In this document: positions 1 through 64,000 of the stretch, piece by piece
How the letters are laid out: every line of letters begins with the position of its first letter
Position numbering within the stretch: the first letter of the stretch is position 1
Translations under genes and position numbers: made by a program
The notes under the pieces: generated by a model
Seen by the model: the letters and a program-made list of their open reading frames with translations, nothing else
The model's database searches: none
Told to the model about the DNA's origin: nothing
DNA from: Macrostomum hystrix
Taxonomy: Eukaryota > Animalia > Platyhelminthes
Direction: 5' to 3'
Assembly: GCA_950097015.1 (NCBI GenBank)
Contig: CATNEN010000026.1
Coordinates: 1-64,000, forward strand
Length of the DNA stretch: 64,000 nucleotides

Positions 1-700
1 ATCCCCGCAGAGCAGACAGATGCATCACTTCAAAAGACAGTCTACGTCTACGCTCAACGACTCAAATCCAGCGTCAGCTACTGGCTCCTCGGTCACGGCG
101 TGTGCCACTCGAGATGAAATGGAATGTGTCCGATTCATGCGGCGAGCTTGTCCCACCAGCTTTACAGCGACAATGTTTGTTAGTAGTAACCCATCTGTTG
201 CCCTTCCTGTCGCCAAGGCTATTTCGCTCAGTACTGACGGTCAACGAGAACTTCTAGTCCGAGTCTTGTTTGGACACGGCTAGCAATAGGTCTACATCAG
301 GAAGGATGTGTGTGAACTCTGAAACATCGAGTCCGCCACAACTGAATCATTGACGGTGTCGACCTTTACAGGTATCAATACCACAATTGCATCAGGTAGC
401 GTCTCAGTCTCAATTCGAAAAATCGATTCACACTAAGTTCTGAAATTGCGTGCTAATTTTGTCAAAGAGATCTGCGAGCCTCAGCGCTCAGTCTTAGTGA
501 ACGAATTCCCTCACCTGAACGGCTTGGACTTAGCGGATCCGTACGACCCTCGTGATGCAAGCACCCGATCTCAATCCTAATTGGCGCTGATCACTACTAC
601 GATATGTCTGTGGTAAAGTCGTTCGTGGGTTGTGAGGGACTGGCGGCTGTGTCGTCCAATCTGGGATTCTTCTCTGTGGACCAGTGAAACTTAAAGAGAA
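1..700 (+). mobile_element. Degenerate BEL/Pao LTR-retrotransposon fragment (gag end and aspartic protease), with frameshifts and stops
   Basis: Piecing frames together gives ALPVAKA...LLVRVL-DTASNRS-YIRKDVCEL (protease D-T-A motif at 273-293), then EFPHLNGLDLADP...PISILIGADHYYDM...GLAAVSSNLG. This is the motif order of BEL/Pao proteases. Confidence 0.75.
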
Positions 701-835
701 AATGTCTAGGTCGCTCTAGTAAGATTAAAAATTCATTCGCTTATCCACTCTCTTATCCGAGTTCAACTGGTATTCGTATTAATTCATTTCGCCTTTGGTG
801 TTGGTATATTTTTCACATATCTCCATTACTACAAG

Positions 836-3800
836 TAATCTCTGCATTAATTGCATTCTCTGCATTGATCTCTGCATTAATTGCATTCTCTGCATTAATC
901 TCTGCATTAATTGCATTCTCGGCATTCATCTCTGCATTAATATCTGCATTAATTGCATTCTTTGCATTAATCTCTGCATTAATCTCTGCATTAATCTCTG
1001 CATTAATCTCTGCATTAATCTCTGCATTAATCTCTGCATTAATCTCTGCATTAATCTCTTCATTAATTGCATTCTTTGCATTAATCTCTGCATTAATTGC
1101 ATTCTTTGCATTAATCTCTGCATTGATTGCATTCTTTGCATTAATCTCTGCATTAATTGCATTCTTTGCATTAATCTCTGCATTAATCTCTTCATTAATT
1201 GCATTCTTTGCATTAATCTCTGCATTAATTCTCTTGCATTAATTGCATTCTTTGCATTAATCTCTGCACTAATTGCATTCTTTGCATTAATCTCTGCACT
1301 AATTGCATTCTTTGCATTAATCTCTGCATTAATCTCTTCATTAATTGCATTCTTTGCATTAATCTCTGCATTAATCTTTTCATTTAATTGCATTCTTTGC
1401 ATTAATCTCTGCATTAATTGCATTTCTTTGCATTAATCTCTGCATTAATTCTCTTCATTAATTGCATTCTTTGCATTAATCTCTGCATTAATCTCTTCAT
1501 TAATTGCATTCTTTTGCATTAATCTCTGCATTAATCTTTCATTAATTGCATTCTTGCATTTAATCTCTGCATTAATTGCATTCTTTGCATTAATCTCTGC
1601 ATTAATCTCTGCATTAATTGCATTCTCTGGCATTAATCTCTTCCATTAATTGCATTCTCTGCATTAATCTCTGCATTAATTGCATTCTCTGCATTAATCT
1701 CTGCATTAATCTCTGCATTAATGCATTCTCTGCATTAATCTCTGCATTAATCTCTGCATTAATTGCATTCTCTGCATTAATCTCTGCATTAATCTCTGCA
1801 TTAATTGCATTCTTTGCATTAATCTCTGCATTAATTGCATTCTTTGCATTAATCTCTGCATTAATTGCATTCTTTGCATTAATCTCTGCATTAATCTCTG
1901 CATTAATTGCATTCTTTGCATTAATCTCTGCATTAATTGCATTCTTTTGCATTAATCTCTGCATTAATTGCATTCTTTGCATTAATCTCTGCATTAATCT
2001 CTTCATTTAATTTGCATTCTTGCATTAATCTCTGCATTAATCTCTGCATTAATCTCTGCATTATCTCTGCAATTAATCCTGCATTATCTCTGCATTAATC
2101 TCTGCATTAAATATCTGCATTAATTGCCTTCTCTGCATTAATCTCTGCATTAATCTCTTCATTAATTGCATTTCCTCTGCATTAATCTCTCTGCCATTAA
2201 TCTCTGCATTATTTGCATTCTCTGCATTAATCTCTGCATTAATCTCTTCATTCATTGCATTCTGCATTAATCTCTGCATTAATCTCTGCATTAATTGCAT
2301 TCTTTGCATTAATCTCTGCATTAATTGCATTCTTGCATTAATCTCTGCATTAATCTCTGCATTAATTGCATTCTTTGCATTAATCTCTGCATTAATTGCA
2401 TTCTTTGCATTAATCTCTGCATTAATTGCATTCTTTGCATTAATATCTGCATTAATCTCTTCATTAATTGCATTCTTTGCATTAATCTCTGCATTAATCT
2501 CTGCATTAATCTCTGCATTAATCTCTGCATTAATCTCTGCATTAATCTCTGCATTAATCTCTTCATTAATTGCATTCTTTGCATTAATCTCTGCATTAAT
2601 TGCATTCTTTGCATTAATCTCTGCATTGATTGCATTCTTTGCATTAATCTCTGCATTAATTGCATTCTTTGCATTAATCTCTGCATTAATCTCTTCATTA
2701 ATTGCATTCTTTGCATTAATCTCTGCATTAATCTCTTCATTAATTGCATTCTTTGCATTAATCTCTGCACTAATTGCATTCTTTGCATTAATCTCTGCAC
2801 TAATTGCATTCTTTGCATTAATCTCTGCATTAATCTTTTCATTAATTGCATTCTTTGCATTAATCTCTGCATTAATTGCATTCTTTGCATAATCTCTGCA
2901 TTAATCTCTTCATTAATTGCATTCTTTGCATTAATCTCTGCATTAATTGCATTCTTTGCATTAATCTCTGCATTGATTGCATTCTTTGCATTAATTGCAT
3001 TAATTGCATTCTTTGCATTAATCTCTGCATTAATCTCTTCATTAATTGCATTCTTTGCATTAATCTCTGCATTAATCTCTGCATTAATTGCATTCTTTGG
3101 CATTAATCTCTGCATTAATTGCATTCTTTGCATTAATCTCTGCATAATTGCATTCTTTGCATTAATCTCTGCATTAATCTCTTCATTAATTGCCATTCTT
3201 TGCATTAATCTCTGCATTAATTGGCATTCTTTGCATTAATCTCTGCATTAATCTCTTCATTAATGCATTCTTTGCATTAATCTCTGCATTAATCTCTGCA
3301 TTAATTGCATTCTTTGCATTAATCTCTGCATTAATCTCTGCATTAATTGCATTTCTCTGCATTAATCTCTGCATTAATCTCTGCATTAATCTCTTCATTA
3401 ATTGCATTCTTTGCATTAATCTCTGCATTAATCTCTGCATTAATTGCATTCTCTGCATTAATCTCTGCATTAATCTCTGCATTAATTGCATTCTTGCATT
3501 AATCTCTGCAATTAAACTCTTCATTAATTGCATTCTCTGCATTAATCTCTGCATTAATTGATTCTTTGCATTAATCTCTGCATTAATCTCTTCATTAATT
3601 GCATTCTTTGGCATTAAGTCTCTGCATTAATCTCTGCATTAATTGCATCTCTGCATTAATCTCTGCATTAATCTCTGCAATTAATTGCATTCTTTGCATT
3701 AATCTCTGCATTAAACTCTTCATAATTGCATTCTCTGCATTAATCTCTGCATTAATCTCTGCATTAATGCATTCTTTGCATTATCTCTGCGTTAATTGCA

Positions 3801-6171
3801 ATCTTTGCATTAATCTCTGCATTAATCTCTGCATTAATCTCTGAATTGATTGCATTCTCTGCATTAATCTCTGCATTAATCTCTGCATTAATTGCATTCT
3901 TTGCATTAATCTCTGCATTAATTGCATTCTTTGCACTTATCTCTGCATTAATTGCATTCTTTGCATTAATCTCTGCATTAATTGCATTCTTTGCATTAAT
4001 CTCTGCATTAATCTCTGCATTAATTGCATTCTTTGCATTAATCTCTGCATTAATCTCTGCATTAATTGCATTCTTTCCATTAATCTCTGCATTAATTGCA
4101 TTCTTTGCATTAATCTCTGCATTAATTGCATTCTTTGCATTAATCTCTGCATTAATCTCTGCATTAATCTCTGCATTAATTGCATTCTTTGCATTAATCT
4201 CTGCATTAATCTCTTCATTAATCTCTGCATTAATGTCTGCATTAATCTCTGCATTAATCTCTGCATTAATCTCTGCATTAATCTCGGCTATTAATCTCTG
4301 CATTAATCTCTGCATTAATTGCATTAATATCTGCATTAATCTCTTCATTAATTGCATTCTCTGCATTAATCTCTGCGTTAATTGCATTCTTTGCATTAAT
4401 CTCTGCGTTAACTCTCTGCATTAATCTCTGCATTAATTGCATTCTCTGCATTAATCTCTGCATAAATCTCTGCATTAATCTCCTGCATTAATCTCTGCAT
4501 TAATCTCTGCATTAATTGCATTCTCTGCATTAATCTCTGCATTAATCTCTGCAGAGATCTCTGCATTCTCCTGCATCTCTGCATCTCTGCAGATCTCTGC
4601 ATCTCTGCATTAATCTCTGCATAATCTCTGCATTAATTGCATTCTCTGCATTAATCTCTGCATTCATCTCTGCATTAATTGCATTCCTCTGCATTAATCT
4701 CTGCATTAATCTCTGCATTAATCTCTGCATTAATCTCTGCATTAATCTCTGCATTAATCTCTGCATTAATTGCATTCTCTGCATTAATCTCTGCATTAAT
4801 CTCTGCATTAATCTCTGCATTAATATCTGCATTAATCTCTGCATATAATTGCATTCTCTGCATTAATCTCTGCATTAATCTCTGCATTAATCTCTGCATT
4901 AATCTCTGCATTAATCTCTGCATTAATCTCTGCATTAATTGCATTCTCTGCATTAATCTCTGCATTAATCTCTGCATTAATCTCTGCATTAATCTCTGCA
5001 TTAATCTCTGCATTAATCTCTGCATTAATCTCTGCATTAATCTCTGCATTAATTGCATTAATCTCTGCATTAATCCTCTTCATTAATTGCATTCTCTGCA
5101 TTAATCTCTGCCTTAATCTCTTCATTAATTGCATTCTCTGCATTAATCTCTGCATTAATCTCTGCATTAATCTCTGTATTAATTTCTGCATTAATCTCTG
5201 CATTAATCTCTGCATTAATCTCTGCATTAATCTCTGCATTAATTGCATTCTCTGCATTAATCTCTGCATTAATCTCTGCATTAATCTCTTCATTAATTGC
5301 ATTCTCGGCATTAATCTCTGCATTAATCTCTGCATTAATCTCTGCATTAATCTCTGCATTAATCTCTGCATTAATCTCTGCATTAATTGCATTCTCTGCA
5401 TTATCTCTGCATTAATCTCTGCATTAATCCTCTGCATTAATCTCTGCATAATCTCTGCATTAATCTCTGCATTAATCTCTGCATTAATCTCTGCATTAAT
5501 CTCTGCATTAATCTCTGCATTAATCTCTGCCATTAATCTCTGCATTAATTGCATTCTCTGCATTAATCTCTGCATTAATCTCTGCATTAATCTCTGCATT
5601 AATCTCTGCATTAATCTCTGCATTAATCTCTGCAATTAATCTCTGCATTAATCTCTGCATTAATTGCATTCTCTGCATTAATCTCTGCATTAATCTCTGC
5701 ATTAATCTCTGCATTAATTGCATTCTCTGCATTAATCTCTGCATTAATCTCTGCATTAATCTCTGCATTAATCTCTGCATTAATCTCTGCATTAATCTCT
5801 GCATTAATTGCATTCTCTGCATTAATCTCTGCATTAATCTCTGCATTAATCTCTGCATTAATCTCTGCATTAATCTCTGCATTAATTGCATTCTCTGCAT
5901 TAATCTCTGCATTAATCTCTGCATTAATCTCTGCATTAATCTCTACATTAATTGCATTCCTCTGCATTAATCTCTGCATTAATCTCTGCATTAATCTCTG
6001 CATTAATCTCTGCATTAATCTCTGCATTAATCTCTGCATTAATCTCTGCATTAATCTCTGCTTAATCTCTGCATTAATCTCTGCATTAATCTCTGCATTA
6101 ATCTCTGCATTAATCTCTGCATTAATCTCTGCATTAATCTCTGCATTAATCTCTGCATTAATCTCTGCATT
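836..6171. repeat. About 5.3 kb satellite built from a 12-bp unit (CTCTGCATTAAT) and an 18-bp unit (TGCATTCTYTGCATTAAT)
   Basis: Read directly. 12+18 = 30-bp composite units dominate on the left and pure 12-mers on the right. All MQRL/CINL/ISAL ORFs here are translations of the repeat. Confidence 0.97.
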
Positions 6172-6823
6172 AAAAAAAACTACAATTTATCTCTTGAAAC
6201 TGTCATCCCCTGTTTTTGAGCTACATCTCTTTTTTATAAATGCTTCTGAAGTTAAATTGCGTTTAGCGACTCGTAATTATCCCAATTAACTTTCCCAACC
6301 CCTGTCATGCCTTCTAAATGATTTCATAAAAAATGGCTTCCATTTTTGGGGGAGTGTCGTGAAATCGCGAGTTATTATTAACCAATCCTGCTCACTGTAC
6401 ACCCTTGTGGTAATCTCCTTTCTAACCCCGGTTATTTGCCAGCTCAGCTCCACTCTTTGATCTCTATTATTGATTTTCCCCCGTGTCCCTTTACACTCTG
6501 ACCCCTCCAGTCTAGCGTCTGCACCCATCATGTCTCTCCCTCTGCGCTCGTTATCGTGTGTACACCCTAGGGTTTTCATACCCTCACTAGCTTTTTTTGC
6601 CCGTTGTTTTTGGAGCAGAAATTTAAAGCAAAGCAGTAAGCAATTCACGTCTCTGTATTAACTTTATAGTGAAGGTCACCATTTATTCATTTACTGCATT
6701 AATGAAAAGTGAAGAGTTTGTTTAAGGGCGTTTTAAGTAAAAAATAAGTGAAAAGTTTGTCCAAACAGCCCCCTCTTGATTACTTCTTTAGAAACATGTC
6801 TCTTAGCCACTCCTCTATACAGT

Positions 6824-7098
6824 CAGTGGCAGATCCAGGAATTTTGTTTTGGGGCGGTCTGTCAGGGGAGCGCCATGAGAATCACAGAGGGGGTGCCAGC
6901 AGCCGAAAAAGGGCGCCAGGAGCCAAGAAAGGGCGCCAGCGGCTGAAAAACGGGAGCCAGCGGCTGAAAAAGGGGCGCCAGCGGCCGAAAAGGGGCGCCA
7001 GTGCTGCGACTGGCGCCCCTGGTGGGGGCATCTTATTCCCATGATTAAAATTTAGGGGGGCGACTGCCCCCCCGCCCCCCCCCCTAAATCTGCCTCTG
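6824..7098. mobile_element. hAT-like MITE (275 bp)
   Basis: TIRs CAGTGGCAGATCCAGG and (reverse complement) CAGAGGCAGATTTAGG match 13/16. Perfect 8-bp TSD TATACAGT at 6816-6823 and 7099-7106. Internal ~21-bp GGCGCCAGCGGC repeats. Confidence 0.85.
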
Positions 7099-7251
7099 TA
7101 TACAGTATGCATGTACACGCGTATACATAAGGAAAATAGCCATGGCATAACAATAACCATGTCAAAGAAACAAAATTAAACTGTTTTCAGAGTTCAGAGT
7201 TAGACAGGTCAAGGTCATTTCGTGACTACTTTTCTATTAATTGCTTGCGAG

Positions 7252-8240
7252 TCACCTCAAGGCCTGGGGATACACCACATTCATCGTTATTCCCCTTGGT
7301 GCGAAAATGAATAGGCCAGCTGGAGTTCCAACACGGCAGCAGGCGACATAAAGCTGCCCATGCGAGAAGCAAGGAGTCTCCCAGGTTGATGCCAGCCACC
7401 TTCAGCGACTGTCCCTGAGCCTTGTTAATAGTCATCGCAAAAGCACACTCTCACAGGGAACTGCAGTCGCTTGAACTGAAATGGCAGGTCCGTGGGGATA
7501 ATTGGAATCCGGGGAACGAACACAGACTCTCCTCTGCCAGATCCAGTCATTATCGTGGCCTCAATCACGTGTGGGAAGAGCCGCCTGACTATCAGTCTGG
7601 TGCCGTTACACAGCCTTGGCGCATTCAGGTTGCGGAGGAGCATAATTGGTGCCCCAACTTTCAGCTGCAAGTTGTGCGATGGAGTTCCAGGAGGATCTAG
7701 AGAGTTCAGAAACTCAACAGGATACTCCACAGCGGTGTCATCAGTCAACGTTGTATCAATTGACTTGTAGGTGAAAACTGCACCTGGCAACTCCTGAAGC
7801 AGTTGGTAGTTAATTTCGTTGGCGGCATCATTTCTAGGACACAGAATTGCCCTCTCTGACAGCCAGTCAACGTCAGCATATCGAACCATCAGGTTCGGGT
7901 AAACTTTTGCCTTGAGCTCCTGCACTGACTGCACAATGGTTCCGATTGTAGCGATCGATGACTGCCCATCCTCGGTGCTAATCTCCAGCAGACCATTGCC
8001 GATTCGCAATAGATTGGCAGAGAACTCATGAGCTGTTTCGTCTCCTTGAATTGTAGCTCTCATGTTTGTTCGTAGGTGCAACTTCACAACCGATGGCCAC
8101 AGGTGAGATGATTTTAGGCAAGCATTAATCTCATCAGCAGGAGTGCCACGCGGAATCACAGGCAGCGTCTGTCTAAAGTCTCCAGACAGCAGCAGAGTGA
8201 CACCACCCATCAGTTGATCGCCAGCCTCTCTCTTTCTTCT
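7252..8240 (-). pseudogene. Helitron PIF1-family helicase C-terminal fragment with two +1 frameshifts
   Basis: MGGVTLLLSGDFRQTLPVI, HNLQLKVGAPIMLLRNL, LCNGTRL, RLQFPVRVC, then (shift) FAMTINKAQGQSL, then (shift) TPCFSHGQLYVAC...NVVYPQALR*. Confidence 0.9.
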
Positions 8241-8871
8241 ATCCCAGGCTGGCTGGAGAGAAATATAGACCGGAGAGCCCTGCGCACTGGGACGCCACCG
8301 CACTCACCGCACTCAGTCTCAGTGCTGCTTGGGGGCCAGTAGACAGTCTAGGGGTTTGGGCTGTGTACATTCACGTCTTAAAATACAATGTACAGTCTGG
8401 GGCTTCGGCGCCCGGGGAAGGGAGGGGGTGGCTGTAATAAAATTTGGCCCGCAGAGTGGCGGAGGGGAGTTGGGGTGGCTGTCCTCGGAAAACAAAAAGT
8501 GACTCACTTTGAGATGATGCAGCTTTGTTCTGGATTGAGTAGAGATGTTCAAAATTGACAGCATTGTTGGAAACATGTAAAGTGTAAGTGGATCAAATTT
8601 GGAGAAAATCTGACAAAGTGGGGCGACGATATGTCGAATTGAGTGATTTTTTGACGATTTTTGAGCAGTTTTTTGCACTTTTGAGCAGGAAGGAAATGAT
8701 TTTTCGGGAATTTGAGTAGCCTATTGCACTCAGCGTAGGTGGTTTTAGGTATGTGCAAAGTTTGGTGCGATTTGGTTGAGCGGTTTCGGCGTCTATAAAG
8801 ACAAAAGGTTGCACACACAACAGACAGACACACACACACACAGACAGAGTTTTCACTTTTATATATATAGA
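7252..8871 (-). mobile_element. Internally deleted Helitron (5' terminus plus the C-terminal half of the PIF1 helicase)
   Basis: The 5' end reads A|TCTATATATATAAAAGTG...(TG)n/TCTG microsatellite at 8871 on the minus strand. Helicase motifs follow only ~630 bp later. The 3' hairpin/CTRR end was not found, so the lower bound is the helicase stop codon. Confidence 0.8.
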
Positions 8872-9773
8872 TTTGTCTCTCCTCGCTGTAGACCCCCATC
8901 TGTCGCTTGTCCTTAAATTAAATCGGTCACGGAACTCAGATCCAAGATTTATTGTGGAAAAGTTAAACGTTCTTCACTGGAATTCTTCTTCAGGAATTCT
9001 TCGCTGGAAGAGTCCGTGGTAGTTAAAAGCGGATTTTTTTTTCCTAATGTAGTGTCAGCCTGTTTGCCCTTCCATCTCCCCGTGTTATTATTATTCAGTA
9101 CTTATTTTTAGACACGTGTTTTTTTGCTAAAAGTCACCCACGCCAAGCCGGGCCGGACCAGCCGGGGGAACGGACGCCCACCACCCCGCGAGCGCTACTC
9201 CTGGGCTACAGTCCCGGCCAATCAGCGAGCGACCCGGCCTCACTACCTGTCTACCCTCGGCAAGAAGCTACCCCGGGGCTCAGAACGGCGGTCGCAAGTC
9301 TACTGTGATTTGTCGCCTTGGCTCAAGCTACAGCCAGGCATCCACCTCGCCGATCGACCTAATTTGGGGTTAAAATGACTCTATAAAAGGAAGCGTGTCC
9401 CGCAATTCGCCTCACACTGTGAGAAGCACGTGCAAACCAGTCCACTTTGTTTTGTCCCTCCCCGCCCGACCACACTCCGCTTGTTCAGTTAGGTAGCTTT
9501 CGGCGCTACGCGTCTTGAGAGTGCGCCGCTGACAAGGGTGGTCTAGATAGGCGCTTGTTGTCGAAGTCAGTACGTGCTCTCTTCGGAGACTCCGCCGTCA
9601 GACAGAAGGAGTGCCAACCGATAGGATCTGTCGGGGCAGCGCTGAAAGCAGAGACAACCGGAGCCTCTCGGGAAGAGTAGGGCGCGGATTAGGCCAGTTT
9701 AAGTAAAATTGTTATATCCATATTGTTAGACCGAACTTGCTTTTCACTGTGAGCGCGCTATAATTTATTTCCG

Positions 9774-12334
9774 TGTGAACATCCTTATTCTGTCAATGGA
9801 ACTTTTAAATCAAGTAAACGAGATTTAAATCAATTCCTGCTCTTATCTGGAATCTTAGCGAGTCACAGCAGATTAAATCACTCACAATCAATTTATTCGA
9901 GTCTTCGCGTTCATACTGTGTTATTCTTTTTCATTGGGAGTTCGCCGGGCCGGAGGAACACGCGGGTCTCATCGCTTATCTATTCCGCTTCGCTCGCTAC
10001 CGCAGTCTCTAACGCTATTTAATTCCAGATTCCCTTATGACGAAGTTTCGGTCCCAATGTATAGGCGTAGCGGTTCGGTCTATTTGAATAGCAGTAAAGG
10101 TAAATTATTATTCGGCAGTAAATTGGGTCTTCAAATAACGAGATCGCTTAACGGTGAATGCTGGCTATATGACTTAGAGATATGTTAGATGAATCAAGAT
10201 TCACTTGAAAGCAGTTACGGCTACAGTTGAAATTAGCCAGACTTAAATAATAGCCAGCACTCAGTCGTAGAACCAGAACCAGGCACGGGGAGAGAGAGAG
10301 TCTTCCTGGAAAGGCCTAATTAGAACATTTGAATACGACTATATAGTATGCTAAAACAAATTCATTATAAATATTAATTTAAAACCAAAGAAATATCTCT
10401 AACAATTATATCTAACGAAAATAATGTACATAATTCTAACTAGCATATTAAAATTACATTAAATTAGAGAGACAACGTCACACTCGCCTCCCTCTCAGAA
10501 GATTAATGGCCTACTAACAGTAGTGGCTACGAACATCGAAATGGCTTGCGAAAAAAAACGATTTGCGATTTCAAAATTGTTGCTACGTTATTAGAGTTAT
10601 TAGAATAGCTGTCTAGAAATATTTTGAAAATAAGGTTAACAATGGCAGTTTCAAGTGACACAAAAACAGGCATTAAATTTCAAAGACGAACGGCAAAAAC
10701 AGAATATCGAGTGGCAAAACTGAACGACGAATGGCAAAAATTCGAACAAAAACCAAAGGCAAAATTCAGCAAGATATTGGCAAATTGGACAACGTCATCA
10801 AACCATAGAGGAAATAAAAGGGATTGAAAATATTTTTGTTTTAGCAAATGCAATGTTTTTTTATTTTTAAACAAAACTGACAACTTGACAAACACGAGAG
10901 TCGTCTAGGACTGGCGAAAATTTCGGCGAATCGGCGGCGGAGCGAAACCCTGGACGGCCTCGACTACAGCACCAGCGGCTGCAGCCAAGCTAAGCTCCTA
11001 ACTACAGGCTACAAACAATGACTACGACAAAAGCCTACTCTATGGCCAAAACCTAATCCGAAGATTCAAGGCTCGACCGCAGAGATACTAAACTAATGAC
11101 AAAATGAAGAGGTTGGCGAAAGCTATTAAAGAAAAGCTAACAGGCACACAGAACACAGGCAGCATACGACACGACTACACCTTAGCTCTCGCTACCTCTC
11201 CTGAACATATTGACCAGCGTGGAAAGGAATCTGACCGGCGGCCTTACTTGCCGGCCGGACCTCGTAACAGTGCAAGCTGGTCTCTGTGCCTGGTCTGTCT
11301 GATCGTGTTCGTGTTCTATTTGTGGTTGTGGTTCTGGTGGCAGATTTGGTATTGCTGTTGCCTGAGGATCTGGATTTGGCTCTGCTGTGACTTCAACTAC
11401 TTCAGCACCGATGTCTGGCACCTGTTCATTATTGGCAATGTTTACTGCTTGTGGTGCTTGTTCAGGTTGCACCTCGGGTAATGAATCTAGTTTAGTGACT
11501 GGTTGAGCATTTGGCTGTTCCACTGGCAGTGTTTTGATTGGCAGTTGAACTGGCTGTGTGATTGGCTGTTCGACTGGCTGTGTGATTGGCTGTTGAACTG
11601 GCTGTGTGATTGGCTGTTGAACTGGCTGTGTGATTGGCTGTTCGACTGGCTGTGTGATTGATGACGATTGGCTTCTCGGAAAAGAGCGGCTCTTCTGACC
11701 CGCAGGTGGGACAGTGACCAAGTCTGGTTCGGAAGTCCAGTCAGAACTAAAGCTCAGCTGTCTGGAGCTGGAATCCAGATCTCCTTGTCCTAGCTTAGAT
11801 GAGCGTGGCATCCTTGCTAAAGTGTCTAATCTAAATCCATCAACCACATCCTGATAGTTTGGCTGGCGGATGCACCTCTTCATCCGGTCTACGTTATAGA
11901 TGTTGTGACTAGGATTCGGGACTCTGAACGGATTCTCTCGCGAAAACTCTGGAATCAACCTATAGTTTCTCTCAGAGACCTTCTCAATAACCTTGTACGG
12001 ACCAAACCAAACAGCTGGGTCGAGGCCTTGTGGTCGGGGTTTAGAACCCACACTAGCTCTCCAACCTCGTAGCTTGACTTATAAACCGATCTGTCATAGT
12101 AACGCTTCTGCCTAGCCTGTGCCTTCTTCCTAACAGCCCGTGCGGTGGCAGAGGTTTCGACAAGAGTTCGGTGGAGTCGGTGCGCGTAACTGTTCGGGAC
12201 AATGAAACAAATTCATTATAAATATTAATTTAAAAACCAAAGAAATATCTCTAACAATTATATCTAACGAAAATAATGTACATAATTCTAACTAGCATAT
12301 TAAAATTACATTAAATTAGAGAGACAACGTCACA
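9774..12334 (-). mobile_element. Internally deleted Ty3/Gypsy element: truncated 5' LTR, integrase C-terminus, PPT and 3' LTR
   Basis: A ~130-bp direct repeat (10350-10482 and 12205-12334) starts TGTGACG on the minus strand. A purine tract (GAGAGGGAGGCGAG) abuts the 10482 copy. Integrase tail reads AQARQKRYYDRS..YEVGELVWV..WFGPYKVIEKVSERNYRL..TRSGRQVRPP (12200-11182). The LTR end at 9774 (TGTGA...TCACA) is tentative and no TSD was confirmed. Confidence 0.75.
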
Positions 12335-14399
12335 CCCTGCTGCTATTGAAACCATTGGTAGGACACCGACCCCGGTGAATAGTCGCTAGCTTTAAATTCC
12401 TCACGCTCCAGCTAGGACATTCATTTTATTACACTAACGAATTTTAAATGAATAGAGATGATAAACTTAGGGATTTGACTAAATCAATGAAGTATGTAAC
12501 AAGAAGAAAACTCTAAAGCCTGCGGACAGGTCGCTGACTAGCTATTGCAATTTGTAACAGAGTATGATGAGCTGACATTAATAATTGTATTCAGAAATGG
12601 ACTACAAGTCAAAAAACTAAAAAATACCCAGCGGGAAAGCCTACCTCGAATCTAGCTGAATGTAACTCTAGTTTTTAGGATAGGCTTGAATTTTCTTTTT
12701 AGTGCACCAAAGATGCTTTTTGCATCAAAATCATGCACCAAAAAAATCGTTCAGTTTCAGAAAAATCGGCCAAACAAAAGTTTATCTTAAAATAGCAAGA
12801 ATAAGTCTAGTTATATTCTAGCTACATAGTGTCGTTTTTTCGAGAAAAATATTTTTGTTTTAAATTATTTTTATAGCACAGAATAACAAAACTTTACAAT
12901 AATATTTTTGTTCTTACGCGAAACAAAGTCTGGGTTGTAAAATAGCAATCTCTTAATTAAGTATGATAATTAAAAAGAAAAAAGTGAAACGTCTTACCAT
13001 TGGTACAGTCCATTTTTTAACTTTTCTTGTGTTCTCGCGCGCCGACTAACTAGCAAGCCTACATTTTATACTATAGATTTGACTGGTTCCTAAGTCTCGC
13101 TTTTTTTAGTGGAAATTACCAAGGTACGGAAATGTTAAAACCTCTATCAGAACGTTTACAACTCTTATGTGTTTCTTTCTCATTTTGAACTTTTTATTAT
13201 TACTTATTTCGATACAGCAATTATGTACAATATAATGTTGTAGGTAATGCTATTGTAGCTATTTAGCTGGTCAATCAAAGCACTTTGCTGAGTTTTTTTA
13301 ATCAGAATATACATTTCAACGAGCTAAGCTAATATACAAATAAACGAAAATATACAAATCAGTTACTTTTAAAGTATTTCGAGTTAGTGGCGTGACATTT
13401 TTTTAAAGAAATGTTTATTTAAATTGAAATTTTTTAAGAAAATAGATTATAAATTGTATTAGGAATTTAAGGGATTTAGTTTCATTAATTTTAACTCTTC
13501 AAAAAATACACAAAGTAGAAACTCAATTTATTTTATGCATTGATCCCAGGAAGGAAGTATTAGAGCAAACAAAAAGCTGTTGCTAATATAGCTATCCAAC
13601 CCTTTTCCTGAATTCAAAAGGAAATCAATAAAAAATTTGAAATCTTTGAAAGTGAAGTATCCAAACTTCTTTTGTCAAAAGTGATGACCAGAAAAAACAA
13701 TTCTCTTTTAGCTTAGCATCAATTTAATATAACTGATATATGTACACTATATACATTTTTTGATAAGGTAGACTTAAAATATTTGAAATATTAAGTTAAT
13801 TGAGTTGCTTTCATTTATCCATTTCTACCATTATAACAGGCCTAGGATAATAAAAAATTAATTCTTTAATAACGCTTTTATATTCATTGACGCTGACTCG
13901 CGCTGACTCACTTTTTTATGGAAATCAAATATAATTATTCATGTACAACTTAGTAGTCTAGCCTTTTCACTAGAATTCATGATGCAATAATTATTGGAAT
14001 CGGCATTCAGCCAGCCAAGAATTTAACCTTATTTGGCCTCTCATTAATGCATTAGGCAAACTCGTTTTTCGAATATTTAATACCTTTAGAATAAAGGCAC
14101 ATTGTCAAGACAAGACAATGTCAAGGTGTCTTGCGAGTAACATTTGGACTGTTTAGAAAAAAACACGATCAATTTTGGTTGAGGCATGCAGCCTGTAGAG
14201 CGACGTTCGACAAACAGACAGACAGACTTTAGAGATTTAGTATAGGTGGATGGATGGACTAGCAATTTTAGCCACCTCTTTAGCGGAAACCGGATTTTTG
14301 GATCTATAAATTCCCTCCTTTTTCAAGGTAGGCCTAAAGTACGCTAATAAACACATCAAAATATTTTTATGGTTTCATTTAGTGACACTAGATCGCAGC

Positions 14400-14900
14400 C
14401 AGCGAACCCGCTCGGACTCCATCATTTTTAAGTTATTAGCAGACCCAACTCTTATCTCTTATTCTAATTTTAAGCAATATTATTCAGACGATAAATATGT
14501 AAAAGAAATGTTACCCGGAGTTGAGACGACTCTATCCTCGTTTAGACTAGGAAACCATAAGCTAGCTTGAGAAACATTGCGAGCTGCCAGACAGAAAGTT
14601 CCCTATGAGAATAGATTATTTAGTAAGTGCAAAATTAAAGTGGAAAACGAGGTCCAGTTCTTATTCAAGTGCAGTTGGAATACTCGTAGTTATAGCTCAT
14701 CACGTTCGAATTTCGATAAGAAAATTTCAGGGCGTGAAACTCCTAATTTCACGTCCCTAACAGCAGAAGAAAAATCTAACCACATATTGGCGGCACAAGA
14801 CGACAGGGAAACCTCTGAAGCACTGGCAAACTACATCGTCAAGAAACATGAAAAATAAGATAACAGCTGCCCTGAAGCAGCTAACATTTAAATGGCAATC
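14400..14900 (+). mobile_element. Degenerate non-LTR retrotransposon (LINE) 3' fragment
   Basis: LSSFRLGNHKLA*ET...ENRLFSKCKIKVENEVQFLFKC resembles the FRLxNHxL..C..C...E.E.HFLFxC tail of CR1/L2-like ORF2 proteins. Confidence 0.5.
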
Positions 14901-15277
14901 AGGACGATTTATGAATAGTTCTTCTTGTTCTTCGCTGAAATGGGGGCGAACCTTGCTTAAGGGGGGCATTGGTTCTATTCTTAAGAGGGGCATTGTTGGT
15001 TCTCTGCAATTGGGGGCATTGGTTTTCTGCTAAAGATAAATTATTTCTTACTAGTATCACTTACATTTACTAATTAGAGATTTAGTAAAGGTGGGTGGAT
15101 GGATGGATAGGTGGGTTTTTTATTACTATTACTACTACTGTTGCGTAGTAGTATCGAAGTAATATCGAAGTAGGCTTACTAGGAGCAATACAAGATGTAC
15201 TTTATGAGGCACAAACTTTTGCATCCTAACATCATAAATCTAATTTTTGAATTCTGTTTCAGAACTGAAAGCTTAAC

Positions 15278-18200
15278 ATGACTACAAAGCTGAGCTCATT
15301 ACTCGTTATTTCTCTGCTGCTGATCGGTAAGTTAAGTGGCTTGTTCGTTTAGGTTACATAATGATATTGATTATTAATTATATTCGCTGATTACACTTGC
15401 CCGTTGGAGCTACATGTGCAACACAGCACAGCCGTAGCTATTGCGCGGCTCATCTGAAGGCAGCATGCAGCTGTTCAGTCCATGGACCGGGGGCCACACC
15501 TACCCTCAATTACCAGCTAGTACCCGTTTAACAGCTGGGTGAACTGAAGCAATGCTGAGTGAGTTGTCCTGCTAATGGACACGAATTGTTCCAGCGAAGG
15601 CGGAATCGAACCCCCGACCTTCAAGTCGATTAGTTTGAGAAAACCACTAGGCTACAAACCCTGATTTCATATAATTTTATTTAAAATCTGTACTATTTAT
15701 TCTTTATTAATCATTGTCAGATACTGCCAGGTCTAGAGAATGGCACTGCCTAAACAACGCACGGCGCGAAGACCCCGTCGAAATTGGAGACATCAACGCG
15801 ATGATGGTGAGTAGTATGTTGCAAACGGCCTTTATCGACCAGAAGATAAGAAATCCTTAGATTAAAGGATACTTATGTACTGAGTACGTAAGCGATGCCT
15901 TAAGAATAGCCAAGTAGGCGAGTTTTATTAGCACCCAGTTGTGTCAGATTTGCAGCCAATGACAATAGACTGCGCTTTCAAAGGCTGTGTGCCTGTACGT
16001 GGACTGAGGAGGCCGCGACTCCCCACAAAAGTTTTTATCCGAGCTAATGCTGGCACTAGTTATATAGATGGCTAAATATGAAGAAAATGCTATTTAAACG
16101 ACTTGCTCAACCTCCAAGACACATTTAGCTTCTATTCGTGCGGTTCTATCCAGTCAGCTGCAAGGAGCCAGGATAAAATAAAGCTGCGTCTGCTGTTTCA
16201 GGTGATGACGTATGTCCGAGGTGATCCGGGCTATAGGAAGAACCTGGAGTGCGGGTATCTTCTGAGCGTGATCAACTATGACCAGCCCAGACAGATGTAC
16301 ATTGACGTGCCCGTGGTGGACTTTGACAACAATACTGACCCGTTTTGCAACAAAACGGACGTGTTCAGCTTCTGGCATAAGTACAACGAGAGTGAGTGGC
16401 TTGGCTTAAGACAAAAGTTTCCTCTAAGTTTCCTCTCAACCCTCGACAATTCAACACTCCTATCAAGGAGAAATCATTTATAGTAATTCAACTAAAACTC
16501 CGAGTCACAGAGTAATTTCGTCGGCTTTCGATGCAAATTAAAACTCTAACGTGGAAGTACAAGCAGGCAATGTGTGACTTTTTATTAAGGAAAATGTGGT
16601 GCTTTCGTTTTGGCTTTACGAGTGTAATTTTATTACTCTATAAATATTGCGAACATCTCTAATTTTTATTGAGAGATTAATTATTATTTACAACAGCTGC
16701 TATCAGCCGACTGCACACATTTCAGCTGCTTGGCGGCGGGAGTCCTGGTGCAGTGAATCGTCCGTGTCACGCAGTTTCCGATTCTTGCCGTTCAGGCAGC
16801 AAATAATCAACTTGTGGGACTCGTGAGTAGCACTGCAGCTTTTTACTGAGCTCTCATATCAGAATGCGAGTTGAGACCCTGCTGCCTCACTTACCACTTC
16901 ACTCTGCAGGTCGTACTACCTGACTGCGCAATTCCGGTCTGACAATGAGCAAGTCCGTTCCGATGCCAAGGGATTGCAGTTGGATGCGTGGGCGCTGGAC
17001 CCAAAATTTTGCCACTTGAAAATGATGGATCTCGATAACTACTGCTACCTGGTCACTCCTGAGAATGTGTCGCTAGCTCAATCCAATCAGGTTGGAAAAC
17101 TCTACCTCGGCAACATTTTCACTGTCCGAAACGCCTCTTCTGGCCGGGATATCTTAGACTTTCTGCGCAGATTCTCTGAGAGAAGTACGCATTTCTTTTT
17201 TGAATTTCTGATGAGGATATTTTTGCTCAATTGTGCTCAATCTTGTCACCTCTTTGCGCTTCCCTCAGACAAAGCCAGGAAAGACGAGTATCCATACGAG
17301 TCGCCACTGGCCCTGACTAATCTCAGAGTGTGGACCGGCTACTTTGTGAACGAATCCTCCTTCAGCGAGGAGGACCCGGTCATGTTTTACTCAGATCCGA
17401 TAGACGACTGCATTGTCAAGCAAGTGAAAGTGTGAGTGCTGCTTCTCTATCCCGAGTCTAGTCTAAAGGATATTGTAAATATCAATGGTTTAGAATGTCA
17501 ATTATTCGATTTCAGGACTCGTGAGATTTTGACCGGCTGTAATAAAAACCCAGCGCCTGTAGCCCTTAATTGGCTTAGCAACGGCAGCGTGCATTTTTGC
17601 TGTGTGCCAGGCAACGATTCGATGCCAGCTCTGATCCAGTTCAGCCAGATTCCTAAAACCAAGGGCGACCTGCACCCGCAGCTGTTCCGCACCTGCGACA
17701 TCGCGCCGCCAACAACGACAACTACAGCGCCGCCAACAACGACTACGACTCCGGAACCAACGACAACTACAGCGCCGCCAACAACGACTACGACTCCGGA
17801 ACCAACGACAACTACAGCGCCGCCAACAACGACTACGACTCCGGAACCAACGACAACTACAGCGCCGCCAACAGCGACCACGACTCCGGAACCAACGACA
17901 ACTACAGCGCCGCCAACAACGACTACGACTCCGGAACCAACGAAAACTACAGCGCCGCAAACAACGACTACGACTCCGGAACCAACGAAAACTACAGCGC
18001 CGCCAACAACGACTACGACTCCGGAACCAACGACAACTACAGCGCCGCCAACAGCGACCACGACTCCGGAACCAACGACAACTACAGCGCCGCCAACAAC
18101 GACTACGACTCCGGAACCAACGACAACTACAGCGCCGCCAACAACGACTACGACTCCGGAACCAACGACAACTACAGCGCCGCCAACAACGACTACGACT

Positions 18201-19484
18201 CCGGAACCAACGACAACTACAGCGCCGCCAACAACGACTACGACTCCGGAACCAACGACAACTACAGCGCCGCCAACAGCGACCACGACTCCGGAACCAA
18301 CGAAAACTACAGCGCCGCAAACAACGACTACGACTCCGGAACCAACGACAACTACAGCGCCGCAAACAACGACTACGACTCCGGAACCAACGACAACTAC
18401 AGCGCCGCCAACAACGACTACGACTCCGGAACCAACGACAACTACAGCGCCGCCAACAACGACTACGACTCCGGAACCAACGACAACTACAGCGCCGCCA
18501 ACAGCGACCACGACTCCGGAACCAACGACAACTACAGCGCCGCCAACAACGACTACGACTCCGGAACCAACGACAACTACAGCGCCGCCAACAACGACTA
18601 CGACTCCGGAACCAACGACAACTACAGCGCCGCCAACAACGACTACGACTCCGGAACCAACGACAACTACAGCGCCGCCAACAACGACTACGACTCCGGA
18701 ACCAACGAAAACTACAGCGCCGCCAACAACGACTACGACTCCGGAACCAACGACAACTACAGCGCCGCCAACAACGACTACGACTCCGGAACCAACGACA
18801 ACTACAGCGCCGCCAACAACGACTACGACTCCGGAACCAACGACAACTACAGCGCCGCCAACAACGACTATGACTCCGGAACCAACGACAACTACAGCGC
18901 CGCCAACAACGACTACGACTCCGGAACCAACGACAACTACAGCGCCGCCAACAACGACTACGACTCCGGAACCAACGACAACTACAGCGCCGCCAACAAC
19001 GACTACGACTCCGGAACCAACGACAACTACAGCGCCGCCAACAACGACTACGACTCCGGAACCAACGACAACTACAGCGCCGCCAACAACGACTACGACT
19101 CCGGAACCAACGACAACTACAGCGCCGCCAACAACGACTACGACTCCGGAACCAACGACAACTACAGCGCCGCCAACAACGACTACGACTCCGGAACCAA
19201 CGAAAACTACAGCGCCGCAAACAACGACTACGACTCCGGAACCAACGACAACTACAGCGCCGCCAACAACGACTACGACTCCGGAACCAACGACAACTAC
19301 AGCGCCGCCAACAACGACTACGACTCCGGAACCAACGACAACTACAGCGCCGCCAACAACGACTACGACTCCGGAACCAACGACAACTACAGCGCCGCCA
19401 CCAATCAGAGCAGTGCCGTCAGCGGCAATACTATCATTATTATTGATTTTGTTGTTGCCCTTGTTATCATCGTGGCTATTGTGA
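15278..19484 (+). CDS. Secreted/GPI-anchored mucin-like protein, ~958 aa; join(15278..15326,15721..15806,16154..16391,16726..16822,16910..17184,17269..17431,17516..19484)
   Basis: All six introns are GT-AG with matching phases and the total of 2877 nt is in frame. N-terminal signal peptide MTTKLSSLLVISLLLI, a ~365-aa Cys-containing region, a T/P repeat, and a hydrophobic C-terminus (AILSLLLILLLPLLSSWLL*) with no cytosolic tail. Confidence 0.85.
15360..15657 (-). mobile_element. tRNA-derived SINE (family 1) in intron 1 of the mucin gene
   Basis: A box TAGCCTAGTGG, B box GGTTCGATTCC, a central GCATTGCTTCAGTTCACCCAGCTG core and an AT-rich tail. A similar head fragment lies at ~46676-46735. Confidence 0.75.
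17727..19400 (+). repeat. Coding 45-bp tandem repeat (APPTTTTTPEPTTTT), ~37 copies
   Basis: Near-perfect units GCGCCGCCAACAACGACTACGACTCCGGAACCAACGACAACTACA with a few recurrent variants (T>K, P>Q, T>A). Confidence 0.97.
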
Positions 19485-21089
19485 TCGGTGTCGTTGTCTA
19501 CTTTAGTCGTCAAAGAGGACAGCAGCCGCCATCAACTAATGGGGACTAGCCGCCACTGCGGGGTAATCAGAAGGTGAAAAAAAGCCAGAAGCCGCTACTG
19601 GGGACGAACACTCGGGATTTCAAAAGCGATAGAAACGCTGTGGCTAAGAGTGTCGGCTTGACTGTGGACAATGTCGAAGGCACTTTCTGAAGTCTGTTTG
19701 GTGGGCGCTTTTACTCATAATTTTGCATTGGCTAACAGCGTTGCTTAATTTAGTTTTGTTTTTAAAGACAAAAATGTTTTTACGATCGCTTATTCACGGT
19801 CTGCGAAGGAAGGAAAACCGAAATTGTCATTTTTCTGTTTTCATTTGAAATCTAAAATAATCGGTAATGCATGCTGAAGAAGCAGAAGTGCCCCATTGTC
19901 AGTCGACCTTTCGAACCCCCGCGCGTGCGCGTATCTAGCTTGTAATTGCGATCCCCGCGACCCAGTTCCTGTATTCCCATGTTTTATTTCTCTGTTTAGT
20001 AGTAATTGGTGATGGAGCTAATGATATATTGATAAGGTTCCGCAATTAAATTTATGTTTCCCGAACATAGAATCCTTTTCCCCGGATTCCTATGGTTCGA
20101 AATCCCCCATTCCCGGATCATTAATTGGTTAACTTGACTTGCTACATATCGAATTAAAGTAAGGATGCGAGAGGAAGCAGTCTATCTATTTGTGTGGTTA
20201 TTATTATCATTAGTTAGAGGTTAGGATATAATTCTCCATCCTCAATACCGTTTTCTGATTGTTAGTTGTTAGATTGTTTCGTAATTGATTGTAGTAATTT
20301 GTCTGCAGCAATATATTTGAAGCAATACCTGTCTTTAATTTCACTATTCTAATTATACGTTCCTTAAATATTTGGGCTTAAGTATTGCAGTGTCTGTTAT
20401 TAATGCTTCAGATAACAGCTGTTGTATCTTAAATAACTGACGCAACGGAGATTCAGATTTGTTAGACTTAGAGTAATAAGGAAAACACGCCGACAGGCGG
20501 CACTCGGCAGGCAGACGAATAGGAGTGTGTATTTGATATATTATAGCAATAGCCGTACGATATACGCATGAGTGCAGAGGTCGGGGCTTTTATTTATAGG
20601 CCCAAAGGCGTGGGGAGAGAGCATTCTAGAAAGTTACTAAAAATAGACTACGCGGGAAAGTTCTGGAACCAGTGATGGACTTAACGCCTTACGACAAAGA
20701 ATAGAAATTTCTGGAAAGTTCGGCCAATCGGCAATTTAATGGCCGATTTATAATATTTGTGAAGTTAAAATAGGAGGCCGCATCAAGAAAAAGATGTAGC
20801 TAGTTTAACCTGTCCTCAGGTGACGGCAATTCTTTCGGACTGTTCTAGACCTAGTGCCATGGCCATAGTATTCGCTATACCATTATCTTAGTTCCTTTCA
20901 GTTTAGGCTCTTTAGGTTCTTTAGCTTCTCAGTGCAGCTTTTTCGAAACAATTGCAACTAGTTAGCTGATTTAAAAGTAAGCTAGTCATTTTGATCAAAT
21001 CAAAATGCAAAAGTACTGAGAACACGTCTAGTCCTTTATAAAGCAGAGCTGCGGAGCATGCTCCATTTTATCTAAGATTGCAATCTCTG

Positions 21090-21400
21090 CTTGAACAAAC
21101 ACATGGGCAACGTTGCGAACACGTTGTCGGGCCATTGTCATGTTCCTGTGCCGCATCGCCAAGATCACCAAACTGAGCAGCGTCACTCTCAGGATGCTGT
21201 ACAGGGCCTACGGTGAGAGTGCTCTCACCTACGGCGCCCCAATCTTGACTCTGATCTGCGTCACCAACCAGATCAAGCTGCAAAAGATCTAAACCCTTGC
21301 TCTGCGCATCTGCTATGGTGTGCCTTCTTACCTGAGCACCGAATACCTTCACAAACTGGCCGACATCCCAATGCTCTCAGCCAGAGAAAGCAGCTCGGTG
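21090..21400 (+). mobile_element. Degenerate LINE fragment (C-terminal to the RT; Jockey/I-like)
   Basis: RMLYRAYGESALTYGAPIL...KLQKI*TLALRICYGVPSYLSTEYLHKLADIP resembles the post-RT region of LINE ORF2. Confidence 0.55.
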
Positions 21401-21467
21401 TGGCCTGCATGCATGCCTTTTTATTTCAATTTTTAATTCAATTTTTCAATTTTTATTAGATCCCTTC

Positions 21468-24400
21468 TGTGATAGCGTGGGTCTGCTCAGTTGTTCCGCT
21501 CAAAGTAATGTACAGTGCAGGTGTACACCTGCACGCGCGCGTGTGATTGGCTGACGCTTTGTCAGACAACCTTTATTGTTGGCCAGCTATAAAGTTAAAT
21601 AAAAGCCTCTGCCATTGGGGGGGGACTTACCCCCGAAGTGGAGTTTTCACAGTGGCGACTAGACTGAAACGATCCTGCGCAAATGAGTAGTGCAAGTGCA
21701 CTAGAGCTTGTCGGCCCATACGAAGAAGGCTCTGAGCCGTGGCATATGTACCAAGCAAGGTTAGAACAATATTTTGTTGCCAATGACGTCACTGAGGAAG
21801 CAAAAAAAACGAGCGATTCTGCTGAGTTCATGCGGCAAGAAAGTTTTCCATCTGGCCTTCAGTCTTCTGTCTCCTGAACAGCCATCAGCCAAGAGCTACA
21901 CCGAAATTTGCGATGCACTGAAGAGCCATTTTGAGCCTGAGGAGTCCGAGATCGTCCATCGTTACCGGTTCTACACCAGAAATCGCAGGGAAGGTGAGGG
22001 CGTCGCTGACTTCGTCGCAGACCTCCGAGACCTGGCTCGCGACTGCAAGTTCGGTGAAAGCCTGACTTCAATGCTTCGCGACAGGCTGGTGCTGGGAATC
22101 AACAACGACGGTGCTCAGCGGCGGCTGCTGGCCGAGCCCGATCTCACTCTAGCGAAGGCATTGAAGCTGGCCCTGGCCCACGAGTCCGCCACCAAGGGCT
22201 GCCAACTGGTGTCGGGAGCGAGTAAGCCAGATCCATTCAGTCAGGAGTCCGTCAGCATTGTCAAGCAACAGCAGAAGTCGTCTTCGACAAGGAAGTGCTT
22301 CAGGTGCCTGTCAACGAGGCATCTCGCTAATAAGTGCCCGTTCGCCACCCAGAAGTGCTACAAGTGCTCAAAGACCGGCCACACTGCGGCTGCCTGCAAA
22401 TCCCAGTCGAAGGACGATAGAAGAGAGGCTCTGCAGATGCAGGACGGCGAGGAAAAAGACAGCTGCGAGGAGGAAACAGCCCACTCTCTGTACCAGCTGT
22501 CCGGCAAGAATCGGTATCGAAGGTGCCGCCAATTACAACGATGGTGCGCATCAATGGCCGACCTGTTGTCATGGAAGTGGACACTGGAGCCTCCGTGTCC
22601 CTTGTATCCTCGAAGACCTACAGGACCGTGCTCAACTCGCAGCCAGCACTGCAGCCTGCGTCCGTGCAGCTGCGAACATACTCCGGTGAGAAAGTGCCAA
22701 TTGAAGGCTGCATCTGTGTTGCGGTGGAAGCTGCTGAAGCACCGCCAAAGACACTCAGCCTCCTTGTGGTTGCCGGCTGCGGATCCGACCTGCTCGGAAG
22801 AGACTGGCTGTCCGAGTTGCGGCTCGACTGGAGATCAATCAAGCAGGTGGCAGCTGCTCTTGAGGTGTCGCCCAGACTACAGCAGCTGCTCGACAAGTAC
22901 AGCGATGTTTTTTTGCCTGAGCTAGGGAAGTACAACGGACCGCCAGTGAGTTTGAATATGAGACCCGATGCTCAACCTCGCTTTATGAAGGCCAGGAATC
23001 TCCCCTTTGCTTTGAAGGACAAGGTGGAGAGCCAACTGAACCGCGAGATCGAACAAGGAATCCTGGTGCCCGTGCAGCACTCCGAGTACGCATCGCCGGT
23101 GGTGCCAGTGCTCAAGTCCGACGGCTCTGTGAGGGTCTGCGCCGACTTCAAGCAGACATTCAACCCGAACGTGGAGCCCGACTCGTATCCTCTGCCGCGG
23201 ATTGAAGAGCTGTTCGCGAAGCTGACTGGTGGGCGGCTCTTCACTAAGCTCGACTTGTCACAGGCGTACATGCAGCTGCCACTCGATGAGGCCTCCCAGA
23301 GGGTGTGCACAATCAACACTCACAAAGGGCTGCTTAGGTATACGCGGCTGCCCTTCGGTGTCTCGCCAGCGGTCGGAATTTTTCAGCGCCGGATGGACTG
23401 CTTGCTGCAAGGAATCACCAACACCGCCTGCTTCATCGATGACCTCATCATCACCGGGAAGGACGACAGCAGTCATCTGAACTCCCTGGAGCAGGTTCTG
23501 GAGAAGCTGAGCCAGAGCGGCCTCCGGTGCAAGCTGGAGAAGTGCCAGTTCATGCAGACGAGCATCAGTTATCTCGGTCACCGCATCGATGCCGACGGCC
23601 TGCACCCGATCAAAGACAAGGTCGAGGCAATCGTCAGCGCTCCAGCTCCCAAGGACGCAACTCAGCTGCGCAGTTTCCTAGGCATGGTGAACTACTATGG
23701 CAAGTTTCTGCCTAAATTGTCTCAAGTCCTGGCTCCGCTGCACCTGCTGCTGCGCGAGCAACACCGCTGGAACTGGGGCGCTGCTCAGAACGCCGCTTTC
23801 GAGAAGTGCAAGACACTGCTGTCCTCGGCTCCGGTATTGGCGCACTTTGACCCGAGCAAAGACCTGCTGCTCGAGTGCGACGCGTCCCCCTACGGTCTGG
23901 GGGCGGTCATCAGCCACAGGATCGATGGAGCTATCCGGCCTGTGGCCTTTGCCTCGCGTACGTTGCACGACGCTGAGAAAAACTACTCACAGCTCGAGAA
24001 GGAAGCCCTCGCGATAGTGTTTGCGGTTAAGAAGTTCAACGCGTACCTGTTCGGCCGCCCATTTCTGCTGGTGAGTGACCACAAACCTCTGCTGGCTGAG
24101 AACAAGGCCGTGCCGACCCTGGCATCCGGAAGAATTCAGAGGTGGGCTCTGCTGCTGTCTGGCTATAACTACCGCATGGTTCACCGAGCCGGAGCCTCAC
24201 TGCTGTGCGCCGATGCCTTGAGTCGCCTGCCGCTGCCCGACAAGCCGGCGACTGTCCCGAAGCTGGCAGAGCTGGTCATGCTGATGGACCACCTGGATGA
24301 TGGACCTGTCACGGCAGCTCAGATACGCGGCCTGACTCGAAGGGATCCTACGCTTGCCCGAGCTCTGCACTTCACGCAGATTGGCTGGCCAGAGCGGGTC

Positions 24401-26052
24401 AGTGACGATCTGCTGCCATACTCCAAGAGAGCGGCTGAGCTCAGTGCGCAAGACGGCTGTCTCCTGTGGGGCGCTCGAGTGGTGGTCCCGGTTGGAGCGC
24501 GAGCTGCTCTGCTCCAGGTGCTGCATCAAGGTCATGCGGGGGCGTCTCGCATGAAGACGTTAGCCCGGGGTTATTTCTGGTGGCCAGGATTAGACTCGGA
24601 GATTGAAAACCTGTCCAAGGCCTGCGCTGACTGTCAGGAGTTGCAGAACGCCCCGGCGCCTTCGCCAATGTTGTCGTGGCCGTGGCCTGACCGACCGTGG
24701 TCTCGAGTGCATATCGAGTCATCGACTATGCGGGTCCGGTGTCTGGCAGGATGCTGCTGGTCGTCGTCGATGCCCACTCAAAGTGGCTGGATGTGCATGT
24801 GGTGTCGTCAGCGACCTCAGCTGTCACCATCCAGAAACTCCGCTCCAGCTTCGCGACGCACGGGTTGCCAGATGTGCTGGTGTCGGACAATGGGCCCAAC
24901 TTGGTCAGCGAGGAGATGTCCGACTTTCTGCGGAAGAACGGCATTCAACACGTGCGCGTTGCCCCCTACCATCCGGCGTCCAACGGCCTGGCGGAACGAG
25001 CTGTCCAGACGCTGAAGCGGTCCCTGGAGAAGCAGCGCGAAGGCTCCTTGGAGGATAAGGTCGCCCGGTTCCTGCTGAGCTATCGGGTCACTCCGCATGC
25101 GACAACTGGTGTGGCTCCCTGCGAACTCCTGATGGGACGGCGACTGTGTACGTTGCTAGATCGAGCTCGGCCAGACCTGGGAGCAAGAGTACAGCGTAAG
25201 CAAAGTCTGCAAAAAGAGCACCACGACTGCAAAGCTCGATCCCGGACTTTCGAGACTGGGGACGCTGTACTGGCCAGAGACTTTGGAGCCAACGGAGGTC
25301 GGTGGAAGCCGGCGCGAGTTGTCGGTGCCGCCGGTCCGGCCTCCTACCTGTGCGGCTTCGATGGCGACGACCGAGTGGTGCGGCGGCACGTCGACCATGT
25401 CCGCGGTGGTCTTGAGCAGCCGCGGCCTACCGGAGCTGGCGTGACAGACGGTGCTGCCGACGCCAAGGCCGCACCTGAGCCTGAAGCTGCGATGCCGGCC
25501 GTGGACGAGCCGCCTGATCTGGCTGCTCCTGGAGACCCTGAGATCGACGGGTCTCTGCGCCGATCGTCGCGAGTTCGACGTCCCCCGGAGCGCCTGAGCT
25601 ACGGGTGACGTCATCTGTGGAAGAGACTGTTTTGATTGACTGTAGTGTTCGGACGATTAATTTCAGATTTGGTACTTGTTATGGTTATGGGTTATTTTCC
25701 ATTATATGGTTGTGTCGTTGCTTTTCTGTCTTGCGTTGCGTAGTTTTGGTGCTGGTTAATTAGTATTTGTTATTAGGTTAATTATTGTGTTATTGTGCCT
25801 CACTATAAAATGCGTTGTTCTATTGTATTCTCTTGCGATCCCTGATCCTCATGTAGATGGGGAGGGATGTGATAGCGTGGGTCTGCTCAGTTGTTCCGCT
25901 CAGAGTAATGTACAGTGCAGGTGTACACCTGCACGCGCGCGTGTGATTGGCTGACGCTTTGTCAGACAACCTTTATTGTTGGCCAGCTATAAAGTTAAAT
26001 AAAAGCCTCTGCCATTGGGGAGGGGACTTACCCCCGAAGTGGAGTTTTCACA
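21468..26052 (+). mobile_element. Full-length young Ty3/Gypsy (Mag-like) LTR retrotransposon
   Basis: LTRs 21468-21651 and 25868-26052 (TG...CA) differ by 1 substitution and 1 indel. 5-bp TSD CCTTC. PBS-like GTGGCGAC at 21652 and PPT AGATGGGGAGGGA before the 3' LTR. Confidence 0.97.
21683..25608 (+). pseudogene. gag-pol (Gag with two CCHC knuckles, then PR, RT, RNase H, integrase), with three frameshifts
   Basis: CFRCLSTRHLANKC and CYKCSKTGHTAAAC; VDTGAS; KLDLSQAY..FIDD; DASPYGLG; HQGH..CADC; DYAG..SDNGP..SNGLAER. Shifts at ~21805 (A-run), ~22515 and ~24715. Confidence 0.93.
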
Positions 26053-26322
26053 CCTTCTTTGAGCGGGATTTCCCCTGTATATTTCTGCCTTTTTTATAGC
26101 TCCCAATGCGTGCCTAAATATAGCCAAATATTGAATATTTTTTTGTTTCAATATTCAATAAGGCTCAATATTCGCATAAAATAACCCAAATCAAATCGAG
26201 TGTATATATATTATGAATTTCGATTAAATCCAATAATAGTCTGCGGCAGAGTTTTTCGAAACTGATCAGCAGCCCCAGTCAAATAGGGAATTCGTTTTAA
26301 CAACAACCTAGCTATTATACCC

Positions 26323-26397
26323 TTACCTAAACCATAACCCTAAACCTAAACCTAAACCTAACCCTAAACCAAACCGTAACCCTAAACCTAACCTTAA
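26323..26397. repeat. Short telomere-like (CCTAAC/CCTAAA/CCCTAA) variant array
   Basis: CCCTAAACCTAAACCTAAACCTAACCCTAAACC... read directly. Confidence 0.7.
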
Positions 26398-27219
26398 TGT
26401 TGTGACTGATTGTGTGAGTACACTTGCCCTGCGAGCAAACCTAGCGTGAGTCACCTTATACACAAAATACAAGATACTAAATTGTGTATTTTGTATCTCC
26501 GTAATTAACCCACCCAGTTTAACTAATCTTTAGCGGTATTCTTTAATTATTCGCGCGAATTCACTGAACAAGTTTCCAAGAAATTCGACTACTTGCTTAA
26601 TTCGACTTCTTTTTCTATTCCGGTATCACGCCGTATGCTACTATGGACTATGCTACTGTAAATATTTACTGCTTTGCTTTTATCACTTATTAGACTGATG
26701 TAATATTTTATTCCTATGTTACAGTTCTTTTCATTATGACGTATTTAAATGATGTGCTTTGTGGCTGCTATCTGCAATTAAAATAGGCCTACTTTGTCTA
26801 TAGTCGCCTAGCTAGCTAACGATTAAATGATGAACAGCGAATTATATAACTATTTGACAAGCTCCTATGATTTGGCATTGCAAGCATACGATCGTATATG
26901 GAGCTATGCAGTAAATAAAAAACAGGCTAGACCTATTTCAGTTCTTATTGATTGAACAAAACTTGAGAGTGATTTAGCAAGTTTAGCTTAATGATTGCAT
27001 CTGAAATAAAAAGCAGTGAGCTAGGCCAATGAACCATAATACCGCAACCACAAGCATATTCACTGGCCACTATAGATGGTATTTTTGTGTCATTGGGCTC
27101 TTTCTATATTATTATACAGCCATACTCAGTTTTAACTTCATAAGTTAAATTAGCCTATCATATTTATTACTTTGTCCACAGATCTAGTACTGCTTCATAG
27201 ACTAGCTATATTAATTATT

Positions 27220-27734
27220 GGCAATAGTGCACTTTTGTTTGCGAAATTATTTTTTGTTTAAAATTGAAAGTTCAAAACCAGAAAAATATAACAACAAAAA
27301 AATTGATGTCTTTAACAATTATAACAATTGTGGCAGAGCACAGTCTCTCTTTTTAGCTCCCTGGTTGCCGAACTTGCCAACTCATCATTGTGTTCTAGTG
27401 GCGGATACAGAGCTTGTCACTGGGCACTGTAGTAGTGGCAAATCTAGAAAAGCATGTTTCCGAAAGCCCTGTTTGCTCTGAACAGTCGGCGCCACATAAA
27501 CTTGTGGATGTGGCCCTCGAAGAGGGCATCCCTTGTTCCATGCATAGCCCTGAATTTGGCCTTGCAATGCACCCACATTCCCTCGATTGTGTTGGTGAGA
27601 GTTGCTTAAACTTATGAGTTTATGTGGCACAAACAGCGACTAGTGTTACATTCCGTGGCTTGGTGACAAGTTCCGTGACCAGTGAGCTCTGGCACAGTTG
27701 CTAGAATTGTTTAAAACAAAAGTGCACTATTGCC
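27220..27734. mobile_element. MITE with GGCAATAGTGCACTTTT TIRs and an 8-bp TSD (Merlin-like termini)
   Basis: ~21-bp TIRs differing by one T, and a perfect TSD TAATTATT at 27212-27219 and 27735-27742. The superfamily is inferred from the GG termini and 8-bp TSD. Confidence 0.85.
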
Positions 27735-27756
27735 TAATTATTTCTTTTTATGCTAT

Positions 27757-29355
27757 CAGTGCTAGGCACTTCCGGTACTTTGTTACTTAGGAATTTACTT
27801 TTTTCTTAAAGTGTTACTTTTTTAGTTACTTTTTTCAACTGCTTTGAACAGTACTGGGTAATGGAGTAGCAACTGGGTCACTATTGGGTAATGGAGTAGC
27901 AATAACAGAGGCTTTTTTCTGTAGTCTGGTCCTCGGGTCCTCTTTTAATAGCCAAAAGCCATTAGAAACTGCTACAACACTGCTCTCCTAGCTAGTGCTG
28001 CAGTTGAGTGTGCATTCTCTGTAGCCAAGGATGTCCTATGCGGTAAACATGTGTCCTGAGCAATAGCATGCTCACAATGCTCACAAGGAATTCATTTATG
28101 CAGAATTCATTTATGCAGAATTCATTTATGCAGAATTCATTTATGCAGAATTCATTTATGCAGAATTCATTTATGCAGAATTCATTTATGCAGAATTCAT
28201 TTATGCAGAATTCATTTATGCAGAATTCATTTATGCAGAATTCATTTATGCAGAATTCATTTATGCAGAATTCATTTATGCAGAATTCATTTATGCAGAA
28301 TTCATTTATGCAGAATTCATTTATGCAGAATTCATTTATGCAGAATTCATTTATGCAGAATTCATTTATGCAGAATTCATTTATGCAGAATTCATTTATG
28401 CAGAATTCATTTATGCAGAATTCATTTATGCAGAATTCATTTATGCAGATATAATTAAAAATTATTTTTTAAATAAAGTATTTTTACAGCAAATTAAAAA
28501 AAATGGTTAGAAATTTACAATAAATTATACATTTTACTTCTTAAACACAATTTAACTTCCCTATTTACAATCCCAGCTTCATTCCATTCCAGTCTAACTC
28601 TTGTCCATTGTCAGTTGCCCATTGTTGTTCATTGTCATGTCTACGACTCATGTCAATTCTCTTCCTCTACATCCCTCTTCAACTCTTTTCAGTTGTCCAT
28701 TTTCTAGTTGTTTCCATCCTTCTATCCCTTCTCTCCATGCCTCTCCTTTCTCCTCTCCTTTCTCCTCTCCTTTCTCCATTCATCTCATTCATTCTTCTCA
28801 CACCAAAAATTGAAAATGGAAAAGTTCCCAAAGGTTGCAAACCTGTTTGTTTATGTTTTTGCATGTTTACTGTTTATGCATCAGTGGTCACACTGGCTAT
28901 CAATCTATCATATCATAATGCATATTCTAATATTCTATTCATTCATATTCACATATTGTATTGAAATTGACAATAAAATAGCAACTGACATCCTATGCCG
29001 AGAACATTTTTTTTAAGTTTATAATATTTCAACTAACCTGTCCTGTCTAACCGCTAGGCTGCAACTTTCACACCTAGCTTTTAGAAAATGAATGAAATGA
29101 ATGAATGAATGAATGGAATGAAATTCGCCATTTGGTCCTGGCAAATTTTAAGTAATTTAAATAAATTGTTTTTAAATAATTTAAAATCTGAAAATCCAAA
29201 AATCTGAAAAAAATGACATTAGTAAAAAAGTAACAGACTTAGTAATGGAAGTTACCTAAAAATCCAAAAGTACCAGTTACAAGTAACTAATGAAAAATCA
29301 TTTTTGGAGAATTTTTTAACTAAAAGTACCCTTAAAGTAACATTGCCCAGCACTG
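27757..29355. mobile_element. Non-autonomous hAT element (1.6 kb)
   Basis: TIRs CAGTGCTAGGCA and (reverse complement) CAGTGCTGGGCA, 8-bp TSD TATGCTAT, and subterminal GTTACT/AGTAAC motif clusters at both ends. Confidence 0.88.
28088..28447. repeat. Perfect 15-bp minisatellite (GAATTCATTTATGCA) x24 inside the hAT element
   Basis: 360 bp of identical units. Confidence 0.97.
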
Positions 29356-29536
29356 TATGCTATATTTATGCCAGTTAGGCTTCTCCCTTTCCACTTTAGG
29401 GTAGCATTCATTAACAGTAGGCAATGTTATACATTGTTTTGCTCAATTATTTTTTAACCTGATTCGAACTCATGTGACCACATTAGTGTGTAGTATGATG
29501 TGGCAAGGGTCACTCACATGCTGATATAGCTTTTGC

Positions 29537-31316
29537 GCCTTTGCGACCGCCCTGGGATCAGCGCAGGCACCGGACTACAGCAGAATCAGCTCAGCCATCG
29601 CCACTGCCGCTGCCAAGACTCTGCCGCTTATGGAACCCGCGTCACGGCAATTTCCAGTTTGGGCGAGCGACCCGGAGGTCCGTGAGGCCCGCCGCACTGT
29701 CGAGCAGCTGCGGCGAGCCAGGCGACCGATATCCGATGCCGAGAAGGCCCTGGCAGACGCCTACGCAAGTCGACAGAAAGCCGCTGTTGACGACGCGATC
29801 CGGGCTGTCACCTCTGTCGGGCCTGAACGGCAGAGCAGGGTCGTCTGGCCGGTCGTGAACGCCCTCACCGGTCGCAAAAAGAAGGTGGCGCTCAACCCGG
29901 CTGGCGACACTGCCGAGGAGCGCAGAAACGAGCTGCATACCTTCTTCGCCGCCGTCGACTCTGCCGAACGAGATGCCGCTGCCCCCCGTGGTGGCGCTAC
30001 CGCGGCAGGAGGACTTCGACACCAGTCCAGTGACCAGCACGGACATCGTGGAGTTCGCCCGCAGGGCACCGCGCCCCCGGTCCGGATGAGGTCCCCGTCG
30101 AGGCGCTGCGGGTCACAAGGGTTGCCACCGAGGTGGCCCGCGTGATGAACGGCGTCCTGGCGGGAGGCCCTGCGCCCCGCGAGTGGACCCAGGCCACCAT
30201 CGTCGGCATCCCGAAGAAGCCCGGCACTACGCGGAATGAGGAGCATCGCGGGATCTCGCTCATGTCCTGTGCCGCGAAGCTGTTCAACCGGGTGCTGTTA
30301 GCACGGTTACAGCCTGTGCTGGACTCGTTTCTGCGGTACGAGCAGAACGGGTTCCGGCACGGTGACTCAGATCCTGGCCCTCCGCCGCATCATCGAGGAG
30401 GCGCGCATCCACCAGTCAAGCCTTGTCGTCATCTTTGTTGACTTCCTCAAGGCTTTCGACTCGGTGGCCCGCGGCGCGCTGTCGCAAAAAGAAGGCGGCG
30501 CTCAACCCGGCTGGCGACACTGCCGAGGAGCGCAGAAACGAGCTGCATACCTTCTTCGCCGCCGTCGACTCTGTCTGTTCCGGAGAAGAAGCTGTCTGTC
30601 CTCAGCTACGCGGACGACCTGCCCTGCTGTCTACGACGGCCGAAGGCGCCCAACGGCTGCTGGATGGCCTGACTGCGGCGGCGGCGAGGGTCGGCCTCGC
30701 TTTCAACGCCATGAACACCGAGGTGCTGACGGTGCCGCATAACCTACCTGCCGAGATTCGACTACAAGACGGTGACGGCCCCGGGACCGGGCTCCCGAAG
30801 TGCCGTCAGTTCGTCTACCTCGGCGGACTGGTGCCTGACGTGGGCGACGACCTGGCGAGACGGCGCGGCAAGGCCTGGGCCGCCTTCCGTTCTGTGCGGG
30901 CGGTGCTGCTCTCCGAGGCCCTGTCGAACGGCGCCAGGTCCCAGCTGTTCCAGGCGGTTGTCGAGACCGCCCTGTTGTACAATGCTGAGACCTGGACGAT
31001 GACCGGGGCGCTCGAGGCGCAGCTCGACGCGGCGCATGCGGCCCTAGTTCGCGCCGCTTTCGGTGCCCGACGCGGCCCTGGCAGCGAGACATCCGATTCC
31101 CTCCCTGCTGCGGACATCGCAGGGACCGCGCAGGCGCGGCCTGGGTCAATCAGCCCGCTATGTCGACCGTCTTTTTGAAGACGCCCGAGCACCCAGCCAG
31201 GCGGCCGGCGTGAAGTATGTCAGAGACCTGGCTCTGAAACGCGCGATTTGACGCTCCCCCCTCTTGGCCACTTTTGTGTTCGGCTTGGGCGTAACTATTA
31301 TTATTATTATTATTAT
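29537..31316 (+). mobile_element. 5'-truncated, rearranged RTE-like LINE with an (ATT)n tail
   Basis: RT motifs IPKKPG..HRGISLMSCAAKLFNRVLLARL, QNGFR, FVDFLKAFDSV, SYADD, FVYLGG, VETALLYNAETW. Near-TSD TATAGCTTT(T)GC at 29525 and 31317. Confidence 0.85.
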
Positions 31317-32754
31317 TATAGCTTTGCAAGGTTTTAAGTGCTGATGTGGATTTATTGGGCTTAAATGCCATAGACATGTGGGCTTTGTGTGCTGTTGCTG
31401 GGGATGACTAGTGGCAAAATTTAAGAAGTGCATCTTGATTCTCCTAACAGCTAATATTTCTATGCCATGGCTGATTGGCCAGCTGCTCCATCTTGGATTG
31501 TGCCACCAAATGAGGTATGAGGTGCAGCAGAGTTACTGGATTTGTCAATGTCAACAATTACCTTTCGGGACATTTCATTACTACCCACTACCTATTTTAT
31601 TACTCTTCTGAATGACTGACCAACAGAGCATTTTCACTTGTTGCTATTTGTTTTTCCTTGTTCATTTCATTGTTTTCCAATATTCCCTGATGAGGATGTG
31701 CAATTTCATAATAAAAAATAATTATGCAAAACAAAGTACAACATTGCCCATTGTCCAAGTGGCAAGACACTCTTCTCCTATTTGCTCATAGGCTAACTGG
31801 CTTTTTGTTAAGAAAAACCTTCTAGGCTTCTCATGGGCTGAAGTTGCTCAGCCTCACACAGGATATTTGTGCTTGTCACACAGGATATTTACTTTACTTA
31901 TACTTATAGAATTTCTCTGGCCTGCTTTTTCTTCTTAGTCAAATAACACTTGAACACTTTGGGAATGGGCAAAGTTTTTCCAAGCTAGCAAGTGATTATA
32001 TTTATAGCCATAATTTGAGGTGGGTGTCATAGAGCAGTTAAAGGATAAAATATCAAAGTATTATGCCCCAGAGATTTAAATTAGCATTTTATGATTATGT
32101 TATTATTAGCTTGTCACATATGGTTACTGGTCAATTTGGACATATGGCCATATTGCCACAGAAAATTTGGTTATTGACATTGGTCTTTATGTAGACCTAT
32201 GCATATGGCCACACCACATATGCAATGCTATATATACACTTGTATAACGTATATAAAATTGTGCTAGATTGTGAATGCCCTAGACTGAATAATAACTTTT
32301 TAAATCTTGTCAGATATCTCTATAGTTTAACATATGTGTATTAGCTATAGATGGCAATGCTCAGAATCATTGTTTGTCACTGCTTTGAGTTTACAAAGCC
32401 AATGCCTTGTCTAAAAAGTTAACAATTGTCATAAAATGGTTGCTCAATTAAAATGGTTGCAAAACTGACAACTGAACATATTTGTACAACTACAAGCTAG
32501 CTTTAAGAAAATATTAAGGGGACAAAGCTATGCAGGTGGAAAATCATTGGTAGAATACAGAAACAAAATTAACAGAGTTAACAAAGTTAATAACAAAGTT
32601 ATGACATTCTACATTTGTATTAGTATATGCTGGGAGCTAGGTATTATAATTTAGTTCTACAGAAGGAAAAAATTTAAGAGCAAGTACTTTAGGTACTGAC
32701 TAATAAATGTAAATTATATTTGCTTTCAACGTTTCAGCCAAATTAGCACTAAAT

Positions 32755-35679
32755 ATGCGAATTGAAAACATAGCTAATTATGAAGAGAAGGTGAAAGATT
32801 TTGCCTCCAAGCTTCAACCTGTGGACTGTCTGCTAGTGATTGAAAATGTCCGGGTCTTCAGTGGCTCAACAAAGTGAGTAAATGAGTGTTTGATGCCCGT
32901 TAGTTTTAGACTAACAGTTTTCAGTCACCTTTTAGGCAGTGTAGAAATATTAATTTACTGACAAAATCTGCTCGCTTGATGGTTAACAGTAGGACTACCA
33001 AGCCATTTTACCGCCAGTTTTTATACCAAGGGAGAGAAACCCCTGAAACATTTTTTGGCAGCGCCTGAATGCTGGTGGTGACTGTTTGATAGGCAATGGA
33101 CTAGGCAATGGTGTACTGTGGTTGAGCTGCGCCTAATGTTTGGAGAAATTCGCGTCAGTGTGTCCACATTCGCCTATTTCCACCTGTTGTAGCCATTGAA
33201 GGTCCAGCAAATCCGTCTAGATAAAGTTAGGTGACCACCGAAGACGGAGATGATGCAGGCACATTCGGGTGACATGCTGATCAATTTTGAAGGACTGGCA
33301 AGGCCGCACTGAGGCGCATTGCTAATTTGTGTATAGGTGCATGAAATACTCTAGCGCTTATGGGAGAATCCGACCTTCGGCAAGAAACATTGAATATCTT
33401 GACGATCTGAAGAGCTGGCAACTAGGTTATTGTTTCCGATGATGCGCAACAAAAAGTTGACCCGTGTTTTGAAGTTTCGTGTGCTTGCGTTGTTCCGTTT
33501 AGGTTAATTTTGCTGCTGGGGTAACTTCGCATTTGCCATGCCTTCAGATGACTCGTCATCTACAAGTGTAATTAACAAGATGAAATTGAATTTTACCATA
33601 AGGTACATGGCCCACGCGCTGCCGCACTACGTGAAACCCTACCTGGAGAGCCTAAATGGTGCCGAAGGATTAAAATCAGATTTTGGCTGCGACGAGTTCA
33701 CTTCGCTATTCCGAGTGGTCTCATTCAATAGGGACACTGTGAAGGAGTCCTTTAGCGAAGCTCTAGGAGACCGGACACCGATGATTCATCGGGTACTGAA
33801 GCTGCTGGAGGCTGCGCAATTTGATCGCTACCCTGATCCTCACAGGTAAGAATTCAACTTTCCAAAAGTATTTTTTTCTTCCCAACATTCGTATTTTTCT
33901 TCCCCATATCTCATCTTTTCCCCCAAATCTCATCCTTTCCCCCAAATCTCATCCTTTCCCCCAAATTCCATCCTTTTCCCCCAAATCTCATTCTTTCCCC
34001 CAAATCTCATCCTTTTCCCTCAAATTCCATCCTTTTCCCATAAATCTCATCCTTTCCCCCAAATCTCATCCTTTCCCCCAAATTCCATCCTTTTCCCCCA
34101 AATTCCATCCTTTTCCCATAAATCTCATCCTTTCCCCCAAATCTCATCCTTTTCCCCCAAATCTCATCCTTTTCCCCCAAATCTCATCCTTTCCTCCGAA
34201 ATCCCATCTTCCCCCAGATGCTTATCATTCATCCCCAAATCCCATCCTATTCCTCAGATGCTTATCATTCATCCCCAAATCCCATCCTATTCCTCAGATG
34301 CTTATCATTCATCCCCAAATCACATCCTATTCCTCAGATGCTTATCATTCATCCCCAAATCCCATCCTATTCCTCAGATGCTTATCATTCATCCCCAAAT
34401 CCCATCTCATGTCTCCCACAGGAAGGAGTGCGCCAGCTCCAGCCTGCTAGCCCAGCTGGTGTCCGAGGAGTTTGCCGCCCTGTCTGAATACAGAGCTGGA
34501 CGATGTCCGTCAACGCGCCGACACGCCTGCCTGATCGTCCATAGTCGCCTCTCTCCAGACGGCCTGTCTGCGTTGGAGTCCGTTCTGAGCGCCCAGTCGG
34601 CCACACTGACCGTGCTGTCCCCTAGACTCAATCAGCAGCTAGACGAGCTCTACGAAAAGGTCAACGGCGCGGCGGGTTGCGTCGCCCTGGACGCCGTTCA
34701 ACGCAGTCCCCGCTGGGAGCTGGTTCGCCTGCCGCCTGCTATTTTTGTTGCTAGCCATTCGCAGCATCAGCAGCCTCAGCAGCTTCAGCCGCATTACAAT
34801 AGTCTTCAGCACACGCATCATTCAGATGTTCAGCTTCCTGATTCTCAGCTGCAGCAATTGCAACAGCAGCAGCAGCATCAACAGCAGCAGCTGCCAATTC
34901 CTTCGCCGCGCATTCTATGGCAAGGCACTTTCGAGTTTACCAAATCCGCCACCAGAATGTCCTTCCAGCTGCCAGTTCGCTTCGTGGAGATTCTGTCGGC
35001 GCCTGATCAGCCGCCAAATCCTTGGAGCTTTCATCATTTTGAGCAGAACAAGCAAACCGCCAGTTGTGCAATTCTAAAGCCGGAACTTCATCCCACTGTC
35101 GAGGATCACTTTCGCAAATATCCCAGCTTTTATCGGGTGCAAATTGTTCCCATCAATGGGGAAGATGTGCAGCACTTTTTGGACACTTTTGGATCCTGTG
35201 TGAGTCTTCAGAGCTTGAGTTCCAGAAACTAAGAGAGAGAGAGAGTAGGGTGAGGATATGAGAGAGTAGGGTGAGGATATGAGAGAGTAGGGTGAGGATA
35301 TGAGAGAGTAGGGTGAGGATATGAGAGAGTAAGGTGAGGATATGAGAGAGTAGGATGAGGATATGAGAGAGTAGGGTGAGGATATGAGAGAGTAGGGTGA
35401 GGAAATGAGAGAATAGGGTAAGGATATGATAGTAGCGTGTTTTAAGATAAACGCTATAACGCTTACTAAATCCTGAACCGCCGCCAGATGGCCCTTGTCT
35501 ACAGTGAGCTGAAACACATGGCAAATAATCCCTACGTTGTTCGCTTCATGATTGCCCGTTTCGACCCGCAATTTAATCACGTTGTGGCCGCCATTCCGTC
35601 CGATCAAGGAAAATTTCTTGCCGATTTTCAAGCTGGCATGCAGCACCAGAAACAACAGCAGCAACAGCAGCAGCTACAG

Positions 35680-35713
<34 letters not shown>

Positions 35714-35715
35714 TA

Positions 35716-35746
<31 letters not shown>

Positions 35747-38700
35747 AGCAGCAGCAGCAGCAGCAACATACCGGCATGCAGATGCAGTCACATGTTGTAG
35801 TGATGAGTCCGTACAGCGCGGACCAGTACGCCATGCAAACTGGTCAACACCCAATGCAGGCGGTGCATTTGCAATCGGTATGTTACTTTGATATGCCTTC
35901 AGAATATGATTTCCAACAGCATTTGCTTGTGTTACTAGCCGAATTATTCACTTTAAAGCCTATGCTCTCGCAAGTGGACTTAATTACTGCTCTTTTAGTA
36001 TTTTCTTTTACTATTTACTCCACAAAAAATCATTGACAGCTGTACCAAAATTCATTAACAACTGTACCAAAAACCATTGACAGCTGTACCAAAAACCATT
36101 GACAGCTGTACCAAAAACCATTGACAGCTGTACCAGAAACAATTGACAACTGTACCAAAAACCATTGACAGCTGTGCCAAAAACCATTGACAGCTGTACC
36201 AAAAACCATTGACAGCTGTACCAAAAACCATTGACAGCTGTACCAAAAGCTATTGCCAGCTGTACCAAAATTCATTGACAGCTGTACCAAAAACCATTGA
36301 CAACTTTACCTAAAATAATTGACAGCTGTACCTAAAATAATTGACAGCTGTACCTAAAATCATTGACAGCTGTACCTGAAATAATTGACAGCTGTACCAA
36401 AAGCTATTGCCAGCTGTACCAAAAACCATTGACAACTGTACCAAAAACCATTGACAGCTGTACTGAAAATAATTGACAGATGTACCGAAAGTCATTGACT
36501 TCCTTAGCCATAAGCATACTTGTAGATGTTTCACGGAAAGTACTTTCTTTGTTATAAGTAAGTGTAGATATACGAGCTAATTTCGCTATTGGCTTTGGTC
36601 TAGACTAAACCCTTACCAATGCGACTGATATAAAACTGTTTCCAGCTGCCGCTTGCATCGTCCCAGATAATTATCAAGACAGTAAGCTGCAGTTAAAAGC
36701 CTTAGCTGACCTAGTTTTTATTTCTTGTTTCAGGTTAAATAGACTTACTAATTCATTCGCTTTCTGTTCGTCTTCTTAAGCTTCGCTGAGAAAATTACAG
36801 ATCCGCAAAGTTTTGACCTTTAATGTTCCTTTCTTTACACCTGTTGTATTTTAAACCTTGTGGCTTTCAAAATTTCATTACTATCCTATTTTGAGCGGCT
36901 GTATGAGTACACTCAACTCATGTGTCAGCCTATCCTATTTTAGCTTTACTCCATCGTATCGTTACAATTCAACTCTGCTCTTTTCGGCTTCCGTGTTCTG
37001 ATTGTAAATTTTAAATTTATTCTATTCCTTTTTTCAGAAAGAAAAGTATTCTTGTTTGCTTTTAAACACATACTATCTGCTCCTTCAATAAATGTTTTTT
37101 GAAGGTCCTTTAGCGTGTCACTGACTCATCCAGCCTGTCACTGACCCATCCAGCCTGTCACTGACTCATCCAGCCTGTCACTGACCCATCCAGCCTGTCA
37201 CTGACCCATCCAGCCTGTCACTGACCCATCCAGCCTGTCACTAACTCATCCAGCCTCTCACTGACTCATCCAGCCTCTCACTGACTCATCCAGCCTCTCA
37301 CTAACTCATCCAGCCTGTGACTGACTCATCCAGCCTCTCACTGACCCATCCAGCCTGTCACTGACTCATCCAGCCTGTCACTGACCCAACCAGCCTGTCA
37401 CTGACCCATCCAGCCTGTCACTGACCCATCCAGCCTGTCACTGACCCATCCAGCCTGTCACTAACTCATCCAGCCTCTCACTGACTCATCCAGCCTCTCA
37501 CTGACTCATCCAGCCTGTCACTAACTCATCCAGCCTCTCACTGACTCATCCAGCCTCTCACTGACCCATCCAGCCTGTCACTGACTCATCCAGCCTGTCA
37601 CTGACCCATCCAGCCTGTCACTGACCCATCCAGCCTGTCACTGACCCATCCAGCCTGTCACTGACCCATCCAGCCTGTCACTGACTCATCCAGCCTGTCA
37701 CTGACCCATCCAGCCTGTCACTGACCCATCCAGCCTGTCACTGACCCATCCAGCCTGTCACTGACCCATCCAGCCTGTCACTGACTCATCCAGCCTGTCA
37801 CTGACTCATCCAGCCTGTCACTGACTCATCCAGCCTCTCACTGACTCATCCAGCCTCTCACTGACTCATCCAGCCTGTCACTGACTCATCCAGCCTCTCA
37901 CTGACCCATCCAGCCTGTCACTGACTCATCCAGCCTGTCACTGACCCATCCAGCCTGTCACTGACCCATCCAGCCTGTCACTGACCCATCCAGCCTGTCA
38001 CTGACCCATCCAGCCTGTCACTGACTCATCCAGCCTGTCACTGACTCATCCAGCCTCTCACTAACTCATCCAGCCTGTCACTGACTCATCCAGCCTCTCA
38101 CTGACCCATCCAGCCTGTCACTGACTCATCCAGCCTGTCACTGACCCATCCAGCCTGTCACTGACCCATCCAGCCTGTCACTGACTCATCCAGCCTCTCA
38201 CTAACTCATCCAGCCTGTCACTGACTCATCCAGCCTGTCACTGACTCATCCAGCCTGTCACTGACCCATCCAGCCTGTCACTGACCCATCCAGCCTGTCA
38301 CTGACCCATCCAGCCTGTCACTGACCCATCCAGCCTGTCACTAACTCATCCAGCCTGTCACTGACTCATCCAGCCTGTCACTGACTCATCCAGCCTCTCA
38401 CTAACTCATCCAGCCTGTCACTGACTCATCCAGCCTCTCACTAACTCATCCAGCCTGTCACTGACTCATCCAGCCTGTCACTGACTCATCCAGCCTCTCA
38501 CTGACTCATCCAGCCTGTCACTGACTCATCCAGCCTGTCACTGACCCATCCAGCCTGTCACTGACCCATCCAGCCTGTCACTAACTCATCCAGCCTGTCA
38601 CTGACTCATCCAGCCTGTCACTGACTCATCCAGCCTCTCACTAACTCATCCAGCCTGTCACTGACTCATCCAGCCTCTCACTGACCCATCCAGCCTGTCA

Positions 38701-40869
38701 CTGACTCATCCAGCCTGTCACTGACCCATCCAGCCTGTCACTGACCCATCCAGCCTGTCACTGACCCATCCAGCCTGTCACTGACCCATCCAGCCTGTCA
38801 CTGACCCATCCAGCCTGTCACTAACTCATCCAGCCTGTCACTGACTCATCCAGCCTGTCACTGACTCATCCAGCCTCTCACTAACTCATCCAGCCTGTCA
38901 CTGACTCATCCAGCCTCTCACTGACTCATCCAGCCTGTCACTGACTCATTCAGCCTGTCACTGACCCATCCAGCCTGTCACTGACCCATCCAGCCTGTCA
39001 CTAACTCATCCAGCCTGTCACTGACTCATCCAGCCTGTCACTGACTCATCCAGCCTGTCACTGACTCATCCAGCCTGTCACTGACTCATCCAGCCTCTCA
39101 CTAACTCATCCAGCCTGTCACTGACTCATCCAGCCTCTCACTGACCCATCCAGCCTGTCACTGACTCATCCAGCCTGTCACTGACCCATCCAGCCTGTCA
39201 CTGACCCATCCAGCCTGTCACTGACCCATCCAGCCTGTCACTGACCCATCCAGCCTGTCACTGACCCATCCAGCCTGTCACTGACCCATCCAGCCTGTCA
39301 CTAACTCATCCAGCCTGTCACTAACTCATCCAGCCTGTCACTGACTCATCCAGCCTGTCACTGACTCATCCAGCCTCTCACTGACTCATCCAGCCTGTCA
39401 CTGACTCATCCAGCCTGTCACTGACTCATCCAGCCTCTCACTAACTCATCCAGCCTGTCACTGACCCATCCAGCCTGTCACTGACCCATCCAGCCTGTCA
39501 CTGACTCATCCAGCCTGTCTCTGACTCATCCAGCCTGTCACTGACTCATCCAGCTATTGAATTTCATCGAAGTTTAGAGTTGCAGAGCGGTCGAACACGT
39601 TTGCACCTCGCATTAAGGTCCCTGAGCTCGATTCCACGGTGAGCAGACGCACCTGACCCAGCGGTCGTCTAAATTCGTCGATTTGCGCACTAATTTGTTC
39701 CGCAGATTCCACAACAGCCAGCCACTACAGTCAGTTATTACAATAACAACGGAGTCGGAGGCGGCGGAGGCGGTCCTCAAGGGGTCTATGCGCCCCACAT
39801 GAAACAGACGGTGTCTATGCCAGTTAACTCTGTCACCTTGCAAACTGGGGTAAGTAATGTGTTGCTGCTTGTATTATTCGGTTAAACTGATTCGCTAATT
39901 TTTTCAGTGTTGTTCTTATATATAACCTAAAACCTGTAGACAGACTGTAGTAATGCAAGCACGATCTCACCCTATAACTTTTACCAACCTACTTATTAAA
40001 AAATATTCGATATTGTGTTGTAACTTATCGTCTCCGTTTTTTGACGTGCCTGTGTGCTTTTGTTCTTAACTCCACCTTTGAACTGTGCAGGAATTTGCAA
40101 CCAGCCAGCAACAGGCTCCATCTCTGAGCACTGCTTATCAGCGGGCTCAGTTGACCCCGCCAAAGATAAAGGTAGGATGGTAATTTTAAGCATCTGTAAA
40201 TAACCGAATAAAGTTAGCAATAAATAATATTTTTGTTGCAACTATCTAAATTATTAAAAAACCTATTTGAAATTCTAAGACTAAGACAATATCAGATGAC
40301 ACAGAAAGTGTCTGTCAAATGTAACAAGGTTTGAGTGTCAAATGTCACAGAAAGTGGGTGTCAAATGTCACAGTTAGTGGGTGTCAAATGTCACAGTAAG
40401 TGGGTTTCAAATGTCACAGAAAGTGGGTGTCAAATGAGCTTGCCCTTTAGCTTGCTCTTTGGATTTTAGCTCCCTTTTTAAGAATCCTCCTGTCTTTTAC
40501 TCTGTTGCTTGACGGGAATTGTGAAGGACTCGAAACATAACATATTAATTACCCCTCTTGTGATTATTTACTTTTTTTTTTAATTTTGCTATACCATTAT
40601 AAGCGCTATTTTTTATCCAGTAACGTAATGATAAAAATGGCACAATAAGTATGTAAAAAATGCTCGCACTTTTCTACTGCCAGTAGAGAAATAGGCTTTT
40701 TTTCGGTGTGATAAAATTCGATTTTTTGTTTTGCTTGAATCGCATTAGTAATTTTTTCGCGCTTAAATAATTGTCCACTAGGTAAATAAATAAATAAAAT
40801 TTAGCAACAACTATTATTTTATATTCAACACTTTCTTCAGCCAATGATCATTCAAAGCCATTCGGGTTC

Positions 40870-40912
<43 letters not shown>

Positions 40913-41437
40913 CAAGTGCAAGGCGGCATTGTGGGCGGGCCACCGCAAAAGATGGCCCGCATGGACACACCAATCCACGGCAGTCTGGTGAGCGCTGTTC
41001 ACAGATCAAATCTACCCCTGCTTAAATTATCATCCCACTAATCTCCCACGCATTTTAATCCCTATGTCATTATTCTCCTCAGTTCTATTCCAAACCCTCT
41101 AATCTCCCACGCATTCTAATCCCCATGTCATTATCCCCCAGTTCGATTACAATCACACTAATCTCCCACGCATTCTAATTCCCATGTCATTATCCTCCCC
41201 AGTTCGATTCCAATCACACTAATCTCCCACGCATTCTAATTCCCATGTCATTATCCTCCCCAGTTCGATTCCAATCACACTAATCTCCCACGTATTCTAA
41301 TCCCCTTGTCATTTTCCTACCGATGAAATTTTCAAATTCTTCCCTTTTTCATAAATGTTTATCTTCCAATAATCAATTTTCTGTTTCCTTTCCATTGACT
41401 TTTAGCGACTTCCAGGGCACTCTCAAGCGCAATTAGC

Positions 41438-41500
<63 letters not shown>

Positions 41501-41750
41501 CCCGCAGGTTCTTACTGGGCGCATGTTGAGTCAGCAGCCAAGATTTAATGTCCCATCCTCCTCGGTGCCCTATTCAGCAGCCCATCAGTCTGGACAGCCG
41601 CAGATGCTCATGCAGTCAGCATCGACAGTAATTATGACGCAACAGCCGCCACAGCAGCAGCCGCAGCAGTTATATCATCAAGGAACAGTCGATCTTGATC
41701 CTCAGATGCGCAATCCACAAATGGGATATCCTGATCAACAGCGCTACTAA
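32755..41750 (+). CDS. MED25: Mediator subunit 25-like, ~721 aa; join(32755..32873,33603..33845,34422..35199,35488..35877,39706..39849,40841..40987,41406..41750)
   Basis: Phase-consistent GT-AG introns, 2166 nt. VWA-like motifs DCLLVIE, HYVKPYLESLNG..SDFG..FRVVSFN, RHACLIVHS and LTVLSPRLNQQLDELYEKV. ACID/PTOV-like LWQGTFEF and IPSDQGKF. Q-rich C-terminus. Confidence 0.8.
33890..34410. repeat. Composite pyrimidine-rich minisatellite filling MED25 intron 2 (~20-bp unit, then ~40-bp unit)
   Basis: TCTCATCCTTTCCCCCAAA units followed by ATGCTTATCATTCATCCCCAAATCCCATCCTATTCCTCAG units. Confidence 0.9.
35232..35430. repeat. 21-bp minisatellite (GAGAGAGTAGGGTGAGGATAT), ~9 copies, MED25 intron 3
   Basis: Read directly. 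Confidence 0.92.
36031..36500. repeat. 22-bp minisatellite (CATTGACAGCTGTACCAAAAAC), ~21 copies
   Basis: Read directly; MED25 intron 4. Confidence 0.92.
37116..39554. repeat. 20-bp satellite (CTGACYCATCCAGCCTSTCA), ~122 copies
   Basis: Exact 20-bp register over 2.4 kb with three polymorphic positions; MED25 intron 4. Confidence 0.98.
40312..40436. repeat. 23-bp minisatellite (GTGTCAAATGTCACAGAAAGTGG), ~5 copies
   Basis: Read directly; MED25 intron 5. Confidence 0.85.
41038..41310. repeat. ~61-bp minisatellite, 4-5 copies
   Basis: CTAATCTCCCACGCATTCTAAT...ATTCCAATCACA repeated; MED25 intron 6. Confidence 0.85.
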
Positions 41751-42552
41751 TAGTAATAGTCTTGAAAAAAACAAGCGATTTAAAACGTTCTTTGCGAATT
41801 AACAGCTAAAATGGAAATGCAAACATTGAATCTTCGAGATTGAAAATTCTCTTGCGACAAAAGCTAGTTTTTCTTCGAAACTATTGCGGTCCCTAGTTCG
41901 AAGCCTAGCAGAAACTATATTAATTACAATAATTACATACTTTCTGTCTTTTGTCAAAAGAATATCCTAGCTGTTATTCATTTGTTCTAATACAGTTAAT
42001 TTTATTAATGTAAAGTGAAAGTATTAATGTAATTTCGCTAAAATTTTTCGATTCCTACGTACTTTCAATAGCTAGCAAGCAGTTTTTTTTTATTTTGCGT
42101 TACACCGCATGATTTATAAAATACACCCCCTGTGCTACTGAGTTAGTAAGTAGTGTGCAGGATTGTATTTGTGCGTCTTCATGTTCAACTTTGTTCCTTA
42201 AGACAGAAAAAAATAATTTTGTGGCTTAAGCCGACTGAGAGATTTAGTGTTAATTAGGTTAAAAATAATGTTAAATTGTTTTCATAATAATTGTCGTCTC
42301 AAGCTCGTGTATATGTAGTTTCAATACAGTAAAACTTGTTTAATGTCAGGCGAATGTATAGTGTCTGCGTGTACTGTGTAAAAAGGTGAATAAATATCTT
42401 AACAGGCCCGTTTAAATGTTATATAGATGTTTCCATTACGTTTGAGTGTTGATGTTTCTTTATTTTATTTTTGCAGAATTCGACTTCAAGATCAAAATCC
42501 CAGCTCAAATCTTGGCAATTCAAATTGCACTTTGCTAGCCGCTTGTAATAAG

Positions 42553-42624
42553 TCCCTGATGGTCTAGCGGTTAGGATCCCTGGTTTTCACCCAGGTGGCC
42601 CGGGTTCGACTCCCGGTCAGGGAA
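42553..42624 (+). tRNA. tRNA-Glu (anticodon TTC)
   Basis: 72 nt; acceptor stem TCCCTGA/TCAGGGA, anticodon arm CCTGG-TTTTCAC-CCAGG, T-loop GGTTCGACTCC, and an oligo-T terminator ~6 nt downstream. Confidence 0.96.
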
Positions 42625-43080
42625 ACAAATTTTTTTTGCCTTGTACGTCCGAGCCTGCTTAAACCTAATCGTTAAAATCATGTGTTTTGTCATGTAAAAT
42701 TGTCTAGTTTCAATTTTAGCTGTAATTTGGAATTCTTAATCCCATCCATTAATCTATATATATCCATTTAATTATTTATATAATTACTCATGGCAAATCG
42801 AGTATTGCATACCTACTCTTCTACTCTTAATTCCTGAAGTCTTGACGCCAAACACCAGTTAAGGTCCTCATAACTGGTGTATGATCCTAAGGATATTTTC
42901 TCATTTTACAACTTCAGATTTAGATCTAGAATCCTTTTCGTAATGTGCCAAGTAGTTTACAGATACAAGTGAGGCACAATACAGTAGCCCTCGATCGCCG
43001 ATATGTATCGAAAAAGTAACATCACTACACAATCTCTTTCAGGTTCAGTGCTTGTGAGTTTGCATTTGAAAAGGCAAACG

Positions 43081-46000
43081 ATGCAGTTTTCTGTGCTGGA
43101 ATGGGTGAGTCAGCGCCTATTTCTAGCCCTAGTCGTCACGCTCAAGCATGCGTGGCTCCGTGACTCGACTTCAGGTCTCAACGTCAGCAACAATGCTCTT
43201 CTCGAGCTGGAGAACGTTGAATCTGATTTAGAAGACGCCGACGACGATGTCGACGCCACGGACGAATCAGAGAACTGGACGCCGCCAACGTCCGATCAGG
43301 TGCTGCTGGGTCGCCTGACTCGATTAGCCGAAGCCGAGAAGCCGAAACCAAGCAGCCTAGTAACCATGGTTACGAGCTGCAACCTAAGGAATGGAACTGG
43401 AATATTGGAGAATAATCTTGAGTTCTCCATGGACAGCGCCCAGCCGGAGGATTATCGCCCTTTTGTCGGCGACTGGGTGACTGCCGACCTAGCCTGGCCT
43501 GAGGCCGCGCCGGCGGCTGCTGCCGAATCAGAGCAGCAGGCCAAGCCACGTGTCACCCGCATTCAGCCACTGCGTCTGATGCGCTTCGCTGGTCGCGTCA
43601 CATCTATTTCTTACAGCCACGGCTACGCTAACGGTGAGATCTACTTCCATACGGGCGCCGTGCAGCCGCGCGAGCTTCGCCTTCGCCGCGGCGATCCTGT
43701 TCACGGCGTTGCCATTGAGTCGGTGCAGGTAGTTCAATTTCTGTCCGTATATTTTATTCGACTACTTATCAGTAGGATCAACAGCATTTTTTGCACTTTT
43801 AAATCTAGAATTGTAACTGAAGCTCTTTCCGTTATGTGGCTGTATCTAGTCGTTTCTAGGATTGAGAATGGTCTAATTGGAAGCAAATACTAACTGAAGT
43901 TTAATAATAAATAAGATTCAAAACTATATATTTGCTATTTATGTTGATCTTACTACTGATGTGGACAATTGAAATCCATATAAATTTATTTGTATCGATT
44001 TGTATCGACTTCCTATTCAACATTCAGTTTCTTTAATCGACTCTGAACTTTATATAAAGCTGGACTAAGAACCATTCAGTTTTTTTTTCCGATATGTATA
44101 GAAAAATATAATTTGAAGGTCGGCTGTGAAAAGAAGTTGCGTTGACCGACTCCTTTATTATGTTAAAGACTTGCTAAATGGCATTATTATTGGTCACTGT
44201 CAATGAGTCTTCGAATTTGATTAGTTGTTTTAAAGCGGCTTGTTATATACATATCAGTGTTTTTTATAATAATTTAATGAGCTTTTATAAAAATTAGGAT
44301 TCATTTGAGATTTTTCTTGTGGGATTTTTCGTCTATGGGCTCATCATATTCAGGTTATGTATTGTTTATTCTCTTAACTGACCCTTAAATCCCTACTTTC
44401 AAATTTTCAGAGTCATAAAAAGCCATAGACACAACAGCGGGCTGTTATCTTTGCTTTTCGGGGATGTATTTTTCGCCAAACCCGCAAGTTCACCCACTCG
44501 CAACGAATTCTAAAAAAGTGCAAACGCGACCAAATTTGATACCATCGGGGCAACATAACGCGAAGTTTTAGTTTATTTGTTGATAGCTACTGAGCAATTG
44601 TTGAAGACAAAGCTGCTGGCACCAGACGCCTTAGCAACTTCACAAAGCTTCTTGTTGTCCAAGTCTGCCGATGAATGACAAATCTGAATATCCGACGTTT
44701 GCTTGTACGTTCGCACTCCGGTGACACTCCGATGTCCAGTGCGCTCCATTATCTGTTGTTCCTCGATACCAGATTGATAAAGTCTAGTAGCGCAAGTTGC
44801 GCGCAGACTATGGTTGGTCTTCTTGCCTTGGACACCAGCCGTTTTGCACATGTCGGCTAGAAATTTGCTTAACTGGTTTTTTCCGATTGGTCGACTGGAG
44901 AACCAAAAATGTGCGTAGGCGTCTTGGCGGGCAGCAAATAGAACCGTTTGTTGCCGCTCGGCCTTACAGACATGAACTTTTGAAACAATCGAACGTGGCA
45001 GCGAGCAGGGTTAGTCTCGTTGGGAAACTGGATGACCTCCTTTGGCTCGTAGCGAGTGTCACTCAAGCCGCCTGCATTGGTCTTGGTTGCAGTCTCCTTG
45101 TATACAAGGCACATCTTGCCGTTTCTGTCCTCGAGGCGGAATCGGTCAATGGACAGCTGACTGTGTTCCTGAGCACCCCGAAGGGCAAAGTGCAAACCGT
45201 TTAGATAGAAGAGTGTCCTTAATAGCTGCTCAGGTGTTTCGCTGCCCAGGACCTTGTCCCACAGCTTCTCTTCATCTGCGTAGCTGAAAATCTCTGCGTG
45301 CTGTTTGTTTAGTCCTAGTCCTTCCTTTGTACCGATCTTCATAGCGGCATCCAAGCTTTCTCTTACGAGGTGAAATGCCTCACCTCTGAAGAAGTCGACC
45401 TGACGAACTGTACGGACTGTCTGCTGTAGGCCGGCAATCAGTGACACCAGTGAATTTGGAGCGTATTTCATTCCATCTTCGCGTCGCACTTCGTGAATAA
45501 AGACGGACTGACACTTGCTTAGCTCGGAATCGTCCAAGTTATGCACGTCGCGGATGCAGCCATATGTCTTGCTGCGTCTCCATCGGTCAAACACACTCAC
45601 CGCCCAGTGATTTCTATTGACGGTATTCACCGACTTTGTTGTGCCGTTGAGTTGCTTTATCACTTCAATATCATACTCGATTCCGTCTGCAGTTGAAGAC
45701 CCAGAAGCCGTAACTTGTGGTGCAACTTACATTCCTTCTCCAAACTCAGCTCCCTCTCTGGCTTCCAACTGTTGTCGTTCCTCTTCACGCAACTTTTGCA
45801 ACGCATAGGGATCACTCAGATCATTTTCAGAGCTGAGTAGTCGCTGAAAATCTTCGGTGGACAGAACATTTGGATCATAATCGCCGACAAAATCCGCAGA
45901 TAAATCAATCAATGGATTAATCCTAAACATTCTATTCTAGCAATAGATTTTCTGCTTGCTCACAAAGCTAAAAACGCAGCTTTACTCATGTTTCGCTTTA

Positions 46001-49000
46001 AATCCATTCTATAGTTGACTCAAAGCGGACCATAGACATTTAATGAACAAGATATTCACTATGCTTAGAAACGTTTTTTTAAATGATACGGAAGAATTCA
46101 GTGTCTATGGTCCAAACTATATTCCGGGTTGTATTAAAATACATTCGGGAGTTTAAAAGCATAGATTTAAGCAAAGATTATAAATAGGGTATTTATAATC
46201 TTTGGATTTAAGTGAGATAATGCATGGCCTTTACGGGTTGTATTATCTTAAATCCCTCGAGCCTTCGGCTCTCGCAATTTAAACAAATACAACCCTAAAA
46301 GCCATGCTTTATCTTCTACATAGAATTCTAGATACCTAACTTGAAGTAAAGGATTGGAAGAGGTAAATATTCTTTACCCCGTAAAAGCAGTGGACAAAGT
46401 AGGATATATGCTTGTTTCCAAATTCCACTTTTTAAAAGTTTTTGGAAGAAGGTTTTCGTTAATAAGCTATTTATGCTTGAGTGAAAATTTTTAGTGAAAA
46501 TTAGAGCAGTTAATGTTTTGTGAATTCCTCATAATTGAAATTAAGAACTTTAAGAATTGTGTGTTCGGCATAGATTTATAATTAATTTATGCGCCGCAAC
46601 CGTTTTTTGGAGAATTATCAGATCACTCTGGTCACTCGCATACCAATTAAAAATGCCTTTACTAACGTTTTACCTCATTGGTAAAAGATTTGGACTTACG
46701 GCTTGAAGGTCGGGGGTTCGATTCCCAACTACACAGGAGCAATTTATGTTCCTTACAAAGACTGTGTATGTTTTCTATGATTCAGAAGGCCTCTTAAATC
46801 ATTGTTCTTCTTAGAGCCGAACCTGCAACTACCGAGCCGTTACCATCTGCGCCGGAGACTGCGGCGACGCCAGCTCCGACGCCGGCTCCTTGTCTCAAAT
46901 GTGGGATCGCGGCGCCCTGGTGCCTCACGAGTCCAGCCTGATTTCATTGTCGGGCGGCAGCGGCCAGGCGGCACTGACTGACGCCCATTCAGCCGGCGTT
47001 CAATTTAGGCCGCCGATCTGCAATTTCGGCCGTTCAGCGATGGGGTCGGAGCTGGAGGCCATTGTGTCAGTGTTGAACTCCGGCCAGCAGCCAATTGTGT
47101 GGCTGGAAGCTCGGGTGGATTCAACTACCAACGATCAGTTCTGCGTTGCCTTGGTGACGCACGAAGATCAAGAGGATGGGGATTGGATTCAAGGCCGAAT
47201 CATTGCGCCTGGACAGGCTATACAGGTTCGTTATATTTTGCTCTTGGATAACCTGTATTTTTATATGGGGATAAAAACAGGCTTGGGTGGGATTTCGCTT
47301 TCGCGCCAAGGTCCCTGAGCTCGATTCCGCGGCGAATTTCGTGAAATTTTTGCCGTTGAGGGTCAACCTCCAAGGCACGGTGAGAGTGTACACTGCCTGA
47401 CGATGAGAAATTCAGGGCAGATGTACACACCTGTGTGTGCCTGCGTACGGTATCTGTGTGCGTGTGTGCTCAGGAGTCAGCGAAATGTGCAGAATGGGCT
47501 CCTCGCTGGCTGCGGGTCTAGTGTCACCAAATGATGTGCCATTGCCCACAGCCCTCCTGCAATTATTATTATTACTATTATCGAGCTCCTCAGATTGAGA
47601 TAAAATTGGCCAGATTGAGACTTCATTCTAGAGATTGGGATAGAGATCTAGGGATTGCGTTGATAATTTACAGATTTGGATTAAACTCTAAATTATGAAC
47701 CGAGTGTCAGTAGATAATGAACAGAGTGTCAGTAGATAATGAACCGAGTGTCAGTAGATAATGAAGCAAGTGTCAGTAGATAATGAACCGAGTGTCAGTA
47801 GATAATGAAGCAAGTGTCAGTAGATAATGAACCGAGTGTCAGTAGATAATGAAGCAAGTGTCAGTAGATAATGAACCGAGTGTCAGTAGATAATGAAGCA
47901 AGTGTCAGTAGATAATGAACCGAGTGTCAGTAGATAATGAAGCAAGTGTCAGTAGATAATGAAGCAAGTGTCAGTAGATAATGAACCGAGTGTCAGTAGA
48001 TAATGAACCGAGTGTCATAAGTGTCATTGGGATAAGAACTCGAGCCCTGCCAACCTCATCCAGATTGCCGTTCGCTGCCTCAGCCGACTGCCCGGCGTGG
48101 ACACTCAGCTGTGCGTAGTTCGCTTCGCCGAGTTCTCGGTCGGCCTGCCGCTGACTGTGACTGTCGCTGATCCGCTAGCCGACTCCGCCCAGTTCGCGCT
48201 TTCCCCAGCGACGCCCGGCGGCTTCGGTCGAGGCTTTCACCGCGATCCGACCGTCAGAGCCGTTGGCCTCGACGCTGACAACATCCTGCCCGGTGTGCGG
48301 CCGGCGCGCGGCCCAGAGATTGTCCGCCTGCCGCACCGGCTGGGGCAGCACCGGCCGCCCCCGGCCATGGCGCGCCTCATCCTGGGCGAAGGCGGCGGAG
48401 CTGTCGACCTCGACAACGAGTCGGACAACGAGTCGGACAATGACGGTGAGGCGGAGATGGAACGCCGCCTACTAGCGGGCTGGCCTAGCCTTGCAGAACC
48501 ACTGTCGCCAGGCGGTTGCTATGCGGCCAAGCTGGGCGCACTGCTGCACCTGGAGGAGCTGGCCGAGGCGGCGGCTTTGAGGGAGCACAGCCTGGCTATG
48601 GCTACGCTGGAGCGCGCCGGTCCCGCCTATCAGTATCTGGCGCTGGAGGTGCCCGGACTGGCCGAGGGCCGGCCCAGCCTTCTGGTTGGAGACAAGGTGA
48701 GGCTTTAGTGTACGTTTTATTGCACCTGCCAATTCACGGATTGCATTGAAGGTGTATCGCATGTAGCTAGATAAAGCTACTGCATGTAGCTTATTAAGCT
48801 ACTACAAGTAGTTCATTAAGCTAATACAAGTAGTTCATTAAGCTACTACAAGTAGTTCATTAAGCTACTACAAGTAGTTCATTAAGCTACTACAAGTAGT
48901 TCATTAAGCTACTACAGGTAGTTCATTAAGCTACTACAGGTAGTTCATTAAGCTACTACAAGTAGTTCATTAAGCTAATACAAGTAGTTCATTAAGCTAC

Positions 49001-52000
49001 TACAAGTAGTTCATTAAGCTACTACAGGTAGTTCATTAAGCTACTACAGGTAGTTCATTAAGCTACTACAAGTACGAGCTAGTTCATTAAGCTACTACAA
49101 GAGTTCATTAAGCTACTACAAGAGTTCATTAAGCTACTACAAGAGTTCATTAAGCTACTACAAGAGTTCATTAAGCTACTAAAAGTAGTTCCTCCCCACA
49201 TCGCCCAGGTGCTGGCCAGCCCCAACGCCAGCCTGCAGCAGCTGGAGGAGCTGACGTCTCTGCCGGCCAATCCTGTGTACGAGGGCTACATTCACGAGTT
49301 GCGCTGTCGGCAGGCGCTGCTGAAATTTCATCCCCACCTGCATTCAACTCTGGCCCGCCTGCCAACAGGCGAAGTTGTCACATTCAGTGTCGAGTTCTGC
49401 GTCGGCCGCACAGGTTATCGGCGATGTCATCACGCTGTGTCGCTGGCTGGCAGTCAGGCGCTGCCCTGGTCGACGCTTTTCCCTGAACTAATCAGTAAAG
49501 ATGAGAACGACGCTGACAATCGACCTAAGCCGCCGCAGGTGCTTTGGGACATGTTGGTTACATTTTTTGTCTTTAGTGTTCCAATTCAGTCAGTTATTCT
49601 TCCTGAGGTTTTTCCTTCAATTTTCGCTATTCTGAAGACTCTCCTGAAGTTTTCCTTTCTGAAATTTTCTTTCCTGAGGTTTCTTTCCTGAAGTTTTCTT
49701 TCCTGAGGTTTCTTTCCTAATGTTTTTTCGTGAGGTTTCTTTCTTAAAGTTTTCTTTCCTGAAGTTTTCTTCCCTGAAGTTTTTATTCCTGAAGTTTTCT
49801 TCCCTGAAGTTTTTATTCCTGAAGTTTTCTTTCCTGAAGTTTTCTTCCCTGAAGTTTTTATTCCTGAAGTTTTTATTCCTGAAGTTTTTATTCCTGAAGT
49901 TTTCTTTCCTAAAGTTTTCATTCCTGATGTTTTCTTTCTTGAATTTTTCTTTCTTGAATTTTTTACTGAAGCTCACCTCCCTGAAGTTTTCTTTCCTGAT
50001 ATTTTCTTTCCTGAGTTTTTTCTTTCTTGAAGTTTTCTTTTTTGAATCTTATACTGAAATTTTCTTCCCTGAAGTTTCTTCCCTGAAGTTTCTTCCCTGA
50101 AGTTACTTCCCTGAAGTTTCTTCCCTGAAGTTTTCTTTCCTAAAGTGTTCTTCCCTGAAGTTTTCTTTCCAGAGTTTCGCTTACCTAAAGTATTTTTCTT
50201 GTGGTATTTTTTCCTGAATTCAGTTTTCAATATTTTTTTATAAAGTACTTTAGATCGCAATGTTTTACTTGCTTCTCTAATTTTTTTCTTGCAATTTATT
50301 CTGCCGCGCCCCAGGTGCCCAACTGGCGCACCGTCGACTTCTTCAATAGTCGGCTAAACGATCGGCAGCGCTGCGCCGTGCGTCGCGTCCTGGCTGGCAG
50401 GCGCCGGCCTCGGCCCTACGTGATATTCGGGCCGCCAGGCACAGGCAAGACTGTCACCCTGGTTGAGTGCGCCCTGCAGCTGCTGCACCGGCTGCCCACG
50501 GCTCGCCTGCTGATCTGCGCTCCGTCTAATTCAGCCGCTGACCAGTTGGCTGACCGGCTGATGGCTTCTGGCCGACTCCCAATTGGCCAGCTGGTCAGGC
50601 TGAATGCTGCACGCAGGCGCGACGTTGAATCGGCCGCCTCCGCCGCGGTGGCCGCCGCATCCGTTGGCCCGGACCGGCTGAATCGGGCCGCTATGCATCG
50701 GGTCCTGGTTGCCACCTGCGTCACCGCCGGCTGCCTGCACGCGCTCGGCCTTCGGCGGGGCCATTTCACGCACGCCCTGGTGGATGAGGCCGGACAGGCT
50801 ACGGAGTCTGAACTGCTGCTGCCTATTAGCCTGGCTAGCGAACAGGTGACCACTGGGTGCCCACCCACCCACCTGTCTAATTAACCTAGCTGCCTACCAA
50901 CCCACCTGTCTAATTAACCTGGCTGCCCACCCACCCACCTGTCTAATTAACCTGGCTACCCACCCACTCACCTGTCTAATTAACCTGGCTGCCCACATAA
51001 CTGTCTAATTAACCTGATTTATCTATCTAATCAACTTAGCTACCCACCAACTTACCTATTTACTTGCCTACCTACCTGCCTGCTTACCTACCTACCTACC
51101 TACCTACCTACCTGCCTACCTACCTACCTACCTACCTACCTACCTGCTTACCTACCTACCTACCTACCTACCTACCTGCTTACCTACCTACCTACCTACC
51201 TACCTACCCACCTACCCATCAGGTGATTCTGGCCGGCGACCCGATGCAGCTCGGCCCAGTGGTCCAATCAACCTGGGCACTGAAGTTCGGCCTAGGCGAG
51301 TCCCTGCTCCACCGCCTCATAGAGACCTCGCCGGCCTACGCCCGACGTCCCGGTCGCTATCCGGACGACGGCTACGATCCCCTGCTGGTGACGAAACTGC
51401 TGGAGAACTACCGCAGCCATCCCGCACTGCTCACAGTCTACTCCGACCTGTTCTACCATTCCGAATTGATTCCGCGAGTGGATCCCGCGGCCGGCAATCG
51501 GTTCCTGACCTGGCCCAGCCTGCCGAATCCCCAAGTGCCGCTGCTATTTCACGGCGTCATCGGCGAGGACCGGCGCGAAGGCGACTCGCCGTCATGGTTC
51601 AATCCAGCCGAGGCTGTGCTGGTGGTTCGCTACGTCATCGACCTGCTGGCGCTTTGGCCGCATCTCGGCGACGCCAACGACGGCATGGGCGTGGTCACGC
51701 CGTACAGGAAGCAGGCCGAGAAGATCCGATCGCTGCTATTGGCCACGGACTCCCCGGATGTGCGCGTGGCCTCCGTGGAGGAATTTCAGGGACAGGTGCG
51801 AGAACTGTATGGGATTAAAGGTGTAAATCATATTAGGAATTAAAAGGATTAGTGAATGTTAAAGGATCAGGGTGTGGGAAGGATTTTTTAGTGGGAAGTA
51901 TTAGTGAGTGGGGAGGATTAGTGAGTGGGCAGGATTAGTGAGTGGGAAGGATTAGTTAGTGGGAAGGATTAGTGAGTGGGAAGGATTAGTGAGTGGGGAG

Positions 52001-52416
52001 GATTAGTTTGTTTAAAAGTATTAGTGGGCAGAATAGGAAATGTTTGGAAAGGATTATTAGCTTCTTGTATGAAGGAGTAGGCACAGCAGCGAGATGGATT
52101 AAGAAAAGGGTTTTCTCAACCAGCTCGATCCTAAAGATCCCTCATCTCAACTCAACCGTCACAGGAGCGCCAGGCCATTGTGCTATCCACGGTGCGCAGC
52201 CAGCCGGACCTTCTGGCCTTCGACAGGCGCCATCGGCTCGGCTTCCTGGCCAATCCGCGCCGGTTCAACGTGTCCGTGTCCCGCGCCGCCGGCCTCCTGG
52301 TGGTGATCGGCAACCCGCACCTGCTGGCCGGCGATCCCTGCTGGCTGGCCCTGATTCGCTACGCCATTGACAATGGTTGCTATACTGGCTGCCACTTCAC
52401 GCTGTCGCCTAGCTAA
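43081..52416 (+). CDS. MOV10L1: MOV10L1/Armitage-like UPF1-family (SF1) RNA helicase, ~1125 aa; join(43081..43728,46815..47225,48064..48696,49209..49538,50315..50845,51223..51795,52165..52416)
   Basis: All introns are phase-0 GT-AG. GPPGTGKT, LVDEAGQATE, LAGDPMQLGP, NYRSH, SWFNPAE, TPYRKQ, SVEEFQGQE, STVRS and RFNVSVSRA motifs. N-terminal VTS..GDWV..PLR..RRGD.V..VAIES and LAEGRPSL.VGDK match MOV10L1. The start codon is uncertain (43081, or 43101 with a 70-bp intron). Confidence 0.9.
44573..45930 (-). mobile_element. Crypton-type tyrosine recombinase transposon ORF (DUF3504-like), ~450 codons, with one stop and one frameshift
   Basis: Catalytic set present: ALRG (R), NHSLRAT (HxxR), TGHRS (H), RTYK (Y); also DEEKLW..LGSETPEQLL. 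In-frame TAA at 45727-45729 and a frameshift in the A5 run at 44905-44909. Confidence 0.88.
46216..46313. other. ~98-bp imperfect palindrome centred on GAGCC-TTC-GGCTC next to the Crypton 5' end
   Basis: Arms GATAATGCATGGCCTTTACGGGTTGTATT..TTAAAT and (reverse complement) GATAAAGCATGGCTTTTAGGGTTGTATT..TTAAAT. Confidence 0.75.
47295..47582 (+). mobile_element. tRNA-derived SINE (family 2), 5'-degenerate copy
   Basis: Homologous to the 58190-58573 and 60941-61289 copies; ends CCTCCTGCAATT(ATT)n. Confidence 0.85.
47690..48017. repeat. 22-bp minisatellite (GTGTCAGTAGATAATGAACCGA / ...GAAGCAA), ~14 copies
   Basis: Read directly; helicase intron 2. Confidence 0.92.
48790..49190. repeat. 22-bp minisatellite (GTAGTTCATTAAGCTACTACAA), ~18 copies
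   Basis: Read directly; helicase intron 3, ending ~20 bp before the acceptor. Confidence 0.92.
49600..50240. repeat. Degenerate 15-bp minisatellite (CCTGAAGTTTTCTTY)
   Basis: Read directly; helicase intron 4. Confidence 0.88.
50860..51220. repeat. ~35-bp repeats followed by a (CTAC)n microsatellite
   Basis: CACCTGTCTAATTAACCTGGCT units, then CCTA runs; helicase intron 5. Confidence 0.88.
51890..52010. repeat. 17-bp repeat (ATTAGTGAGTGGGAAGG)
   Basis: Read directly; helicase intron 6. Confidence 0.8.
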
Positions 52417-52467
52417 TCGGGACTATTGAGAAAAATATGTCATTTTTGAATCCTTAGTATTAAAGTG

Positions 52468-52802
52468 CCATTTTGAGCCATTAGCAATGAGAAGAAAGTG
52501 CCACTTTGAGCCATTAGCAATGAGAAGAAAGGGCCACTTTGAGCCATTAGCAATGAGAAGAAAGGGCCACTTTGAGCCATTAGCAATGAGAAGAAAGTGC
52601 CACTTTGAGCCATTAGCAATGAGAAGAAAGTGCCACTTTGAGCCATTAGCAATGAGAAGAAAGTGCCATTTTGAACCATTAGCAATGAGAAGAAAGTGCC
52701 ACTTTGAGCCATTAGCAATGAGAAGAAAGTGCCATTTTGAACCATTAGCAATGAGAAGAAAGTGCCACTTTGAGCCATTAGCAATGAGAAGAAAGTGCCA
52801 CT
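52468..52802. repeat. 33-bp minisatellite (CTTTGAGCCATTAGCAATGAGAAGAAAGTGCCA), ~10 copies
   Basis: Read directly; starts ~50 bp after the helicase stop codon. Confidence 0.93.
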
Positions 52803-53236
52803 TTTGTAATTTTTATGGCTGTAGGCCTAGTCGCCTAGGGTTACTAGGCCCTTTTATCCTGATCAGAGTTTGCTGATCTGGACCCTCATCTTGAAATTGA
52901 AAACGGTGTCCGTAATTTGGCTTGCTATAAAGCTTGTTCCTTTTTTCCTTCTACTGTTATAGCCTTTCTGTCTGTTTGTTTGTGCTGGGTTTTTGTTTTT
53001 CAAGTTGCTACCCAGATCAGCATTTTATGTTCATTTGGTTTGTATTTTCAATTGTTTGTTTGTTTGTCTTGTGTTGAAATAAAATTTTAAAGTGAAGTGA
53101 AGACTGTCACTGCAATTTAGAAAGCTGTGCCCAGTTAAATGACAGGTAGAAGATAATTTATTTATGTATTGATGTTCATTTGTTAAATTTTTGCTGTGAA
53201 AATATTGGAAACATCAATAGTTACTGTGGAAATGCT

Positions 53237-53534
53237 AAATCTAGTCCAGCATGGGATTTCTAAATCTAGTCCAGTATGGGATTTCTAAATCTAGTCCAGC
53301 ATGGGATTTCTAAATCTAGTCCAGTATGGGATTTCTAAATCTAATCCAGTATGGGATTTCTAAATCTAGTCCAGTATGGGATTTCTAAATCAAGTCCAGT
53401 ATGGGATTTCTGAATCAAGTCCAGTATGGGATTTCTGAATCTAATCCAGTATGGGATTTCTGAATCTAGTCCAGTATGGGATTTCTAAATCAAGTCCGGT
53501 GTGGGATTTCAAAATCTATTCCAGTGTGGGATTC
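53237..53534. repeat. 25-bp minisatellite (CTAAATCTAGTCCAGTATGGGATTT), ~12 copies
   Basis: Read directly. Confidence 0.9.
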
Positions 53535-53536
53535 TA

Positions 53537-54466
53537 CGAGGGGTGTCCCAAAAGTTCCCGGAATGTCCAAGGTAGCTCTTCAACGGGGCCATGAAATTTC
53601 ATGCCCATGGTGTCAAATGAAAGGAAATTTTGTCACAAAAAAACAATGTTAAAATAATGTTCATATCTTTTTCTATTCAGGAGCTGCAGCAAGAAACGCG
53701 CGAAGGTCAGGGGTAGTGTTACACAAGTTCAAAACTTTATGGCAATGATTTTTCATCTCCATTTTTGGATATTTTCATTTTGAATTAGTGCTAGTGAGGT
53801 GTCAGAAAGACGTGGCAGTGTCTATGGAAAAAAACAGAAATGCTCATAAAGCTTATCTTAGCTTTTACGCGAGTGCAGATAATTCGTACCAGCGCTTTTT
53901 GCACCATGACAATGCTCGGCCACACACTGCTGGAAAGACGATGGCGCAGATCGACCGATGGGCTGAATTTTGAGTTGGTGCCTCATCCGCCCTACTCGCC
54001 AGACTTGGCCCCTGCCGATTTTGCCATCTTTCCACAAATGAAGAAACTTCTTCGTGGCCGGGTGTTCAAGAACCGCAGTGAAATTGAAGACTTCACTCGT
54101 CGCGTCATCCGTGGAGAAGGGGACTACGTGGAGAAGGGGACTACGTGGAGAAGCCGCAGGTTGAGCTTAACGATTCGCTTTAAATTTTGAATTGGTGCAT
54201 GCCCCGAGGATTCATCAACGATATGAACTGTTCTGTGTTTTATTGTTTAAAATAATTTCCATAGATTTTTGAGCTTGTGTAACACTACCCCTGACCTTCG
54301 CGCACGTTTCTTGCTGCAGCTCCTGAATAGAAAAAGATATGAACATGATTTTAACTTTGTTTTTTTGTGACAAAATTTCCTTTCATTTGACACCATGGGC
54401 ATGAAATTTCATGGCTCCGTTGAAGAGCTACCTAGGACATTCCGGGAATTTTTGGGACACACCTCG
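53537..54466 (+). mobile_element. Internally deleted Tc1/mariner element with ~210-bp TIRs
   Basis: TA TSD, TIRs starting CGAGG, and internal transposase remnants LHHDNARPH and PHPPYSPDLAPADF (mariner D,D34D region). Confidence 0.92.
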
Positions 54467-54885
54467 TAGAACAAAAATTTGTGATTTCTATTTATTTTAC
54501 GGCGGTTTCTAAGCAGTCTAATTTGGGCTAATTCAAATTCTAAATAATTTCAAATTTAGTTTTTTTAATCCTATTCTTTGGGGATTCAGAAACCTACAAC
54601 AAAAATATTTTTTCTTACTGTGTAATTATAATAGTCTAAACGGCTCATTTTTGTCAATTTTCAAATTTTTTTTCGTCATTAACAACATTGAAAAATTACT
54701 ACGAGTATAAACCTCAGTTCAACTGTGACTTCCAAGAGCCTGTTACCTTTATTTCGCTTTAAAATAGTTGTTCAACAAGTGTTAAATTATCCTTATGCTA
54801 CAATAAAACATATTACTAAATACTAATAAGCAAGTGTTTTAGTTCATACCAATCGGATTGTATCAAAGTCGTTATTCAACAATAA

Positions 54886-58804
<3,919 letters not shown>

Positions 58805-59233
58805 AACTGTTTCGTATAGTGAAAGTGAAGATCAAGCAATCAGAAAATGCGGTGAATTATCTACTGGATCCGCGGCCTATGGCCTCGACCGGCGCCACCA
58901 CGCGACGGATCGTGTTTCGCGCCAATTTGAATCGCAGTATTCCCTTGGCCTACCGATCCATAGTTATTTTCCATTGTGTGACTCGCACGGAAGTAGTTGG
59001 TGTGCAGGACACGCCTAAATTCATGTTTAGTCATTAAAATCGGTGCATTACGGAGCACTAAAGATCACAAGCCATTGTAATTACTTAATAAATTAGTAAA
59101 ATGTGCTACTGATCCCCGGCACTTAATGTTTTATTACGTATAGCTACGTACTTTCTCAGTTAAGAAACAATAGTTCTTAACTTGAATAGCGACTCTTTAT
59201 ACTCGTATGTCTATGGCTAGATATTGTCTATGG

Positions 59234-59905
59234 CAGGGCTTGCAAACTCATTAGTATGCGGGCCACGGAGAGAACCTAAAAGATGAAAGCGGGCCGCATT
59301 GACTGTAGGAATATGAGAAACGAGAGAGATAAGGCAGGGGGGAGATGAGACACAAGAGATGAGATAGGGGAGAGATGACAAAGGGAAGAGATGAGACGGG
59401 AAAGAGACGGACGGGAAACAGGGGAGATATGAGACACGGGATAGATGAGACACGGGATAGATGAGACACGGGATAGATGAGACACGGGATAGATGAGACA
59501 CGGGATAGATGAGACACGGGATAGATGAGACTCGGGATAGATGAGACACGGGATAGATGAGACTCGGGATAGATGAGACTCGGGATAGATGAGACACGGG
59601 ATAGATGAGACTCGGGATAGATGAGACACGGGATAGATGAGACACGGGATAGATGAGACTCGGGATAGATGAGACTCGGGATAGATGAGACACGGGAGAG
59701 ATGAGACACGGGAGAGATGAGACACGGGATAGATGAGACTCGGGATAGATGAGAAAGGGAAGAGATGAGACCGAGGAGAGATAAGACTCTCAATCTCTAG
59801 ATGAGAGAGATGAGACAGGATGCCATAGGTGTTGGAAGAGGCAACGGGCCGGATTTGGGAGCTTCGAGGGCCGCATCTGGCCCGCGGCCGGAGTTTGCGA
59901 CCTTA
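59234..59905. mobile_element. Probable hAT-like non-autonomous element containing a 16-bp minisatellite (ATGAGACWCGGGATAG, ~59430-59790)
   Basis: Ends CAGGGCTTGCAAACTC and (reverse complement) TAAGGTCGCAAACTC with GGGCCG subterminal motifs. No TSD found. The repeat itself is certain. Confidence 0.5.
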
Positions 59906-60316
59906 TACCTGGTACCTGGTCAGTGGTATCACATCGTATTTTAATGCATTGTTAAATGCAAAGGTATGGCACCTACGCGAGAAATAAAAATATTACAATT
60001 CTTAACTTTGCACAGTCCACAACTGAGAAAAGTAAAGTTAACGCAGCTTGTTTGATGCGAAAGCATTTAGACAAGGCAAACAGAACCGGCTCGGCTGGAC
60101 ATAAGCCAGAGTAACAAACTGAGGTTAAGACACTGCTCTCATGCAGGCTCAATATGTCAATCATACCTTTGTCTAACAAAAATTCTAGTGAAAAAAATGG
60201 ACGTAATACATTAGTCAGGACCCTTTGAAAACAGATTACTAAGCTGTGTAATCAATGTCATCGGCCGGTTCTCTGCAGCTCAAACAATGACCGGAAACAC
60301 GTGCAACTGACTCGGC

Positions 60317-60322
60317 TATAAA
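60317..60322 (+). promoter_or_regulatory. TATA box of the small secreted-peptide gene
   Basis: TATAAA 104 bp upstream of the ATG at 60421, preceded by CACGTG and TGACTC motifs. Confidence 0.6.
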
Positions 60323-60420
60323 TTCGGAGCTCCCGACTCTACAAGGAGGACAATTCAACGACTAACAGTCAAACACAGACTCCCAGCCTCATCAAGAGAC
60401 AACTCAGACCCGACTCAATC

Positions 60421-60651
60421 ATGAAGTGGCAGCTCGCTCTCGGACTCCTGCTGTGCGCCGCCCTGGTCGCCGCCAGGCCCAATCAGGAGGCGGAGGAGGC
60501 GGACACCCTGGCCGCCCTGGAGGCCCTGTCCAACATCGAGGGTCTGTCGGACGAGGGAGCCGTGCACCTGGCCAAGAAGGGCATCCGCGTCAGGAAGGTC
60601 ATCCGCGTCATCAGGAACATCAAGGATGTCGCTGGCGCCATCGCCAACTAA
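60421..60651 (+). CDS. Single-exon 76-aa prepropeptide: signal peptide, acidic propiece, KK, then a 23-aa cationic amphipathic peptide (putative antimicrobial peptide)
   Basis: MKWQLALGLLLCAALVAA | RPNQEAEEADTLAALEALSNIEGLSDEGAVHLAKK | GIRVRKVIRVIRNIKDVAGAIAN*. Strong GC3 codon bias, CAATCATGA start context, upstream TATA box and downstream AATAAA. Confidence 0.85.
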   Translation: MKWQLALGLLLCAALVAARPNQEAEEADTLAALEALSNIEGLSDEGAVHLAKKGIRVRKVIRVIRNIKDVAGAIAN

Positions 60652-60820
60652 AGATCTTGACTTCAACTTGCTGACTTGACATTGAACAGACCGAAAAGCG
60701 CTGGACTCAACTAAGCTCCCATAATGTACTCATTTGAATTTACTAGCGAAATACTGTACCTAAGAGCTCTGCCTTCAAGTACCTCCTAAGCTTCCACCAA
60801 GCTAAAAACATCGTTGGAAT

Positions 60821-60826
60821 AATAAA
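60821..60826 (+). terminator. Polyadenylation signal AATAAA for the peptide gene
   Basis: 170 bp after the stop codon, followed by a T/GT-rich downstream element. Confidence 0.6.
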
Positions 60827-60940
60827 TAACTTAAAATTAATTCTTACCAGCAATAATTGTTTTTATTACTATTAGTTGTATTTTGTTTTTTTCAGTATCT
60901 GGGCTTGTCTACGTAAGTTTTCGCTGACTAAAAAAATAAC

Positions 60941-61289
60941 AATAATAATAATAATAATAATAATTGCAGGAGGGCTGGGGGCAATGGCACATTATTCGGT
61001 GACACTAGACCCGCTGCCAGTGAGGCAATTCTGCCCATTTCGCTGATTCCTGAGCACACACGCACTCAGATACCGTACGCAGGTACACGTTCACACAGGT
61101 GTGTACATCTGCCCTGACTTTCTCATCGTCGGGCAGTGTACACTCACTGTGCCTTGGAGGTTGGCCCTTAACGGCCCTCAAAGCCCTCTGTCCGCGGCTG
61201 CGCCCCAAATGAATGTGGCCTCGCCGCGGAATCGAGCCCAGGGACATTAGTGCGAGAGGCAAACGCGTTAACCGTTCTGCCACTCACCC
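60941..61289 (-). mobile_element. tRNA-derived SINE (family 2), full length
   Basis: Reverse complement of the 58190 copy, with an (AAT)n tail on the plus strand and an imperfect TSD. A head-only fragment lies at ~39582-39637. Confidence 0.88.
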
Positions 61290-61825
61290 TAGTTTTCACT
61301 TGACTAGGATTTGAACTTCGGACCTCTCGGTTAGGATTAGCTCTTACCTCTTGGCTCTTACCTCCTTCCATTGGATAAGCATTTGAGACTTAAGCAGTTT
61401 ACAAGAGATTACTCGCACGATTGAGGCTGTTACTTAGATTTCTAAGACAAACATTACAAAAGTTGAAACTGATCATTTAAAATAGTAAATAAAGTGATGC
61501 AAATGAAGAGCTAATTTGAGGTTTTCCTATGGAAAAGTGAGCTTTAAAATACGCATACGCAGATTATGGCGTAAAACTTTATATATTTTATAATGAGAAA
61601 TTTATTACATATTACTAGTACGTGATGTTTAAATTAGGAATATAATACATGATAAAAGACACACAAAAGTAGCATTAGGTAAGGCTGGATCGTAGACAGT
61701 TCTAAACTTATACGCGAGTACAAGCGTACTATGATTCTCACAAGAAATGCTCAGCAGAGACACTCCAGGTACAGCTCCTCTATATTCTTAAATTTGTCAA
61801 TGCCAAGTTAATTTGTTTGCATTTG

Positions 61826-63089
61826 TTATAATTTCTTTCTCCGCCAAGCGTCCGGGCCAATGTCCAATTCGGTGTCTTCGGCATCCGCGTCCGCATCGGT
61901 GACGTCATCGTCAGCTACCTCCTGCTTCATCGCAGCCTTGGCTTCCTGTTTGATGTTAGCCGCCTCTTTAAGAAGCTCGAGTTCATTGAGTCTGTGCCAA
62001 GTCTCCCTGACAAAAATATAGTTTTTCTTAGGTTAGTAAAATTTCTATTACTGTTATCATGTTGTACACGAATATAGACAAGCTGGGCACAGTAACAGAC
62101 AAGTTGTACACAGTTACAGACAAGCTGTACACAACTAAAGACATGCTGTACACAGTTACAGACAAGCTGTACACAGTTACAGACAAGCTGTACACAGTTA
62201 CAGACATGCTGTACACAACTTCAGACATGCTGTACACAGTTACAGACAAGTTGTACACAGTTACAGACAAGCTGTACACAACTTCAGACATGCTGTACAC
62301 AGTTACAGACATGCTGTACACAACTTCAGACATGCTGTACACAGTTACAGACAAGCTGTACACAGTTACAGACATGCTGTACACAACTTCAGACATGCTG
62401 TACACAGTTACAGACATGCTGTACACAGTTACAGACAAGCTGTACACAGTTACAGACAAGCTGTACACAACTTCAGACATGCTGTACACAGTTACAGACA
62501 TGCTGTACACAACTTCAGACATGCTGTACACAGTTACAGATATACAGTACAAATTTACTGTAACGATTTTACCTCTTGATCGGTATTTAAAAATTTCCTA
62601 TCAATTAAGAACAAAATTGTACGAAGTTTATCCTATCCGATTCTGGTCCAAAATACAATCCTTAATCCTTAGTATTATCCTCATGGGATAAGTCGCTTGG
62701 GTCCGCCGCTACCGTTTACGGTTTGGTTTTAGCCATTGAGTTATTCATTCCTTTAATAATTGAGTAATTATCACCGATGATCCCTGTTGGGTCTTGTGGT
62801 AGGCCATTGGGTCTTAGAAGTAGACATTTACATCGCACACCCTTACCAAAATATCAAAATCCCTATGTACTCACTCCTGGGCTATGATCTCCTCTAAATA
62901 GCGGACATTGTCCGCCTCCTCTTCCGCAGCCTCGGCTATTCGATCCGATTCAACCTGGGTGTCGCGCATCTCTTTAGTGAAGAGCTCCAGCTCCTCCTCC
63001 ATCCGGTCTTTGTACGGCACGTGGCGAGCGCGCGCGTCAGCCACTGGATCGTCGAAGAAGCCTTCGGGTAGCTGCTGCTGCTTCTGCTT
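61826..63089 (-). CDS. ZNF830: ZNF830/CCDC16-like, last two coding exons; complement join(63089..62875,62006..61826); 5' part lies beyond the window
   Basis: LPEGFFDDPVADARAR..KDRMEEELELFTKEMR..EEIIAQ and the C-terminal DAWRRKKL* match the ZNF830 C-terminal domain. Splice phases agree. Confidence 0.85.
62080..62545. repeat. 21-bp minisatellite (ACAGACAWGCTGTACACAGTT), ~22 copies
   Basis: Read directly; last ZNF830 intron. Confidence 0.93.
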
Positions 63090-63183
63090 CTGTAACCAGC
63101 CATAAAGTGCGTACTTTCTAAGGCTTGATTTACAAGTGAGCGACCTTGATGGACCTAAGAAGGGCCTGAACGACTTGACGGGT

Positions 63184-64000
63184 CGAACCTGAAGGGATCT
63201 GAGTGGTGGAACCTGAAGGGATCTGAGTGGTGGAACCTGAAGGGATCTGAGTGGTGAAGAACCTGAAGGGATCTGAGTGGTGAAGAACCTGAAGGGATCT
63301 GAGTGGTGGAACCTGAAGGGATCTGAGTGGTGGAACCTGAAGGGATCTGAGTGGTGAAGAACCTGAAGGGATCTGAGTGGTGAAGAACCTGAAGGGATCT
63401 GAGTGGTGGAACCTGAAGGGATCTGGGTGGTGGAACCTGAAGGGATCTGAGTGGTGGAACCTGAAGGGATCTGGGTGGTGGAACCTGAAGGGATCTGGGT
63501 GGTGAAGAAACTGAAGGGATCTGAGTGGTGAAGAAACTGAAGGGATCTGAGTGGTGAAGAACCTGAAGGGATCTGGGTGGTGAAGAACCTGAAGGGATCT
63601 GAGTGGTGGAACCTGAAGGGATCTGAGTGGTGGAACCTGAAGGGATCTGAGTGGTGAAGAACCTGAAGGGATCTGAGTGGTGAAGAAACTGAAGGGATCT
63701 GGGTGGTGAAGAAACTGAAGGGATCTGAGTGGTGAAGAACCTGAAGGGATCTGGGTGGTGAAGAAACTGAAGGGATCTGGGTGGTGAAGAACCTGAAGGG
63801 ATCTGGGTGGTGAAGAACCTGAAGGGATCTGGGTGGTGAAGAACCTGAAGGGATCTGAGTGGTGAAGAACCTGAAGGGATCTGGGTGGTGAAGAAACTGA
63901 AGGGATCTGGGTGGTGAAGAACCTGAAGGGATCTGAGTGGTGAAGAACCTGAAGGGATCTGAGTGGTGAAGAACCTGAAGGGATCTGAGTGGTGAAAAAC
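63184..64000. repeat. 24/26-bp minisatellite (GAACCTGAAGGGATCTGRGTGGTG[AA]) running off the end of the window
   Basis: Read directly; the mixed unit lengths argue against coding; ZNF830 intron. Confidence 0.93.

Follow-up and report, generated by a model that had tools for sequence, protein, structure and literature searches.

The 64,000 nucleotides of Macrostomum hystrix DNA analyzed here, referred to as the window, contain a short intronless gene that is very strongly transcribed and encodes the precursor of a putatively secreted peptide. It is one of more than 50 related genes which, on balance, we take to form an undescribed, Macrostomum-restricted family of host-defense-type secreted peptides. 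A host-defense peptide had been predicted earlier from this gene taken by itself. That reading has been strengthened by the conservation of signal and propiece alongside highly variable tails, the charge balance between precursor parts, the amidation signals, and the level of expression. The accompanying view of a single, missed gene had to be given up, as the genome holds at least 56 family matches.

A compact gene and its predicted precursor

The gene consists of one unbroken ATG-to-TAA reading frame of 76 codons on the forward strand, whose product divides into a hydrophobic leader, an acidic propiece closing on two lysines, and a C-terminal tail (Table 1). Its GC content is 67% overall and 0.91 at third codon positions (GC3), compared to 0.454 (45%) for the whole window, while the flanks of the frame range from 0.34 to 0.42. 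The original prediction had described a 76-residue, single-exon gene with strongly biased codons, a TATA box and a poly(A) signal, encoding an 18-residue signal, a 35-residue propiece with eight acidic residues that ends in KK, and a 23-mer with six R/K, one D and a net charge of about +5. TATAAA and AATAAA could both be located, the codon bias is evident, and all residue counts agree. The layout is, as had been proposed, that of antimicrobial peptide precursors: the signal is followed by an acidic propiece, which leads over a dibasic site to a cationic peptide at the C-terminus. Since the frame is continuous and the RNA contigs are colinear with the DNA, the gene is intronless. An open reading frame on the opposite strand (60415-60666) was ruled out, as the forward strand is the one that agrees with the promoter, with the poly(A) signal and with the conservation seen in the family.

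Table 1 Features of the peptide gene and its surroundings, in window positions.
Feature	Position	Strand	Description
Ammonium transporter exons	56379-58136	-	PF00909, E = 1.9e-32 and 6e-19
Upstream motif CGGAAACACGTG	60292-60303	+	Family-specific; 13 nt before the TATA box
TATA box	60317-60322	+	TATAAA; 104 nt 5' of the ATG
Predicted 5'UTR	60347-60420	+	Start inferred: near-identity among subfamily paralogues begins at GGACAATTC
Open reading frame	60421-60651	+	76 codons, 76 residues
Predicted signal peptide	60421-60474	+	Residues 1-18, MKWQLALGLLLCAALVAA; hydrophobic leader ending V-A-A
Acidic propiece	60475-60579	+	Residues 19-53, 35 residues, 8 D/E, C-terminal KK
KK, predicted convertase site	60574-60579	+	Residues 52-53, invariant in the family
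18-nt tandem duplication	60576-60610	+	In the mature-peptide coding part; unit K-G/V-I-R-V-R/I
Predicted mature 23-mer	60580-60648	+	Residues 54-76, GIRVRKVIRVIRNIKDVAGAIAN
Stop codon	60649-60651	+	TAA
3'UTR	60652-60852	+	Unique to the window copy; transcript end at about 60850-60852
Poly(A) signal	60821-60826	+	AATAAA

The signal cleavage site was placed after Ala18 by hand, using only the -3/-1 rule. The predicted mature peptide is 52% hydrophobic, and its size (within 10-50 residues), cationic charge and amphipathicity are those expected of a mature antimicrobial peptide. At 100 degrees its hydrophobic moment amounts to 0.40 on the Fauchere-Pliska and 0.49 on the Eisenberg scale, close to the value that the same computation returns for melittin. 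Between 5 and 7% of shuffled 23-mers reach the observed moment (5% for the Fauchere-Pliska value of 0.40), so the amphipathicity is genuine, yet modest when set against the shuffles. The predicted spacing of hydrophobic residues as for an amphipathic helix thus stands, at a level moderately above shuffled sequences. AlphaFold2, supplied with the family alignment, places helices at residues 3-17, 26-37 and 50-75; since the mean pLDDT is just 60.6, the helix over residues 50-75 counts as weak support.

The window copy ends in AIAN followed directly by the stop codon. It lacks the C-terminal Gly used for amidation, and the predicted 23-mer would consequently not be amidated. The tandem duplication within the tail (period 18, 1.9 copies, 94% match in Tandem Repeats Finder) suggests that tails may lengthen through duplication of short hydrophobic-Arg units.

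With respect to its surroundings, the gene is a dispersed single copy located between an ammonium-transporter gene and satellite arrays near the contig end. The transporter exons lie upstream, which makes the peptide gene intergenic and not nested. The end of the window is rich in satellites, with tandem arrays of period 21 nt and 26 nt at 62058-62558 and 63185-64000. Another array at 59339-59787 has a 16-nt unit, ACACGGGATAGATGAG, in about 23-28 copies; it reaches a depth of up to about 130,000 in the RNA-type runs and produces long artefactual minus-strand reading frames. Directly 3' of the gene lies a repeat-like block (60989-61339), whose contigs in the RNA-type runs have depths of thousands and numerous internal joints; it probably represents a transcribed repeat dispersed in the genome.

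Transcription of the window copy

Four public sequencing runs were compared over positions 59000-62500, three of which belong to one study (X12-14). The contigs of these three span 60404-60852 and leave the unique flanks empty; depth is zero at 59936-60403 and again at 60872-60988. Two contigs match the window exactly, one at 60578-60852 (X12, depth 2819) and one at 60590-60850 (X13, depth 1810). They end about 25-30 nt past the AATAAA, and the X13 contig runs into Illumina adapter sequence after position 60850. The 3'UTR of the window copy cannot be aligned to those of its paralogues, and the stretch 60655-60852 occurs a single time in the 220-Mb genome. As this stretch is single-copy, the exact contigs come from the window copy itself. 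A lack of transcripts had been named in advance as grounds for abandoning the prediction; instead, the gene is represented at depths of about 1800-2800.

The next expressed block, 61627-62006, belongs to the neighboring gene and shows a depth of 23-33, which is about 100-fold below that of the peptide gene. The ratio between the two is alike across three separate samples. A gap of this size between two single-copy stretches, together with the empty flanks, identifies the runs as RNA and the expression as very strong; that X12-14 might be DNA runs was ruled out on these grounds. The majority of the depth at position 60607 shows the base that the paralogues have, so the sister copies are expressed too.

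At the 5' end, contigs of X12-14 are missing from the part of the predicted 5'UTR at 60347-60403, and an AG dinucleotide stands at 60406-60407. This may be due to spliced-leader trans-splicing, to a transcription start further downstream, or to an interruption of the assembly graph. In M. lignano a colinear 5'UTR similar to window positions 60347-60420 is read in frame by the gene models.

A gene family under one promoter module

A six-frame search of the M. hystrix genome returned 52 matches with the window protein and 56 with the family profile, of which one has an internal stop. This corresponds to at least 56 matches and more than 50 genes. The window protein itself matches the profile with E = 1.2e-31 and aligns over its full length. 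Paralogues with a conserved signal and propiece and a variable mature part, for which the original prediction had proposed to look, are thus abundant.

From this genome, 31 distinct full-length precursors were taken. All of them begin with the leader M(K/R)WQ(L/F)ALGLLLCAAL, the almost invariant family signal being MKWQLALGLLLCAAL, and continue with an acidic propiece that contains LEAL and ends in an invariant KK. The window protein shares the leader, the LEAL-containing propiece, and the KK followed by a basic tail with this MKWQ-leader family. In an alignment of 32 sequences that includes two species, M1, W3, Q4, L7 to A13, L33, E34, K52 and K53 do not vary.

Copies are clustered on contig C26 (1.14-1.21 Mb and 1.435-1.446 Mb) and on C1 (16.87-16.90 Mb), with further copies on C3, C5, C27, C28, C39, C2 and C10. 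Mirror-image pairs are frequent. At C1:16871843-16879234, for example, the copies form a nested palindrome (minus A, plus B, minus B, plus A) in which the two proteins of each pair are identical; similar mirror pairs are found on C5, C3 and C27.

Among paralogues the similarity sets in sharply some 130 nt 5' of the ATG and extends as far as the stop codon, while 3'UTRs and farther flanks are unrelated. The shared upstream part includes a module, CGGAAA(A/C)ACGTG, placed 12-24 nt before a TATA-like box and found in the window at 60292-60323. The motif CGGAAACACGTG combines an ETS-like GGAA core with an ACGTG core, and nearly all paralogues carry a (T/C)ATAAA or ATATAT box at the equivalent position. 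How specific is this arrangement? The pattern CGGAAAMACGTG-N12-24-ATAWAW has 29 matches in the 220-Mb genome and none in a reversed control, and 28 of the 29 lie just 5' of family genes, in all subfamilies. The remaining match, C39:1877883, is located in AT-rich DNA without a downstream reading frame and was taken as chance. The module recurs at equal spacing before a family member of M. lignano, in locus L041 (5889-5920), and in a third source before a member on L042, a contig of another sequencing run.

Conserved leaders and variable tails

Crude pairwise Nei-Gojobori estimates over all 31 sequences yielded a dN of 0.054 and a dN/dS of 0.18 for the signal, 0.24 and 0.58 for the propiece, and 0.61 and 0.85 for the tail. 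Divergence therefore increases from signal to propiece to tail: the leader is conserved and the product is variable. As the dN/dS of the tail, at 0.85, stays below 1, we do not claim positive selection. Judged from these sequences, the rate pattern is that of the defense peptides of frogs, mussels and Hydra and the reverse of that of neuropeptide genes.

Within the genome the tails fall into the type of the window copy (GIRVRKVIR...), a FRLIRAVRT... type, and short 14-mers. Many are rich in Arg, Trp and Tyr and 22-31 residues long, and distant members have weakly charged tails. The tail classes, namely amphipathic helices, Arg/Trp/Tyr-rich stretches, alternating V/R, His-rich sequences and Pro/Arg repeats, are typical of antimicrobial peptides. 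Charge is distributed over the precursor in a characteristic manner. In the 31 sequences the propiece without its KK carries a net charge of -7 to -14 and the tail one of +3 to +12, and the two are correlated with r = -0.87, a value obtained from related sequences in few clades, for which a p-value would carry no meaning. The trend is also present within the large Arg-rich clade. Such mirroring is what is predicted by a model in which the acidic piece neutralizes a toxic tail.

Signals for further processing are common as well. While the window copy has none, 25 of the 31 distinct tails end in Gly or in Gly followed by K/R; the sibling tail GIRVRKVIRIIRNVKDVAGAVA, for instance, is predicted to belong to the amidated type. 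The genome also carries copper-monooxygenase (PHM-type) domains and proprotein-convertase P-domains. A point against the predicted cleavage is that KK is a rarer convertase site than KR or RR.

Some distant members depart from this picture in their tails. L047, L049 (C10:2937041-2940238) and the M. lignano protein P0016 keep the leader and the KK, and their tails are weakly charged or non-cationic (NWADLVARILGS..., AVYKPNYYKD). Not every member is hence a classical cationic peptide.

Taxonomic range

A word-based protein search identified nine relatives, all of them "hypothetical proteins" of M. lignano. When all of 1.84 billion representative proteins were searched with the family profile, 12 were identified, again all from M. 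lignano except for one contig from run SRR31628392, in line with the lineage-specific peptide that had been predicted. A collection of 15 billion proteins does not contain the window protein in its exact form. The long Arg-rich class is recognizably common to both species, tail included, whereas no obvious M. lignano equivalent of the window copy's tail type was present among the matches. In two M. lignano models a family member is fused to unrelated proteins. The public models P0015 and P0002 show a fusion to a 560-residue Sushi-domain protein or bear the label SERPIN domain-containing, both of which are probably annotation artefacts. With public relatives either called hypothetical or mis-fused and the window protein itself absent, the family is effectively unannotated.

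The original prediction had also considered that a match to a known neuropeptide or structural protein would speak against it. For the window protein, hmmscan against Pfam-A reported no family at E up to 10, and a sequence search of the PDB returned nothing below E = 0.59. A marginal match of the M. lignano protein P0004 to PF22991 was rejected, being due to a duplicated acidic stretch. The nearest language-model neighbors are the frog bombinin, dermaseptin, temporin and brevinin precursors at 0.76-0.81, which is below the level of evidence and serves as a lead only. In the full-text literature the leader string, the tail strings and 18 M. lignano gene identifiers had no match, and the supplements of PMC10414684 (one of them covered in part), PMC5816591 and PMC5730564 contained no family member; the sole identifier match, in PMC5816591, is the PRPF19 gene and not a member. 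Small k-mer shares were detected in sediment and wastewater metatranscriptomes.

Alternative roles

What else could such a family do? One alternative, which we regard as improbable, is that the peptides are secreted in reproduction, into seminal fluid, prostate, gonad or egg coat, and that sexual conflict between these hermaphroditic worms, not microbes, drives the fast evolution of their tails. A lineage-specific expansion with variable tails would fit this explanation too, and rapid evolution of reproduction-related genes has been documented in Macrostomum (PMC7336406). Against it stand the charge-balanced propieces and the Arg/Trp-rich, predicted amidated tails, which are typical of cytotoxic peptides, as well as a depth relative to the neighboring gene that is alike in three separate samples, whose stages are not stated. 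A reproductive site of action would in any case not exclude antimicrobial action.

We assign a similarly small probability to the idea that the products are toxins or secretory-granule cargo directed against eukaryotes, be it prey or predators, or structural or adhesive parts of epidermal gland secretions such as those of rhabdites and the adhesive-release system. Very high expression from many copies would suit bulk gland products, and the alternating V/R tails of M. lignano could self-assemble. Spider and hymenopteran venom peptides also come from precursors with a signal, an acidic propiece and a cationic lytic peptide. However, the diatom-feeding Macrostomum worms are not known to have a venom apparatus, and the sequence has nothing that would separate a toxin from an antimicrobial use. 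With regard to adhesion, Pfam gave no homology to known flatworm adhesion proteins.

Neuropeptide or hormone precursors, from which amidated peptides are freed at dibasic sites to act on receptors, are less likely still. Dibasic cleavage followed by amidation at Gly is the neuropeptide processing route, some M. lignano tails (P0008, P0009) would end in RF-amide, and a truncated relic in the M. hystrix genome ends in SRYIRFG, which matches the YIRFamide motif of flatworm FMRFamide-like peptides. Hydra moreover has a secreted antibacterial neuropeptide (PMC5614986), so signaling and defense roles can overlap. On the other hand, neuropeptide genes keep the mature part conserved and let the spacers vary, whereas here conservation is lowest in the tail and highest in the leader (dN of 0.61 versus 0.054). 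Copy numbers above 50, tails of 8 to 31 residues with charges of +5 to +12, a single peptide per precursor, a transcript depth about 100 times that of the neighboring gene, and the missing amidation Gly of the window copy likewise argue against this role. The relic itself, L055 (C5:1140178-1141324, locus positions 429-672), has lost signal and promoter to a CACCTCAGCATC-type microsatellite and retains the YIRFamide motif with its amidation Gly. To judge from its sequence, this tail may reflect a neuropeptide origin of the family or may be due to chance.

The lone position of the window copy among satellite arrays, near the contig end and far from the clusters at 1.14-1.45 Mb, might suggest a dead gene or a frame that is open by chance. 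Either has a negligible probability: nothing is disrupted in the reading frame, the promoter motif, the TATA box or the poly(A) signal, exact and deep RNA contigs cover its single-copy 3'UTR, and a frame shared by at least 56 paralogues at a dN/dS below 1 sets it apart from chance.

A putative host-defense system

Host defense is the reading we favor, and it would work as follows. After removal of the signal peptide behind Ala18, the 35-residue acidic propiece would hold the cationic tail in a neutral, harmless state while the precursor is made and stored. A proprotein convertase would then cut after the invariant KK and release a 23-residue, moderately amphipathic helical peptide with a charge of +5. 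In most paralogues the terminal Gly, or Gly plus basic residue, would be trimmed by a carboxypeptidase and amidated by an amidating enzyme, a step that the window copy, having no Gly, would skip. The freed peptides are proposed to act extracellularly, either as membrane-active host-defense agents or in the control of the microbiota. Across the family one cassette for secretion and processing and one promoter module would be retained, while the tails diversify.

A more far-reaching version is conceivable, and we put it forward tentatively. The more than 50 intronless genes would then constitute a genus-wide arsenal with a shared promoter and neutralization cassette, whose tails grow by duplication of units, whose origin possibly lies in an RYIRFamide-type neuropeptide, and whose putative task is to control the microbiota of surface or gut.

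If this broader version is correct, the family would be the first antimicrobial-peptide system described from free-living flatworms. A survey from 2023 noted that the flatworm repertoire of antimicrobial peptides was undescribed and that the classical lophotrochozoan families are missing in flatworms (PMC10414684). As the family is large, extremely highly expressed and so far found only in Macrostomum, and as M. lignano is a model with transgenesis and RNAi, it would offer a direct handle on innate defense and microbiota in flatworms. It would further provide dozens of natural Arg-rich peptide templates. The compact, family-specific promoter module of about 150 bp could drive transgenes strongly and in a cell-type-specific manner.

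Comparison with known peptide systems

The precursors of flatworm FMRFamide-like and other neuropeptides have a signal peptide, dibasic processing and amidation from Gly in common with the Macrostomum family. The family differs from them in its reversed conservation, long polycationic tails, one peptide per precursor and more than 50 genes. Further flatworm candidates are mesco-2 of Mesocestoides corti (PMC11546468) and the fAMP-LPs (PMC10414684), which are small, partly intronless flatworm genes for a signal and a cationic peptide and were likewise mined from genomes. Their peptides have been synthesized and assayed, and their sequences differ from those of the Macrostomum family; the family signal string was not found in the supplements of PMC10414684, one of which was covered in part.

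The frog skin active peptides, with preprodermaseptin as an example (PF03032), show the same order of signal, acidic propiece, dibasic site and variable cationic C-terminal peptide. They also form multigene families, their C-terminus is often amidated via Gly, and their precursors are the top look-alikes according to the language model. The window protein, however, has no match to the FSAP_sig_propep profile (PF03032) in the Pfam-A search at E up to 10. The dibasic site is KK here instead of the KR of the frog peptides, and the window gene is intronless. Frog skin peptide genes have two exons. We regard the resemblance as one in the working of the precursor and not as evidence of descent.

Two further systems come from invertebrates. 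The arminins of Hydra are, as is the Macrostomum family, restricted to a genus and among the top-expressed peptides, and they combine an anionic N-terminal with a cationic C-terminal part. They have been proposed to shape the microbiota (PMC6369191). For arminins, experiments have demonstrated both activity and an influence on the microbiota, whereas the Macrostomum family is known from sequence and transcripts, and the two are unrelated in sequence. The myticalins of Mytilus share with it a conserved signal, a variable, cationic and Arg-rich mature region, a dibasic site and an anionic extension (PMC5577615). Both are taxonomically restricted multigene families, and in both a Gly followed by a basic residue serves for amidation, as predicted in our case. 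The order of the parts is reversed, the anionic extension of myticalins standing behind the mature peptide and the acidic piece of the Macrostomum precursor in front of it; introns are present in myticalin genes and absent from the Macrostomum gene, and the sequences are dissimilar. By its apparent mode of working the Macrostomum family can be likened to the antimicrobial peptide precursors of frogs, Hydra and mussels, while being a member of none of them.
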